Of a DNA stretch of 64,000 nucleotides, positions 1 through 64,000 are shown in pieces; position 1 is the first letter of the stretch; each line of letters opens with the position of its first letter. A program made the position numbers and the translations under genes. The notes beneath the pieces were generated by a model. That model searched no databases, was not told where the DNA came from, and saw only the letters and a list, made by a program, of their open reading frames with translations. The stretch is from assembly GCA_036403745.1 (NCBI GenBank), contig DASWQI010000007.1; one strand, written 5' to 3'. Origin of the DNA: Allosphingosinicella sp. (GTDB lineage Bacteria; Pseudomonadota; Alphaproteobacteria; Sphingomonadales; Sphingomonadaceae).

Positions 1-258
<258 letters not shown>

Positions 259-278
259 CTAGACGATGAGGTGACGGA

Positions 279-914
279 ATGAAATCGGCTTTCTCGCGCA
301 ACGTCATCCTCCTCGCCGCGTTCGGCGCGGCGGCCTGTTCGACCGAGACGGGCGGCGGGCCCGGCCCGCGCGGCCCCGGCGAACCGGGCTTTGCGGAAGT
401 CACCCGCTTCCACCTCGGCCAGCCGATCGCCCGCTCGACCATCGCGGTCGAGGCGGCCAATCCGGCGCTGACCAACAGCCCCGAATACCGCACCTATGAA
501 GACATCGTCGCGCGCCAGCTGACCCGGCTCGGCTGGACCGTGGTCGGCACAGTGGGCGCCTCCGAGCAGGTGGCGGTCGTCAATGTCGAGCAGGGCACCC
601 ATGAAGGTCCGCGGCGGCGGCCGCCCGTCACCATCGGCGTCGGTGGCGGCACCGGCGGCTGGCGCGGCGGCGTCGGCGGCGGGGCGAGCTTCGGCATCGG
701 CGGCGGCGGCGGGCCTCGCGCGGTGACCGGCACCAGCCTCGAAGTCCGCCTGAAGCGCCGCTCGGACGGCAGCGTCATTTGGGAAGGCCGCGGCCGCAGC
801 GAAGTCTCGGCGCGCAGCCCGCTCGCCCAGCCGGCGGCGGCGGTCGAGCGGCTGGCAGCGGCGATGTTTGGGGACTTCCCCGGGGAATCGGGCCGCACTA
901 TCACGCCGCGATGA
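279..914 (+). CDS. putative lipoprotein with a Gly-rich loop (DUF4136-like by recollection)
   Basis: Track ORF of 211 aa. [20 protein letters not shown] looks like a signal peptide with a lipobox-like Cys. The stop at 912-914 overlaps the next ATG at 911 (ATGA). Confidence 0.6.
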
Positions 915-2041
915 CCCTCAGCATCACGAGCGCCTTTGACGGCGGCAACATTCGTCTGGTCGCCGCCCAAGGCGACTGCATCGACGTGGAAATCCAGAAG
1001 GACCACCAGTCCGATTTCTACCAATGGTTCTATTTCCGGGTGACCGGCGCCAAGGGCCGGCCGCTTCAGCTGCGCATCGTCAATTGCGCCGGCTCCGCCT
1101 ACCCGCACGGCTGGGACGGATACCGCGCCTGCCTGTCCTACGATCGCGACACCTGGGAGCGGGCCGACACCGCCTATGCCGGGGGATTCCTCACCATCTC
1201 GGTGACCCCGGAGACGGACAGCCTCTGGGTCGCCTATTTCGCGCCCTACACGATGGAGATGCACCACGATCTCGTCGCCGAGGTCGCCGCCGCGCCGGGC
1301 GTCGCATACCGCTCGCTCGGCAAGACGCTCGACGGCCAGGACATGGACTATCTGCGCATCGGCGAGGGGCCGCTGCAGGTCTGGCTCTACGCCCGCCAGC
1401 ATCCCGGCGAGACGATGGCCGAATGGTGGATGGAAGGCGCGCTCGGCCGGCTGATGGACGAGAGCGACCCCGTCACCCGAATCCTCCGTCGCCGCTGCAC
1501 CTTCCACATCGTACCGAACATGAATCCGGACGGCTCGCGCCGCGGCCACCTTCGGACCAACGCCGTCGGCACCAACTTGAACCGCGAATGGCACGAGCCC
1601 TCCGCCGAGCGCAGCCCCGAAGTGCTGTGCGTCCGCAACGCAATGGACGAAACGGGTGTCGACTTCGCGATGGACGTCCATGGCGACGAGGCGATCGCCG
1701 CCAATTTCCTCGCCGGCTTCGAGGGCATCCCGAGCTGGACGGAACGCCAGCAGCAGGCCTTCGACCGCTTTGCCGCCGAGCTCGTTCGCGTCACCCCCGA
1801 TTTCCAGACCTCCAAGGGCTATGAGATCGCCAAGCCCGGCCAGGCCAACATGTCGATGTCGACCGCGCAGCTCGCCGAGCGGTTCGGCGCCGTGTCGATG
1901 ACGCTCGAAATGCCGTTCAAGGACAATGAGGACCTGCCCGACGAGGTCTACGGATGGTCGCCCGACCGCTGCCGCCTCCTCGCCCGCGCCTGCCTCGACG
2001 CGCTCCACATTATTCTCGACGATCTGCCGGCGAGGCGCTGA
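911..2041 (+). CDS. M14-family zinc carboxypeptidase (cytosolic-carboxypeptidase-like, with an N-terminal beta-sandwich domain)
   Basis: In-frame ATG at 911 ([17 protein letters not shown]) inside track ORF 779..2041. Motifs present: [11 protein letters not shown] (HxxE zinc ligands), NMNPDG, NREW and VHGDE. Confidence 0.8.
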
Positions 2042-2042
2042 C

Positions 2043-2729
2043 ATGCCGCGGCTGGTGCTGATCCGCCACGGCCAGTCGGCGTGGAATCTGGAGAACCGCT
2101 TCACCGGCTGGTGGGACGTCGACCTGACCGACAAGGGCATCGAGGAAGCGCGGCAGGCCGGCGCGCTGATGGCCGCCAAGGGGCTCGATTTCGACCTCTG
2201 CTTCACCAGCGTCCAGACCCGCGCCATCAAGACGCTGAACCTGGCTCTGGAAGCGATGGGCCGGCTGTGGCTGCCGGTCGAGAAGGACTGGCATCTGAAC
2301 GAGCGCCATTATGGCGGCCTCACCGGCCTCGACAAGGCGGAAACGGCGGCGAAGCATGGCGACGCCCAGGTCCACATCTGGCGCCGCTCGTTCGACGTCC
2401 CGCCGCCGCCGATGGAGGCTGGGAGCCCCTACGACCTCTCCCACGACCGCCGCTATGCCGGCATCGACGTGCCCAGGACCGAGAGCCTCAAGGATACGAT
2501 CGCCCGCGTCCTGCCTTATTGGGAAAGCCGCATCGCCCCCGCCCTCCACGCCGGCCAGCGGGTGGTGATCTCCGCCCACGGCAATTCGCTCAGGGCGCTG
2601 GTCAAGCACCTGTCGCACATCCCCGACGACGAGATTACCGGCCTAGAAATCCCGACCGGCCAGCCGATCGTCTACGAGCTGGACGACAGCCTCAACGCCC
2701 TCGATCGTTACTATCTGAGCGAGCGCTAG
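2043..2729 (+). CDS. gpmA: 2,3-bisphosphoglycerate-dependent phosphoglycerate mutase
   Basis: ATG at 2043 inside track ORF 1926..2729. [32 protein letters not shown] carries the RHG catalytic motif, and the C-terminal part has [10 protein letters not shown]. Confidence 0.9.
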
Positions 2730-2733
2730 GCTC

Positions 2734-3309
2734 TCACCCCGCCGCCCGCGCTAGGCTCCTGCGGCAGCGTTCCAGCACGTCCTCCGCCTTGTCGCCGGCA
2801 AGGATGCCGGTGGTCACCACAGCGGCGTGGAGCGGCAGCTGGATGTGGCCAAGATCGAGGGGACTGGCCTCGATGCAGCGGCCGAGCCGTTCGCCGGCGT
2901 CGATGGCGCTGTCGAGGTCGAGATGGTCGAGGATCAGGCCGAATTCGGCCGGCCCGGTGCGAGCGAGGACGTCGGTGGTGCGGATGAGGCCGCACAGCAA
3001 TCGGGCGACATGGACGAGCGCGGCGTCGGCGGCGAAATGGCCGTGATCCTCGCCCATCGCGTCGAGGCCCTTCAAAGCAATGCCGACCACCGCCGCCGGC
3101 GTTCCATGCCGCTCGGAGAGGCCGACGACCCGCTCCAGCTCGGTACGGAAGCGCCCCGCGCCCGGCAGCGGCGTGACGCCGTCGACTTCGGCCTGGGCCT
3201 CGAGGGTGGCGATGCGCTGCTGCGCCTCGGCGAGGGCGGCGCGCAGCAGCGCGTTCTCGTCCTCGGTCTCGACCGGCGTGCCGGCGAATTCGGAGCTGTG
3301 CCTGGACAT
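2734..3309 (-). CDS. coiled-coil plus degenerate GGDEF domain protein (GPAEF in place of GGDEF), probably not catalytic
   Basis: Track ORF of 191 aa. The GGDEF-domain layout is recognisable: DGVTPLPGAGRF aligns with D.LTGL.NRR.F, GEDHGHFAADAAL with GH..GD..L, and ARTGPAEFGLIL with R.GGDEF..LL. Confidence 0.6.
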   Translation of the reverse strand: MSRHSSEFAGTPVETEDENALLRAALAEAQQRIATLEAQAEVDGVTPLPGAGRFRTELERVVGLSERHGTPAAVVGIALKGLDAMGEDHGHFAADAALVHVARLLCGLIRTTDVLARTGPAEFGLILDHLDLDSAIDAGERLGRCIEASPLDLGHIQLPLHAAVVTTGILAGDKAEDVLERCRRSLARAAG

Positions 3310-3402
3310 GCCCTCACCTCTAGCCCGCCTCGGTTAACGAAGGCCTAGCCTCACGGCAGACGGCCCGTTAGACGAGCCGCTCCGCCGGGAAGGGACGCTG
3401 CG

Positions 3403-3879
3403 ATGGCGAAGGTCGGGATCATCATGGGCAGCCGCTCCGATTGGGAGACGATGCGCCATTCGGCCGGGACGCTCGACGCGCTCGGCATCGCCCACGAGGC
3501 GAAGGTGGTGTCCGCCCACCGCACGCCGCAGCGGCTCTACGATTATGCGACGGGCGCCGCGGCGCGCCGCCTCCAGGTGATCATCGCCGGCGCGGGCGGC
3601 GCGGCCCACCTCCCGGGCATGGCGGCGTCGATGACGGCGCTGCCGGTGCTCGGCGTGCCGGTCGAGAGCAAGGCGCTGTCGGGCTTGGACAGCCTCCTCT
3701 CGATCGTCCAGATGCCGGGCGGCGTCCCGGTCGGAACCCTCGCCATCGGCAAGGCCGGCGCGATCAACGCCGCCCTCCTCGCCGCCGCCATCCTCGCCTT
3801 GAACGACGAGGCGCTTGCGGCGCGGCTCGCAGAGTGGCGGCAGCGCCAGACCGACGGCGTCGCCGAAACCCCCGAATGA
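3403..3879 (+). CDS. purE: N5-carboxyaminoimidazole ribonucleotide mutase
   Basis: Track ORF of 158 aa with [17 protein letters not shown] and SAHRTP motifs. It has a 4-nt overlap with purK. Confidence 0.92.
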
Positions 3880-4943
3880 AGACGATCCCGCCGGGCTCCA
3901 CGATCGGCATCGTCGGCGGCGGGCAGCTCGGCCGGATGCTGGGCATGGCCGCCGCCCAGCTCGGCTACCGCATCCACGTCTTCGCCCCGGCCAGCGGCCC
4001 GGCCAACGACGTCGCCTCCGCCTTCACCGAAGCCTCGTACCACCAGTCCCACCGGCTCGCCGCTTTTGCCGAGGCCTGCGACGTCGTCACCTACGAGTTC
4101 GAGAACGTGCCCGTCGGCGCGCTCGCCCTGATCGCCGACAAGGTGCCGGTGCTGCCGGGGCTCAACGCGCTGGAAATCGCCCAGGTGCGTTATGCCGAGA
4201 AGGCGTTCGTCCAGGATCTCGGCGGCCGCACCGCGCCCTTCGGCGTGGCCAACGATTTCGAGGAGCTGATCCCGGTGCTGGAGAGGATCGGCGTGCCGGC
4301 GATCATCAAGACGATCCGCATGGGCTATGACGGCAAGGGGCAGGCGAGGATCGACGCGCCCGGCGATGCGCGCCAGGCCTGGCACGCGGTCAAACGCCAG
4401 CCTTCGATCGTCGAAGGCTTCGTCGATTTCAGCCACGAATTCTCGATCCTGATCGCCCGCGGCCATGACGGCGCCAGCGTCACCTACAAGCCGACCTGGA
4501 ACGTGCATCGCGGCGGCATCCTGCATCGGGCGGTGGTCCCCGCGCCGGCCGCCATCGCCGGCCAGGCGGCCGAAGCGGCGGCGCTTGCGGAGCGGGTCGC
4601 CGACGCGCTCGATTATGTCGGCGTGCTGGCGCTCGAATTCTTCGCGACGGCGGAGGGGCCGGTGTTCAACGAGATGGCGCCGCGCGTCCACAATAGCGGC
4701 CACTGGACGATCGAGGGCGCCCAGACTTCGCAGTTCGAGAACCATATCCGCGCCATCTGCGGGCTGCCCCTGGGCTCGAGCGCCCTCACCGCAGCCGGCG
4801 TGGAGATGGAGAATCTGATTGGGGACGAGGTGGAGCGCTGGCCCGAGATCCTCGCCGAGCGCGGCGCCCATCTCCACCTCTACGGCAAGGACGAGGCCCG
4901 CCCGGGCCGCAAGATGGGGCACGTGACGAGACTCATCGGCTGA
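3876..4943 (+). CDS. purK: N5-carboxyaminoimidazole ribonucleotide synthase (ATP-grasp)
   Basis: In-frame ATG at 3876 ([21 protein letters not shown]) inside track ORF 3441..4943. The C-terminal GRKMGHVT motif is present. Confidence 0.9.
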
Positions 4944-4963
4944 CCGGGGACAGCGGCTGGCCC

Positions 4964-5029
4964 GGGACAGTCACTTTCCCGCACGGCCGTGATCGAAACG
5001 GCGACGCCGCGGGTGAAAGTGACTGTCCC
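4964..5029. repeat. perfect 15-bp inverted repeat with a 36-nt spacer, lying in the convergent purK / M16-peptidase intergenic region
   Basis: GGGACAGTCACTTTC (4964-4978) is the exact reverse complement of GAAAGTGACTGTCCC (5015-5029). Related GGGGACAG / GGGGCAGTCCC fragments flank it at about 4947 and about 5048. Confidence 0.8.
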
Positions 5030-5070
5030 CTCTTCCGCGCTCCGGTAGGGGCAGTCCCGTCCCCTACGTC

Positions 5071-7941
5071 TTACCGCGCCGTCATCACCTCCACCGGCAT
5101 GTGGAGGGCATCGAGCTGGGGACGCACCTTGGCGGCGTCGCCGACGACCACCCAGACCAGCCGCTTCGGATCCACCGCCTTGCGCGCCGCCGCGTCGAGA
5201 TCGGCGGCGGTCATCGCGCGGTAACGGGCCGGCAGGCGGACGTAATAATCGTCCGGCCGGTGGAGCGAGGCGTTGCGCATGATCCCGCCGAGCACCGCGC
5301 CGCTGGTCTCGAATTCCCCGGCGAGGCTCAGCACCTGGTTGTTGATGGTCTGGCCGAGCTCGGTCCCGGTCACGCCCTTAGTGCCGAGGAAGCCCTCGAT
5401 GTCCGCCACCGCCGCGGCGATCGATTCGCCGGTCTTGTCGGTCTGCACCGGCGCGAAGATCAGGAGCGGCATCTGCTCGCGCACCAGCTGCACCTGCGAG
5501 CCGGCATAATAAGCCCAGCCCTTGGCCTCGCGGAGGTCCATGATCAGGCGCGAGGTGGCGCTGCCGCCCAGCACTTCGTTGGCGACCGTCAGCGTCAGCG
5601 GATCGTCGATGCCGCGCGCGGCGAGCGGCTCGCCGGCGAGGATCATCGATTGCGGGCTCTGCGGCTTGTCGATGAGGATGATCCGCGGCCCGGCGGCCGG
5701 CGCCGCGGCGAGCGGCGGGAAGCGCTTCACGCCCTTCGCCACCGCCGGCGCGCGCCAGCTGCCGAAGCGCGCTTCCAGCAGCGGCACCAGCTCGCCGAGC
5801 GTGGTGTCGCCGACGACGAAGATCGCCGCATTGTCGGGCCGCAGCCAGCGCTGATGGAAGGCGACGAGGTCGGCGCGGGTCGCCGCCTGCACCCCCTTCT
5901 CGTCGCCCGAGCCGGTGAACGGCACACCGTAGGGATGGGCGGTGCCGTAGAGGAGCGGCGGCAGGACGCGGAGCGCCAGGCCCTGCGGCTGCGTCTTCTC
6001 CTCGGCGATCTGGGCGAGCTGCGCCGCCCGCTTGCGCTCGACGTCGTCGGGGCGGAAGGCCGGGTTGCGCACCACGTCGGCGAGGAGGTCGAGCGAGGGG
6101 GCGAGGTTGGCCTTCAGCGCCGAGAGCGAGACGGTCGTCCGGTCCATCGAGGCGTTGGCGCCGATGCCGGCCCCGAGCCGCTCCTGCTCCTCGGCGATGG
6201 CGGTCGAATCGCGGGTTGCCGTGCCTTCCTTGAGCAAGGACAGGAGCAAGGCCTCGGTGCCGAGCTTGGCGCGATCGTCGGCGGCGTTGCCCGCGTCGAA
6301 CGTCACCGCCACCTCGACCAAAGGCACCGCGGTGCGCCGTGCGAACACCAGTTCGATGCCGTTCGACAGCCGGGCCCGCTCGACGGCCGGAAAGGCGAGC
6401 GCCTTCACCGGCTGCACCGGCGGCTCGACGATCTTGGGCGCGGGCGGAGCCGCCGCCGCGGGCGAGGGCGTCGCCGGGGCCGGCGCGCCGCCCTCGGCGG
6501 GGCTGCGGAAATAGGCGGGGTGGCGCACCACGCTGCCCGCGGTGGCGATGTCCTCGGCGCTGCGCTCGCCGGGCGAGACGGTGAGCCGGTAGGCGGGTCG
6601 CCCCATCCACTTGCGCGCCGCCGCGGCGACGCTCGCCGGGGTGGCGCGGGCCAGTTCGTCGAGATCGCTTTTGTATTTGGCGGGATCGTTCGAATAGACC
6701 GCGCCCTCGGCGAGCGTCACCGCCTTGCCGCCGAAGCCGCCGACCTGCTCCAGGCCCTTGATCGTTCCAGCGACGCTCGAGGTCGCCGCGCGCTGCACCT
6801 CGTCGGCGGTGGGGCCGTTCCGCAGGAAATCGGCGACGATCTCGTCGAGCCGCCGCGCCACCAGAGCCGGGTCTGCGCCCGGCCGCACCCGCGCCGTGAC
6901 GTTGAGCAGCGAGATCTTCTCGAACTGCTGGACGCCGGCCGAGACGCCGACGGCGATCTTTTCCTTGCGCACCAGCGCGTTGTCGAGCCGCGAGCTGCCA
7001 AGGCCGCCGAGGATCGAGGCGGCGAGATCGAGCTGATTGGTGTCGGGGTCGTTGACGCCCGGCACCACCCATTCGCGCGAGATCGTGACCGTGGCGACGC
7101 GGTCGTGCATCACCTTGTCGACCGGCGCGGCGAGGCTCGGCACCGGCACGTCGGTCCGCGGCGTCTCCGGCCCACGGGGAATCCCGCCGAACCAGCGCTC
7201 CGCCTTGGCCCGCGCGGTGGCGAGGTCGATGTCGCCGGCCAGCACCAGCACCGCGTTGTTCGGCCCGTAATGGGCGCGGAACCAGCCCTTCACGTCCTCG
7301 AGCTTGGCGCCGTTCAGGTCCGTCATCGAGCCGATCGTCGGGTGGCGATACGGATGCCCTTCCGGGAAGAGCGCGGCGAGCTCGGCATATTCTTTGAGGC
7401 CGCCGGGCTCGTTGTCGCCCATCCGCTTCTCGTTCTGGACGACGCCGCGCTGGAGATCGAGCGTCTGCTGCGTCACCGCCCCGAGCAGATGCCCCATCCG
7501 GTCGGATTCGAGGAACAATGCCCGGTCGAGCGCCCCGGTCGGCACCGTCTCGAAATAATTGGTACGGTCGAACCAGGTCGTGCCGTTCCAGTCGGTCGCG
7601 CCGATATCCTCCAGCCGGCTGAAGAAATTGCCCGGCGCATTCTCCGAGCCGTAGAACATCAAATGCTCGAAGAGGTGCGCAAAGCCGGTCTTGCCGCGGG
7701 GCTCGTCCTTCGAGCCGATATGATACCAGACCGAAACCGCGACCACCGGTGCCTTGTGGTCCTCGTGCACGATGACGCGCAGCCCGTTGGGCAGCGTGAA
7801 CTGCTGGTACGGAATGTTCACCTGGGCGACGAGCGCCGAGAGCGGCGCGGCGGGCGCGGGACGGGGTGCCGGCTGCGCTCCTGCAGCGGAGAGGGGGAGC
7901 GGCGCGACGCCGAGCGTGAGGGCAAGCAACATCCGGCGCAT
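5071..7941 (-). CDS. secreted M16 (pitrilysin/insulinase) family zinc peptidase, double-unit form
   Basis: Track ORF 5071..8085. The likely start is M49 (MRRMLLALTLGVAPLPLSAAGAQ, a signal peptide) at 7941. The inverted zincin motif GFAHLFEHLMFYGSEN is present. Confidence 0.85.
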   Translation of the reverse strand: MRRMLLALTLGVAPLPLSAAGAQPAPRPAPAAPLSALVAQVNIPYQQFTLPNGLRVIVHEDHKAPVVAVSVWYHIGSKDEPRGKTGFAHLFEHLMFYGSENAPGNFFSRLEDIGATDWNGTTWFDRTNYFETVPTGALDRALFLESDRMGHLLGAVTQQTLDLQRGVVQNEKRMGDNEPGGLKEYAELAALFPEGHPYRHPTIGSMTDLNGAKLEDVKGWFRAHYGPNNAVLVLAGDIDLATARAKAERWFGGIPRGPETPRTDVPVPSLAAPVDKVMHDRVATVTISREWVVPGVNDPDTNQLDLAASILGGLGSSRLDNALVRKEKIAVGVSAGVQQFEKISLLNVTARVRPGADPALVARRLDEIVADFLRNGPTADEVQRAATSSVAGTIKGLEQVGGFGGKAVTLAEGAVYSNDPAKYKSDLDELARATPASVAAAARKWMGRPAYRLTVSPGERSAEDIATAGSVVRHPAYFRSPAEGGAPAPATPSPAAAAPPAPKIVEPPVQPVKALAFPAVERARLSNGIELVFARRTAVPLVEVAVTFDAGNAADDRAKLGTEALLLSLLKEGTATRDSTAIAEEQERLGAGIGANASMDRTTVSLSALKANLAPSLDLLADVVRNPAFRPDDVERKRAAQLAQIAEEKTQPQGLALRVLPPLLYGTAHPYGVPFTGSGDEKGVQAATRADLVAFHQRWLRPDNAAIFVVGDTTLGELVPLLEARFGSWRAPAVAKGVKRFPPLAAAPAAGPRIILIDKPQSPQSMILAGEPLAARGIDDPLTLTVANEVLGGSATSRLIMDLREAKGWAYYAGSQVQLVREQMPLLIFAPVQTDKTGESIAAAVADIEGFLGTKGVTGTELGQTINNQVLSLAGEFETSGAVLGGIMRNASLHRPDDYYVRLPARYRAMTAADLDAAARKAVDPKRLVWVVVGDAAKVRPQLDALHMPVEVMTAR

Positions 7942-8139
7942 TGGCACGTCTCCGAGTCTCATGTCGCGCGCACCATAGCGGCGGCCCCACCCGCTGCAAC
8001 GGCGGGATGGCATTGCGGCGCGGGCGGGTCGGCCGGCGCGCTGGGAAGAGGCGGGCCTCAGGATTGTGGTACAACTGCTCCGCATCCGTTACGGTCGGCC
8101 CGTGCAGGAGGCGAGAAGGCGGCCGAACCGGAACCGCCG

Positions 8140-8349
8140 ATGAGGCAGCAACTCCTCGACGCCCGCGCAACCATCGTCGCGCAGCTCGACGCGATGGACT
8201 TCAGGACCGTCGCGACCTCCGCGCAGGGCGGACCGCCGGACTATCGCGGCCTCACAGCCCAGCTTCAGGAGGAGCTGCGCGAGATCGACGCCCTCCTCGG
8301 CGAGGACGCGCCCGCCGCGCCGTACATCCCCTGGGGCGGCCGCCGCTGA
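8140..8349 (+). CDS. small hypothetical protein (69 aa, helical)
   Basis: In-frame ATG at 8140 at the tail of the antisense artefact ORF 5101..8349 (MRQQLLDARATIVAQLDAMDF...). Third-codon positions are strongly G/C, as in real genes here. No clear SD. Confidence 0.4.
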   Translation: MRQQLLDARATIVAQLDAMDFRTVATSAQGGPPDYRGLTAQLQEELREIDALLGEDAPAAPYIPWGGRR

Positions 8350-8406
8350 GGCAATGCCGCCGGAAGTGGTTCAAATAACGCTCGCCAGCCGCCGAGCTGA
8401 GGCGCA

Positions 8407-9723
8407 GTGTCACGCCGCGCCCGTCGGCGCAGCGTGCCCGAGTCCGTCACGAACCGGAGAACGCCCTTGGCCGAGCATGCCGCAGCCGAACGCAAGATCG
8501 CGGCCCCAGCCGGGGCGCGGGAGGTTGACGCCGCACGCGGCGCCGGTCCCCGTGCCGAACTGCTGAACCGCCACACCGAGGCGCGTGTCGCCGAACCGAC
8601 GCGTCTCCTCGACCGTCGCGCCGAAACCCGCGCCGCCGCCGCACCCGCGCCGACGCAGCCCAGCCCACCGGAACCGGCCCCGCGCCGCAACCTCACCGGG
8701 CTGCCGGATCGGCTGAAGGCGGGGGTGGAGGCGCTGTCGGGCCTGTCGATGGACGACGTGCGGGTGCACCGGAATTCGGCCCAGCCGGCGAAGCTGGGCG
8801 CCCTCGCATATGCGAGGGGCAGCGACATCCACTTGGGCCCGGGGCAGGAGCGGCATCTACCCCACGAGGCATGGCATCTGGTCCAGCAAAAACAGGGGCG
8901 CGTGCGGGCGACCGGGGCCTTGCGAACCGGCGTCGCCGTCAACGACGATCGCCGCCTCGAACACGAAGCCGACCTGATGGCGGATCGCATCAAGCTTGGT
9001 GGCGCTCCGCTGCAGGCCCTGCGGCCCGCTGGCGCATCCGCCTTGGTGGCACAATGCTATTGGCTGCGGATGGACGGCGAGGTGATGTGGGCCGACAACG
9101 AACCCGGCGACGGCATGATGCAAACGAACGACCGGCATGAGGAGGCGGACGGACACGCGGCGGGGCCGATCTATGTCATTGCGGAGGCGGCGGAACATGA
9201 TGCCGGCGAGGACGGTGGCGATGATGCGGATCAGGCGCCGGCGGAGCTCGATGGGGAGGCCGGGTGGGACTATGACGGGACGTTGATCGGCGTGAAGGAT
9301 GCCGCCGAAGATATGCCGCCGACCCTTGAAGGGCCGAGAAGGGCTTGGTCCGTGGACGATTTCTTCGGCCTCGGCCTGGAAGATGAGGTGACCGACGCTC
9401 TCCTCGAGCGGCCCGTCCACCCGGCGACGCACTTCTCCTTCTGGTGCAAAGTCGGCGCTATCGACGTCAAGATCCATCTCACCGCAGCGCGCTATACCGT
9501 CATCTACAATGCCGCGGGCCGGCCTGACCAGCAGGCGGCGGAGGCGACCAAGGATGGGCTGACGGGGAGGCATTTGTACCAGGCGTTCCTGGACATCGCA
9601 AACGCCGCCGGCGACTATGAGCCGATGCGCAACAGCTGCGAGACCTTTGCTCAAAATATGTACGATTCCTTCACCGTTGCGGCAGCCGATGCCGCTCAGG
9701 CGCCAGCCGAGGACTTCATGTAG
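8407..9723 (+). CDS. DUF4157 (zincin-like HExxH) domain protein with an unassigned ~240-aa C-terminal domain
   Basis: Track ORF of 438 aa with a GTG start. Residues ~98-190 (LPDRLKAGVEALSGLSMDDVRVHRNSAQPAKLGALAYARGSDIHLGPGQE.HLPHEAWHLVQQKQGRV...NDDRRLEHEAD) match the DUF4157 consensus as I remember it. Confidence 0.75.
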   Translation: MSRRARRRSVPESVTNRRTPLAEHAAAERKIAAPAGAREVDAARGAGPRAELLNRHTEARVAEPTRLLDRRAETRAAAAPAPTQPSPPEPAPRRNLTGLPDRLKAGVEALSGLSMDDVRVHRNSAQPAKLGALAYARGSDIHLGPGQERHLPHEAWHLVQQKQGRVRATGALRTGVAVNDDRRLEHEADLMADRIKLGGAPLQALRPAGASALVAQCYWLRMDGEVMWADNEPGDGMMQTNDRHEEADGHAAGPIYVIAEAAEHDAGEDGGDDADQAPAELDGEAGWDYDGTLIGVKDAAEDMPPTLEGPRRAWSVDDFFGLGLEDEVTDALLERPVHPATHFSFWCKVGAIDVKIHLTAARYTVIYNAAGRPDQQAAEATKDGLTGRHLYQAFLDIANAAGDYEPMRNSCETFAQNMYDSFTVAAADAAQAPAEDFM

Positions 9724-9793
9724 GCTCGAGCGCGCCTGCGGATCGACCGCTGAAGTGGCGTTCATCCGAATCGCCCGGTGACGGCGTATGCGG

Positions 9794-9821
9794 CTTGTGT
9801 TGCTGAAGCGCCACACTACAT
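9794..9821 (+). promoter_or_regulatory. candidate sigma-32 (RpoH)-type heat-shock promoter of clpB
   Basis: CTTGTG-N16-CTACAT lies 26 nt upstream of the clpB ATG. It resembles the alphaproteobacterial CTTG-N17-CYTATNT pattern. The match is imperfect. Confidence 0.3.
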
Positions 9822-9846
9822 CCCTTCCAGCCATTGAGGGGTAGAG

Positions 9847-12447
<2,601 letters not shown>

Positions 12448-12450
12448 GTG

Positions 12451-12610
12451 CCTCCCCATGTGCGCAGCGCATGGGGAGGGGGACCAGCGTAGCTGGTGGA
12501 GGGGTAGCTTGCCGCGGAGTCAGCGGATCTCGGGCGAATCGCTGAATCCTCGACCTGTCACCCCTCCACCACCTTCGGTGGTCCCCCTCCCCATCGTTCC
12601 GATGGGGAGG
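12451..12610. repeat. REP-like nested-palindrome element, inverted pair 1 (copies 12451-12504 and 12561-12610)
   Basis: The first copy is CCTCCCCATG-N9-CATGGGGAGGGGGACCAGC-GTA-GCTGGTGGAGGGG. The second copy has the same unit in reverse-complement orientation, 56 nt downstream. Confidence 0.85.
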
Positions 12611-12678
12611 CAGGCGATACGCATCCTCTCAGTGCTTAGCCCGTTGACCGGCCGATCCGACCACCCAGGAGCAACACG

Positions 12679-13443
12679 ATGAAGCCCAGCGGCAACACCA
12701 TCCTCATCACCGGCGGCGGCTCCGGCATCGGCGCCGCGCTCGCCCACCGCCTGCACGATGCGGGCAATACGATCATCGTCTCCGGCCGCCGCCGGCAGGC
12801 GCTCGAGGAGGCGATCGCCGGCCGCCACAACATGCACGCTGTCCCCCTCGACGTGGAGCAGCCCGGCGCGATCGCGGACTTCGCGCGGCGGGTCGTCGCC
12901 GAGCATCCGGCGCTGAACGTGCTCGTCAACAATGCCGGCATCATGCGCTTCGAGGCGCTCGACACGGCGCGCGATCTAACGGACGCTGAGGAGACGGTAG
13001 CGACCAACCTGCTCGGCCCGATCCGCATGATCGACGCGCTGGTCGACCACCTCGCCGCCCAGCCCGACGCGGCGATCGTCAACGTCACGTCCGGCCTCGC
13101 CTTCGTGCCGCTCGTCGACACGCCGACCTATTGCGCGACCAAGGCGGCGATCCATTCCTACACCGTGTCGCTGCGCGAGGCGCTGAAGGGGCGCATCGAG
13201 GTGATCGAGCTGGCGCCGCCGGCGGTGCAGACCAACCTCACGCCCGGCCAGGCCACCCGCCCCGGCTATCAGCCGCTCGACGAATTCGCCGACGAGGTCA
13301 TGGCCCTGCTGAGCCAGCAGCCGACCCCGCCCGAAATCCTCGTCGAGCGCGTCCGCTTCCTCCGCTTCGCCGAAGCCGAGCAGCGCTTCGAGCCCACCCT
13401 CGCCCAACTCAACGAAATGGCCCGCCGCGCACGGGGGGCGTGA
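12679..13443 (+). CDS. short-chain dehydrogenase/reductase (SDR) family oxidoreductase
   Basis: Track ORF of 254 aa with TGGGSGIG cofactor motif, NNAG, and the YCATKAA catalytic Y-x3-K. Confidence 0.85.
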   Translation: MKPSGNTILITGGGSGIGAALAHRLHDAGNTIIVSGRRRQALEEAIAGRHNMHAVPLDVEQPGAIADFARRVVAEHPALNVLVNNAGIMRFEALDTARDLTDAEETVATNLLGPIRMIDALVDHLAAQPDAAIVNVTSGLAFVPLVDTPTYCATKAAIHSYTVSLREALKGRIEVIELAPPAVQTNLTPGQATRPGYQPLDEFADEVMALLSQQPTPPEILVERVRFLRFAEAEQRFEPTLAQLNEMARRARGA

Positions 13444-13450
13444 CTCCAAT

Positions 13451-13582
13451 CCTCCCTGTCGGCGCAGCCGATGGGGAGGGGGGCCGCGTGAAACGCGGTG
13501 GAGGGGCCTTACGGAGTCCGAGGTGGCCCCTCCACCACCCCTCGGGTGGTCCCCCTCCCCATGCGCTTCGCGCACAGGGAGG
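13451..13582. repeat. REP-like nested-palindrome element, inverted pair 2 (copies 13451-13505 and 13527-13582)
   Basis: Same unit as at 12451: ...GATGGGGAGGGGGGCCGCGTGAAACGCGGTGGAGGGG, then CCCCTCCACCACCCCTCGGGTGGTCCCCCTCCCCATG.... It lies between the convergent SDR and DoxX genes. Confidence 0.85.
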
Positions 13583-13583
13583 A

Positions 13584-13985
13584 CTAGATCGTCCGCCGCC
13601 CCCGCAGCATCGCGTCCACGCTCCATGGCCCCGGACCCGCTGCCGCGATGTAGAGGAAGGTGAAGCAAAACAGGATCGCGGCGTCGCCGCCGTTGATCCC
13701 CGGCCAGAAGCTCTTCGAGGCGTGCGCCATGAAATAGCCCACCGCCATCTCGCCCGAGAGCAGAAAGGCAACGGGCCGGGTACCGAGGCCGATCGCCAGC
13801 AGAGCGCCGCCGACCACCTCCAGCCATGCCGCCACGAGGAGCATCGTCGGAAGCGGGTCGGGGGCGCCGGCCTGCGGAGCCGGGAAGTGGAACAGCTTCA
13901 TCAGCCCATGCTCCATGAACAGCAGGGCCGCCACGATGCGCAGGATGCTGAGGAGAATGGGGCTCCAGCGTGCGAGGCGGTCCAT
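13584..13985 (-). CDS. DoxX family membrane protein
   Basis: Track ORF of 133 aa. MDRLARWSPILLSILRIVAALLFMEHGLMKLF is typical of DoxX, and four hydrophobic segments are present. Confidence 0.8.
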   Translation of the reverse strand: MDRLARWSPILLSILRIVAALLFMEHGLMKLFHFPAPQAGAPDPLPTMLLVAAWLEVVGGALLAIGLGTRPVAFLLSGEMAVGYFMAHASKSFWPGINGGDAAILFCFTFLYIAAAGPGPWSVDAMLRGRRTI

Positions 13986-14052
13986 GCGTTGCTCTTCCCG
14001 TCTGTCCGGTGCCGACGCTAGGCCGCGGCGGTGCCAAGCGCAACGCGGCCGC

Positions 14053-14532
14053 TTATTCCGCCCCCTCCGCGCGCGCGCCGACGTGGACGACGAGATTGTC
14101 CATCGTCCGGCTCGTCCCCGCGGCGACGCCCATGGCGACGAACTGCTGGAGGTGCGCGTCGCTGGCGCAGGCGATCTCGACGGTCATCGCGGTGCCGCCG
14201 CCGGCCGGCTCCAGCATCACCCGCCCTTCCGCCCCCATCGCGTCGAACACCAGCCGCGAAGGCGGCACGATCTCGCGATAGACGCCCGCGAAAGCCATGT
14301 CCGGATGACTGCGGCTGACGAAGGTAAAGCCGCCGCCGACGCGCAGGTCGATCTCGCAGCGCAGCAGCCGCTCGCCCGCCGCGTCCCACCAGCAGGCGAC
14401 CTGCTCGGGGTCCGTCCAGGCGGCGAACACAAGCTCCGGCGGCGCGGCGAGGCGGCGGGTGAAGCGCAGCGTGTGGGTCGCCTCGTCCAGCTCGAAGCCG
14501 GCGGAGGCGAAGGGGGCGTGAGCAGGGGGCAT
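14053..14532 (-). CDS. SRPBCC / AHSA1-like domain protein
   Basis: Internal ATG at 14532 (MPPAHAPFASAGFELDEATHTLRFTRRLAAPPELVFAAWTDPEQVACWW) in track ORF 14053..14619. The start is 1 nt after the arsR stop, the common ArsR-SRPBCC pairing. Confidence 0.75.
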   Translation of the reverse strand: MPPAHAPFASAGFELDEATHTLRFTRRLAAPPELVFAAWTDPEQVACWWDAAGERLLRCEIDLRVGGGFTFVSRSHPDMAFAGVYREIVPPSRLVFDAMGAEGRVMLEPAGGGTAMTVEIACASDAHLQQFVAMGVAAGTSRTMDNLVVHVGARAEGAE

Positions 14533-14533
14533 G

Positions 14534-14848
14534 TCAGTCTTCCTTGTTGGCGACGTGGCGGTCGAGATTGTCGAGGCGGCTTTCCCACTGCTCGCGGAAT
14601 GGCTCCAGCCAATCGGCAACCGCCTTCATCCCCGCCGGCTTGAGCCGGCGCGGCCGCCGCTGCGCGTCCTGTCCGCATTCGATCAGCCCCGCCTTCTCCA
14701 GCACCTTCAGATGCTTCGAGACGGCCGGCTGGCTGAGCGCAAACGGCCGCGCCAACTCGGTCACCGTCGCCTCGCCCAGCGCGAGCCGGGCGAGGATGGC
14801 GCGGCGGGTGGGATCGCCGAGGGCGGAGAAGGCGGTGTCGAGTTGCAT
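14534..14848 (-). CDS. ArsR/SmtB family transcriptional regulator
   Basis: Internal ATG at 14848 (MQLDTAFSALGDPTRRAILARLALGEATVTELARPFALSQPAVSKHLKVLEKAGLI). The upstream extension in the track ORF reads through a REP element and is rejected. Confidence 0.85.
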   Translation of the reverse strand: MQLDTAFSALGDPTRRAILARLALGEATVTELARPFALSQPAVSKHLKVLEKAGLIECGQDAQRRPRRLKPAGMKAVADWLEPFREQWESRLDNLDRHVANKED

Positions 14849-14897
14849 TACTAGTAGGTTATATAGCCGAGAAGAAATAGATGCAAGCACCTGCTTG

Positions 14898-15052
14898 CCT
14901 CCCCATCGCCAGATGGGGAGGGGGACCACCGTAGGTGGTGGAGGGGTATTTCGCAGAGCAGCAGCAGGCGTCGGACAGGCACCCCCTGCGCCCTTCACTT
15001 ACCCCTCCACCAGCTTCGCTGGTCCCCCTCCCCATCCTCCGGATGGGGAGGG
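14898..15052. repeat. REP-like nested-palindrome element, inverted pair 3 (copies 14898-14945 and 15002-15052)
   Basis: The copies are CCTCCCCATCGCCAGATGGGGAGGGGGACCACCGTAGGTGGTGGAGGGG and CCCCTCCACCAGCTTCGCTGGTCCCCCTCCCCATCCTCCGGATGGGGAGGG, with a 56-nt spacer. Confidence 0.85.
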
Positions 15053-15111
15053 CACAAGAAAAAGGGGCGACCCCGGAGAGCCGCCCCTGAGAGTGAAGGG
15101 AAGGGAGAGGC

Positions 15112-17469
15112 CTACTCCGCCGCCTCGGTCCAGACGTCGCGCTTCGCCTGGGCGACGCTCTTGCGCCGCGCGTCGAGCTTGCGGAAGGCGCTCAATGCCT
15201 GTCCGACCACCTGGTCCATATTGTAATAGCGGTAGGTGGCCAGTCGCCCGACGAAGGTGACGTTGCGGGTCGCGTCGGCGAGCGCCTCATACTTCTTGAA
15301 CAAAGCCTGGTTCTCCGGCCGCGGGATCGGATAATAAGGATCGCCCTCCGCCGACGGATATTCGTAGGTGAGGCTGGTCCGCGGGCTCTCCTGGCCGGTG
15401 AGGTGCTTATACTCGGTGATCCGGGTGTAGGGCACCTGCGGGTCCGGATAGTTCACCACCGCGACGGGCTGGAAATTCTCCGTCTCCAGCATCTTATGCT
15501 CGAACCGCAGGCTGCGGTAGGGCAGCTTGCCGTAGCGGAAGCCGAAATACTCGTCGATCGGCCCGGTGAAGACGATGTGGCCGGCGTCGATCTCGTCGAT
15601 CACGTCCTTAAAATCGGTCGAGAGCAGCACATCGATGTTCGGATGGTCGAGCATCCGGTTGAACATCGCGGTGTAGCCGTCCTTCGGCATCGCCTGGTGC
15701 TTGTCGCCGAAATAGCGATCGTCGGTGTTGGTCCGCGTCGGGATGCGCGCGGTCACCGCCTTGTCGAGCTCCGACGGATCGATGCCCCACTGCTTGCGGG
15801 TATAGCCCTGGAAGAACAGCTCGTAGAGCTCGCGCCCGACCGCGTTGATGACGACGTCCTCGGACGTCTTGATCTCCTCGACCGGCTCGGCGCGCGAGGC
15901 GAGATAGGCCGCGGCCTCCTCGTCGGTCTTGAGGTCGAGCCCGAACAGTTCGTTCAAGGTCGTGCGGTTGATCGGGATCGGCACGAGCTTGTCCCGGACG
16001 TCAGCGAGCACCTTGTGCTCGTAGGGACGCCACGCGGTGAAGCGGGAGAGATAGTCGAAAATCTCGTCCGAATTGGTGTGGAAGATGTGCGGGCCATATT
16101 GGTGGATCAGGATCCCGGCCTCGTCCAAATGGTCGTAGGCGTTGCCGGCGACGTGCGGCCGCCGGTCGATGACCAGGACATGCGCGTCATGCTCGCTGGC
16201 CAGCCGCTCGGCGATGACCGAGCCGGCGAAGCCCGCGCCGACGACGAGATAATCGTATTTCTTGCGTGCCGCCGCCTTGACGATGTTGGGGCCGGCATTC
16301 GGCACCGTCATTGCTTCGCGCACCAGCCCCGCCATGCGGGCATAGGTGATATCCCAGCTGAGGTTCGCGAGCTTCAGGTCGACGTCCTTCAGCCATTCGT
16401 CGCCCGACTGGACGAGCGCCAGCGCCTGCTCGCACGCCGTGACGAACGCGTCGGAGCCGTCGGCAATGAACACCGCTTCGAGATCCGAGTAATGGCGGAT
16501 GACGTCGGTGATCGGCGTCGACACGACCGGGCGGCCGCCCGCCAAATATTCCGGCGTCTTGGTCGGCGAGATGAACTTCGTCGAATCGTTGATCGCAAAC
16601 GGCATCAACGCGACGTCCCAGCCGCCCAGATAGAGCGGCAGCTCGTCATAGGTCTTGCCGCCGGCATAATGGATGTTGGCGCGGACGGGCAGGTCGGCCG
16701 GATCGATCTTCACCACCGGCCCGACCATGACGATCGACCATTCGGGGTGCGCATCCGCCACCGCCGCGATCATCTCCAGATCGATCCGCTCGTCGATGAC
16801 GCCGTAGAAGCCCAGGCGCGGCTTGCCGATCGGCCCCTGGTCATCGGGCGAGGCATCGACGCCGCGCGCCTGCGCGAAATGGGCGCGGTCGACGCTGGAG
16901 GGGAAGGGGTGGATGTTCGGATGGCGGTCCTTCTTCGCCTCGTAAAGCGAATAGCCGCCGGTGAAGACGACGTCCGCGCTGTCGAGCAGTTCCTGCTCCA
17001 GCGCCAGCAGCTGGGGCGGCGCGAAGCGGAAGTTGGCAAGCTCGTCCATGCAGTCGTAGACGATCGCCGCCGATGGCAGGTCGCGCGAGAAAGGCAGCAT
17101 CATCGGCGTGTAATACCAGCGGATGAAGGGCCCCTTCTCCTCGGCGGCGAAGTCGGTCAGCAGCCGCTTCAGCACGGTCTCGCGCTCGGCTTCGGACAGG
17201 GTGTCGGGGATGGACGGGGTCACGACGACCACGCCGGTCTCGGCGCAGGTGCGCACGCCAAGGGCGGGCTCGCACTCGGGAAGCGCCGCTTCCGGCTCCT
17301 CCCAGAAGATAACGCGCCGGTCCTGCGCGAAGCGGCTCATCAGATGCTGGGGCCGCTGGAAAACGAAGTTCCACCGCAGGTGGGAGAAGCAGATGAGGGT
17401 GTGCCCGTCGGTCTGGTGCGAGGCAAAGCGGCTCTGCCCCATATCGGAGGCGGTGGAGAGTTTGATCAA
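15112..17469 (-). CDS. fusion protein: N-terminal glycosyltransferase domain plus C-terminal UDP-galactopyranose mutase (Glf/UGM)
   Basis: Track ORF of 785 aa, starting at TTG 17469 or ATG 17442. The N-terminal half has FSHLRWNFVFQRPQHLMSRFA (GT-like). The C-terminal half has KKYDYLVVGAGFAGSVIAERLA (FAD Rossmann) and the UGM-like RTSLTYEYP...GDPYYPIP and TFVGRLATYRYYNMDQ. Confidence 0.8.
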   Translation of the reverse strand: MIKLSTASDMGQSRFASHQTDGHTLICFSHLRWNFVFQRPQHLMSRFAQDRRVIFWEEPEAALPECEPALGVRTCAETGVVVVTPSIPDTLSEAERETVLKRLLTDFAAEEKGPFIRWYYTPMMLPFSRDLPSAAIVYDCMDELANFRFAPPQLLALEQELLDSADVVFTGGYSLYEAKKDRHPNIHPFPSSVDRAHFAQARGVDASPDDQGPIGKPRLGFYGVIDERIDLEMIAAVADAHPEWSIVMVGPVVKIDPADLPVRANIHYAGGKTYDELPLYLGGWDVALMPFAINDSTKFISPTKTPEYLAGGRPVVSTPITDVIRHYSDLEAVFIADGSDAFVTACEQALALVQSGDEWLKDVDLKLANLSWDITYARMAGLVREAMTVPNAGPNIVKAAARKKYDYLVVGAGFAGSVIAERLASEHDAHVLVIDRRPHVAGNAYDHLDEAGILIHQYGPHIFHTNSDEIFDYLSRFTAWRPYEHKVLADVRDKLVPIPINRTTLNELFGLDLKTDEEAAAYLASRAEPVEEIKTSEDVVINAVGRELYELFFQGYTRKQWGIDPSELDKAVTARIPTRTNTDDRYFGDKHQAMPKDGYTAMFNRMLDHPNIDVLLSTDFKDVIDEIDAGHIVFTGPIDEYFGFRYGKLPYRSLRFEHKMLETENFQPVAVVNYPDPQVPYTRITEYKHLTGQESPRTSLTYEYPSAEGDPYYPIPRPENQALFKKYEALADATRNVTFVGRLATYRYYNMDQVVGQALSAFRKLDARRKSVAQAKRDVWTEAAE

Positions 17470-17502
17470 CGCGGGTATCCCGTTAATGGAGAATGCAGGA
17501 AT

Positions 17503-17528
17503 AACGTACCCGCACGCGCTTCGGTTCC
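17503..17528 (-). promoter_or_regulatory. EcfG-type (general stress response ECF sigma) promoter candidate upstream of the GT-UGM fusion gene
   Basis: The minus strand reads GGAAC-CGAAGCGCGTGCGGGTA-CGTT, an exact GGAAC-N17-CGTT. It lies about 35-60 nt upstream of the candidate start codons. Confidence 0.5.
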
Positions 17529-17620
17529 GCGCTGCAACATGGAATAAAGTTAATGCAGATAAGGACTAAGCTGGGTTGTTGCGCAGCCGGACCGTTCCGC
17601 GCGCGGCCTGAATTATACGA

Positions 17621-19674
17621 TTAATCGAAGGCCGCCTTCAGCTCGTCGAGCCAGGGGCCCGCCGTCCCGTCCGCAGGTGCGCGCCAGTCGCCCCGCGGGC
17701 TCAGCGATCCGCCGGCCGAAACCTTGGGCGAATTGGGGATGGCGGTGCGCTTGAACTGGCTGATCTGGAAGAAGCGATAGAGGAAGACCTCCAGCCACTT
17801 GCGGATGGTGGGAAGGTCGTATTCCCGCTTCAGCGCGTCGGGATAGCCGGCCGGCCACGCCCCCGCCGCCGCATCGTGCCACGCCTGCCGCGCCATGAAC
17901 GCGACCTTGGACGGCTTCTGGCCCGAGCGCAGGATGTGGAACAGGAAGAAATCGTGCAGCGCGTACGGGCCGATCTTGTCCTCGGTCGACTGCATCTCGC
18001 CCTGCGCGTCCGCCGGGACCAGCTCAGGGGAGATTTTCGTCTCCAATATGGCGTCCAATACGCGGTTCGTCTCGGCGTCGAGCTGCCCCGTCTTCACCAC
18101 CCAGCGTATGAGATACTGGATCAGCGTCTTGGGCACGCCGGCATTGACGCCGTAATGGCTCATCTGGTCGCCGACGCCGTACGTCGACCAGCCGAGCGCC
18201 ACTTCGGAAAGATCGCCCGTTCCGACGACGAAGCCGCGCCGTTGGTTGGCGAGACGGAACAGATAGTCTGTGCGGAGCCCCGCCTGCACGTTCTCGAAGG
18301 TGACGTCGTACACGTCCGCCCCCCGCTCGCCCTTGGCATAGGGGTGGCCCATGTCCGTCAGCATCTGCTGCGCGGCCGGGCGGATATCGATCTCCTCGCC
18401 GACAATGCCGAGCGCCTTCATCAGCGCCCAGGCGTTCGATTTGGTCGTGTCGCCGGTCGCGAAGCCCGGCATCGTGAAGCCGAGGATGGTGGAGCGGGGC
18501 AGCTTCAGGAAATCGCACATCTTGGCGCAGACCAGCAGCGCATGCGTGGAATCCAGCCCACCCGAGACGCCGATCACCAGCTTGTCGCCGCTGGTCGTCT
18601 GGAAGCGTTTGGCGAGCCCCTGCACCTGAATGTTGAACGCCTCGTAGCAGTCGGAATCGAGCTGCTCGATGCGGTTCGGCACGTAGGGGAAGCGGCGCAG
18701 ATTCCGGTGGAAGCCGATGTCGCCCATGTCCGGCCTGTGCTCGAAATGCACCCGCCGCGCGCTCTTCTCGGGATGGCCCGCGGCGACCGCATTGTCGTTG
18801 AAGGTCGGCATCCGCATCCGCTCGAGCCGCAGCCGCTGCGCATCGACGTCGGCGATGCACAGCTCCGGCTCGAGGTCGAAGCGGCCGGATTCGCAGAGCA
18901 GTTCGCCGAATTCGTAGATCGAGCCCTGGCCGTCCCAGGCGAGGTCGGTGGTGCTCTCCCCCGGTCCCGAGGCGGAGAACACATAGGCCGCGCAGCAGCG
19001 GCTCGCCTGCGAGGCGCAGAGCATCTTCCTCTCGTCCGCCTTGCCGATGGTGATGTTGGACGCCGAGAGGTTGCACAGGATCAGCGCCCCGGCGAGCGCG
19101 CCCCAGGTCGAGGGCGGCTGCGGCGCCCAATAATCTTCGCAAATCTCGACGAAGAAGGTGAAGTCGGCGAGGTCTTCGGCAGCGAAGACGAGGTCGGTGC
19201 CGAACGGCACCTGTTCGCCCGACACGGCGATCTCGATGCCGGAGAGCCCGACGCCGGAGACGAACCAGCGTTTCTCATAATATTCGCGATAATTGGGGAG
19301 GAAGCTCTTCGGCACCACGCCGAGGATGCGCCCGCGGCTCACCACCACCCCTGTATTGTACAGCCGCCCGTTGCGCCTCAACGGGGCGCCGATCACGCAG
19401 ACCGGCGCGAGCTTCGCCGTCGCGTTGCGGAAGCGGGCGATGCCGTCCTCCACCGCGTCGAGGAACGCCTCCTGCAGGAACAGATCGTCGACCGCGTAGG
19501 AGGAGATGTTGAGCTCTGGAAAGACGACGAGGTCGACGCCCTTAGCATCCGCCTCCCGCGCCAGCGCGACCGCCTGCTCGACGTTGAAGCGGACATCCCC
19601 CGACGACGCCGTCGGGCTCGCCGCCGCGCACCGTACGTAGCCGTGGCGGTGGATTCCTTCAAAGGGCCCTTTAC

Positions 19675-19678
<4 letters not shown>
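17621..19678 (-). CDS. nadE: glutamine-dependent NAD+ synthetase (CN-hydrolase plus NAD synthase domains)
   Basis: Track ORF 17621..19717. I prefer the GTG at 19678, which overlaps the cinA stop as GTGA. It has an N-terminal nitrilase-like domain and a C-terminal SGGLDST ATP-PPase motif. Confidence 0.9.
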
Positions 19679-20175
<497 letters not shown>

Positions 20176-20183
20176 GACGCCAA

Positions 20184-20209
20184 GGAACCGGCCCCCCGCG
20201 CCGATGGTT
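20184..20209 (+). promoter_or_regulatory. EcfG-type promoter candidate (GGAAC-N17-GGTT) upstream of the hemerythrin-like gene
   Basis: GGAAC at 20184-20188, a 17-nt spacer, and GGTT at 20206-20209. The ATG is 32 nt downstream, preceded by AAAGGAA. The -10 element deviates from CGTT at its first base. Confidence 0.4.
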
Positions 20210-20240
20210 CCTCAACCAAACCCGCAAAGGAACATAGATC

Positions 20241-21045
<805 letters not shown>

Positions 21046-21281
21046 GGCCAGCGCCGCCCGGTGAGCAGCGACGCCGGCGCCTAGCGCCGCCGGAGCAGCG
21101 AACGGAGTCGGCGCCCGCCCGGCCGGCGGGGCGGCGACCCTCGGGCCGCCGAACCCGTCCGACGCGGCGAGGCCGCCCTCGCCGCCCCCTTGGCGCGCAT
21201 CCTCGGGCGCCCGTCCGCCCTGAACCGAAGCCGCGGAAGTTTCGAACTTTCCTGATATAAAAAAACTTCCCTCCCGCCGTC

Positions 21282-21304
21282 GGGCGCCCCGTGCGCCCCT
21301 TTTT
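21282..21304 (+). terminator. candidate rho-independent terminator
   Basis: GGGCGC-CCCGT-GCGCCC followed by CTTTTTG. It lies in an apparently non-coding region about 240 nt downstream of the 20755..21045 gene. Confidence 0.5.
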
Positions 21305-21493
21305 GCGATCCAGCTGCCGTTTGCCCGACCCGCGCCAGTGCGATTCGCACCCGCAGGCCAGATACCGCACAGCTCTCTTGTCGCCTCGAACATAGCATGA
21401 ACCCGCCTGAGAAGCAACCGGCCGACTGCTGGTGGAAGGGCGGTGCAGGCGGAGCCCTCACCTGCCGCGCGAACGAGGCAAAAGGTGCACGCG

Positions 21494-21625
21494 CTGCCGG
21501 GCGACTGCCGTGTCGCAACCGTGTGCTTGCCGGGCGCGTGCCGGGTCCTAACGGGGCGCGTGCCGGGTCGCAACCGTGCGGGTGCCGTGTCGCTGCCGGG
21601 TCCTTGCCGTGCGGGAACCGTGGTG
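21494..21625. repeat. four degenerate 33-bp tandem repeats
   Basis: Units start at 21494, 21527, 21560 and 21593, each beginning (C/T/G)TGCCGGG. Units 1/2 and units 3/4 match at roughly 24 of 33 positions by hand alignment. Confidence 0.7.
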
Positions 21626-21821
21626 GCTCCCGCGGCCGCGGCGAGCGTGCGGTCCCGCCGGCCGAGGGTGGACAGGATCTGCGCGACGACCAGCCGCAAG
21701 GCTTACTGGGACGGCCCCGGCTTCTCGTCCTCCCCATGCGGCGTCGCGCCACAGGGAGGAGCGGGGTCGGAGCCTGCCACCACCTACCCGATACCTGCTG
21801 AACGCGTTATCCTGCGGCCCG

Positions 21822-22010
21822 ATGCACAAAGCCCTCTTCGCCCTCGCCGCCCTCGCCGCCACCGCTTTGGTGGTCGCCCTCGCCTGGGGCGTCTTCGTGC
21901 TGATGAGCGGCGCCCACGCCTTGCCGAGATGGGCGATGCTCGCGATCCTCGCCGCTGTCCTCGCCGCCGGCCAGATCCTGCGCTGGCGCCAGCGCCGGCG
22001 GCGGCTTTAG
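21822..22010 (+). CDS. small two-TM membrane protein (62 aa)
   Basis: In-frame ATG at 21822 (MHKALFALAALAATALVVALAWGVFVLMSGAHALPRWAMLAILAAVLAAGQILRWRQRRRRL) at the end of track ORF 21576..22010. Confidence 0.5.
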   Translation: MHKALFALAALAATALVVALAWGVFVLMSGAHALPRWAMLAILAAVLAAGQILRWRQRRRRL

Positions 22011-22477
22011 ACCGTCTTCCCCGGGCCGGCGGGCACAGTACCGCTCTGCGCCGCCAGCCTCTCCGCATCGGCCGCAAGCTGGGCCATGGTCGCGTCGGCC
22101 TGCGGCAGCTCCCAGGCGAGGTCCTCGACGGCGCGCGCGAGCTTGGTGGCGAGGGCGGCGAGGTCCGGCGCCGGCACGAGCAGCAACCGCTCGAGCGCCG
22201 CATTCTGGGAGCAGGCGAGATCGGAGAAGGCCTCGTCCATGTCCCACTGTTGTGAAAAGGACGCGCCGCGCGGCTCAGCCCGCTTGAACGCTGCGATCTC
22301 AGCCTCGGCGCGCAGCAAGGCCGCAAGCGCCGCCTCCCACGCCGCCTCCAACTCCTCTCCTTCGAGGGGAGAGAGAGGAGCCGCGGTGCGGCGGAGGGTG
22401 AGGGCAGTCGGCGCCCCTACGGCTCCCGCTAGAAGTGCGCGACGCGTGCAGCTATGCTCCCTGGAAGCCATGACCAA
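22007..22477 (-). CDS. hypothetical protein, divergent from the XRE regulator; possible Tat-like N-terminus
   Basis: Track ORF of 156 aa. TRRALLAGAVGAP is twin-arginine-like. The N-terminal part overlaps a short palindrome (CTCCTCT...AGAGGAG near 22343-22370), so the true start is uncertain. Confidence 0.4.
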   Translation of the reverse strand: MVMASREHSCTRRALLAGAVGAPTALTLRRTAAPLSPLEGEELEAAWEAALAALLRAEAEIAAFKRAEPRGASFSQQWDMDEAFSDLACSQNAALERLLLVPAPDLAALATKLARAVEDLAWELPQADATMAQLAADAERLAAQSGTVPAGPGKTV

Positions 22478-22515
22478 GGCTCTCCTGCTCTAGGAGGTGG
22501 GGGTTCTTCTTATTG

Positions 22516-22572
22516 GCATATTACATGCCGGATCGGGAGCGGCGGCGCAAGTGTTTTTTGCATGGAATATGC
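22516..22572. promoter_or_regulatory. two GCAT-N5-ATGC palindromes in the divergent promoter region; the first also fits a GG-N10-GC (sigma-54-like) spacing
   Basis: GCATATTACATGC at 22516-22528 sits within TTGGCATATTACATGCC. GCATGGAATATGC at 22560-22572 overlaps the XRE ATG at 22562. Confidence 0.3.
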
Positions 22573-22801
22573 CGTCTTGACCCCGCGGCAATGCCGGATG
22601 GCACGTGCTGCTTTGCTTTGGTCCCGCGACGACTTAGCCGCGGCCTCAGGGGTGAGTTGGCGGACGATCACGAGGTTTGAGGCGGGGGAGTCAGTGCTGC
22701 CCCCGCGGGTTCAGGCGATGCGGCGGGCGCTGGAGGCCTCCGGAACCGTCTTTATCGACAGCGGCCGTCTCGTCGGCGGTGTTATCCCGCCACGCGACTA
22801 G
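22562..22801 (+). CDS. XRE-family helix-turn-helix transcriptional regulator (79 aa)
   Basis: In-frame ATG at 22562 (MEYAVLTPRQCRMARAALLWSRDDLAAASGVSWRTITRFEAGESVLPPRVQAMRRALEASGTVF) inside track ORF 22454..22801. Confidence 0.7.
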   Translation: MEYAVLTPRQCRMARAALLWSRDDLAAASGVSWRTITRFEAGESVLPPRVQAMRRALEASGTVFIDSGRLVGGVIPPRD

Positions 22802-22963
22802 ATCTTCGCGACCTTTGAAGACGCAGGTTGGCAAAGTACCTATCCATGTGAATGGCACGTCTCGCCCGTTTGAACCCCTGCAATTTCTTACCCGCCACGG
22901 CCACTGCACAAGACACCGACGGAAAGATCCTAACGAAAGCGGCAAGGCGAGATACGGCTTAAG

Positions 22964-25396
22964 CTACCATTCCGGCCGCTCCGGCCGTAGATCAAAAAGC
23001 ACCACCTCGGATAGATTGCGTCTCTTAGATTTGAAGAAAGCAGTCGCGCGTCCTCGCACAAAAGGAGCCACCTCTTCCAAAACGTCATCGACAGAGAGCC
23101 AAAGATGCTTATCAACAGCATCGATCTCCTCGTACATCATGTCCTCGATGCCTAAGCCGACTTCTATCATGACGCCATGGCAGTAGTCTCTCAGTCCGTA
23201 CCAGCTGAACTCGAATACTAGATCGTCGCCACGCAGGCGTGGGCCAATGAGAGCAGATCTGGCTATATCCAGAAGCTCTCCAGACTCTCGTTGATTGAGC
23301 ATCAATCGCTCGTCATCCTGAGCTGGCTCTATAGCGTCGAAGAGACGCGTGAGGAGTGCCGCCGCAACACGAACAGCATACCGCGCCTCATTGACCGTAC
23401 AGCCGCCCCGCAAGAACCCCCCTGGCGCAATTGCGGTGACAAGCAAGGCACCTTCCACTGGCCTTGACCGAGAAAGCTCGCCTGGCGCATTCGCGAGAGC
23501 CGTAGGCCCAGGGTGAAACGACTCACCAAGAGACCTAAGGAGGGCCTTCCAATGAGAGCCCGGCAGCAGGGAATCTGCTGCTTTGTAAGGCGACCCGACG
23601 GCTTCGCACAAGAACCGAAGGTAGTTTACTTTAACCACGCAACAAACTCGGCTAAATGCTTCTATCCGGGGCCGGCCGTCAAACTGCCCTATTTTGTCGG
23701 AGAGGAAGTCATATACCCCCGGGCTGAAAATCCTGTTGTTTTGGGCATGGTCCGCCCCCGACGGTTCTTCTTTGAAGATTCCGAACGCAACGAGGAACTC
23801 TGCGAACGAGCGATGTGGGAAATAGAATATATCACCGGGCTTGCGGTCTAAGAAAGAGCCCGAGAGTGCCTCCCGGAGCATACCCTCATCCTCGTCCTCA
23901 CCATAGTCGGGGAGGGCACGCAGGACGCTCTCTGGAAGCTCATCGGGGGTGAAGAAAGACGCCCCGTCCTTCTCGAGCCAAATCCAGCGAGCTATTCGGC
24001 GAACGAACTCGAAACGAGTATCGTCAGAAAGCTCCTTCCTTGCCTCCTTCATATTCTCCCGTTCAATCAACAGTGCAAAAAACGCCTCGTACAAATTCCA
24101 GCGCGATAGATTTGAGGCTAACGTACTCAAATCACCGCTGCGCGACGATGCGATGTCCGCAAGAAGTTTAACGTGCACTGGACGCGAAAAGAGTTCGGGA
24201 TCTAATTCCACTATTGCACGAATCTGGCGGAGGCAGACGGCCTTCTCGGCGGCCGATATCTCCGGCACAATAGGCTTAGATGCCGAATGGACAACATAAC
24301 GGGTCACGAAACTCTCAATTTCGTCGATCGTGAACTCTTGAAGCTCAAATTCCTGAAATGAGGGCCAGCCGGGTACTGAGACTAACAGGTCGCCCGATAT
24401 GGGCCTCAAGCCCCGCAACGCGTAATTATACTCAGCATCTGAGAGAAAGGCCGACGGACGACCTAGCAGGACGACCTTGGATTTCGGGACAACCAGCTGG
24501 TTCAGTTCTTGCAACTGCAGCCTGAAGTCACCCCATTTCATGGCGTGTTTCATTTCGTCAAAACCATCCAGCACCACGACAAAGCGTCCGCGCTGATTGA
24601 AGTCTGTGAATCTTGAGAAAGAATATCCGCGCACGCTAAATTCACTGGTGAAGAGTGCGCCAAGCAGCCCGTCAAGAGATGCGAACCTGCCGATGTTACC
24701 AAGTTTTATTAGGATAGGCCTCCGAACGTGCGGATCAGCTATAGACTGAGTAGCCAAGTCACTGACAAGCCGCTTCGCGAAGCTCGTCTTGCCAGCGCCA
24801 TACCCACCTAAAATCGCAACTGGAGCAGTCTCGCAAGGATCTGCAGCCCAGTTGCGCAGAGAGTTTATGAGTAAATCTACGTGATCGGATAACTCCCTTG
24901 TGCCGTCTGTCTCATACCATACAGATTTAGCGCGAGCCTCTACATAGTATTGACTCAGCCCGTCCGATGAAAACGAGTCACGGAGTGACGTTATATATGG
25001 AAGTAGTCCCAAGACCTCATTCTCTAGCTCCCAAATGGTTAAGTGACGAATTGCAGGCTGTTCGTCAACGAAAGCCGCCGCGTCGGTTGTAAGGCCATTT
25101 CTGGAGACAATAAGCAACTTACAAGGGTCTTGGAGACCTACGATTCCGGAATAATCCGACCAAACGCGCGCCACATGATCACGAGTGAGTCTCCTTCTAT
25201 AATCTTTGCACTCAACAAGGAGCGTCGTGTCGCGGCCTAAGTCTTTCACCGAGAATACTGCGTCTACTTTCTTACCGGCCACTCTCATCTCGCATTTGCC
25301 TTGGCCATACACCTGTGAGAGGAAGCTCATCGCTTCGTTTCTAAGTGCCGCGCCGGGCACATGGGCATCCGCTAAAAGACTATCAGGAGCGGCCAT
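22964..25396 (-). CDS. NLR-like STAND protein: PD-(D/E)xK nuclease-like N-terminus, NACHT NTPase core and an unassigned C-terminal domain (810 aa)
   Basis: ATG at 25396 preceded by AGGAAG. Motifs: VD45...E62-C-K64; GGYGAGKT (aa 197-204); FVVVLDGFDE (aa 272-281); VLLGRP; FPHRSFAEFLVA (aa 526-537). The region is AT-richer than its flanks. The 1849-aa track ORF continues antisense into acnA and is an artefact. Confidence 0.85.
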   Translation of the reverse strand: MAAPDSLLADAHVPGAALRNEAMSFLSQVYGQGKCEMRVAGKKVDAVFSVKDLGRDTTLLVECKDYRRRLTRDHVARVWSDYSGIVGLQDPCKLLIVSRNGLTTDAAAFVDEQPAIRHLTIWELENEVLGLLPYITSLRDSFSSDGLSQYYVEARAKSVWYETDGTRELSDHVDLLINSLRNWAADPCETAPVAILGGYGAGKTSFAKRLVSDLATQSIADPHVRRPILIKLGNIGRFASLDGLLGALFTSEFSVRGYSFSRFTDFNQRGRFVVVLDGFDEMKHAMKWGDFRLQLQELNQLVVPKSKVVLLGRPSAFLSDAEYNYALRGLRPISGDLLVSVPGWPSFQEFELQEFTIDEIESFVTRYVVHSASKPIVPEISAAEKAVCLRQIRAIVELDPELFSRPVHVKLLADIASSRSGDLSTLASNLSRWNLYEAFFALLIERENMKEARKELSDDTRFEFVRRIARWIWLEKDGASFFTPDELPESVLRALPDYGEDEDEGMLREALSGSFLDRKPGDIFYFPHRSFAEFLVAFGIFKEEPSGADHAQNNRIFSPGVYDFLSDKIGQFDGRPRIEAFSRVCCVVKVNYLRFLCEAVGSPYKAADSLLPGSHWKALLRSLGESFHPGPTALANAPGELSRSRPVEGALLVTAIAPGGFLRGGCTVNEARYAVRVAAALLTRLFDAIEPAQDDERLMLNQRESGELLDIARSALIGPRLRGDDLVFEFSWYGLRDYCHGVMIEVGLGIEDMMYEEIDAVDKHLWLSVDDVLEEVAPFVRGRATAFFKSKRRNLSEVVLFDLRPERPEW

Positions 25397-25742
25397 TTCG
25401 ATCTTCCTAAGCTTGAGGGTTTCGATGTTGAGCCGCACGCGCCCTGCGGTCAATGCGCGCGTCCTGTTTCTGTAGACCCATCTTGTCGCAGGCCGTGTGA
25501 GCACTTTCGAGCGGGATGCGTACTGAAGCTGACACCGGTCGCGGCGGGCGACCAGCCGGCCGCCTCCCCACAGCTGGCGTTCCGACTTTGGAAAGGGGGG
25601 TAAAGGTTGCGGTCCACCTGCGAACCTGGAGCTGCTGCGCCGTGTTTCGCCTCGCATTGTAGGCTGAAACAAGTTCAGCAGGACGGGCGGGCGACTTCCG
25701 GACCCTTCCAACCCCTGCCGTGCGTTGCTAGAGCGCACCCAA

Positions 25743-25801
25743 ATTCCGCAGATTGCGGAATGGCGATTTTCTCCTGCGCATGCCGGACAGCCCGCATGCG
25801 C
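25743..25801 (+). promoter_or_regulatory. two 8-bp perfect inverted repeats in the acnA upstream/leader region
   Basis: ATTCCGCA-GAT-TGCGGAAT at 25743-25761 and GCGCATGC-N10-GCATGCGC at 25776-25801, 19-77 nt upstream of the acnA ATG. Confidence 0.3.
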
Positions 25802-25819
25802 CGTACCGAAAGGCCCCCG

Positions 25820-28540
<2,721 letters not shown>

Positions 28541-28617
28541 GCGGGATCGAGCTCCTCGTCGAAATCCTCGGCTGGGCCGGGGCGCTGCTGATCCTGGCGG
28601 CGTACCTCCTGCTTTCG

Positions 28618-28806
28618 ATGGGCCGCCTCACCGGCCAGTCGGCGCTCTACCAGGCGATGAACGTCGCCGGCGCGGCCGGGTTCGTCGTCAACGGCTGGTG
28701 GCACCGCGCCGTGCCTTCGGCCTCGCTGAACGTAGTATGGGCGCTGATCGGAGGAGTGGCCCTGTGGCGGATCTGGCGGAAAGGCTCGTCGACCTCAGCC
28801 ATGTGA
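28618..28806 (+). CDS. small membrane protein (CBU_0592-like by recollection); the annotated ATG probably truncates the first TM helix
   Basis: Track ORF of 62 aa. The same frame stays open back to 28541 and encodes GIELLVEILGWAGALLILAAYLLLS, a plausible first TM helix. There is no ATG/GTG/TTG in that stretch; only ATC at 28546 or CTG at 28537 are available. Confidence 0.55.
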   Translation: MGRLTGQSALYQAMNVAGAAGFVVNGWWHRAVPSASLNVVWALIGGVALWRIWRKGSSTSAM

Positions 28807-29426
28807 TCGAGGACGGGATGACGACCTACAAAGGTCTTCCCGGCCCGCACATCTGCGACTTCTGGAGCCGCGCGCTCTCGGCCGAATTCTACGACGACGG
28901 CGCAACCTTCCAGATCGGCCGGATCGACATGGTCGCCAACACCGGCACCTATCTCGACGCCCCGTTCCACCGTTTCGAGGAGGGCGCCGACCTCGCCGCT
29001 TTGGCGCTGGAGCAGCTCGCGCGGCTCCCGGGCGTAGTGGTGCGGTCGGAGGGGCCGGCGATCGGGCCGGAGCTGTTCGACGGACTGGATGTGCGGGGCA
29101 AGGCCGTGCTGGTCCACACCGGCTGGGACCGCCACTGGCGGACGGAGGCCTATCAGAGCGGCCATCCCTTCCTCACCGAAGCGGCGGCGCGCCTGCTGGT
29201 CGAAGGGGGCGCGAAGCTCGTCGGCATCGACAGCCACAATATCGACGACACGGCCCGGCGGGCGCGGCCGGTCCACACCGCCCTGCTGGGCGCTGGCATC
29301 CTCATTTGCGAGCACATGACCAACTTGGGGGCGCTGCCGGACGAGGGATTCCGCTTCTATGCCATGCCGCCGAAGGTCGCCCGAATGGGCACCTTCCCGG
29401 TGCGGGCGTTCGCGGCGATCAGCTGA
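28737..29426 (+). CDS. cyclase family protein (kynurenine formamidase-like fold)
   Basis: Track ORF 28698..29426. Candidate starts are ATG 28737 and GTG 28764. VDLSHVIEDGMTTYKGLP, DAPFH and LVGIDSHNIDD resemble the cyclase/arylformamidase family. Confidence 0.75.
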   Translation: MGADRRSGPVADLAERLVDLSHVIEDGMTTYKGLPGPHICDFWSRALSAEFYDDGATFQIGRIDMVANTGTYLDAPFHRFEEGADLAALALEQLARLPGVVVRSEGPAIGPELFDGLDVRGKAVLVHTGWDRHWRTEAYQSGHPFLTEAAARLLVEGGAKLVGIDSHNIDDTARRARPVHTALLGAGILICEHMTNLGALPDEGFRFYAMPPKVARMGTFPVRAFAAIS

Positions 29427-30132
29427 GCGCCGGCGCCAGCCAGCCGGGCATAATGGCAGAGCCGAGGTCCTCGACGCGCCGGTGCTCCACGGCGAGGCCC
29501 AGCCCCGGATAAAAGGCGCGCGTCCGTTCTCCGGGCGCCTCTGCCGGGACGACGACGAGGCGTCGGTTCACCTTCGACCGATAGTTCATACGGGCGGTAT
29601 TTTCCTGGCCGACATAGCAGCCCTTGGTGAAGCTGACGCCGTTCAGCTCGCCGGCGTTGCATTCGAGCCAGAGAATCTTGTCCGAGCCGAACTCGGCCCG
29701 TCCTTCGGTCACCCCGAGCGACAGGCGGTGGCGGAGCCAGCCTTCGGCGGCTTCACCGGCCGGCGCGAGCCAGCGGCGGCCGAGGTCCGGCAGGCGGGGA
29801 TCGGGCAAGCCTTGTGCGCCGTCCGCCGACCAATGCACGGCGAGGCCTTCTTCGCGGGCGATGCCGATCTTGCGGCGCAGGCGGTAGAGGGTCAGGCGCT
29901 TCGCCAAGTCGGCCGCCGCCTCCGCTTCGCAGTCGATCAGCACGTCGTCGTCGGCGGCCCAGAGGAGAAAATCGAACAAAGCCTTGCCCTGCGGCGTCAG
30001 CAGCCCGGCCCAGAGCGGACGATCCGGGGCGAGGAGGGTCACATCATGGGTGACGAGCCCCTGCAGGAAGGGCCGCACCTCCTCGCCCGAGAGGCGGAGG
30101 AGGGCACGGTCTGAAAGGGTGGTCGCGGCCAT
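29419..30132 (-). CDS. ygfZ: folate-binding YgfZ/CAF17 family protein
   Basis: ATG at 30132 ([31 protein letters not shown]) with the diagnostic [10 protein letters not shown] motif. The longer track ORF 29419..31944 is an antisense run-on. Confidence 0.85.
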
Positions 30133-30165
30133 GCACCCTTGATAGGGAGCCGGAGCGCCGATCCC

Positions 30166-30203
30166 AAGGGAGCCGATGCCAAAGGAGCCGATGCCAAAGA
30201 GCC
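30166..30203. repeat. 15-bp tandem repeat, about 2.5 copies, in the ygfZ-pyrC divergent intergenic region
   Basis: AAGGGAGCCGATGCC / AAAGGAGCCGATGCC / AAAGAGCC. A related GGGAGCCGGAGCGCCGATCCC lies just upstream at 30145-30165. Confidence 0.7.
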
Positions 30204-30204
30204 T

Positions 30205-31245
30205 ATGATCGACCGCCTCACCCTCCGCCGGCCCGACGACTGGCACGTCCACCTCCGCGACGGAGCGATGCTGGAGGCGGTGGCGCCCTACACCGCCCGG
30301 CAGTTCGCCCGCGCCATCGTCATGCCGAACCTCGATCCGCCGGTGACGACGGTCGCGGCGGCCGACGCCTATCGCGCGCGCATCCTCGCCGCCACCGAGG
30401 GCACGGGTTTCACCCCGCTGATGACCTGCTACCTCACCGACGAGGCGGACCCGGCGGAGCTTGCGCGCGGCTTCGAGAGCGGCGTCTTCACGGCGGCCAA
30501 GCTGTATCCGGCCAACGCGACGACCAACTCCGCGCACGGGGTGACGGCCATCGCGAACATCCAAGCCGCGCTCGAGGCGATGCAGCGGCTGGGCATGCCG
30601 CTCCTCGTCCACGGCGAGGTCACCGATCCGGACATCGACATATTCGACCGGGAGAGGGTGTTCATCGAGCGCACGCTGGGGGCTTTGGTGCGGGATTTCC
30701 CGGCGCTGAAGATCGTGCTGGAGCACATTACGACCGCCGAGGCCGTCGCCTTTGTCGAAGCGGCCGGTCCGAACATCGCCGCCACCATCACCCCGCAGCA
30801 CCTCCTCATCAACCGCAACGCACTGTTCGCCGGCGGCCTCAGACCGCACGCTTACTGCCTCCCCGTCGCCAAGCGCGAGGAGCACCGCCTCGCCGTCCGC
30901 CGCGCCGCCACCTCCGGCTCGCCGAAATTCTTCCTCGGCACCGACAGCGCTCCGCACAGCGTCGAGCGCAAGGAGAGCGCCTGCGGCTGCGCCGGCATCT
31001 TCAACGCCCCCTACGCCCTCGAAACCTACGCAGCCGTCTTCGACGAAGACGGCGCCCTCGGTCATTTTGAGGCGTTCGCGTCGGAGAACGGGCCCCGGTT
31101 CTACGGGCTGCCGCCGAACGAGGGGACGCTGACGCTGGAGCGGGCGGAGGTTGCGGTTCCGGACCGCGTCGGGGGCGGAGAAGCCGGGCTGGTCCCGTTC
31201 CGCGCCGGTGAAACGCTCCCCTGGCGCCGTGCCGGGTCGGCCTGA
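30205..31245 (+). CDS. pyrC: dihydroorotase, homodimeric type
   Basis: In-frame ATG at 30205 ([20 protein letters not shown]) inside track ORF 30139..31245. LGTDSAPH is also present. Confidence 0.9.
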
Positions 31246-32894
31246 GCGGGCGACCGCCAGCGCCGCACCGCGTATTGTTTCGGCGCATCGGCGAGCGGCT
31301 TTCGGCATGGCGCGGCGTGGCTCCTGCCGTCGCCCGTCACCAAAACAACGGCCTCGCCGGACGCGCACTTCTTTTGGACAGCGGCGTAGGTGTCGGCGGT
31401 GAGCGCCACCGGATCGCCGCCCTCGATGCTCTTGAGCACAGGATCGCCCGCCAAATCTCCGCAGCCGGCCGGCGTCTGCAGCCTGATCTGAGCGGGACCC
31501 GTGTAGAAGCCGAAGCCCTCGCCCTCCGCAAGCCGGGTGCAGCTCTGGCCCAGCACGTGGAAGAGCAGCGCCATCCTGCGGCCAGCCGGCGTCACCTCCT
31601 GCTCGATCTGCGCGCCCAGCCGGTTCAGCGCCCGTGGGAGCTCGTCCCAACGGGCGGGGCCGCTCCGCTCGACGAGCAGGGCGGCGGGGAGGAAGCCCTC
31701 CGCGTGTGCGATCCCGGCGGCGGCATAGAAATCGCTCACGCCGTAGGTCTTGGCGCGCGACGGACGGGCCTTCCGGATCGTCGCCCCCCACACATCGAGG
31801 ATCGTCGCCTTGGGGCGCGCCTGTCGCACCGCAAGATCCACAGCCCATTGCAGGACCATCCCGCAGGGATAGCGGATCCGGTTGGTCAGGAAGCCAATCT
31901 GCGAAAGCCCCCTGTCGCCCGCTGCCTCGACCCCGATGCGGCAACGATTGAGGGCGTCGGCGAGTTGGCCTGCGACAGCGCGATCACCGGCCGCACCCGG
32001 CGCGGTGGTGGCAAGAAGCGCCACATAATCGGCACCGCCCTCGTGAAGCCATGTCGGCGTGCCATCGGCAGGCGACGCGATGCCGCCGTTCCAGAAGTGG
32101 AAGGCTTCGTGGAAGATGAACGTGCGGATCTTCGCTGCCGTCTGCGGATCGCGCGTCTTCCAGGCATCGCCGTGGAATCGGATGGTCACTACCGCCCCCG
32201 GTGTCGCATCGCCGACATTATAGCTGCGACCGCCGCCGAAATGCCGCAATACGAGCAGCGGCGTGCGTCGCGGCGCGACCCCCATCGCCTTGCGGTAGAC
32301 CGCGACGGCGGAGGCAAGGTCGCTGCGGACTTCGGCAACCAGCCATGCCGGGGTCGCCGGATCGGCAGCGACATCGAGGCCTCGGGCGCGGTTGAGCAGC
32401 GGCGTCGGGCCGATGAACACCATCCCATCGCTAACCTCTCCCGTCGACGGGGCCCGCACCTGGCCCGGCGACGTCTTGAACCTCATCGTCGTCCGCCAGG
32501 CCGAGGCCTTGCCCAGCAGTGCCGGCGCGTAGAGCACGCCGCCGCCGCCGATCGCGACGAAAGCGGGATATTTCGCGTCGTGCTCCTCGGCGGTCGGGCG
32601 GATGCGGATCTCAAACCGGCGGAACCGAGCAGGCGCCGTGACGGCGTCTCCGGCGAAGGTCAGTCCCGGCGTCACCATTTCGAAATCGTCGGATCGAAGA
32701 ACGGTATCGCCTTCGAACGCGAATCGGGAGACGGGCCGATCGAGGAGGAACAGGGCATGCGCTCCGTCCGCTTTCACCTCCACGACAACCTCAGCCTTCC
32801 CGCGCGGCGCCTCCGCCGCAGGGACCGGCGTCGTCCATACGAGCCCAGCCCACAGCGCGAGGATCATTCCCGGCGCCCACCCCAACACGATCAT
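31101..32894 (-). CDS. secreted gluzincin-type metallopeptidase-like protein (HEXXH-X18-E; M1/M61-like)
   Basis: Track ORF of 597 aa with a hydrophobic N-terminus ([28 protein letters not shown]). [30 protein letters not shown] has exactly 18 residues between the second His and the Glu. The 3' end overlaps pyrC by 145 nt. Confidence 0.7.
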
Positions 32895-32957
32895 CGCCGC
32901 TCCTGCCCCTGCATCTCCGTCACGAGGCTAACGCCGCGCCCTCTCCTTGTCGCAACG

Positions 32958-32992
32958 AAAAAACCCGGCCGCTCCGTTGGGAGCAGCCGGGT
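32958..32992 (-). terminator. rho-independent terminator of the cold-shock gene
   Basis: The minus strand has a 13-bp stem with one mismatch (ACCCGGCTGCTCC / GGAGCGGCCGGGT), loop CAAC, then TTTTTTCG. It lies 28 nt after the csp stop. Confidence 0.75.
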
Positions 32993-33019
32993 TTCTTTCG
33001 CCCCACGAAGGGAAGTGGT

Positions 33020-33898
33020 TCAGCCGAGCGACTGCAGGTTCACGGCCGCCGTCTTGCCGCGGCGATCGACCTCGAGCTCGAACTCGACGCGGTCGCCCTC
33101 GTTGAGGCTCGACATGCCGGCACGCTCGACGGCCGAGATGTGGACGAAGGCGTCGGGCTGTCCGTCGTCGCGGCTGATGAAGCCGAAGCCCTTCATGGCG
33201 TTGAAGAACTTGACGGTGCCCTGGGCCTTTTCGCCGGTCAGCTGGCGCTGCGGTCCACCGCCGCCGGCGCCGCCGGCGCCGCCGAAGCCGCCTTCACGCG
33301 GCTCGCGCGGCGGAGCGCGATCTGTGACCGGCATCGGCTCGCCCTCGATCTTGAGGTCGGTCGCCGAGACGCGGCCGCCACGATCGACGAGGGTGAATTC
33401 GAGCGGCTGGCCTTCGGCAAGGCCGGTGAGGCCCGCCTGCTCGACCGCCGAAATGTGGACGAACACGTCCTCACCGCCGTCGTCGCGGACGATGAAGCCG
33501 AAGCCCTTTTGCCCGTTGAAGAATTTGACGATGCCCTTGCCCTGGCCGACGACCTGGGGGGGCATGCCGCCGCCACCGCCGCCGCCGCCGCCGCGGAAAC
33601 CACCGCCGCTGCCGCCGCCGCCGCCGAAGCCGCCGCCACCGCCGCCGCGGTAACCGCCGCCGCCGCCGCCACGATCGCCGTAGCTGCTGCCGCCGCCGCC
33701 GAAGCCGCCGCGATCGCCGCCGCCGCCGCCGTAGCCGCCACCGCCGCCACGGTAGCCGCCGCCGCCGCCGCCGCCGCCGAAGCCGCCCCGATCCTCAAAT
33801 CCGCCGCCGCCGCCGTAAATATCGTCGCCGCCGAAACCGTCGCGCTTGTCCCTGCCGCGCCCACCGCGCTCGCCGCGGCGTCCTCTATCGAAACCCAT
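33020..33898 (-). CDS. cold-shock protein with two CSD domains and an N-terminal RGG/Gly-rich region of about 111 aa
   Basis: Track ORF of 292 aa. Two KGIVKFFN..KGFGFI..VFVHISAV cold-shock modules are joined by a Gly-rich linker. The N-terminus consists of RGG/YGGGG/FGGGG repeats. An alternative start at M112 (about 33565) would remove the Gly-rich arm. Confidence 0.8.
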   Translation of the reverse strand: MGFDRGRRGERGGRGRDKRDGFGGDDIYGGGGGFEDRGGFGGGGGGGGYRGGGGGYGGGGGDRGGFGGGGSSYGDRGGGGGGYRGGGGGGFGGGGGSGGGFRGGGGGGGGGMPPQVVGQGKGIVKFFNGQKGFGFIVRDDGGEDVFVHISAVEQAGLTGLAEGQPLEFTLVDRGGRVSATDLKIEGEPMPVTDRAPPREPREGGFGGAGGAGGGGPQRQLTGEKAQGTVKFFNAMKGFGFISRDDGQPDAFVHISAVERAGMSSLNEGDRVEFELEVDRRGKTAAVNLQSLG

Positions 33899-34127
33899 GA
33901 TCCTCAGTTACTTTCCAGCGCCCTCGTCTCCCTTAGAACCACCGCGCTGGGCTGATCGCGCAAACGGCCTCATGCGCCACATCCACGGCACACTGCCGAC
34001 TCACATAGCCGAAGAATATGATTCGGGCGAGGGGATTCAGCTTCGTTCCTTCATCTGGCGTTCAGGCTGGCTCCCGCTCCCGCCTCGTGCCATGGCCGAA
34101 CCTTCAAAAGCAGGGCGTTGAACAGGC

Positions 34128-34898
34128 ATGGACTCTCTCTTCGGGACCTTCGCCGAGCCGGCCGCCTGGGCCGCCGTTGCGACCCTCATCGTGATGGAAG
34201 TGGTGCTCGGCATCGACAATCTGATCTTCGTGTCGATCCTCTCGAACAAGCTGCCCGAGGCGAATCGGCAGAAGGTGCGGCGGATCGGCATCGGCCTCGC
34301 CCTCATCATGCGGCTGGTGCTGCTGTCGGCGATCGCCTGGCTGGTCGGCCTGACCGCGCCGGTGCTCGACCTCGGCATCGCCGGCGCCCCCGGCCCGCAC
34401 GGGGAGCCGAGCTTCGAGACCACTTTCTCCTGGCGCGATCTCATCCTGATTGCCGGCGGGATGTTCCTGCTGTGGAAGGCGACTCGCGAAATCCACCACA
34501 ATCTCCAGCCGGGCGAGGAGGACGGCATCCTCGATACGTCGAAGGCGGTGCTCGGGGTCGGCGCGGCGATCGTCCAAATCGTGCTGCTCGACATCGTCTT
34601 CTCGATCGATTCGATCCTCACCGCGGTCGGCATGACCGACCAGCTCGCGATCATGGTCGTCGCCGTGGTGGTCGCGGTCGCGATCATGCTGTTCGCCGCC
34701 GATCCGGTGGCGAACTTCATCGGGCGCAACCCGACGGTGGTGATGCTGGCTCTGGGCTTCCTGCTGATGATCGGGGCGGTGCTGATCGCCGACGGCTTCG
34801 GCGTCCATGTGCCCAAGGGCTATATCTACACCGCCATGGCCTTCTCGGCGCTGGTCGAGGGGCTCAACATGGTCGCCCGGCGGCGGCGGGCGCATTAG
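34128..34898 (+). CDS. TerC family integral membrane protein
   Basis: Track ORF of 256 aa with [17 protein letters not shown] and [17 protein letters not shown], the paired TerC motifs. Confidence 0.85.
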
Positions 34899-34942
34899 GC
34901 GAGGCCATTGAGGCGGGGGGCGCTTGCGCCTATCTGGCTCCG

Positions 34943-35560
34943 ATGACCGTTCATTTCCATGAAGAGGATCTGCCCGCCGGCGTGTTCGGCGACGGGCCGG
35001 TGGCCGTCGACACCGAGGCGATGGGCCTCCACCCGGGGCGCGACCGCCTCTGCCTCGTCCAGATTTCGGACGGCAGCGGCGAGGAGCATCTCGTCCGCTT
35101 CGGCCCCGACAGCCGCTTCGATGCGCCGAACCTGAAGGCGGTGCTGACCGACCCCAACCGGCTGAAGCTCTACCATTTCGCCCGCTTCGACCTCGCCATC
35201 ATGCGCGCCTATCTCGGGGTGATGGCGGAGCCGGTCTATTGCACCAAGACCGCCTCCCGGCTGGTGCGGACCTACACCGACCGTCACGGCCTCAAGGAAC
35301 TGGTCAAGGAACTGCTCTGCGTCGACGTGTCGAAGCAGCAGCAATCGTCCGACTGGGGCGCGCCCGAGCTTTCCGACGCGCAGAAGGATTATGCCGGGTC
35401 CGACGTGCGCTACCTCCACCAGCTCAAGGAGAGGCTCGACGAGCGGCTGACCCGCGAGGGGCGCTGGCCGCTCGCCCAGGCCTGCTTCGATTTCCTGCCG
35501 CACCGGGCGATGCTCGATCTCGCCGGCTGGCCGGAGGTCGACATCTTCGCGCATGTCTGA
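34943..35560 (+). CDS. rnd: ribonuclease D-like 3'-5' exonuclease (short form)
   Basis: In-frame ATG at 34943 (MTVHFHEEDLPAGVFGDGPVAVDTEAMGL). DEDD exonuclease motifs present: DTE, HFARFDL and YAGSDVRYL. Confidence 0.8.
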   Translation: MTVHFHEEDLPAGVFGDGPVAVDTEAMGLHPGRDRLCLVQISDGSGEEHLVRFGPDSRFDAPNLKAVLTDPNRLKLYHFARFDLAIMRAYLGVMAEPVYCTKTASRLVRTYTDRHGLKELVKELLCVDVSKQQQSSDWGAPELSDAQKDYAGSDVRYLHQLKERLDERLTREGRWPLAQACFDFLPHRAMLDLAGWPEVDIFAHV

Positions 35561-36255
35561 TGGCCGCCGCCATGTCTGAAGCCGCCGCCAAGCCGGACGC
35601 CGGCGCCACGTCCGACGCGGCGAGGCGCGACCGCGCGGTCAAGCGCGGCTGGGCGCGGCCGGGCAGCGCGCACGACTGGCTGGTCGGGTTTTTGAAGATC
35701 CTGCTGCCGCTCGGCGTCGGCGTGGTGCTCGCCTATCTGCTCCTCTCGCCGCTCTCGAAGACTAAGGAGAACAGCTTCCTCCTCGACAAGAAGAAGGTCG
35801 AGGTGGCGCACGAGCGGCTGAAGACCCAGTCCGCCGAATATCGCGGCGTCGACGATCAAGGGCGGCCGTTCACCATCCAGGCGCAGCGGGCGGTCCAGCC
35901 GACCGCGGCAGCGCCTTTGGTCAACGTCAACGGCATGGCCGCCCAGCTGCAGATGAAGGAGGGGCCGGCGACGGTGAATGCCGACCAGGGCCAGTACAAT
36001 ATCGACAAGCAGCAGATGCAGGTCCAGGGCCCGGTCCACGTCCAGGCCGCGAACGGCTACAGGCTCGAGACGCGCGACGTGAACATCGACCTCAACACCC
36101 ACAAGGTGACGGGCAGCAACGGCGTCGAGGGCACGACCAACGTCGGCACCTTCCGCGCCGACAACATGACGTCCGACATCCGCAACAAGAGCGTCGTCCT
36201 GACGGGCCGCGCCCACTTGCATATTACGCAGGGCGGCCTCAGGGGGAAGAAATGA
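35560..36255 (+). CDS. lptC: LPS export system protein LptC
   Basis: ATG at 35560 overlapping the rnd stop (ATGA). One TM segment (WLVGFLKILLPLGVGVVLAYLLL) followed by a beta-jellyroll-like region. It sits directly upstream of lptA-lptB. Confidence 0.75.
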   Translation: MAAAMSEAAAKPDAGATSDAARRDRAVKRGWARPGSAHDWLVGFLKILLPLGVGVVLAYLLLSPLSKTKENSFLLDKKKVEVAHERLKTQSAEYRGVDDQGRPFTIQAQRAVQPTAAAPLVNVNGMAAQLQMKEGPATVNADQGQYNIDKQQMQVQGPVHVQAANGYRLETRDVNIDLNTHKVTGSNGVEGTTNVGTFRADNMTSDIRNKSVVLTGRAHLHITQGGLRGKK

Positions 36256-36824
36256 GCGCGCAACGCCTCCTCATCCTCCTCGCCGCGGCGGCGACGGCGG
36301 TGCCCGGCATTCCCTCGGCCGCGGCGGCGCCTGCGAGGAACGGCGTCTGCGCGCAGAGCGGCTTGAAGGGCCACAACAGCAATGCGCCGGTCGATTGGGA
36401 CGCGCAGCGCATCGAGGTGCAGGACCAGCAGGGCAAGGCCATCCTCACCGGCAACGTCGTCGCCCGCCAGGCCGAGCTGACGCTGACCGCGTCGCGGGTC
36501 GTTGCGGCTTACTCGAAGAAGCCCTCGACCCATGTCGACCGGCTCGATGCGAGCGGCGGCGTGGTCATCAAGGGGCCCGGCGAGACGGCGCGGGGCGCGT
36601 TCGGCATCTACGATCTGAACCAGAAGATCATCACCATGGTCGGCGGCGTCACCCTCACCCGCTGCGACGCGACGGTCAGCGGGGCGCGGCTGGTCTACGA
36701 TCTGAACAGCGGCCGCGCGGTGATGGACGGTGGCGGCGCGGCGGGTTCGGCCAATCCAGGCGGCCGCGTCACCGGCTCGTTCACGGTCAACCAGGGCAAA
36801 TCGAGTCCTTCCGCGAGCCGCTGA
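36252..36824 (+). CDS. lptA: LPS transport periplasmic protein LptA (OstA-like)
   Basis: Track ORF of 190 aa with a signal peptide. Matches include ILTGNVVARQAELTLTASRV and ARGAFGIYDLNQKIITMVGGVTLTR. ATGA overlap with lptC. Confidence 0.8.
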   Translation: MSAQRLLILLAAAATAVPGIPSAAAAPARNGVCAQSGLKGHNSNAPVDWDAQRIEVQDQQGKAILTGNVVARQAELTLTASRVVAAYSKKPSTHVDRLDASGGVVIKGPGETARGAFGIYDLNQKIITMVGGVTLTRCDATVSGARLVYDLNSGRAVMDGGGAAGSANPGGRVTGSFTVNQGKSSPSASR

Positions 36825-36921
36825 CCGCCTCCAAGACCATCATTTTTGTTCATGCACGAAGCCTGCCAGTTGAGGCGGCGGGCGGCATGGCTTACATCCC
36901 GCTGGAGCGATCGGAGCCCTG

Positions 36922-37701
<780 letters not shown>

Positions 37702-37705
37702 CATC

Positions 37706-39190
37706 ATGGGCCTCGGTCCACGCCTCGACCTTCGGCAGAGCCAGTCGCTGGTGATGACCCCGCAACTCCAGCAGGCGATCCGGCTGCTGGCGCTCTCCAA
37801 CCTTGAGGTCGAGAGCTTCATCGCCGAGGAGCTGGAGCGCAACCCTTTGCTCGACACCGGCGGCAGCGACGACGCGCCGCCCGTCGCCGAGGCCGCGCCC
37901 GACGCGGGCGAGCCGGCGACGTCCGACGAGCTGATGCTCGGAGGCGGCGGCGACGCTGCGCTCGACCTCGACCTCAATGACGAGAATCTCCACCAGGACA
38001 GCGCCGCCGACCGCGCGCTGGACGGCGGCCTCGGCCTCGAACGCATAAGCGGCGGCGGTTCGGAAGGGGACGGGCCGGACTTCGACAGCTTCGAAGCCGG
38101 CGATATCTCGCTGCACGAGCATCTGATCGCGCAGGCCGGCGAACGGCTTTCCGCCGCCGATTTCCTCATCGCCCGCCAGATCATCGAGCAGGTCGAAGAG
38201 ACGGGCTGGCTCTCCGGCTCGCTGCTCGACATCGCCCACCGCCTCGGCGTGCCGCTCGCCGAGGTCGAGCGCGTCCTCGCGGTCGTGCAGAGCTTCGACC
38301 CGGCCGGCGTGGCCGCCCGCTCTCTCGCCGAATGCCTCGCCTTGCAGGCCAAGGAGGCGGACCGCTACGACCCTGCCATGGCGCGGCTGATCGACAATCT
38401 CGATTATCTCGCCAAGGGCAATCTCGGCGCGCTCCGCCGCATCTGCGGCGTCGACGATGAGGATTTGGCCGACATGATCCGCGAGCTGCGCGCCTACGAT
38501 CCCAAGCCCGGCTGCCGCTTCGCGCAGGGCCAGCGAATCGAGGCGGTGGTGCCCGACGTGTACGTCGCCCGCCGCGCCGGCGGCTGGGCGATCGAACTCA
38601 ACTCGGCGACCCTGCCCAAGCTGCTCGTCAACCGCTCTTATTATACCGAGCTCGCCACCGGCGCCGACCGCAAATCCAAGGCGTGGCTCTCCGAATGCCT
38701 CGCCAGCGCCAATTGGCTGACCAAGGCCCTCGACCAGCGTGCCCGCACCATCGTCAAGGTCAGCGCCGAGATCGTCAAGCAGCAGGACGGCTTCTTCCGC
38801 CACGGCGTCGCCCACCTGCGCCCCCTCACGCTCCGCCAGGTCGCCGAAGTAATCGGCATGCACGAATCGACGGTGAGCCGCGTCACCTCGAACAAATATC
38901 TCGAATGCGACCGCGGCCTGTTCGAGCTCAAATATTTCTTCACCAGCGGCATCCAGTCCTCCGACGGCGGCGACGCCGTGTCCGCCGAGGCGGTCAAGTC
39001 GCACATCCGCGCGCTCATTGCTGCCGAGAGCGGGAACGCAATCCTCTCCGACGACCAGCTCGTCGACCTGCTCCGTGCCAAGGGTTTCGACATCGCCCGC
39101 CGCACCGTCGCCAAATATCGCGAAGCTCTCGGGATCGGGTCGTCCGTGCAGCGGCGGCGGCAAAAGGCGATCGGCGCGCGCGCGGCGTGA
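37706..39190 (+). CDS. rpoN: RNA polymerase sigma-54 factor
   Basis: In-frame ATG at 37706 (MGLGPRLDLRQSQSLVMTPQLQQAIRLLALSNLE). The C-terminal HTH and the RpoN box ARRTVAKYR are present. Confidence 0.95.
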   Translation: MGLGPRLDLRQSQSLVMTPQLQQAIRLLALSNLEVESFIAEELERNPLLDTGGSDDAPPVAEAAPDAGEPATSDELMLGGGGDAALDLDLNDENLHQDSAADRALDGGLGLERISGGGSEGDGPDFDSFEAGDISLHEHLIAQAGERLSAADFLIARQIIEQVEETGWLSGSLLDIAHRLGVPLAEVERVLAVVQSFDPAGVAARSLAECLALQAKEADRYDPAMARLIDNLDYLAKGNLGALRRICGVDDEDLADMIRELRAYDPKPGCRFAQGQRIEAVVPDVYVARRAGGWAIELNSATLPKLLVNRSYYTELATGADRKSKAWLSECLASANWLTKALDQRARTIVKVSAEIVKQQDGFFRHGVAHLRPLTLRQVAEVIGMHESTVSRVTSNKYLECDRGLFELKYFFTSGIQSSDGGDAVSAEAVKSHIRALIAAESGNAILSDDQLVDLLRAKGFDIARRTVAKYREALGIGSSVQRRRQKAIGARAA

Positions 39191-39310
39191 CGGCCGTCCG
39201 TGGCGGCCGCGCAACAACCAGACTCCAAAAAACGCGTCTCCCCTCAACGCAATTGTGTGCGCGGGCGGCATGTAATAGTGTCACATGCATGATAGGCTGA
39301 GGAGAGGTCG

Positions 39311-41056
39311 ATGCGCCTGCTTGCTTTGCTCCCGATGGCGGCGCTGCTGATCGCCCGCATCCGGTCCGATCGCCGCGCAGCCGCTCCGAACCGAGGCGCC
39401 CGCGTCAGATCCCGACCGCTTCTGCCAGCGCTTCATCGAGAACGCCTCGGACTGGCGCCGGACGATGTACAGCGTCTCTTCGCCAACGCCGATTTCGCCC
39501 GTGGCCTCCAATGCGCCGCCGCCCCCACCACCGCCACCGCCGGTGGCCTCCGCGGACATGATCAACTCGCTACCGCAGTCGTTCGCTGCGCAACGATCCA
39601 TCGTCGTCAGCGGCACCAAGAGCGGGCATTACGCCCCTTCGCCCGACAATCGCGACCGCTACGAAAAGAACCCCGTCGCCACCATCCAGGCGGTCGCCGA
39701 CGCGCCGGTTTCCACCTTCTCGGTCGACGTGGACACCGGCAGCTACGCGAACGTCCGCCGCCTCCTGACCAGCGGCCAGATCCCGCCGCCCGACGCGGTG
39801 CGGACCGAGGAGATGCTCAACTATTTCCGCTACGATTACCCGCTGCCGCGCGACCGCAGCCGGCCTTTCTCGGTACCACCGACATGGCCAGGACGCCGTG
39901 GAACGGCGAGACCCGGCTGCTGCGCATCGGCCTGCGCGGCTACGACGTCGAGCGCAGCGAGCGCCCGCCGGCCAACCTCGTCTTCCTGGTCGACGTCTCG
40001 GGCTCGATGATGGAGCCGGACAAGCTGCCGCTCGTCCAATGCTCGCTCGCGCTCCTCGCCGAACGGCTGACGCCGCGCGACCGTGTGTCGATCGTCGGTT
40101 ATGCCGGCAATGCCGGGCTGGTGCTCGAACCGACCTACGACAAGGAGAAGGTGGTCGCCGCCCTCGCGCGCCTTGAGGCGGACGGCTCGACGGCCGGCGG
40201 CCAGGGGATCGAGCTCGCCTACCGCTTCGCCGAGCGGAACAGGATGGAGGGCGGCATCAACCGCATCTTCCTCGCCACCGACGGCGATTTCAACGTCGGC
40301 GTCACCGACATCCGCGCCCTCATCGGCATGGTCGAGCGGGAGCGCGACACGGGCATCACGCTCACCACGCTCGGCTTCGGCTCGGGCAATTACAACGACG
40401 CGATGATGGAGCAGATCGCCGACCACGCGAACGGCAATCACGCCTATATCGACAACCCGCGCGAAGCGCAGAAGGTGCTCGAGGAGGAATTGTCCTCGAC
40501 CCTCTTCACATCGCCAAGGACGTGAAGGTGCAGGTCGAGTTCAACCCCGCCTACGTCCGCGAATACCGGCTGATCGGCTATGAGAATCGCGCGCTGACCG
40601 AGCAGGATTTCTCGAACGACAAGATCGATGCCGGCGACATCGGCGCCAGCCACCAGGTCACCGCGCTTTACGAGATCGTCCCGACAAGCGCCAAAGGCTG
40701 GCTGCCGGACCGCCACTTCGCCGCCAACCGCCGCGAGGCCGCCGGCGCGGCGAACGGCCAGCTCGCCTGGCTGCGGCTGCGCTACAAGCTGCCCGACGCA
40801 ACCCAGTCGAAGCTCATCGAGCAGCCGATCCCGGCGCGCCTCATCCAGACGGCAGGCGCCCCGCGCGGCGACACCGCCTTCCGCCGTCGCCGGGTTCGGC
40901 CAGAAGCTGCGCCACGATCCGTGGCTAAAGGACTTCGCCTTCGCCGACGCCCGCCACCGCCGGTACGCACGATTATGGCGCAACGAATTCCTCCGCCTGG
41001 TCGACCTCGCCGACAGGAATGGAGGGCGCGCCGCCGGCCGTAAGGGTCAAGACTGA
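39311..41056 (+). pseudogene. von Willebrand factor type A (YfbK-like) protein gene disrupted by four single-base frameshifts
   Basis: Family-typical segments lie in successive reading frames: signal peptide MRLLALLPMAALLIA; VSTFSVDVDTGSYANVRRLL...MLNYFRYDYP; NLVFLVDVSGSM...TDGDFNVG...GFGSGNYND; KVQVEFNPAYVREYRLIGYENR; AVAGFGQKLR...RNEFLRLV. The frame switches fall near 39350, 39873, 40509 and 40884. Confidence 0.75.
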
Positions 41057-41101
41057 ACCCTGGGCCTTGCCAGCGGCGCCGGCGCCGCGCTTAGGGGGCG
41101 G

Positions 41102-41884
41102 ATGGACCCTGCCATCCTCGTCCTCGCCGGACGCCGCTCGCCCGCCACCGATCCGCTCGCCTTGCGCGCCGGCGTCACCCACAAGGCGATGGTGCCGGTC
41201 GGCGGCGAGGCGATGGTCGGCCGGGTGCTGCGGATCGCCGAACAGGCCTTTCCCGGCGCGGCCCTCTTCGTCTCGGTCGATGACGCAGCAGCCATCGCCG
41301 GCGACCCGACCGTCGCCCGCCTCACCGCCGCCGGCAGGCTGCGGACGCTGGAGGCGCGGCCCAACATCGTCGACAGCGTCGTGGCGGCGAGCCAAGCCAC
41401 CGGCTTCCCCCTCCTCATCACCACTGCCGACAACGTGCTGATGACGCCGGACGGCATGCGCGTCATCGCCGCGCTTGGCCGCGAGGGCGGCGCCGACGCC
41501 ATCGCCATGATGGCCGAGCGCGCCGCCATCCTTGCCGCGCACCCGGACGGGCAGCGCCGCTTCTACGCCTTCCGCGGCGGCGCTTACTCGAACTGCAACC
41601 TGTTCTGGCTGGGGAGCGACAAGGCGTTGCGCGCCACCGAAAGCTTCCGCCTCGGCGGCCAGTTCGCCAAGCACAAACGCCGCGCCGTGAAGGCGCTCGG
41701 CCTCACCACCTTGTTCCTGTTCGTGAGCCGGCTGCTGACGCTGGAGGGGATGTTCCGCCACTTCTCGCGGCGCTTCGGCGTGCGCATCGTGCCGCTGGTA
41801 ACGCCCGACGGCCGCCTCGCCATCGACGTCGACAATGAGCGGACCTTCGGCGTCGCCGAGGAAATCCTCGCCCGCGCCGGCTGA
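41102..41884 (+). CDS. nucleotidyltransferase family protein (MobA-like NTP-transferase fold)
   Basis: Track ORF of 260 aa. The N-terminus ILVLAGRRS...KAMVPVGGEAMVGRVL resembles sugar/MobA-type nucleotidyltransferases. Confidence 0.6.
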   Translation: MDPAILVLAGRRSPATDPLALRAGVTHKAMVPVGGEAMVGRVLRIAEQAFPGAALFVSVDDAAAIAGDPTVARLTAAGRLRTLEARPNIVDSVVAASQATGFPLLITTADNVLMTPDGMRVIAALGREGGADAIAMMAERAAILAAHPDGQRRFYAFRGGAYSNCNLFWLGSDKALRATESFRLGGQFAKHKRRAVKALGLTTLFLFVSRLLTLEGMFRHFSRRFGVRIVPLVTPDGRLAIDVDNERTFGVAEEILARAG

Positions 41885-41921
41885 GCCGGCATCCGAAAAA
41901 CGTTGCGCGGGCGTGCCTGTG

Positions 41922-41947
41922 GCAACCGCCGCGCCGGTGCGGCCGTT
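41922..41947 (+). promoter_or_regulatory. near-consensus EcfG-type promoter candidate (GCAAC-N17-CGTT)
   Basis: GCAAC at 41922-41926, a 17-nt spacer and CGTT at 41944-41947. It is 26 nt upstream of the small ORF at 41974. There is one mismatch in the -35 element. Confidence 0.3.
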
Positions 41948-41973
41948 CCCCTTCTCCACGAAGGAGACCGACG

Positions 41974-42111
41974 ATGACCGACCACAAGAAAAAGGGCGAT
42001 TTCGACCAGTGGCAGAACGAGGATAAAGGCGGCGACAAGAAGCAGCACGACAATCGTAACGAGGCGAGCCGGACCGGTGGCCAGAATAGCGGCCACGGCG
42101 GGCATAAGTAG
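41974..42111 (+). CDS. unlisted small hydrophilic protein (45 aa, Lys/Gly/Asp/His-rich)
   Basis: My own translation gives MTDHKKKGDFDQWQNEDKGGDKKQHDNRNEASRTGGQNSGHGGHK. An AAGGAG sits 7 nt upstream of the ATG, and third-codon positions are mostly G/C. It is below the apparent length cutoff of the ORF track. Confidence 0.45.
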   Translation: MTDHKKKGDFDQWQNEDKGGDKKQHDNRNEASRTGGQNSGHGGHK

Positions 42112-42267
42112 GTTCGTCTGCTCGAGGGGGATGCGGAAGGCGGACCATCGTCGCAGCCGCCGGGCCTGCGAAACGCCGAACCGTTCGTCGCCTTCAGCAA
42201 CCAATGTCCTGCCGGGCGGTTTTCGCCACCAAGGACCAGCAGCGGGTGCGGCTGAAAGGAGCTTAGT

Positions 42268-42825
42268 ATGTTCCGGCGTATGATGGCAGTTTTGCTGATC
42301 GCGGCGTCCCCGGCCGCCGCCTTCGGCCAGGACGAGGAGATGGGCGGCTGGGCGCTTGCCCAGATGCCCAACGGCTGCATGGTCCAGGCGACGTCTCCGC
42401 AGGGGACGATGATCTCGATCTGGGCGTTTGCGGGCGAGCAGAAGCTCGCCTTCCTGCTCCAGAACCGGACGTGGAACTCCCTGCGCGACGGCAAGAATTA
42501 CGCGCTGAAGCTCGACACGGACGCCCAGTCCTGGCCGGTCGACGCCATCGCCCGCCAGCATATCGACAGCGACGGCCCCGGCCTCCTCTTCACGGTCGAG
42601 CCGGGCAGCCGCACCAACAGCGGGTTCTTGAATGCCTTCGCCTCGTCCAAGGGGATGCGGATCAGCCAGGACGGCCGCAGCTTCGACACCCTGCCGCTCG
42701 CCGGCAGCCACGGCGCCATGGCCTCGCTCGCCAAATGCCTGGCCGAACGCTGGTCGAGCGCTTCGGCGACCGACACCGACGAGGAGCCGGCGAAGAAGGC
42801 GGATCCGGCGGCCACGACCATCTGA
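42268..42825 (+). CDS. secreted hypothetical protein
   Basis: Track ORF of 185 aa with a signal peptide (MFRRMMAVLLIAASPAAAFGQ) and an AAAGGAG SD upstream. Confidence 0.6.
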   Translation: MFRRMMAVLLIAASPAAAFGQDEEMGGWALAQMPNGCMVQATSPQGTMISIWAFAGEQKLAFLLQNRTWNSLRDGKNYALKLDTDAQSWPVDAIARQHIDSDGPGLLFTVEPGSRTNSGFLNAFASSKGMRISQDGRSFDTLPLAGSHGAMASLAKCLAERWSSASATDTDEEPAKKADPAATTI

Positions 42826-42946
42826 CGCCGCTGCGGCACGCCATCGGCCTGCCGCCGCGAGTCCGCGATTCGCCCCGTGCCGCCGGCGGGGGGCGTGACG
42901 CGGGCTTGCGTGCGCGCTAAACAGAGTGGCGGGGGAGGAGGCATCA

Positions 42947-43093
42947 TTGAACGAGCTCGAATATCTCGGGCTCGCTGCGGGGGTTACCGTGGCGATCCTG
43001 TTTCCCTTCATCGTCGTGTCGGTCCACGCGCGCCGCGAACGGCGTCGCAACCGCAAGGCCGGTTCCCGCCGCACCGACAAGATCCACCTCTAG
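42947..43093 (+). CDS. unlisted small single-TM protein (48 aa)
   Basis: TTG start 6 nt after GGAGGAGG. The translation is (M)NELEYLGLAAGVTVAILFPFIVVSVHARRERRRNRKAGSRRTDKIHL, with G/C-rich third-codon positions. Confidence 0.4.
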   Translation: MNELEYLGLAAGVTVAILFPFIVVSVHARRERRRNRKAGSRRTDKIHL

Positions 43094-43320
43094 CGGCCTC
43101 CCCTGCGCCCCGCTGAAACGGCCGCCGCAATAATTCTTTTACTGTTGCACAAACGGCTCACCGCCCGTTTCCAACGCCTCGCCGTGGCGGAATTCCGCGA
43201 TTTTTCGCAGGCTGCGGCAGGGCCCGTACGGGTCCGGAACGGGCCGTTCATCCTAAAGCCATGAAACTCTTCAGACTTACCGGTCGTTGTGCCGTCAAGT
43301 TGTGAAAGGAGCCAGGAGTT

Positions 43321-43584
43321 ATGGCGACGAGTATCCTTGAGGCGCGCGGCGGCTGCATCATTCCGCAGGCGGATCAGCGTGGCTATCATATCGTCTACCG
43401 CGAGCATGAAACCAATTACTGCCCGGGTTGCGGGCGGACCCACTGGTATATCGGCCGCTCGATGGCCGAGTGCGCGTTCTGCACGACGGCGCTGCCGCTC
43501 GAGAACGCACCGATGATCGCCGGCGGCGCCATCGTCCGCACCATCCGGCGCCCGATGTTCCCCGACCAGGCCTACGCGGCCTGA
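43321..43584 (+). CDS. small zinc-ribbon-like protein (CPGC...CAFC)
   Basis: Track ORF of 87 aa with a GGAG SD upstream and two CxxC pairs 13 residues apart. Confidence 0.55.
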   Translation: MATSILEARGGCIIPQADQRGYHIVYREHETNYCPGCGRTHWYIGRSMAECAFCTTALPLENAPMIAGGAIVRTIRRPMFPDQAYAA

Positions 43585-43610
43585 CCGCCGTCCCCTGCGA
43601 CGCGCGAAAG

Positions 43611-43644
43611 CGCCGGCCCTCCCGCCCGGGACGGCCGGCGTTTT
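43611..43644 (+). terminator. rho-independent terminator after the zinc-ribbon gene
   Basis: CGCCGGCCCTCCCG..CGGGACGGCCGGCG is a long GC stem with one mismatch, followed by TTTTCG. Confidence 0.6.
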
Positions 43645-43654
43645 CGTGCATGCT

Positions 43655-44632
43655 CTACGGAGCTTTCCGCACCGGCACCGGCGCATTGCACAAATCGACC
43701 CCGCCGGCGGGGCGATTGAAGAAGCTGCCGCCGCGGTTGGCGCGGCCCTTCACATAAGCGGCGAAGGACGCGCTGTCGGTGCGCATCGCCTGGAAGCGGG
43801 GGCGCTCCGCGGCCGGGATGTCGGCGGCGAGGCGCGCGCGCGCGATGCCGACATTCTGCTTCGGATCCTCGTAGAAGCCGAGATTGCCGGTGCCGCGCGG
43901 GCGGGCCGACAGGAGCTGCATGCCCTCGATCACGCGGCCGATCAGCGCGATGTTCAAATCGAGGTGGCGCGGCGCGTGGCCGATCACCGCGTACAATTCG
44001 CCGCCGCTGCCGGTGTCGGGAGCGAGATCGCGGCCGACGCCGACGTAGCCGTAGCAATGGGTGAGCCAGGCCTTGCCCGCCTTGGGGTCGTAGCCGATCG
44101 GCCAGCCGTTCGTATGGCCGGCGCGCGGGGCATAGCTGTCGGGGTAGCCGAGCGGGCGAATGGTCAGGCCCCCGATGCGGCGCGAATATTCCGCCGGCGG
44201 CTTGGCCACGACGGCGGCGGGAAAGGGGGTTTTCGCCTCGTTATTCCCCCATTGCGCGACATAATTGTCCTGCACCCGGTACACGCTCGATCCGTTCCAC
44301 CAGCCGCCGCGGGCGAAGGCGCGGACGTTGGCGACGTGGACGGGGGCGAAATCCGGCGCCAGCTCGATGACGATGCGGCCGCCCTCGCTCAGTTCGATGA
44401 CGAGGAGATTTTCCGGCGCCACGTCGCGCCATGCAGCGGCGGGCGCGTTCTTAATCGCGTCGGAAGGCTCCGCCACCCGAGCGATGGGCACCGGCCGCCA
44501 CGCGGCGGCGGGGGCCGTCTTCGTCGTGTGGGAGGGCTCCGCGGCGCCTGCGGCGGGCACCGGCCGCCAGGCGGGCGGCGGCGCCGCTCCAGCCAGAACG
44601 ATGGCGGCGAGAAAGGCGGCGGCTGTGCGCAT
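43655..44632 (-). CDS. secreted cyclophilin-type peptidyl-prolyl isomerase-like protein with an N-terminal 23-aa tandem repeat
   Basis: ATG at 44632 (MRTAAAFLAAIVLAGA) within track ORF 43655..44722. VIELAPDFAPVHVANVRAFARGGWWNGSSVYRVQDNYVAQWG resembles the cyclophilin-like PPIases annotated in sphingomonads. Confidence 0.7.
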   Translation of the reverse strand: MRTAAAFLAAIVLAGAAPPPAWRPVPAAGAAEPSHTTKTAPAAAWRPVPIARVAEPSDAIKNAPAAAWRDVAPENLLVIELSEGGRIVIELAPDFAPVHVANVRAFARGGWWNGSSVYRVQDNYVAQWGNNEAKTPFPAAVVAKPPAEYSRRIGGLTIRPLGYPDSYAPRAGHTNGWPIGYDPKAGKAWLTHCYGYVGVGRDLAPDTGSGGELYAVIGHAPRHLDLNIALIGRVIEGMQLLSARPRGTGNLGFYEDPKQNVGIARARLAADIPAAERPRFQAMRTDSASFAAYVKGRANRGGSFFNRPAGGVDLCNAPVPVRKAP

Positions 44633-44690
44633 GAGAAGCTCCCCGGTTGCGGGGGTCTCCTTAGCATGGCGCCGTGGCCGAAAGGGAAGA

Positions 44691-44727
44691 GCCGAAAAGG
44701 GAAGGGGCGTGCCTTTCGGCACGCCCC
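44691..44727 (-). terminator. rho-independent terminator after the small-protein pair
   Basis: GGGGCGTGCC-(GAAA loop on the minus strand)-GGCACGCCCC is a perfect 10-bp stem. It is followed on the minus strand by TTCCCTTTTCGGC. Confidence 0.7.
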
Positions 44728-44763
44728 GGACGCAGCTGGAGGGATGGGCTGGGAAGCTGCGCC

Positions 44764-44949
44764 CTAACCTTCGACCCGGCTAAACGAGGAGGCGCCGGCG
44801 CGGCTGAGCGCGCGCACCCGCTCCAGATGGAGAGAGGAGAGGCGCAGGTGCGCCTCGGCGGCGCTGCGATCGAGCGACCGCGACGCCATGTCGATCTCCG
44901 CCATCGCCCGGTCGCTGTGGAATTTGACCTCGTCCTGCACCGCGTTCAT
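44764..44949 (-). CDS. small hypothetical protein, paralog of 45007..45231
   Basis: Internal ATG at 44949 (MNAVQDEVKFHSDRAMAEIDMASRSLDRSAAEAHLRLSSLHLERV) in track ORF 44764..44997. It shares the H..RAM.E.D.A...AA.AHL.LS.LHL core with its neighbour. Confidence 0.5.
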   Translation of the reverse strand: MNAVQDEVKFHSDRAMAEIDMASRSLDRSAAEAHLRLSSLHLERVRALSRAGASSFSRVEG

Positions 44950-45006
44950 GCCCCTCATCGTCGAAGCCAAGATGGGAAAATTACCGGGTCGGCGCACTCA
45001 CATGGA

Positions 45007-45231
45007 TCAGCGGTCGAAGCTAAATACCGAATCTGGCACGCTTTTTTCGCGCGCCCTCACCAGCTGCAAGTTCGGCGCGGGTGCGTCGCTCAGCGTCTTC
45101 ATCTCGCCCAGATGCAATTCGGACAGGCCGAGATGGGCGATCGCCGCTTCCGGCGATACCGCCGCGCGGGCACGGTCGAGCTCTTCCATCGCACGATGCG
45201 CGTGGAGGCGGATCCGGTCTTTCCTGCTCAT
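45007..45231 (-). CDS. small hypothetical protein, paralog of 44764..44949
   Basis: Internal ATG at 45231 (MSRKDRIRLHAHRAMEELDRARAAVSPEAAIAHLGLSELHLGEM) in track ORF 45007..45294. Confidence 0.5.
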   Translation of the reverse strand: MSRKDRIRLHAHRAMEELDRARAAVSPEAAIAHLGLSELHLGEMKTLSDAPAPNLQLVRAREKSVPDSVFSFDR

Positions 45232-45313
45232 GCTGGACCCCGACTCGGGGTGGAACTCTACAAGGCGATGAGACGAAGCTGACTCGATTCGCAATCATCC
45301 ACCACAACGTGGG

Positions 45314-46060
45314 TTAGCCGACGCGAAGCGGCTCCGCATCGTGATGCAGGTACCGTTCGTTGAAGTCCCCGGCGTCGCGCATGCGCTTCCAGTCGACGAT
45401 GCGGATGGTGCGGCGGTCGCGGTCGATCAGGCCTTCCTCGCCGAGCTGCTTCAGCACCCGGTTGACGTGGACCGAGGTGAGGCCGACCGCATCGGCGAGC
45501 TGTTCCTGGGTCATCGGCAGCTCGTAGACATGGTCCTTCGCAAGCCCCGCGGCCTCCAGCCGCAGCGAGAATTCGCACAATATGTGGGCGACGCGGGCGC
45601 GGCTGTCGCGGCGGCCGACATTCACCACCCACTCGCGGAAGATCGAGGAATCGATCAATGTGTCGATCCACAGCGCCCGCGCCACCGCCGTGTTCGAGAG
45701 GACCAGCGCCTCGATCGCCGCGCGGGGAATGAAGGCGATCTCCGCCTCGGTCAGCGTCTGGACGCTGGTGTCGGCGATGCCGAGGAACATGTGCTGGAGA
45801 TCGACCCACTCGCCGGCCATGTGCAGCGAGATGATCTGCCGCCCGCCCTCGCCGGTGAGCTTGTAGCGATAGGCGAAGCCGGACAGGAGCAGGGCGCAAT
45901 ATTCGGGGGAATCGCCGTCGCGCACGACGTGGCCGCCGGGCGCCAGCCGGCGCACGTTATGCGGTAGGCCCAGCAGCGCGCGGCGGTCGCGATCGGCCAG
46001 CGGGGCGCGCCGTTCCAGGCGGCGGATCATCAGCTCCCAGGTCGGATGCAAGTCCGGCAC
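45314..46060 (-). CDS. Crp/Fnr family transcriptional regulator (paralog 1)
   Basis: Track ORF of 248 aa with a cNMP-binding-like barrel and a C-terminal HTH (MTQEQLADAVGLTSVHVNRVLKQL). Confidence 0.85.
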   Translation of the reverse strand: MPDLHPTWELMIRRLERRAPLADRDRRALLGLPHNVRRLAPGGHVVRDGDSPEYCALLLSGFAYRYKLTGEGGRQIISLHMAGEWVDLQHMFLGIADTSVQTLTEAEIAFIPRAAIEALVLSNTAVARALWIDTLIDSSIFREWVVNVGRRDSRARVAHILCEFSLRLEAAGLAKDHVYELPMTQEQLADAVGLTSVHVNRVLKQLGEEGLIDRDRRTIRIVDWKRMRDAGDFNERYLHHDAEPLRVG

Positions 46061-46162
46061 GGCTTCTCCTCACTCCAAGGGGGAACGCTGCCGTTCGCGA
46101 GGGCGAACGGGCGGGTGACCCCCCTTCGGAAGCCATGCATAATCGGTGCAATACGGGGCTGC

Positions 46163-46179
46163 TCTTATCTAGATTAGAC
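46163..46179. promoter_or_regulatory. imperfect palindrome related to the 47127 palindrome, upstream of Crp paralog 1
   Basis: TCTTATCTAGATTAGAC matches TCTAACCTAGGTTAGAC at 14 of 17 positions. It lies 103-119 nt upstream of the 46060 start. Confidence 0.45.
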
Positions 46180-46193
46180 CCAGCGTTTTAACG

Positions 46194-46997
46194 TTAATTT
46201 CCCGGTCTTTGCGGGACGTCGCCGGGCCTCTCAGGCCAAGCGGGGGGGGGGGCGGGGCGGATACCGCCGGGACCGCCTTCCTCGTAATGAAGATAGCGGG
46301 TGCTGAAATCGCCGATCGTGCGCAGCCCGTCCCAGTCCGCGATCGCCACCGCGCGCTTGTTGCGGTCGATGACGCCGAGCCGCGAGAGTTCCTTCAGGAC
46401 CCGGTTGATATGGACCGGCGTCAACCCGGTGGCGTCGGCGAGTTGCTCCTGCGTCATCGGCAGCTCGTAGCGATATTGGCCGGTCAGGCCGCCCTCCTCG
46501 AGCCGGAGCGCGAACTCGCAGAGCAGGTGGGCGACGCGGCTCAGCGAATCCCGCCGCCCGACATTGACCATCCATTCGCGAAAGATCGCGGCGTCGATCA
46601 GCGTGTCGATCCACATGGCCCGGCCGACGTCGGGATGCTCGGTGACGAGGGCGCGCAGCGCCGGGATCGGGATGGCCGCGACCTCGATCCGGGTCAGCGC
46701 CTGCACATTGTGGTCGGCGACGCCGAGGAAGCTGTTCTGGAGGTCGAGGAACTCGCCGGGCATGTGGACGGAGAGGATCTGCCGCGCGCCGTCTCCGGTC
46801 ACCTTGTGACGGTAGGCGAAGCCGGTGAGGAGGAGCGCGCAATGGCTGGGCGGCTCGCCTTCGCGGACGAGATAGGCCGCGGGCTCGAGGGTGCGGTACG
46901 TGAAGGGCAGCGCCAGAACTGCGGCGTGACCCTCGGCGGTGAGCGGGGCCCGCGTCTCGAGCCGGCGTACCGCGCGCTCGATATCTTGGGGGACCAT
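46194..46997 (-). CDS. Crp/Fnr family transcriptional regulator (paralog 2)
   Basis: ATG at 46997 (MVPQDIERAVRRLETRAPL) preceded by GGAGAG, within track ORF 46194..47042. HTH: MTQEQLADATGLTPVHINRVLKEL. Confidence 0.85.
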   Translation of the reverse strand: MVPQDIERAVRRLETRAPLTAEGHAAVLALPFTYRTLEPAAYLVREGEPPSHCALLLTGFAYRHKVTGDGARQILSVHMPGEFLDLQNSFLGVADHNVQALTRIEVAAIPIPALRALVTEHPDVGRAMWIDTLIDAAIFREWMVNVGRRDSLSRVAHLLCEFALRLEEGGLTGQYRYELPMTQEQLADATGLTPVHINRVLKELSRLGVIDRNKRAVAIADWDGLRTIGDFSTRYLHYEEGGPGGIRPAPPPAWPERPGDVPQRPGN

Positions 46998-47126
46998 GAC
47001 AACTCTCCGCATGAGGTAAGCGGGAGCGGAGTGACGTTCCACAGCAGCCTAGGCCGGCAAGCTGCCGACCAGCGATTCTTATAAACGATGTGAGACGACG
47101 CGTAACTCACACAGGATTGATGGTCC

Positions 47127-47148
47127 ATGTCTAACCTAGGTTAGACAT
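47127..47148. promoter_or_regulatory. perfect 22-bp palindrome in the divergent region between Crp paralogs 2 and 3; candidate Crp-family operator
   Basis: ATGTCTAACCTAGGTTAGACAT is its own reverse complement. The core is CTAAC-N4-GTTAG, the same 5-4-5 geometry as FNR-type sites. Confidence 0.5.
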
Positions 47149-47188
47149 TCCATGCAGATACGGCTGGACGCGCACGGGCGAGGGGCGT

Positions 47189-47202
47189 CTAACATAGGTT
47201 AA
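47189..47202. promoter_or_regulatory. second copy of the CTAAC-N4-GTTAG-like site, abutting the start codon of Crp paralog 3
   Basis: CTAAC-ATAG-GTTAA has one mismatch and ends 1 nt before the ATG at 47203. Confidence 0.4.
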
Positions 47203-47964
47203 ATGTCGCAAACCAATCTTGAAGTCGCGGAGGGCACCCTCGCCGCGGCGAGCCCGCTCGTGGTAAAGCTGGAGAGCTTCGCCACCCTCGCCGCCGCCGA
47301 CCGCGCCGCGCTGGCCGATCTCGGCCGCTACGCCCGCGACCTCGGCGCCCGCCGCAACGTCATCCGCGAAGGCGACCGGCCCGACCATGTCCACCTGATC
47401 CTCGACGGCTGGGCGGCGCGCTACAAGCTGCTCCCGGACGGCACCCGCCAGATCACCGCCTTCCTCATCCCCGGCGATTTCTGCGATCTCCACATCACCA
47501 TTCTCGGCCACATGGACCATTCGATCGCGACCATCACCCGCGCGACCGTCGCCTACGTCCCCCGCGCGGTCATGGACGCGCTCACCGACCGGCCGTCCGT
47601 CGCCAAAGCCTTCTGGTGGGCGACCCTCGTCGACGAGGCGGTGCTGCGCGCCTGGGTGGTCAATGTCGGACGCCGCGACGCGTACGAGTCGATCGGCCAC
47701 CTGATGTGCGAGCTGTACTTGAGGATGCACAATGTCGGCCTGACCACCGACCACAGCTACGAACTGCCGCTTACCCAGGAGGAATTGGGCGACGCGCTCG
47801 GCCTGACGCCTGTCCACGTCAACCGCAGTCTGCAGCGGATGCGGGCCGACGGCCTCATCAGCCTCGACCGCGGCGCCCTCACCATCCACGATTATCGCCG
47901 GCTGGAGAAAGCGTCGGGGTTCAACCCGAATTACCTCCATTTCGAGCGGCGCTCGGGCGGCTGA
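47203..47964 (+). CDS. Crp/Fnr family transcriptional regulator (paralog 3)
   Basis: Track ORF of 253 aa. HTH: LTQEELGDALGLTPVHVNRSLQRM. Confidence 0.85.
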   Translation: MSQTNLEVAEGTLAAASPLVVKLESFATLAAADRAALADLGRYARDLGARRNVIREGDRPDHVHLILDGWAARYKLLPDGTRQITAFLIPGDFCDLHITILGHMDHSIATITRATVAYVPRAVMDALTDRPSVAKAFWWATLVDEAVLRAWVVNVGRRDAYESIGHLMCELYLRMHNVGLTTDHSYELPLTQEELGDALGLTPVHVNRSLQRMRADGLISLDRGALTIHDYRRLEKASGFNPNYLHFERRSGG

Positions 47965-48315
47965 GGGGCGGCAGTACCACCTCCATCACCATGCCACCTC
48001 CGCCACCTCCGACTGGATCCGGGGTGATAGCTCCCGGAAGTGCGGTCCGTGACGACACCGGGGGCCCGCCCTCCTGAAACAGGCGGGAAGTCGAATGTCC
48101 GCTATGGGTGGAAAGCCGAGATTGAGCTGAGCGTCTCGATCGGCCTCTTCTGGCGGGTAGCGAACGGTCCGCTTTCAAAGGCCGCACGTTTGATTGCGGA
48201 CGTTGTGAACCGAGCTGTTCGGCGGGCCGGTCGCGGGCTGGTGAGAGGGTACACCAGCACTTGGGTGTGTTAAGAGTCTCGCTCCGCCGAGTCCGGCCTT
48301 TTCCGAGAGACATGT

Positions 48316-49416
48316 ATGGGCGCGATATCGCTGGACATCATTCCCGATAACGAAGCTGATCGCATGGCTGCCGTGCGCCGCTATGAAATACTCGACACGC
48401 CGCCTGACGGTAGCTTCGATCGCGTGACGGCGCTTGCTGCACGCCGATTCGACGCACCCATTTCGATCATCAGTATCGTGGATCACGACCGCATCTGGTT
48501 CAAATCTCATCACGGCCTGGATGTGCAGCAGATTGGGCGCGAACCCGGCCTCTGTGCGTCGGCTATCCTATCGTCCGAGGCGCACGTCCTTTTGGATGCA
48601 AGCGCCGATGTAAGGTCCCTTGCCAACCCGCTTGTTGCAGGCGACTTCGGGCTGCGGTTTTACGCTGGCGTTCCTCTCCAAACATCCGACGGTTTCAACC
48701 TCGGCACGCTCTGCGTGATCGACAAGGCACCTCGTCCTGTGGACCAGGCGCAGATCGACGATCTGAAGGACCTGGCGTCATTGGTCGTGGATCAGTTGGA
48801 ACTCCGGTTGGCGGCCCGTCAGGCGGTTGAAAAGGCCGAGATCATGGCTCGGGAGATAGACCACCGGGTGATGAACAGCCTGCAGTTTGTTTCGGGCCTG
48901 CTGACGATGCAGAGCCGCTCGACAGGCGCTGTCGACGCCTCGGCTCAATTGCGCGAGGCAGCGACGCGGGTGATCGCGGTCGCGCGTGTCCACCGGAATT
49001 TTTATTCCACCGACACCGAGGAGGTTTCCTGCCTTACGTTTTTGAGGCGGCTCTGCGCCGACCTATCGGAGATTTGCGGGGTCGAAGTGGAGGTGACGGG
49101 AGATGAGGGCAACGTCCCCACGACCTGGATTCAGCCAATCGGGCTCCTCACAAATGAATTGGTGACCAACGCGGCGAAGCACGGCGCCGGCAAGGTGGCG
49201 GTGATCTATAAGGCTGAGGGCGCTGCGCGGGAATTATCGGTGTGCGACCAGGGTGACGGCGTGCCGGAGAACTTCGATCCCGGCGCCTCCGTCGGGCTTG
49301 GGATGAAGGTAATCGGCCTATTGGCGAAGCAGCTTAATGGAACGGTGGCTGTGAGTGAGAATTCTTCGGGCGGCGCGTGCTTCCAAGTCGCCTTCGGAGG
49401 CGCAGAAGGTCGCTGA
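48316..49416 (+). CDS. GAF domain sensor histidine kinase of the HWE/HisKA_2 type
   Basis: Track ORF of 366 aa. An N-terminal GAF-like domain is followed by EIDHRVMNSLQFVSGLL (H-box of HisKA_2/HWE kinases) and an ELVTNAAKHG N-box. Confidence 0.85.
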   Translation: MGAISLDIIPDNEADRMAAVRRYEILDTPPDGSFDRVTALAARRFDAPISIISIVDHDRIWFKSHHGLDVQQIGREPGLCASAILSSEAHVLLDASADVRSLANPLVAGDFGLRFYAGVPLQTSDGFNLGTLCVIDKAPRPVDQAQIDDLKDLASLVVDQLELRLAARQAVEKAEIMAREIDHRVMNSLQFVSGLLTMQSRSTGAVDASAQLREAATRVIAVARVHRNFYSTDTEEVSCLTFLRRLCADLSEICGVEVEVTGDEGNVPTTWIQPIGLLTNELVTNAAKHGAGKVAVIYKAEGAARELSVCDQGDGVPENFDPGASVGLGMKVIGLLAKQLNGTVAVSENSSGGACFQVAFGGAEGR

Positions 49417-49667
49417 ATCCGACCCGCCTGGTGCCGATTAGATCACTGACTTTAAGTCTGTTTTTGGGTGCCGCGACCCGCCCCGCTCGCGTCGGTTCTC
49501 CCCAGCACGGCTTTCCCCTGCCCGACTGGTCCCTGCATCTTGCGACATCCTACTGAGACGCATGTCCGCCTTCGACCCGCAGGCGCCATTCGCACGCCGT
49601 GCGAGGCTGCTCAAAGGAGGGGAGCGCGTGGGAAGCGGGTGGGGCAAAAGCCCGTGGAGAAGCCGGC

Positions 49668-49868
49668 CTAGGACATCTCCGGCCGGGGCTCTGGCGGCTC
49701 GTCGGAAAGCCGCGCAGCCTCCGCCTCGTACTCGTCGGCCATGCTGCGGAGGGTGCGCGACACCTTCTCGTCTATCGTCGAGGAGGCGAGCCTGCGGCAC
49801 TTTTCCGCCTGCTGGAGCAGGTAGGATCGAGTCGGCATGGGGCGCGGCTTATGTCGGCTATCCGACAT
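49668..49868 (-). CDS. small protein, member of a three-copy paralog set (CRR...Y core)
   Basis: Track ORF of 66 aa with core LLQQAEKCRRLASSTIDEKVSRTLRSMADEYEAEA. Confidence 0.5.
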   Translation of the reverse strand: MSDSRHKPRPMPTRSYLLQQAEKCRRLASSTIDEKVSRTLRSMADEYEAEAARLSDEPPEPRPEMS

Positions 49869-49888
49869 AGATCAAGCCATTTCGGCGC

Positions 49889-49923
49889 AAAAAGGGTCCG
49901 TCGCGATCACGTGCGGCGGACCC
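49889..49923 (-). terminator. rho-independent terminator after the DUF6894-like gene
   Basis: The minus strand reads GGGTCCGCCGC-ACGTGATC-GCGACGGACCC (one mismatch), followed by TTTTTG. Confidence 0.65.
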
Positions 49924-49985
49924 TCCCTGAAGGCGCGGCCCTCCCACGATCGCGTGGCCTTTTCAGGGAGGGCCTGTGGAGAGGC

Positions 49986-50231
49986 CTACTCCGGGATGAT
50001 GTTCACCGCATGCTTGAACGGCAGGCTATAAACGATCTCCCCAGCCTCGGTCTCCGCGTCGATCCTGTAGCGCAGGTCCACCAGGCCGCCGCTCTTCACT
50101 TCGTTGCCGATGATGTCGCGAGCCCCCCTGAGCGCAGCGGCCCTGACCGCCTCCAGGTCGGCGAACTCGCGGCCCTCCTGGTCGAGAAGCTCGTCGGTGC
50201 CGTCGCGAAGGTGAAAGAAATAGCGGGCCAT
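49986..50231 (-). CDS. DUF6894-like small protein
   Basis: Internal ATG at 50231 (MARYFFHLRDGTDELLDQEGREFADLEAVRAAALRGARDII). MxRYFFHL.DG...D.EG is the family hallmark as I recall it. Confidence 0.65.
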   Translation of the reverse strand: MARYFFHLRDGTDELLDQEGREFADLEAVRAAALRGARDIIGNEVKSGGLVDLRYRIDAETEAGEIVYSLPFKHAVNIIPE

Positions 50232-50438
50232 GTGTCGGCTCCCTTTGCAGGCGGGAGCAAGCACACTCTCAGCCGTCGAAGCCTGTGGGCTGAGTTCGAC
50301 GATGATGGGACCTTAGCAAAAAGCAGGCGGAGGCGGGGCGCCAACGTCTTGATCCATGTTTGCGCGCGCCGAAAATAAGATGGTGCCGGGTCAAGGCCGG
50401 CATGACGCTGTGCGCTGCTGCAGCCCCGCGCAGCCCGC

Positions 50439-50600
50439 CTAAGCGCGGGTGCGGAGTTCGACGACGTTCACCCGCTTGGCCTCTCGATCGTAATGGCGGG
50501 CGAGCTGCTCCAGCCCTCGCTTCGCCTCGCCGTCGGCGAGGTCGCCGGCGGCGCGGCGGCACTCGGCGGCTTGGCTGGTGAGAAAGGCTGCTTCGTCCAT
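50439..50600 (-). CDS. small protein, member of the three-copy paralog set
   Basis: Internal ATG at 50600 (MDEAAFLTSQAAECRRAAGDLADGEAKRGLEQLARHYDREA) in track ORF 50439..50660. Confidence 0.5.
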   Translation of the reverse strand: MDEAAFLTSQAAECRRAAGDLADGEAKRGLEQLARHYDREAKRVNVVELRTRA

Positions 50601-50709
50601 GGGAACCGAGCGGCTAACATGGATTAAAGTTCCTCCTTCCGGAACTTTAACCCAGATCAAATCTTCTCACAGTGGCTGCCAAGGCTTCCCATCATGGCTC
50701 CCCTGTTTC

Positions 50710-50737
50710 GGGGCGTCCGCGACCGCGCGGACGCCCC
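50710..50737. other. perfect 12-bp stem-loop (GGGGCGTCCGCG-ACCG-CGCGGACGCCCC) with no U-tract on either strand
   Basis: The arms are exact reverse complements. It sits 33 nt upstream of the ATG at 50770, in the divergent intergenic region. Confidence 0.6.
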
Positions 50738-50769
50738 CACTCCCCTTGAGCCAGGAGCCCGTCGCTGAC

Positions 50770-50967
50770 ATGCCGGACGATTCTTCCGCGTTGCGCGCTT
50801 TGGCGACCAAGTGCCGCCGGCTCGCGCGCGGGGTCGGCACGAGCGACGTCGCTACCAGGCTTGGCCACATGGCCACGGATTACGATCGGCAGGCCGATGC
50901 GGCGGCGACGGTCGAGGCGGACGCGGTCGAGGGGGAGGCGCGCCGACTTCACCGCCCAGCCGTTTGA
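50770..50967 (+). CDS. small protein, member of the three-copy paralog set
   Basis: In-frame ATG at 50770 (MPDDSSALRALATKCRRLARGVGTSDVATRLGHMATDYDRQA) at the end of track ORF 50578..50967. Confidence 0.5.
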   Translation: MPDDSSALRALATKCRRLARGVGTSDVATRLGHMATDYDRQADAAATVEADAVEGEARRLHRPAV

Positions 50968-50976
50968 GCTGACCCC

Positions 50977-51168
50977 TCAGGCGTTCTGCTTCAGCCGTTC
51001 GGCCGCTGCATCGAGTTTCTCGCGGCTGTTGCCGTGCTCGCGGATCAGCGCCTGCGCCTGATCCGTAGTGATGCCGTGCTTTTCGGCGAAGTAGCGGACC
51101 TCATAGGCTTCGCTGCCGGAGACCCGGCTCCGGTCCTGGCCGCCCCGGTTGGTCTTGTCGTCGGACAC
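50977..51168 (-). CDS. DUF3606-like small protein
   Basis: Track ORF of 63 aa, GTG start with a GAAGGAG SD. (M)SDDKTNRGGQDRSRVSGSEAYEVRYFAEKHGITTDQAQALIREHG matches the DUF3606 pattern from memory. Confidence 0.7.
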   Translation of the reverse strand: MSDDKTNRGGQDRSRVSGSEAYEVRYFAEKHGITTDQAQALIREHGNSREKLDAAAERLKQNA

Positions 51169-51202
51169 GCAGCTTCTCCTTCACTGTTACGCGGATGAGA
51201 CG

Positions 51203-51228
51203 AACGCAGCGCGATTCGCGCCGGTTCC
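51203..51228 (-). promoter_or_regulatory. EcfG-type promoter candidate, exact GGAAC-N17-CGTT, upstream of the DUF3606-like gene
   Basis: The minus strand reads GGAAC-CGGCGCGAATCGCGCTG-CGTT. The -10 element ends 35 nt before the GTG start. Confidence 0.55.
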
Positions 51229-51275
51229 CGCTTTTTTGCCGAGGCGTTCCAGCGCTTTGCGGCTATGCTGGCGCC

Positions 51276-51545
51276 ATGGCCCGTTCGCATTCCCCGCTCC
51301 GCCTCGGCGCTCTCGCCGCGCTCCTCCTGCTTCCCGGCTGCGTGAAGACGGCCATCGACGTCGTCACCCTGCCGGTGCGGGTGACGGCAAAGGCGGTCGG
51401 CTCCGCGCTGCCGAGCCAGAAGAAACGGGACCAGAAGCGCGGCAAGGCGATCCGCAAATATGAGGAATGCCTCGGCCGCGAGGCGCGCAAGGCGCACAAG
51501 GACGGCCGCGAGCCCGACCGGACGCGCTGCGAGGAGCCGCGGTGA
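51276..51545 (+). CDS. small basic lipoprotein
   Basis: In-frame ATG at 51276 (MARSHSPLRLGALAALLLLPGCVKTAIDV), with lipobox LLPGC, inside track ORF 51195..51545. Confidence 0.65.
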   Translation: MARSHSPLRLGALAALLLLPGCVKTAIDVVTLPVRVTAKAVGSALPSQKKRDQKRGKAIRKYEECLGREARKAHKDGREPDRTRCEEPR

Positions 51546-51677
51546 GGCGCCGCCTCGCCATCCTCCTCTTCGCCTGGGTGCTGGCCGGCGGATCGGCCGA
51601 GGTGGGGCGGCCTTAGCGCCGCACCATGCTTTCCGGCGGGCCTCGCAACTCTTTGGCCTCCCGGCGCTTCTTGGGCG

Positions 51678-52271
51678 ATGCCCGCAACCGCCGCCGCTCC
51701 CGCACCAGACCGCCCGCTGCGCATCCTTGCCTTCGGCGACAGCCTGATGGCCGGCTACGGCGTGCGGCGTGAGGAAGGGTTCGCGGCGCAGCTCGAGGCG
51801 TTGCTGCGCGCCCAGGGGCTCGATGCGAGCGTGCTGAACGGGGGCGTCTCCGGCAACACCGCCGGCCATGCCCGCGACCGCGTCGGCCGCACCCTCAACG
51901 CGCTGCGGCCGCCGCCGGACCTCGCCATCGTCTCGTTCGGCGGCAACGACATCCTCCGCGCCGTGTCCCCCGAGGAGACGCGGGCGGACATGGAGGCGGT
52001 GCTCGACGCCTTTGCCGAGCGGGGCATAAAGGTGGTCCTGGCGGGCATGCTCGCCCCACCCTTCCTCGGCGCCCACTACACACGCGCCTTCAACGCCATC
52101 TTCCCTGAGTTGGCGGCGGCGCGGCGCCTGCCTTTCTACCCCTTCTTCCTTGCGGGTGTGGCAGGGAACGCGAAGCTCAACCTGCCGGACCGGGTCCACC
52201 CCAATGCCGCGGGCATCGCGAGGATGGCGAAGGGAATCGCGCCTTACGTCCTGAAGGAAGTCGGGCGGTAG
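51678..52271 (+). CDS. SGNH/GDSL hydrolase (arylesterase/TesA-like)
   Basis: Track ORF of 197 aa with LRILAFGDSLMAGYG (block I GDS), GGNDILR (block III) and DRVHPN (block V). Confidence 0.8.
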   Translation: MPATAAAPAPDRPLRILAFGDSLMAGYGVRREEGFAAQLEALLRAQGLDASVLNGGVSGNTAGHARDRVGRTLNALRPPPDLAIVSFGGNDILRAVSPEETRADMEAVLDAFAERGIKVVLAGMLAPPFLGAHYTRAFNAIFPELAAARRLPFYPFFLAGVAGNAKLNLPDRVHPNAAGIARMAKGIAPYVLKEVGR

Positions 52272-52294
52272 CCCACCGTCGAGCCACTTGCGGC

Positions 52295-52603
52295 TTAGCC
52301 GCCGAGCACGATCTCGTGGCCGAAATTGAGCCCGATGCGGCCCTCGCGCGCCCAGCGGACGAAGGCGTGGATGCGGCTGCATTCCGGGAATTCGATGAGG
52401 ATGGTCTCGCCGAGACGGGGCACGATGTCGCTTTCGATCATCGTCCCGCGCGAGGAGATGTTGAGGACGGGCACCAGATGCGGCGTGCCGCGGAAGTAGA
52501 TGATGGCGCTTTCGACGAGGCCCTCGCGGCGCGGCTCCGAGCGCCTGTCCTCCCAGTTGGATGGGTCGGCAGCAGGCTGCGGCGCTGCATGTGGGGCGAA
52601 CAT
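52295..52603 (-). CDS. PilZ domain protein (putative c-di-GMP receptor)
   Basis: Track ORF of 102 aa. RRSEPRR and NISSRG correspond to the RxxxR and (D/N)xSxxG PilZ motifs. Confidence 0.75.
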   Translation of the reverse strand: MFAPHAAPQPAADPSNWEDRRSEPRREGLVESAIIYFRGTPHLVPVLNISSRGTMIESDIVPRLGETILIEFPECSRIHAFVRWAREGRIGLNFGHEIVLGG

Positions 52604-52770
52604 CGGCGTCTCCCGGAAAATTCCTTGGGAGAAGGTGCACGAAGAAAGTTGCCAAATTCCTAGCGCTGACGGAATCTGGCTAACCTGCCTTAATGCCGAA
52701 CGAAACGTCAGGAACCGCCGGCTCCGCCTACGTGTTCGTTACTCACCCGCCACAATGAGACGCGAGTGTA

Positions 52771-54954
52771 ATGACGACATCGCCAGTGCAAACGCCCCTG
52801 GAACTATGGGGCGGCGTCGAATGTACGATCGTACGCCTTGGGGACGAGTATCGAGACCAGAGCGCCGAGACCGGCCATTCGGCCCGGCCGGAGGATCTCG
52901 ACCTGATCGCCGGCCTCGGCATCCGCACAATCCGCTACCCGATCCTGTGGGAAGCGATCGCGCCGGAGCGGCCCGATGCATTCGACTGGGCCTGGACCGA
53001 CGAGCGGCTCGCCATGCTGCGCGAGCGCGGCATCCGCGTCATCGGCGGCCTCCTCCACCACGGCTCCGGCCCCCGTTACACCAGCCTGCTCGATCCGGAT
53101 TTTCCCAAGAAGCTTGGCGACTTCGCCGGCCGCGTTGCCGACCGCTACCCCTGGATCGAGATGTGGACCCCGGTCAACGAGCCGCTCACCACCGCCCGCT
53201 TCTCGGGCCTCTACGGCCATTGGTATCCGCACCGGCGCGACTATCCCGCCTTCCTCCGCGCCCTCGCCAACGAGTGCAAGGGCACGCTGGAGGCGATGCG
53301 CGCGATCCGCGCCAGCATCCCGCACGCCAAGCTCGTCCAGACCGAGGATCTCGGCAAGACCTTCTCGACCCAGCCGCTGCGCTACCAGGCCGCGCACGAG
53401 AATGAGCGCCGCTGGCTGAGCCTCGATCTGCTGTGCGGCCGCGTCGACAAGAGCCACGCCTTCCACGACATTTTATTCGGCGCCGGCGTCAGCTGGGGCG
53501 AGATGGAGATGTTCGAGGGCGGCGAGGCGACGCCCGATATCTTGGGCATCAATCATTATCTGACCAGCGAGCGCTTCCTCGACCACCGGCTCGATCTCTA
53601 CCCCGGGCATGAAGCGGGCGGGAACCGGCGGGACATCTATGTCGACGCCGAGGCGGTGCGGGTGAAGCGGCTGGAGCCGGACACGGGCATCGGCCCGCGC
53701 CTGCGGGAGGCTTGGGACCGCTACAGCATCCCCATCGCCGTGACCGAAGTCCATCACGGCTGCCACCGCGACGAGCAATTGCGCTGGTTTTCCGAAGTCT
53801 GGGAGACCGCCGGCGCGTTGCGCGAGGAGGGGGTGGACCTGCGCGCCGTCACCCTCTGGTCGATGTTCGGCAACGTCGACTGGCGCTTCCTGCTCACCCG
53901 CCGCGCCGGCTTCTACGATCCCGGTGTCTACGACGCGCGCAACGGCACGCCGCGGCCGACCGCGATCGCCCAGGCTGCCAAGGCCTATGCCGCGGGCGAG
54001 GCGTACGACCACCCTGTCCTCGACAGCCCGGGCTGGTGGCGGCGGCCGCCGCGCCTCTATCCGTGGAATGGGCGTCGCAAGCCGCTCGAGGGGGGCGGCC
54101 GCAAGCTGCTCGTCACCGGCGCTACCGGCACGCTCGGCAATGCCTTCGCCCAGGTGTGCGAGGAGCGCGCCTTGCCGCTGTGTCTGACGGACCGCGGCGA
54201 GCTCGACATTTGCGACGAAGAGTCGATCGCCGCAGCCGTGGCAAAGCACCAGCCATGGGCTGTGGTCAACGCGGCGGGGTTCGTCCGCGTCGCGGACGCC
54301 GAGCGCGAGCGCGACGCCTGCATGGCCGCCAATGCGGAAGCGCCGGAGAAGCTCGCCCGCGCCTGCGCCGCGGCCGGCATCCCGTTCGTCACCTTCTCGT
54401 CCGACCTGGTCTTCGACGGCACGCTCGGCCGGCCTTATGTGGAATCGGACCCGGTGGCGCCGACGGGGGTGTACGGCGCCAGCAAGGCCGAGGCCGAGCG
54501 GCGGGTGCTGGCGGCGATGCCGGATGCGCTCCTCCTTCGCACCAGTGCCTTTTTCGGCCCTTGGGACCGCTACAATTTCGCGTCGGACGTGCTCAGCCGC
54601 CTCGCCGACGGCCGGACGGTCCGCGCCTCGGACGGTGCAATCATCTCGCCCACCTACGTCCCCGATCTCTGCCACGCCGCGCTCGACCTACTCATCGACG
54701 GCGAAAAGGGCATCTGGCACCTCGCAAACCAAAGCCAGCTGAGCTGGTACGAATTTGCCCGGCGGGTAGCGGAAGGCGCGGGCTTCGATCCGGATCTGAT
54801 CGAGCGCGCGCCCGACGACGCGCAGCCGTCGCTCACCGCCCTTACGAGCGAGCGCGGCACGATGCTGCGTCCGTTCGAGGATGCCCTTGAGGAGTATCTG
54901 GCCCGCATGCGCGACAGCGGAGCGCTGACCCCGCTCGCCATCGCGGCGGAATGA
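52771..54954 (+). CDS. fusion protein: clan GH-A TIM-barrel glycosidase-like domain (GH1-like) plus RmlD-type sugar-nucleotide reductase domain
   Basis: Track ORF of 727 aa. The N-terminal half has TPVNEP (acid/base NEP) and IAVTEV (nucleophile-like TE). The C-terminal half has KLLVTGATGTLG, YGASKAEAE (Y-x3-K) and an RmlD-like layout. Its stop TGA directly abuts the stop of the convergent gene (TGATCA). Confidence 0.8.
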   Translation: MTTSPVQTPLELWGGVECTIVRLGDEYRDQSAETGHSARPEDLDLIAGLGIRTIRYPILWEAIAPERPDAFDWAWTDERLAMLRERGIRVIGGLLHHGSGPRYTSLLDPDFPKKLGDFAGRVADRYPWIEMWTPVNEPLTTARFSGLYGHWYPHRRDYPAFLRALANECKGTLEAMRAIRASIPHAKLVQTEDLGKTFSTQPLRYQAAHENERRWLSLDLLCGRVDKSHAFHDILFGAGVSWGEMEMFEGGEATPDILGINHYLTSERFLDHRLDLYPGHEAGGNRRDIYVDAEAVRVKRLEPDTGIGPRLREAWDRYSIPIAVTEVHHGCHRDEQLRWFSEVWETAGALREEGVDLRAVTLWSMFGNVDWRFLLTRRAGFYDPGVYDARNGTPRPTAIAQAAKAYAAGEAYDHPVLDSPGWWRRPPRLYPWNGRRKPLEGGGRKLLVTGATGTLGNAFAQVCEERALPLCLTDRGELDICDEESIAAAVAKHQPWAVVNAAGFVRVADAERERDACMAANAEAPEKLARACAAAGIPFVTFSSDLVFDGTLGRPYVESDPVAPTGVYGASKAEAERRVLAAMPDALLLRTSAFFGPWDRYNFASDVLSRLADGRTVRASDGAIISPTYVPDLCHAALDLLIDGEKGIWHLANQSQLSWYEFARRVAEGAGFDPDLIERAPDDAQPSLTALTSERGTMLRPFEDALEEYLARMRDSGALTPLAIAAE

Positions 54955-56490
54955 TCAATCCCCCGCGGGCGGCGCCACGTCGAAGGCCACGGTGAGGCGC
55001 TCGCCCGCGCCGAACGGGCGGGTGCCGTGCCACATGGTCGACGGGAACAGGACCAGCCGGCCCGGCTTCGGCTCGATCATGCGGAACGGCGGCAGGTCGA
55101 GACCGAGTTGCGCCTGCGGCTCCCCTAACGTCAGCCACCCCGCCGGCTCCGGCCCGCGCGCGTCGGCGGGCGGCAGCGCCACGTAGAGGGCCGAGCTCAG
55201 CCAGCCCATCGGGTGGACATGATTGGCGTGGTGCCCGCCGCCGCCGCCGAGCCGCACCGACCACGAGCCCGCAAAGCGCACCCGTCCCCCCCGCGGCGGC
55301 GCGAGCAGCGGATGGGCGGCATCGCGCGGCGGCAGCTTGGCAATATGTTCGGCGACCGTATCCGCGATGGCCTGGCGCAGCTGGCGGATCTCGGGTTCGA
55401 GGCGGGCGAAGAGCGCGCCGTCGGTCTGGGTGCCGTCGCGGACCGATTGCTCGAGCGGCTGGTGGGTGGTGCGGTGGAGCGTCCGCAACCGCTCGGCGAG
55501 GATGTCGAGCGGCGGCAGCCGGTCGGCGATGTCGTAGACGCCGACGAAGCGCGGATCGCCCTCCAGCCACGCCGAGCGCGGGTCGTCGGTCATCCGCCAT
55601 GCCGTCGCCAAATAGGGCCAGAAAAGGTCTGCCCCAGGCCGATCGCGCATCGTCTCCGCCAGCGCCGCCGCCTCGCCGGACCGGCCGGTGCGCAGCAGGT
55701 GGCGGACATGGCGGACCCGCACGATGGGGTCGTCCACGTGCGCGAGCCGCGCGAACAGCGGGTCGACCGTGGGTCCTTCGCCCAGCTCAGAGCGGCAGAC
55801 GGCTTCGTTGACGTCGAACAGCAAAGCCGACCCCGCCGCCCGTCGTCCCCGCGCCACCGCGTCGAGCGCGCGGTCGTAGAGGTCGCCGTTGACGTGCACG
55901 AGGATCAACGCGGACCACAGATCCATGTTGCGCGGCTGCTCGGCGAGCACCCGATCGAGCGAGCCGGTGAAGGTTTCCCGCTCGCCCCTCTGCCAGCGCA
56001 GCCGCGCGGACAGGTCGTGTCCCGGGATCCAGAGCGGATGCTCGGCGATGACGCGCTCGAGCTCGGCGAGCGCCGCCTCCACCCCCTGTTCGGCATCGAG
56101 CGCCGCGACCAGGCCGAGGATCAGGTCGCCGTCGAGAGGCGCGAGCCGCCAGGCCGCGCGGAACAGCGCCACCGACGGAAGCCCGGCCTCGAGGTGCACC
56201 CTCGCCAGGCTGTGCGCGATGCGGGCGTCGGACGGCGCCAGCGCCGCGGCCCTTCGGAAGGCGGCGATCGCCGGCCCCAGATCCTCGATCTGGCGGTGGA
56301 GGAGGCCTGCAACCTGCCACAGCCGCGCATCCTGCGGGTGAATACGCGTGGCCGCCTCGACCAGCGGAAGCGCCTCGTCCTCCAGCTGGCCGGCGAGGGC
56401 GTCGATGGCGGCGTTGAAGACGGCGTTGGCATCCTGCGGCCGGGCCGAGCGGAGCGCTTCGCGTGCGCCGAGACGAACCGCTGACTCCAT
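54955..56490 (-). CDS. TPR repeat protein fused to a putative 2OG-Fe(II) oxygenase domain (TIGR02466-like)
   Basis: Track ORF of 511 aa with an N-terminal TPR-like Ala/Leu-rich repeats. The C-terminus has HHANHVHPMGWLSSALYV and LVLFPSTMWHGTRPF. Confidence 0.7.
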   Translation of the reverse strand: MESAVRLGAREALRSARPQDANAVFNAAIDALAGQLEDEALPLVEAATRIHPQDARLWQVAGLLHRQIEDLGPAIAAFRRAAALAPSDARIAHSLARVHLEAGLPSVALFRAAWRLAPLDGDLILGLVAALDAEQGVEAALAELERVIAEHPLWIPGHDLSARLRWQRGERETFTGSLDRVLAEQPRNMDLWSALILVHVNGDLYDRALDAVARGRRAAGSALLFDVNEAVCRSELGEGPTVDPLFARLAHVDDPIVRVRHVRHLLRTGRSGEAAALAETMRDRPGADLFWPYLATAWRMTDDPRSAWLEGDPRFVGVYDIADRLPPLDILAERLRTLHRTTHQPLEQSVRDGTQTDGALFARLEPEIRQLRQAIADTVAEHIAKLPPRDAAHPLLAPPRGGRVRFAGSWSVRLGGGGGHHANHVHPMGWLSSALYVALPPADARGPEPAGWLTLGEPQAQLGLDLPPFRMIEPKPGRLVLFPSTMWHGTRPFGAGERLTVAFDVAPPAGD

Positions 56491-56500
56491 GCTCCCGCCC

Positions 56501-57664
56501 TCAGAGGCCGTCTGAGGTGGGCGCGTCGCTCCCGGCCATTACCGCCGAGACCACTGTTCGCTCCGCCCTGCTCAGCGCCCACGGCCACACGTCGAAGATC
56601 AGCACCACCCGCAACTCGTCGCTGTCGTTCCAGGCCTCATGCTCGATCGTGTCGTCGAAGACGAAGGCCTCGCCGGGTGTCCAGCTGCGGGTCTCGGCGC
56701 CGACGCGGAAGCCGCATCCCGCAGGGACGACGAGCGGGAGGTGGCAGACGAGGCGGGTGTTGGCGACGCCGGTGTGGGGAGGGATGCGGGTCTTCGGCGC
56801 GAGCAGGGAAAACATAGCGTTCGGGCAGCGGCCCGGCACGTCCGGTTGCGGCGCCTCGGCCAGCAGCGCGAGGGTGCGGGGGCAATGGCGGGCATTGCGC
56901 TCGACGCGCGCGCCGTTGCGCAGGAGGTGGATCGCGGTCCATTCGCGCGACCAGTTGAGCTCACGCCACTGCGCCAGCGGCACGTCGTCGGGATATTGGA
57001 CATAGGGCACCAGCTCCGCCGCCTCCGAGGCGAGCAGCGCTTCGAGCTCGGCTCGGATCTCCGCGGCGCCGGTTTCCAGAGCGGCCAGCCACGGGAAATG
57101 CGCGCGATCGTGGAATTCGACGGCCGGGAGCCCCGGATAATGGAAGTGGCTCGGCTCCTGCGCGTACGGCTTGGTGAGCCGCGCGAAATTCGTGCAGAAG
57201 CGCTCGACCCGGCGCGCCTCGTCAGGATCGAGGCCCGCATCCGCCGGCACCGCCCCCCGCAGCAGGGCGGCGCTCTGCTCCTGGTGGCGGCGATAGGATG
57301 TCTCGGCATGGGCGAGGATCGGGGCCATGGCCGGCGGCGTCTTCTCCTCCGGCGGCCGCTGGGCGAGGGCGTGGCCGTAAGCCTGCCCCGCCTCCCCCGC
57401 TCGGCCCATCCGCTCCAGCATGGCCGCCTTCGACAGCAAGGCCGAAAAGTCGAGCGGGTCGATTGCCAGGGCGCGCGCGACGGCGGCGAGACCGGCCTGA
57501 AGGTCGCCCGTCGCGCGGCACATCGCCGCGAGCTTGAGCCATGCCTCGGCCCGGTCCGGCGTTTCGGAGACCGCCGCCTCGAGCAGCCGCCGCGCCTCGG
57601 CAGCACGGCCCGCGCCGGCGGCGGCGTCGGCCTGGGTCTCGGCGGCGGAGAGGGGGGCGTCCAT
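56501..57664 (-). CDS. TPR repeat protein fused to an aspartyl/asparaginyl beta-hydroxylase domain
   Basis: Internal ATG at 57664 (MDAPLSAAETQ) in track ORF 56501..57832. The C-terminus RIPPHTGVANTRLVCHLPLVVP...FVFDDTIEHEAWN matches the AspH/LpxO-type family. Confidence 0.75.
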   Translation of the reverse strand: MDAPLSAAETQADAAAGAGRAAEARRLLEAAVSETPDRAEAWLKLAAMCRATGDLQAGLAAVARALAIDPLDFSALLSKAAMLERMGRAGEAGQAYGHALAQRPPEEKTPPAMAPILAHAETSYRRHQEQSAALLRGAVPADAGLDPDEARRVERFCTNFARLTKPYAQEPSHFHYPGLPAVEFHDRAHFPWLAALETGAAEIRAELEALLASEAAELVPYVQYPDDVPLAQWRELNWSREWTAIHLLRNGARVERNARHCPRTLALLAEAPQPDVPGRCPNAMFSLLAPKTRIPPHTGVANTRLVCHLPLVVPAGCGFRVGAETRSWTPGEAFVFDDTIEHEAWNDSDELRVVLIFDVWPWALSRAERTVVSAVMAGSDAPTSDGL

Positions 57665-57749
57665 CGCCGGCGATTGTGCCGCTTTCCCGCCCGATTGCAA
57701 CGCTGCGCGATCCTCGACAGCCGCAGCGGGCTCCGTTAGCCCTTCGGCC

Positions 57750-59192
57750 GTGGACGAGGCCGCCGAAACTCCGGAGACGCTGCTGCGCGCCGCCGCTGCA
57801 TACCGAGAGGGCGGCCGGGTGGAACTCGCCATCCAAGCCTACGAGGCCGCATTACGCCTGCGGCCGGCCATGCCGAACAGCTGGTACAACCTCGCGCAGC
57901 TGCAGCGCCGCGCCGGCCGCTTCGACGAGGCGCTCGCCTCGTACGACCAGGCTTTGGCGCACGGCATTGAAGGCCCCGAGGAGGTCCACCTCAACCGCGG
58001 CGTCATCTTTTCCGACGATCTCGGCCGCGCCGATCTCGCCGAGGAGGCGCTGCAGGAGGCGCTCCGCATCGCGCCGGACTACGTTCCCGCACTTCTGAAC
58101 CTCGGTAACCTGCACGAGGATCGGGGCGCTTTGGACGAGGCGCGGGCGGCGTTTGCCCGCGCACTGGCCATCGCACCCGATGCCTCGACGCCGCTCGCCC
58201 GGCTGATCGGGGTGACGCGGCTCACCGGGCCTGACGATCCGCTGGCGAAGGCGGCGCGGGCGCGGATCGCCCGGGCGGGGAGCGCAGCTGAAGAGCGGGT
58301 GGAGCTCGGCTATGCGCTCGCCGGTGCGCTCGACCGGGCCGGCGAATGGGACCTTGCCTTTGCCGCCGCCGTGGAAGCCAATATTGCGGTTCCCACGCGC
58401 TACGACCGAGGAGCGCACGAGCGCTTCATCGACAGGCTCATCGCCGCTTTCCCGGCTGCCGGGGCCAACGCATCCGGCGCCGCCACGGGCGAGGCGCCCG
58501 TCTTCATCCTTGGCATGTTCCGTTCCGGCTCGACCCTGGCGGAGCAGATCCTCGCCAAGGGCGACGGTGTCGTCACCGGTGGGGAACTCGGGATCGTACC
58601 GGAGCTGGCGGCCGGCCTTCCCGGCTACCCGGAGGCTGCGGCGTCGGCGCCTGAGGCGGCGATCGCGCAGCTTCGGGCGGACTATCTGGCGCGGCTGCGG
58701 CGCGCCCGTGGGCCCGCGCGTTTCCATACCGACAAGCGGCCGGACAATTTCCTCCATGTCGGCTTCATCAAGCGGCTCTTCCCCGACGCGAAGATCGTCC
58801 ACACCGTCCGTGCGCCCGCCGACATGGCCGTGTCGCTCTTCTTCCTGCACCTCGACCCGGCCATGGCCTACGCGACCGACCTCGGCGACATCGCCGATTG
58901 GTATCGCCAGTACCGGCGGCTGATGGCGCATTGGGAGGCGCTGTGGCCGGACGACATCCACCGGCTCGACTATGACACGCTGGTGGCGGACCCGCGGCCC
59001 GCGATCGAGGCGCTGTTTCGGTTCACGGGCGTTCCGCATGGGCCGGAGGCGCTCAATTATTCCGGCAGCGACCAGGCCGTTCGCACCGCGAGCGCCGGGC
59101 AGGTCCACCAACCGCTTTATGCCCGGGCCTCCGGCCGTTGGCGCCGCTACGAGCGTCACCTGGGTCCCTTCTTCGAAGCGCTGAAGGACTGA
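57750..59192 (+). CDS. TPR repeat protein fused to a sulfotransferase domain
   Basis: Track ORF 57534..59192; I prefer the GTG at 57750. TPR repeats (AIQAYEAALRLRPAMPNSWYNLAQL...) are followed by FILGMFRSGSTLAEQIL (5'-PSB loop) and KIVHTVRAPADM. Confidence 0.8.
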   Translation: MDEAAETPETLLRAAAAYREGGRVELAIQAYEAALRLRPAMPNSWYNLAQLQRRAGRFDEALASYDQALAHGIEGPEEVHLNRGVIFSDDLGRADLAEEALQEALRIAPDYVPALLNLGNLHEDRGALDEARAAFARALAIAPDASTPLARLIGVTRLTGPDDPLAKAARARIARAGSAAEERVELGYALAGALDRAGEWDLAFAAAVEANIAVPTRYDRGAHERFIDRLIAAFPAAGANASGAATGEAPVFILGMFRSGSTLAEQILAKGDGVVTGGELGIVPELAAGLPGYPEAAASAPEAAIAQLRADYLARLRRARGPARFHTDKRPDNFLHVGFIKRLFPDAKIVHTVRAPADMAVSLFFLHLDPAMAYATDLGDIADWYRQYRRLMAHWEALWPDDIHRLDYDTLVADPRPAIEALFRFTGVPHGPEALNYSGSDQAVRTASAGQVHQPLYARASGRWRRYERHLGPFFEALKD

Positions 59193-59238
59193 CCATCGAG
59201 CGCGCGGCGCGGCGCGACGTGTCGGCTGTCCATCGCAC

Positions 59239-59269
59239 AAAAAAAGGCGGGTCCCCGAAGGGACCCGCC
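59239..59269 (-). terminator. rho-independent terminator of the TonB-dependent receptor gene (hairpin shared with the convergent gene)
   Basis: GGCGGGTCCC-CGAA-GGGACCCGCC is a perfect 10-bp stem. On the minus strand it is followed by TTTTTTT. Confidence 0.8.
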
Positions 59270-59292
59270 AAAGTCTTTGTCGGTCGCCCGGC

Positions 59293-62200
59293 TTAGAAGT
59301 CGAGCGTGACGCCGGCGAAGATGTACCGGCCGAGCGAGTCGTACACCTGCGGATAGGTGTTGCCGTTGCCGAACGGCGCGGGCGTGACGAGCGTCGGCGG
59401 GATCTTGTCGAAGATGTTGTTGGCGCCAAGACGGAACTGGTAGTGATCGCCGATGTGCGCAGTCAGCACCAGGTCGAAGTAGTTCTGCTGGGTGATGCGA
59501 TCACTGCCGTAGGTGATGCGGTTGATCTGGTTTCCGTTGAGATCGGTGTCGGTGCTCAGATAGTCTGCCTTCACCGACGAGAAGTGGCGCCACTGACCGG
59601 AGAGACCGATCCCACCCGGCGCCGTGTAGGTCACACGCACCTTGCTCCGCCATTTCGGGCTCGGCGTTCCGCACTGAGAACCGTAGAACCCTGCGCAGTC
59701 GAACTTCAGCGTCGCATTCGGGTTCGACACCAGGCTGTCGAGGTACGTCCCGACTGCGCTGAAGGCGAGGCTGCCCCAAGACCCGAGCGGCTGCGTGTAG
59801 GAGGCGTTCACATCGATGCCGCGGGTGGAAAGACCGCCCGCATTGACGTTGACGTCTTCCACATAACCGGCCGGAGTAAGGTACAAAGTGCCGCCAGGGC
59901 CACGATGCACCTTCGAGCAGTAGAAGGGATCCGCCGTCGCGATGCACTGGTTGATGATCACGTCAGCACCGAGCGCACCGATCGAGTTCTTCACGCGGAT
60001 GTTGAAGTAATCCACCGACAGGGCAAAGCGCGGCAGCCAGCGAGGCTGAATGACGACGCCGGCCGTCAGCGAGTCCGACTTTTCCGGAGTGAGGTTCGGG
60101 TTGCCGCCGCCCAAGCCGTTATACTGATTGGCGATATTGGCCCGGATGTTGCCGTACTGAGCTGCGGTGACGCCGGTGAGCGCGCACTGAGCTGCCGTCG
60201 CACTCGGGGTGCCGCCCGGCAGGTTTGCGCACGGATCGGTGCTGCCGTCGAGCGCCACGGACTGTGCGGCGAACAACTCGACGATGTTCGGGGCACGAAC
60301 CGCGCGATTGAGGCTGGCGCGGAACTTGATGTCGTGCACCGGCGCCCACTCGCCCTCGATCTTCCAGGTGTTGGTCGAGAAGCTGTTCGCCGCGACCTGG
60401 TACTTCGAATAGCGATAGCCCCCGCGCAGCTCGAGCAGGCTGAAGAACGGCCGGTCCTCGACGAGGGGCAGCTGCACCTCGGTGAAGAACTCCTTGACGT
60501 GGAACTGACCCTGAACGCCGATCGTGGCGCCGCCCTGGCCGGCGAGATCGCCGGTCGAGAAGGCCTGGTCGGTGTTGAACTCCAGCGATTCCTTACGATA
60601 CTCGCCGCCGAGGTTGATCGCGAGGCCGTGGCTCGCCCACGGAGTCTGCAGCCCGTACTGGCCGAGCTGCGCCGTGACCGAGGCGTTGGCCACCGTCTCC
60701 TGCGTGTTGCCGCGCGAGAAGCCCGGGGTCTGCAGATAGCTGAGGGCCGCCGGCGTCACGCCGCCGGGAGCGAAGATGTCGTAGGGAACGCAGTTCGGAT
60801 CGGAACCGTCGAGGGTCGAGCGGCAGACCGGCGAACCGTTCGCGCCCGTCACGACGTCGAGCGCGCGGTTGAGACGCGTGACCGAGAAGTCGTTGAAGTA
60901 GGTCTGCGCGAAGACGACGCGGCCATACTGATACGACGCATCGTACGAGAAGCCGCCGCCGAGATCGCCGCGCATGCCGGCAACGATACGATAGTCGGTG
61001 TGCTGCAGGTCGTCGCGGCGGCCGCCGCCTTCGACGTTGCGACGCAACGGATAAACGACGCCGCGGAAGTACGGGTTGCCGTTCTGGTCGGTAAAGACGG
61101 TCGGGGTGCCGGTCGCTTTGCCGTTGGCGCCGACGAGGTTTGCCGGCGAGCAGACGATGGCCCGCTGCTGCGCGGAGAGAAGCGGGTTGTCGCAGTTGAT
61201 CGACGTCGTGTTGCCGAAGTCGCCCGAGGGAGCGATCTGGGCAACCGAGCGGTCGTCCATGAACATCGCTTCCATGTACGGATGCAGCGCGCTGCTGATC
61301 TCGTAATCGGCGAACGCGCCGAACGTGTAGCGCTCGTCGGGACGCTGGAAGTAGTTGTACGGACCGAAGTTGAACGGCGTCGAACCCGGGAGGAAGTTGC
61401 GGCCGGAGCCGACCTGGAACGTGCCGACGTTGGTCAGGAAGGTGCCGTTCGCCGACGTGCCGGAGCCGCCGCAGGTGAAGTTGGCGCCGCTCGCGGGCCG
61501 CGGGTTGGCAATCCCCTTCTTGTTCTGGACGACGTCCGCAAGCGAGCAGAACGAGTAGTCGCGGTCGCGCTGCAGCACCGGATGCTGACGGCGATAGGTG
61601 GCGTAGGCGGTGATGTGGCCATGGCCGTCGTCGAAGCCGGCGCCCATGACGAGGCTGGCATCGACCGTGCCGCCGTCGGCGGTGTGGCCGACCGGCGGGA
61701 GGAAGCCGCGGGCCGCGAGCGCACCCTGCACGCCACCGGGGTTGTCGTTATTCATGTGGTCGAAGAAGCTGTACTGGGCGTCCATGCGGATGCCTTCGAA
61801 CTTCGTGTCCATGACGAAGTTGACGACGCCCGCGACGGCGTCCGCGCCGTAGACCGACGAGGCGCCGCCGGTCAGCACGTCGATGCGATCGACGGCCAGA
61901 GCCGGGATGAAGTTGATGTCGGCGACCGGCGAGCGCGGATCGCCCGGCATCAGGCGGCGGCCGTTGACCAGCACGAGGGTGCGCCGCGAGCCGAGGCCGC
62001 GAAGGTTGACCGTGGCGGTGCCGGTGGCGCCGTTCGAGATGTTGGAACCCTGCGCCGCGAAGGACTGCGGCAGCGAGTTGATGATGTCTTCGGTGCGGGC
62101 CGTGCCCTGCAGCTTCACTTCGGCGGCGTTCACGACCGTGATCGGGCTGGCCGAGGTGAGGTTCGGCTGCGGAATGCGCGTGCCGGTGACGACGATGCCG

Positions 62201-62397
62201 CCGCTCGTATCCTCACCTTCGCCGTTGGCGGAGGTGGGGTTCGGCGTCGCTTCGACCGGGCCAGCCTGCGGCTGGGTCTGGTCGCCGGTACGGGGCGCGG
62301 GCGGGTTGGTCTGCGCAAATGCCGGGGTGGCGAACCCGATCGCGCCGCCGATGAAGGTCGTCGCGAGCAGGGTATTCAAAATACGGGTCTTATTCAT
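59293..62397 (-). CDS. TonB-dependent outer-membrane receptor
   Basis: Track ORF of 1034 aa with a signal peptide (MNKTRILNTLLATTFIGGAIGFATPAFAQ). It has a plug domain (IVVTGTRIPQ, DRIDVLTGGASSVYGADAVAGVVNF) and a C-terminal aromatic residue (...GVTLDF). Confidence 0.95.
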   Translation of the reverse strand: MNKTRILNTLLATTFIGGAIGFATPAFAQTNPPAPRTGDQTQPQAGPVEATPNPTSANGEGEDTSGGIVVTGTRIPQPNLTSASPITVVNAAEVKLQGTARTEDIINSLPQSFAAQGSNISNGATGTATVNLRGLGSRRTLVLVNGRRLMPGDPRSPVADINFIPALAVDRIDVLTGGASSVYGADAVAGVVNFVMDTKFEGIRMDAQYSFFDHMNNDNPGGVQGALAARGFLPPVGHTADGGTVDASLVMGAGFDDGHGHITAYATYRRQHPVLQRDRDYSFCSLADVVQNKKGIANPRPASGANFTCGGSGTSANGTFLTNVGTFQVGSGRNFLPGSTPFNFGPYNYFQRPDERYTFGAFADYEISSALHPYMEAMFMDDRSVAQIAPSGDFGNTTSINCDNPLLSAQQRAIVCSPANLVGANGKATGTPTVFTDQNGNPYFRGVVYPLRRNVEGGGRRDDLQHTDYRIVAGMRGDLGGGFSYDASYQYGRVVFAQTYFNDFSVTRLNRALDVVTGANGSPVCRSTLDGSDPNCVPYDIFAPGGVTPAALSYLQTPGFSRGNTQETVANASVTAQLGQYGLQTPWASHGLAINLGGEYRKESLEFNTDQAFSTGDLAGQGGATIGVQGQFHVKEFFTEVQLPLVEDRPFFSLLELRGGYRYSKYQVAANSFSTNTWKIEGEWAPVHDIKFRASLNRAVRAPNIVELFAAQSVALDGSTDPCANLPGGTPSATAAQCALTGVTAAQYGNIRANIANQYNGLGGGNPNLTPEKSDSLTAGVVIQPRWLPRFALSVDYFNIRVKNSIGALGADVIINQCIATADPFYCSKVHRGPGGTLYLTPAGYVEDVNVNAGGLSTRGIDVNASYTQPLGSWGSLAFSAVGTYLDSLVSNPNATLKFDCAGFYGSQCGTPSPKWRSKVRVTYTAPGGIGLSGQWRHFSSVKADYLSTDTDLNGNQINRITYGSDRITQQNYFDLVLTAHIGDHYQFRLGANNIFDKIPPTLVTPAPFGNGNTYPQVYDSLGRYIFAGVTLDF

Positions 62398-62652
62398 GTC
62401 CGTCCCCTTTTTGCGGCGTGAGCCGCGGATCTTTATTCATCCCTGAGCACCAGCCGCGAAGCTGGGGAGCCACCGACCATCTACAGGTTGTAACGATTCC
62501 GAAGCAATCTCCCGAGGGCGGCCGCACAGAGAAAGGGCGGCGAGTGTGACGATTATGCCACGGTCGAGTCCGCCAGCGGAACGGTGTCCGGCGCGGCAGG
62601 GGCGTCGCGAACGCTGGCGGCCGATGCGGACAGTGCTTAGGGAAACACACGC

Positions 62653-63699
62653 ATGAAGACGCACTCGCAGGAGTCCGCGGCTGCCGCACTTGTGGCGGAC
62701 CCGGCGTGGTTCCCCTTCTCCCTGGATGCCGTGTCCGACGCGCTGCTCTTCGCGCGCCTGGAGGAAGAGGGGCTGCGGGCGGCGAGCTTCCTGGACCAGC
62801 GTGCGCTTGGTGCCACGAAGGAGCGGCGGCAGGTGGCGTGGGACGGGGCTGCCGCCGCCGTCGCCGGCGATGCGCGGCGCGACGTCCACTATATCTTCCA
62901 CATCGGCCATGTCGGATCGACGCTGATGTCGCGCCTGCTCGGCGAGAGCGCCTCGGTGCTGGCGCTGCGCGAGCCGCTGCTGCTGCGGACGTTCGCCGAG
63001 GCCATGGCTGCCGGCCGCTGGGGGGAGACGGAAATCCGCGACAGGCTTTCGATCCTGACGGCGCTCCTCTCCCGGACCTTCCGCAGCGACCAGCGCGCAC
63101 TCGTCAAGGCGACGAGCTTCACCAGCGAAATCGCAGACCGCCTTGTGCCGGCAGGCTCACGCGCGCTGTTCCTCCATGTCGGCGCGCGTACCTATATCGA
63201 AACGATCCTCGGCGGCGATGCGTCGCGGCAGGAGCTGGCGGTGCTGACGCCCGGGCGCGTGGCCCGGCTTGCCGGGAGGTGCCCGGGGTTGGTGCTGAAC
63301 CTCGACCGGCTGACCGAGGCGCAAAAGGCCATGGTCGGCTGGGCGTGTGAGATGACCTCTCTCAGCCGCAGCGCCGATGTGCTTGGTCCGGACCGGGTCT
63401 TGTGGGTGGACTTCGACGCTTTCCTCGCCGAGCCGGTCGGAACGCTGATGGAGGCCGCGGCCTTTCTCGGCCTCGGCATGGACGCAGCCGAGGCCGAACG
63501 CCTGGTCACCGGCCCGCTGATGCGGCGCTATTCGAAAGCGCTCGAATATGAATATAGTCCGGCGCTGCGGCGCGAGGTGCTCGGCGACGCGCGGCGGCGC
63601 TTCGGCGGGGACATCGAGGCGGCGCTTGCCGGGCTGGCGGCGTTGGGGCAGCGCTGGCCGGCGATCGGCGCGGCGATCGGGCGGAGCGGAGTGGGTTGA
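62653..63699 (+). CDS. hypothetical protein, weakly sulfotransferase-like
   Basis: Track ORF of 348 aa. HIGHVGSTLMSRLLGE resembles a PAPS 5'-phosphosulfate-binding loop; there is little else to go on. Confidence 0.5.
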   Translation: MKTHSQESAAAALVADPAWFPFSLDAVSDALLFARLEEEGLRAASFLDQRALGATKERRQVAWDGAAAAVAGDARRDVHYIFHIGHVGSTLMSRLLGESASVLALREPLLLRTFAEAMAAGRWGETEIRDRLSILTALLSRTFRSDQRALVKATSFTSEIADRLVPAGSRALFLHVGARTYIETILGGDASRQELAVLTPGRVARLAGRCPGLVLNLDRLTEAQKAMVGWACEMTSLSRSADVLGPDRVLWVDFDAFLAEPVGTLMEAAAFLGLGMDAAEAERLVTGPLMRRYSKALEYEYSPALRREVLGDARRRFGGDIEAALAGLAALGQRWPAIGAAIGRSGVG

Positions 63700-64000
63700 T
63701 GTTCAGGGAAATCGAGATCCTCGATGCGGCGGCCGTCGCGGAGCTGCAGCGGATTGCGGCGTCGGCGCCGTTCGTCGACGGGCGGATCAGCAACCCGCAC
63801 AACAATGCCAAGCAGAACCTCCAGCTCCACGATGCCGCTGCGGGGAAGCGCTCGGCCGACATCGTGCTCAAGGCGCTGACCGCCAGCGAGGATTTCCGCA
63901 ACTTCACCTTCCCGGCCAGCGTCGCGCCGCCGCTCCTCACCCGCTACACGCCGGGCATGCGCTACGGCGCCCATGCCGACGCGGCCTACCTCCAGCTGGC
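63699..64000 (+). CDS. Fe(II)/2OG-dependent PKHD-type hydroxylase (PiuC/YbiX-like); N-terminal part only, continues past the window end
   Basis: ATG at 63699 overlapping the previous stop (ATGA). MFREIEILDAAAVAELQRIAASAPFVDGRISNPHNNAKQNLQL resembles the YbiX/PiuC N-terminus. Confidence 0.55.
   Translation, partial: MFREIEILDAAAVAELQRIAASAPFVDGRISNPHNNAKQNLQLHDAAAGKRSADIVLKALTASEDFRNFTFPASVAPPLLTRYTPGMRYGAHADAAYLQL

What the first reader, a model, noticed from the sequence alone, without database searches (positions are those of the whole stretch)
22964..25396. Low-GC single-gene insert: nuclease-NACHT (STAND) protein with an orphan C-terminal domain, a candidate NLR-like anti-phage sensor
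The minus-strand ORF is 810 aa, with its ATG at 25396 after AGGAAG.
- Residues ~40-65 carry a PD-(D/E)xK-type signature (D45 ... E62-C-K64), as in Mrr/restriction-endonuclease-like folds.
- GGYGAGKT (aa 197-204), FVVVLDGFDE (aa 272-281), VLLGRP (aa 309-314) and FPHRSFAEFLVA (aa 526-537) reproduce the Walker A, Walker B, sensor and winged-helix His motifs of NACHT/STAND NTPases.
- The last ~265 aa show no TPR/WD40/LRR-type periodicity and nothing I can assign.
The composition is clearly foreign. Positions 24301-24360 have 26 G+C out of 60, against 43 of 60 for 26041-26100 in the neighbouring acnA. The gene is wedged between an XRE regulator and the acnA promoter region, with no integrase, transposase or tRNA nearby. 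Effector-NTPase-sensor proteins of this layout are the architecture of bacterial NLR-related (bNACHT/Avs) defence proteins. The C-terminal sensor here may define an uncharacterised specificity.
Basis: partly seen in the sequence, partly recalled or inferred. Interest (0 to 1): 0.85.

Follow-up and report, generated by a model that had tools for sequence, protein, structure and literature searches.

The report
Solitary nuclease-NACHT bacterial immune-sensor gene
A recently acquired, stand-alone gene beside acnA encodes a bacterial relative of animal NLR immune sensors, with a DNA-cutting head, a NACHT switch and a fast-evolving tail of unknown fold; it belongs to an untested family of a well-known kind of anti-phage protein.

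Summary
Pfam NACHT passes its curated cut-off. The NACHT-specific Walker B signature (DGFDE) and the D45/E62-x-K64 nuclease triad are invariant across 101 aligned family members. A confident AlphaFold2 model (pLDDT 92) matches NOD2 and NLRP3 best.

The C-terminal 265 aa are not orphan. They occur in about 78 protein clusters, nearly always at the end of about 800-aa nuclease-NACHT proteins. They are by far the most variable region and have no fold match in PDB or BFVD.

Three of ten homologue loci lie directly beside complete Gabija, SIR2-HerA or PDC-S49 systems. Five or six lie in ICE or integrase contexts, and the rest are solitary like this one.

The best reading is a single-gene bacterial NLR-related (bNACHT/Avs-type) defence protein that degrades DNA after trigger-induced oligomerisation. 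The architecture (restriction-endonuclease domain + NACHT) is already catalogued and is validated for bNACHT25/32, but this family is not detectably related to those outside the NACHT module. It is a new member of a known kind, of moderate interest. No function was tested, and the insertion could not be confirmed by an empty site.

The parts
22964..25396 (-). Complete CDS, 810 aa plus stop: nuclease-NACHT-sensor protein (bacterial NLR-related)
   Evidence: Translation. There are 411 homologues, and the closest outside its own 90%-identity cluster is 44% identical. AF2 model pLDDT 92.3, pTM 0.88.
25403..25408 (-). Shine-Dalgarno-like AGGAAG, 6 nt upstream of the ATG at 25396
   Evidence: Sequence read. 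Homologue N-termini align with this start rather than with NCBI's GTG 25438.
25037..25351 (-). N-terminal PD-(D/E)xK (Mrr-like restriction-endonuclease fold) effector core, aa 16-120. Catalytic D45, E62 and K64 are encoded within 25205-25264.
   Evidence: Mrr_cat scores 19.7 bits over aa 41-117, below the gathering cut-off of 21. E36, K42, D45, E62, K64 and H118 are invariant in the 101-sequence and 20-sequence alignments. The predicted topology is H16-30, E34-39, E42-52, E55-64, H72-88, E92-98. 15 of 120 listed homologues carry a precomputed PF04471 hit.
24842..25036 (-). Helical and beta-hairpin extension of the nuclease domain / linker, aa 121-185
   Evidence: AF2 secondary structure. Intermediate conservation, entropy 2.24 bits. 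In bNACHT25 the domain annotated as REase likewise spans residues 2-178.
23762..24829 (-). NACHT NTPase module (NBD-HD1-WHD), aa 190-545. Walker A is at 24785-24808, Walker B DGFDE within 24554-24583, sensor-1 GRP within 24455-24472, and WHD His (H528) within 23786-23821.
   Evidence: Pfam NACHT E 6.3e-7, above the gathering cut-off. Invariant residues are G200, G202, K203, D277-E281, G312-R313-P314 and H528-R529-S530. Foldseek top hits are NOD2 and NLRP3. hhalign to a bNACHT32-like protein covers this module only.
22967..23761 (-). C-terminal putative sensor domain, aa 546-810: helical bundle followed by an alpha/beta subdomain. Family-specific and hypervariable. Its first helices may correspond to the HD2 subdomain of NLRs.
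   Evidence: Domain-only AF2 model pLDDT 90.5, pTM 0.89. No Foldseek match in PDB (best E 1.1) or BFVD (best E 0.94). Entropy is 2.7-3.1 bits against 1.25 in the NBD, and identity to the query is 15-21% against 59%. The profile finds only 78 clusters among 1.84 billion representatives, at the C-terminus of similar proteins.
22800..25500 (.). Low-GC island (about 48-60% GC in 100-nt windows, except one at 65% at 23400-23499; surrounding sequence is mostly 62-78%), coextensive with the gene plus about 160 nt of 3' flank and about 100 nt of 5' flank
   Evidence: No flanking direct repeats above chance. No tRNA.

Best explanation
The gene encodes a single-polypeptide bacterial NLR-related (bNACHT / antiviral-STAND type) defence protein that was acquired horizontally.

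Proposed mechanism:
1. At rest the protein is a closed, ADP-bound monomer.
2. A phage-derived trigger (a phage protein, or a phage-induced change in a host factor) engages the hypervariable C-terminal domain.
3. The NACHT module exchanges nucleotide. The residues expected to act are Walker A K203, Walker B D277/D280/E281, sensor-1 R313 and WHD H528.
4. The protein oligomerises, which brings the N-terminal PD-(D/E)xK nuclease domains (D45/E62/K64) together.
5. The nuclease domains then cleave DNA indiscriminately, destroying phage DNA and/or aborting the infected cell.

Shown here: the domain identities, the intact and invariant catalytic motifs, the fold, the family-wide hypervariability of the C-terminus, the foreign composition, and the defence-island or mobile-element contexts of homologues.

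Inferred by analogy with bNACHT25/32 and Avs3/4: the trigger, the oligomerisation, the DNA cleavage and the protective effect.
For: NACHT identity:
- Pfam NACHT is above its cut-off.
- The D[GAS]hDE signature, which Kibby et al. use to define NACHT, is present as DGFDE and is invariant.
- Foldseek ranks NOD2, NLRP3, NLRP1 and NAIP5 above Apaf-1, CED-4 and ORC. Avs4 (Mrr-like nuclease plus STAND NTPase, as I recall it) matches over 790 columns.

Nuclease:
- The D...ExK triad is invariant.
- The predicted core topology is canonical.
- Mrr_cat is near threshold and is recorded for 15 of 120 listed homologues.

Sensor-like tail:
- It has constant length (about 240-290 aa in 99 of 100 homologues; one has 316) and a confidently predicted fold, yet only 15-21% identity.
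- One family member (P0171) keeps the NACHT module and this tail but has a different N-terminal module, SMEK_N, which matches PADLOC's Argonaute-associated REase model at E 2e-35.
- Plasmid relatives keep the nuclease and NACHT modules but carry a diverged or unrelated tail.

Context of ten homologue loci:
- Gabija is directly adjacent in L005 (GajA 2.7e-266, GajB 2.5e-237).
- PDC-S49 is adjacent in L092 (1.5e-158).
- SIR2-HerA is adjacent in L095 (2e-178 and 2e-235).
- L088, L089 and L096 are ICE, relaxase or integrase cargo.
- The gene's GC is below that of its flanks in 7 of 7 loci measured.
- There is no conserved partner gene, which fits a single-gene system.

Precedent: bNACHT25/32 have a PD-(D/E)xK domain, a NACHT module and a C-terminal domain. 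They protect E. coli, degrade DNA on infection, and lose defence with D48A (PMC12169576).
Against: - No experiment exists on this family.
- PADLOC gives no hit, but this is uninformative because a bNACHT32-like positive control also gives none.
- In this window the gene is not in a defence island and has no mobile-element marker nearby.
- Mrr_cat is below Pfam's gathering score for this protein.
- The N- and C-terminal domains show no detectable similarity to those of bNACHT32-like proteins, so the analogy rests on architecture rather than on homology outside the NACHT module.
- No homologue was found in 50,697 phage records. This neither helps nor hurts the case.
Confidence: 0.8

Rival explanations
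1. The protein serves mobile elements rather than the host against phages. It would be an exclusion, addiction or inter-element competition module carried as ICE or plasmid cargo, sensing a rival conjugative element or plasmid protein and cutting DNA.
For: Half of the homologue loci are ICE, T4SS, relaxase or integrase cargo (L005, L088, L089, L092, L096). Distant relatives are on conjugative plasmids. No phage-borne copy was found.
Against: Defence systems in general ride on such elements. Direct neighbours are anti-phage systems. Several copies, including this one, are solitary chromosomal genes far from any element.
Confidence: 0.08
2. It is an NTP-dependent, Mrr-like (type IV-like) restriction enzyme. 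The C-terminal domain would read DNA (for example modified DNA) directly, and the P-loop module would regulate or power cleavage, with no protein trigger.
For: The nuclease is Mrr-like. Several homologue tails end in Arg/Lys-rich stretches (sequences).
Against: The NTPase is a bona fide NACHT/STAND switch with a winged-helix His, not a translocase such as McrB. The tail matches no known DNA-binding fold. Its hypervariability resembles the diversifying C-terminal regions described for other bNACHT proteins, which Kibby et al. attribute to a host-phage arms race.
Confidence: 0.05
3. It is a non-immune STAND signalling protein or a decaying passenger gene with no current function.
For: In the window it sits among housekeeping genes, with no regulator or partner demonstrably linked to it.
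Against: The reading frame is intact. Every catalytic residue is invariant across a family at 32-44% identity. It carries an effector nuclease rather than a DNA-binding output. Homologues lie in defence islands. The identical gene is present in a second metagenome.
Confidence: 0.05

Closest known systems
bNACHT25 / bNACHT32 (E. coli; clade 6 of Kibby et al.; PMC12169576 and bioRxiv 10.1101/2022.07.19.500537)
   Same: The three-part layout is the same, with almost the same boundaries. bNACHT25 has REase 2-178, NACHT 185-558 and a C-terminal domain 575-747. This protein has about 16-185, 190-545 and 546-810. Both are single-gene systems with a PD-(D/E)xK effector, and the catalytic Asp lies at a similar position (D48 against D45). 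This is the expected functional model: infection-triggered DNA degradation.
   Different: Only the NACHT module is alignable (18% identity, hhalign probability 85%). The N-terminal profile does not match the bNACHT32-like REase domain (probability 0.5%). The C-terminal profile does not match NCH1 (probability 0.65%). The tail here is longer (265 against about 175 aa) and ends in an alpha/beta subdomain. The hosts are Alphaproteobacteria. Whether activation depends on DnaJ is unknown.
REase/Mrr_cat+NACHT proteins of Kibby et al. clade 2 (for example WP_044834066.1 Thalassomonas, WP_157567192.1 Hymenobacter, PKN68616.1)
   Same: These proteins have an Mrr_cat/REase domain at about residues 17-130, followed by a NACHT module annotated up to about residue 700-740, with no named C-terminal domain. 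This is the architecture and approximate size seen here.
   Different: The accessions of this family that I looked up are absent from that table. As far as the table shows, none of these nuclease-bearing clade 2 entries carries a tested bNACHT name.
Avs4 (antiviral STAND type 4; PDB 8dgf)
   Same: Avs4 has an N-terminal Mrr-like nuclease and a STAND NTPase. Foldseek aligns 790 columns of the full model to it (E 5e-9). It is a single-gene pattern-recognition receptor that oligomerises on binding a phage protein (own knowledge of Gao et al. 2022).
   Different: Avs4 is about 1,540 aa long and, by my recollection of Gao et al. 2022, has a large TPR-like sensor that binds the phage portal. Its NTPase ranks below the animal NACHT modules as a structural match. 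This protein has a 265-aa non-repeat tail with no match to it.
Animal NLRs (NOD2, NLRP3)
   Same: These are the best structural matches for the NACHT module (E 6e-11 to 1e-9). They share the Walker B DGFDE-type signature and the WHD His.
   Different: They have no LRR sensor equivalent here, and they carry CARD/PYD adaptor domains in place of an enzymatic nuclease effector.

Membership tests
NACHT clade of STAND NTPases | Walker A GxxxxGK[ST] | tested here: met
   GGYGAGKT at 197-204. G200, G202 and K203 are invariant in 101 sequences.
NACHT clade of STAND NTPases | Walker B with the D[GAS]hDE signature that separates NACHT from other STANDs (definition quoted from Kibby et al.) | tested here: met
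   D277-G278-F279-D280-E281, every residue invariant.
NACHT clade of STAND NTPases | Curated profile match | tested here: met
   PF05729 scores 29.8 bits against a gathering cut-off of 26.7, E 6.3e-7, over aa 192-319. PF05729 is also recorded for most of the 120 listed homologues.
NACHT clade of STAND NTPases | NBD-HD1-WHD fold with a conserved winged-helix His | tested here: met
   H528 is invariant. Foldseek top hits are NOD2 and NLRP3 NACHT modules, ahead of Apaf-1, CED-4 and ORC.
PD-(D/E)xK / Mrr-like nuclease | D ... (D/E)xK catalytic triad on an alpha-beta-beta-beta-alpha-beta core | tested here: met
   D45, E62 and K64 are invariant and are placed on strands 2 and 3 of the predicted core.
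PD-(D/E)xK / Mrr-like nuclease | Curated Mrr_cat profile match | tested here: inconclusive
   PF04471 scores 19.7 bits, below the gathering cut-off of 21. 15 of 120 listed homologues have a recorded hit. The N-terminal profile finds no PDB sequence.
PD-(D/E)xK / Mrr-like nuclease | Metal-dependent DNA cleavage | not testable with these tools
   Needs biochemistry.
bNACHT25/32 family (Kibby clade 6) | Homologous REase effector domain | tested here: not met
   hhalign of N-terminal profile A3 against the N-terminus of a bNACHT32-like protein (85% identical to the first 95 residues of bNACHT25): probability 0.5%. Caveat: the template is a single sequence.
bNACHT25/32 family (Kibby clade 6) | NCH1 C-terminal helical domain | tested here: not met
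   hhalign of C-terminal profile A2 against residues 575-753 of the bNACHT32-like protein: probability 0.65%.
bNACHT25/32 family (Kibby clade 6) | Close NACHT-module relationship | tested here: inconclusive
   318 columns aligned at 18% identity, probability 85%, E 6.5e-6. This shows NACHT-level homology only. No tree was built.
Avs4 | Large TPR-like sensor that recognises the phage portal | tested here: not met
   The tail is 265 aa with no repeat families in Pfam and no PDB fold match, Avs4 included.
Anti-phage defence system (functional class) | Enrichment next to known defence systems or on mobile elements | tested here: met
   Met for the family: 3 of 10 homologue loci have a complete Gabija, SIR2-HerA or PDC-S49 system as the direct neighbour, and 5-6 are ICE or integrase cargo. 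Not met in this window, where all neighbours are housekeeping genes.
Anti-phage defence system (functional class) | Protection against phage that depends on the NTPase and effector motifs | not testable with these tools
   Needs phage challenge of wild type against K203A and D45A/E62A/K64A mutants.

The most novel reading that the evidence does not exclude
The C-terminal 265 aa form a previously undescribed sensor fold: a helical bundle plus an alpha/beta subdomain, with no PDB or BFVD match, confined to about 78 protein clusters. On this reading it defines a new bNACHT/Avs family, centred on Alphaproteobacteria, whose trigger is not among the roughly two dozen currently mapped. The trigger could be a protein of alphaproteobacterial phages or GTA-like particles, or a perturbed host factor.
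Probability: 0.45. Interest if true: 0.5.

Novelty: new member of a known kind. Interest (0 to 1): 0.35.

Why it matters
Bacterial STAND/NLR-like sensors are the prokaryotic counterparts of animal and plant NLRs, and each sensor domain reports on a different viral feature. The 2026 survey (PMC13581612) counts at least 90 structurally distinct defence-associated families and 684 sensor structural clusters. Triggers are known for only about two dozen of these, almost all studied in enterobacteria. This family offers a compact (810 aa), confidently modelled, single-gene example from Sphingomonadales, Caulobacterales and Rhodobacterales, with a sensor of unassigned fold. Finding its trigger would extend the map of what bacteria recognise in phages beyond E. 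coli phages. The locus also shows that such genes can land as bare single-gene inserts next to core metabolic genes, where island-based defence finders would miss them.

Tried and rejected
- PADLOC on the protein gave only a P-loop-level LeoA hit (E 0.06). I first read this as 'not a known system'. A bNACHT32-like positive control and two plasmid relatives also gave nothing, so the library evidently has no model that detects this class, and the negative result carries no weight.
- NCBIfam gave only an E 0.18 match to DS8_antiphage. phmmer and profile searches against PDB sequences gave nothing meaningful.
- The synteny test for insertion used 80 acnA loci from GTDB species. Downstream synteny (acnA-cyclase-amidohydrolase) is kept, but upstream of acnA nothing matches the window in any relative. 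No empty site is available, so the test is inconclusive rather than supportive.
- The only other contig carrying the gene (L098, a JGI metagenome) is the same strain: identical outside a 420-bp tract in acnA.
- Flanking direct or inverted repeats that could be att or target-site-duplication remnants: only chance-level matches, for example a 25-nt pair at 72% identity (22857 and 25694). No tRNA. No convincing sigma-70 promoter or terminator for the gene.
- XRE as cognate regulator: rejected. The two genes are convergent, XRE has GC3 73% against 56% for the NACHT gene, and XRE is absent from all 12 homologue loci checked.
- Membership in the bNACHT25/32 family: rejected for the N- and C-terminal domains.
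- Accessions of family members (KDP95711, WP_170546533, WP_183218348 and others) were not found in Kibby Table S1 or in the held supplements of the 2026 survey. The Nature version has no supplements held.
Full report
**1. Observation**

The minus-strand ORF 22964-25396 encodes 810 aa. The ATG at 25396 lies 6 nt downstream of AGGAAG (25403-25408). The mechanical ORF list runs this frame on to 28513 (1849 aa), because the antisense strand of GC-rich acnA has no stops. That extension is not coding: GC3 switches from 56% to the host pattern at the ATG, and homologues start at the equivalent residue. NCBI's model (HEY0311124.1, 824 aa, Allosphingosinicella sp. MAG) uses GTG 25438.

The gene is 53.2% GC against 67.6% for the window, and GC3 is 56% against about 90% in acnA, nadE and clpB. 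It is the only 2.4-kb stretch of the window below 60% GC. The low-GC island runs from about 22800 to about 25500.

**2. Domains**

- *NACHT.* Pfam NACHT passes its gathering score (29.8 against 26.7 bits). Mrr_cat falls just short (19.7 against 21 bits).
- *Conserved residues.* An alignment of 101 family members (32-44% identical to the query) shows these invariant residues: E36, K42, D45, E62, K64, H118 (nuclease); G200, G202, K203 (Walker A); D277-G-F-D-E281 (Walker B); G312-R313-P314 (sensor 1); H528-R-S530 (winged helix).
- *NACHT signature.* DGFDE is exactly the D[GAS]hDE signature that Kibby et al. use to separate NACHT from other STAND NTPases.
- *Full-length model.* AlphaFold2 on this alignment gave pLDDT 92.3 and pTM 0.88. 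The N-terminus has the alpha-beta-beta-beta-alpha-beta core of PD-(D/E)xK nucleases, with D45 on strand 2 and E62-x-K64 on strand 3.
- *Fold matches.* Foldseek against the PDB ranks animal NLR NACHT modules first (NOD2 E 6e-11, then NLRP3, NLRP1, NAIP5). Avs4 (8dgf), which I recall as Mrr-like nuclease plus STAND NTPase, matches at E 5e-9 over 790 columns. Apaf-1, CED-4 and ORC rank lower.

**3. The C-terminal 265 aa**

- *No assignable family.* There is no Pfam, NCBIfam or PDB-sequence match.
- *Predicted fold.* Modelled alone with 28 sequences, the domain is again confident (pLDDT 90.5, pTM 0.89). It is a helical bundle followed by an alpha/beta subdomain. It has no Foldseek match in the PDB (best E 1.1) or in BFVD (best E 0.94).
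- *Not orphan.* A profile of the domain, scored against 1.84 billion representative proteins, finds 78 clusters. In every full-length hit the domain occupies about residues 530-810 of an approximately 800-aa protein. The short hits examined are gene fragments; P0144, for example, begins inside the winged-helix motif.
- *Conserved length, variable sequence.* Its length is about 240-290 aa in 99 of 100 homologues, with one at 316. It is the most variable part of the protein: column entropy is 2.7-3.1 bits against 1.25 in the NBD, and identity to the query is 15-21% against 59%. Kibby et al. describe the same pattern for the C-terminal region of bNACHT01-like proteins.
- *Caveat.* The first helices after residue 545 may correspond to the HD2 subdomain of NLRs rather than to the sensor proper. 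I could not inspect the Foldseek alignment ranges to settle this.

**4. Modularity**

- One member (P0171, 1017 aa) keeps the NACHT module and this tail but begins with a SMEK_N domain (E 3e-40). That domain matches PADLOC's Argonaute-associated REase model (E 2e-35). This looks like an effector swap.
- Plasmid-borne relatives share the nuclease and NACHT modules at 31-34% identity. The tail of the Paraburkholderia protein is only distantly related (hhalign probability 88.7%). The tail of the Rhizobium etli protein is not detectably related (probability 0.3%).
- Both observations are what one expects from an effector-switch-sensor chassis.

**5. Genomic context**

- *In the window.* The gene is solitary. 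Neighbours within about 12 kb are clpB, an SDR, doxX, AHSA1, a GLF/glycosyltransferase, nadE, cinA and hemerythrin on one side, and acnA, a cyclase, an amidohydrolase, a tandem cold-shock protein and terC on the other. There is no tRNA, integrase, transposase or meaningful flanking repeat.
- *XRE gene.* The XRE gene (22565-22801) is convergent with the NACHT gene, has GC3 73%, and is absent from the 12 homologue loci checked. It is not a partner.
- *Ten homologue loci.*
  - Three have a complete defence system as the immediate neighbour: Gabija in Caulobacter ginsengisoli (GajA 2.7e-266, GajB 2.5e-237), PDC-S49 in Ruegeria arenilitoris (1.5e-158), and SIR2-HerA in Hoeflea (2e-178 and 2e-235).
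  - Five or six are cargo of ICEs or integrase islands. Markers include a trb/virB operon, MobA/TraI, ArdC, and integrase or resolvase genes.
  - Three or four are solitary between housekeeping genes, for example just upstream of rpsL in Parasphingorhabdus, or between thiC and DUF188.
- *Composition and partners.* The gene's GC is lower than that of its flanks in all seven loci measured. No neighbour is conserved, so this is a single-gene system.

**6. Insertion test**

Among 80 species-level relatives, synteny downstream of acnA is conserved. It stops exactly at the acnA 5' end (window about 25784-25820), and nothing upstream of acnA in any relative matches any part of the window. No empty site could therefore be found. 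Horizontal acquisition rests on composition and on the family's patchy, element-associated distribution. A second metagenome (JGI 3300035154) carries the identical gene in the identical locus.

**7. Comparison with known systems**

- *bNACHT25/32.* The architecture REase/Mrr_cat + NACHT is listed in Kibby et al. Table S1 in clades 2, 3 and 6. Clade 6 bNACHT25/32 (REase 2-178, NACHT 185-558/569, NCH1 575-747) protect E. coli, degrade DNA on infection, require D48, and sense infection through DnaJ (PMC12169576).
- *Proxy used for comparison.* I recovered a bNACHT32-like protein (Enterobacter kobei plasmid, 753 aa) whose N-terminus is 85% identical to the first 95 residues of bNACHT25.
- *Result of the comparison.* Only the NACHT modules align (18% identity, E 6.5e-6). 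Neither the N-terminal profile (probability 0.5%) nor the C-terminal profile (probability 0.65%) matches. The window protein works like bNACHT25 by architecture but is not a member of its family.
- *State of the field.* The 2026 survey (PMC13581612) counts 589 STAND clades, at least 90 defence-associated structural families and 684 sensor clusters, most of them uncharacterised. This family very probably sits among them.

**8. Verdict**

The most likely function is a trigger-activated, oligomerising DNase of the bacterial NLR-related class (confidence about 0.8). Every mechanistic step beyond domain identity is inferred.

It is a new, untested family of a well-known kind, with a sensor domain of unassigned fold. 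That is useful for trigger discovery in Alphaproteobacteria but would not surprise a specialist. Interest: 0.35.

Noticed in passing
window 22964-28513 (-): The mechanical ORF containing the gene runs 1,039 codons further upstream, antisense through acnA, because the GC-rich antisense frame has no stop codons. NCBI's gene model starts at GTG 25438 (824 aa). The ATG at 25396 with its AGGAAG and the homologue N-termini favour 810 aa.
   Followed up: yes
window 22515-22573: A 14-nt inverted repeat (GGCATATTACATGC / GCATGGAATATGCC, 93% complementary, 31 nt apart) brackets the start of the small XRE/HTH_3 gene (ATG 22565). It looks like an autoregulatory operator. The XRE gene is divergent from an unannotated 156-aa ORF (22007-22477, -) with no Pfam match.
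   Followed up: partly
window ~25784-25820 and loci L008-L087: In 80 Sphingomonadales and other alphaproteobacterial genomes, synteny to the window begins exactly at the acnA start and continues downstream (cyclase, amidohydrolase). The region upstream of acnA differs in every relative. The acnA 5' boundary is therefore a recurrent rearrangement or insertion point.
   Followed up: partly
window 26557-26974 (inside acnA) vs L098: A second assembly of the same strain (JGI 3300035154) is identical over 14.5 kb except for 33 clustered differences, including indels, in a 420-bp tract of acnA. This suggests a recombination tract or a population-mixture assembly artefact.
   Followed up: no
P0171 (1017 aa): This family member has the PD-(D/E)xK core replaced or preceded by a SMEK_N domain. 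That domain matches PADLOC's Argonaute-associated 'Aga_REase-PNTD1-PNTD2' model (E 2e-35). An effector module appears to be shared between short-pAgo systems and this NACHT family.
   Followed up: partly
L090/L091 (Parasphingorhabdus), upstream of the homologue: A 61-aa 'dnstrm_HI1420' HTH gene (antitoxin-like) sits just upstream of the NACHT gene, which is itself wedged directly upstream of the rpsL-rpsG-fusA-tuf operon. This is another solitary insertion next to core genes, with a small HTH gene nearby as in the window.
   Followed up: no
window 20500-22250: This stretch has very high GC (70-77%) and many overlapping ORFs on both strands, with no Pfam match for the two candidates tested (20755-21045 +, 22007-22477 -). 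AT skew reaches +0.40 over 20250-21000. Its coding status is unclear.
   Followed up: no
window 33020-33898 (-): A 292-aa protein with two cold-shock domains also gives a sub-threshold match to the S1/CSD-like domain 2 of TOTE conflict systems (27.5 bits overall, no domain passing on its own).
   Followed up: no
L006 (Enterobacter kobei plasmid pSTW0522-51-1): The bNACHT32-like gene lies between IS903B/IS26 elements and a vapBC toxin-antitoxin pair on a conjugative plasmid. PADLOC-DB v2.0.0 gives it only weak hits to unrelated P-loop models (best E 5.6e-4, HerA), so bNACHT25/32-type proteins escape that library.
   Followed up: yes
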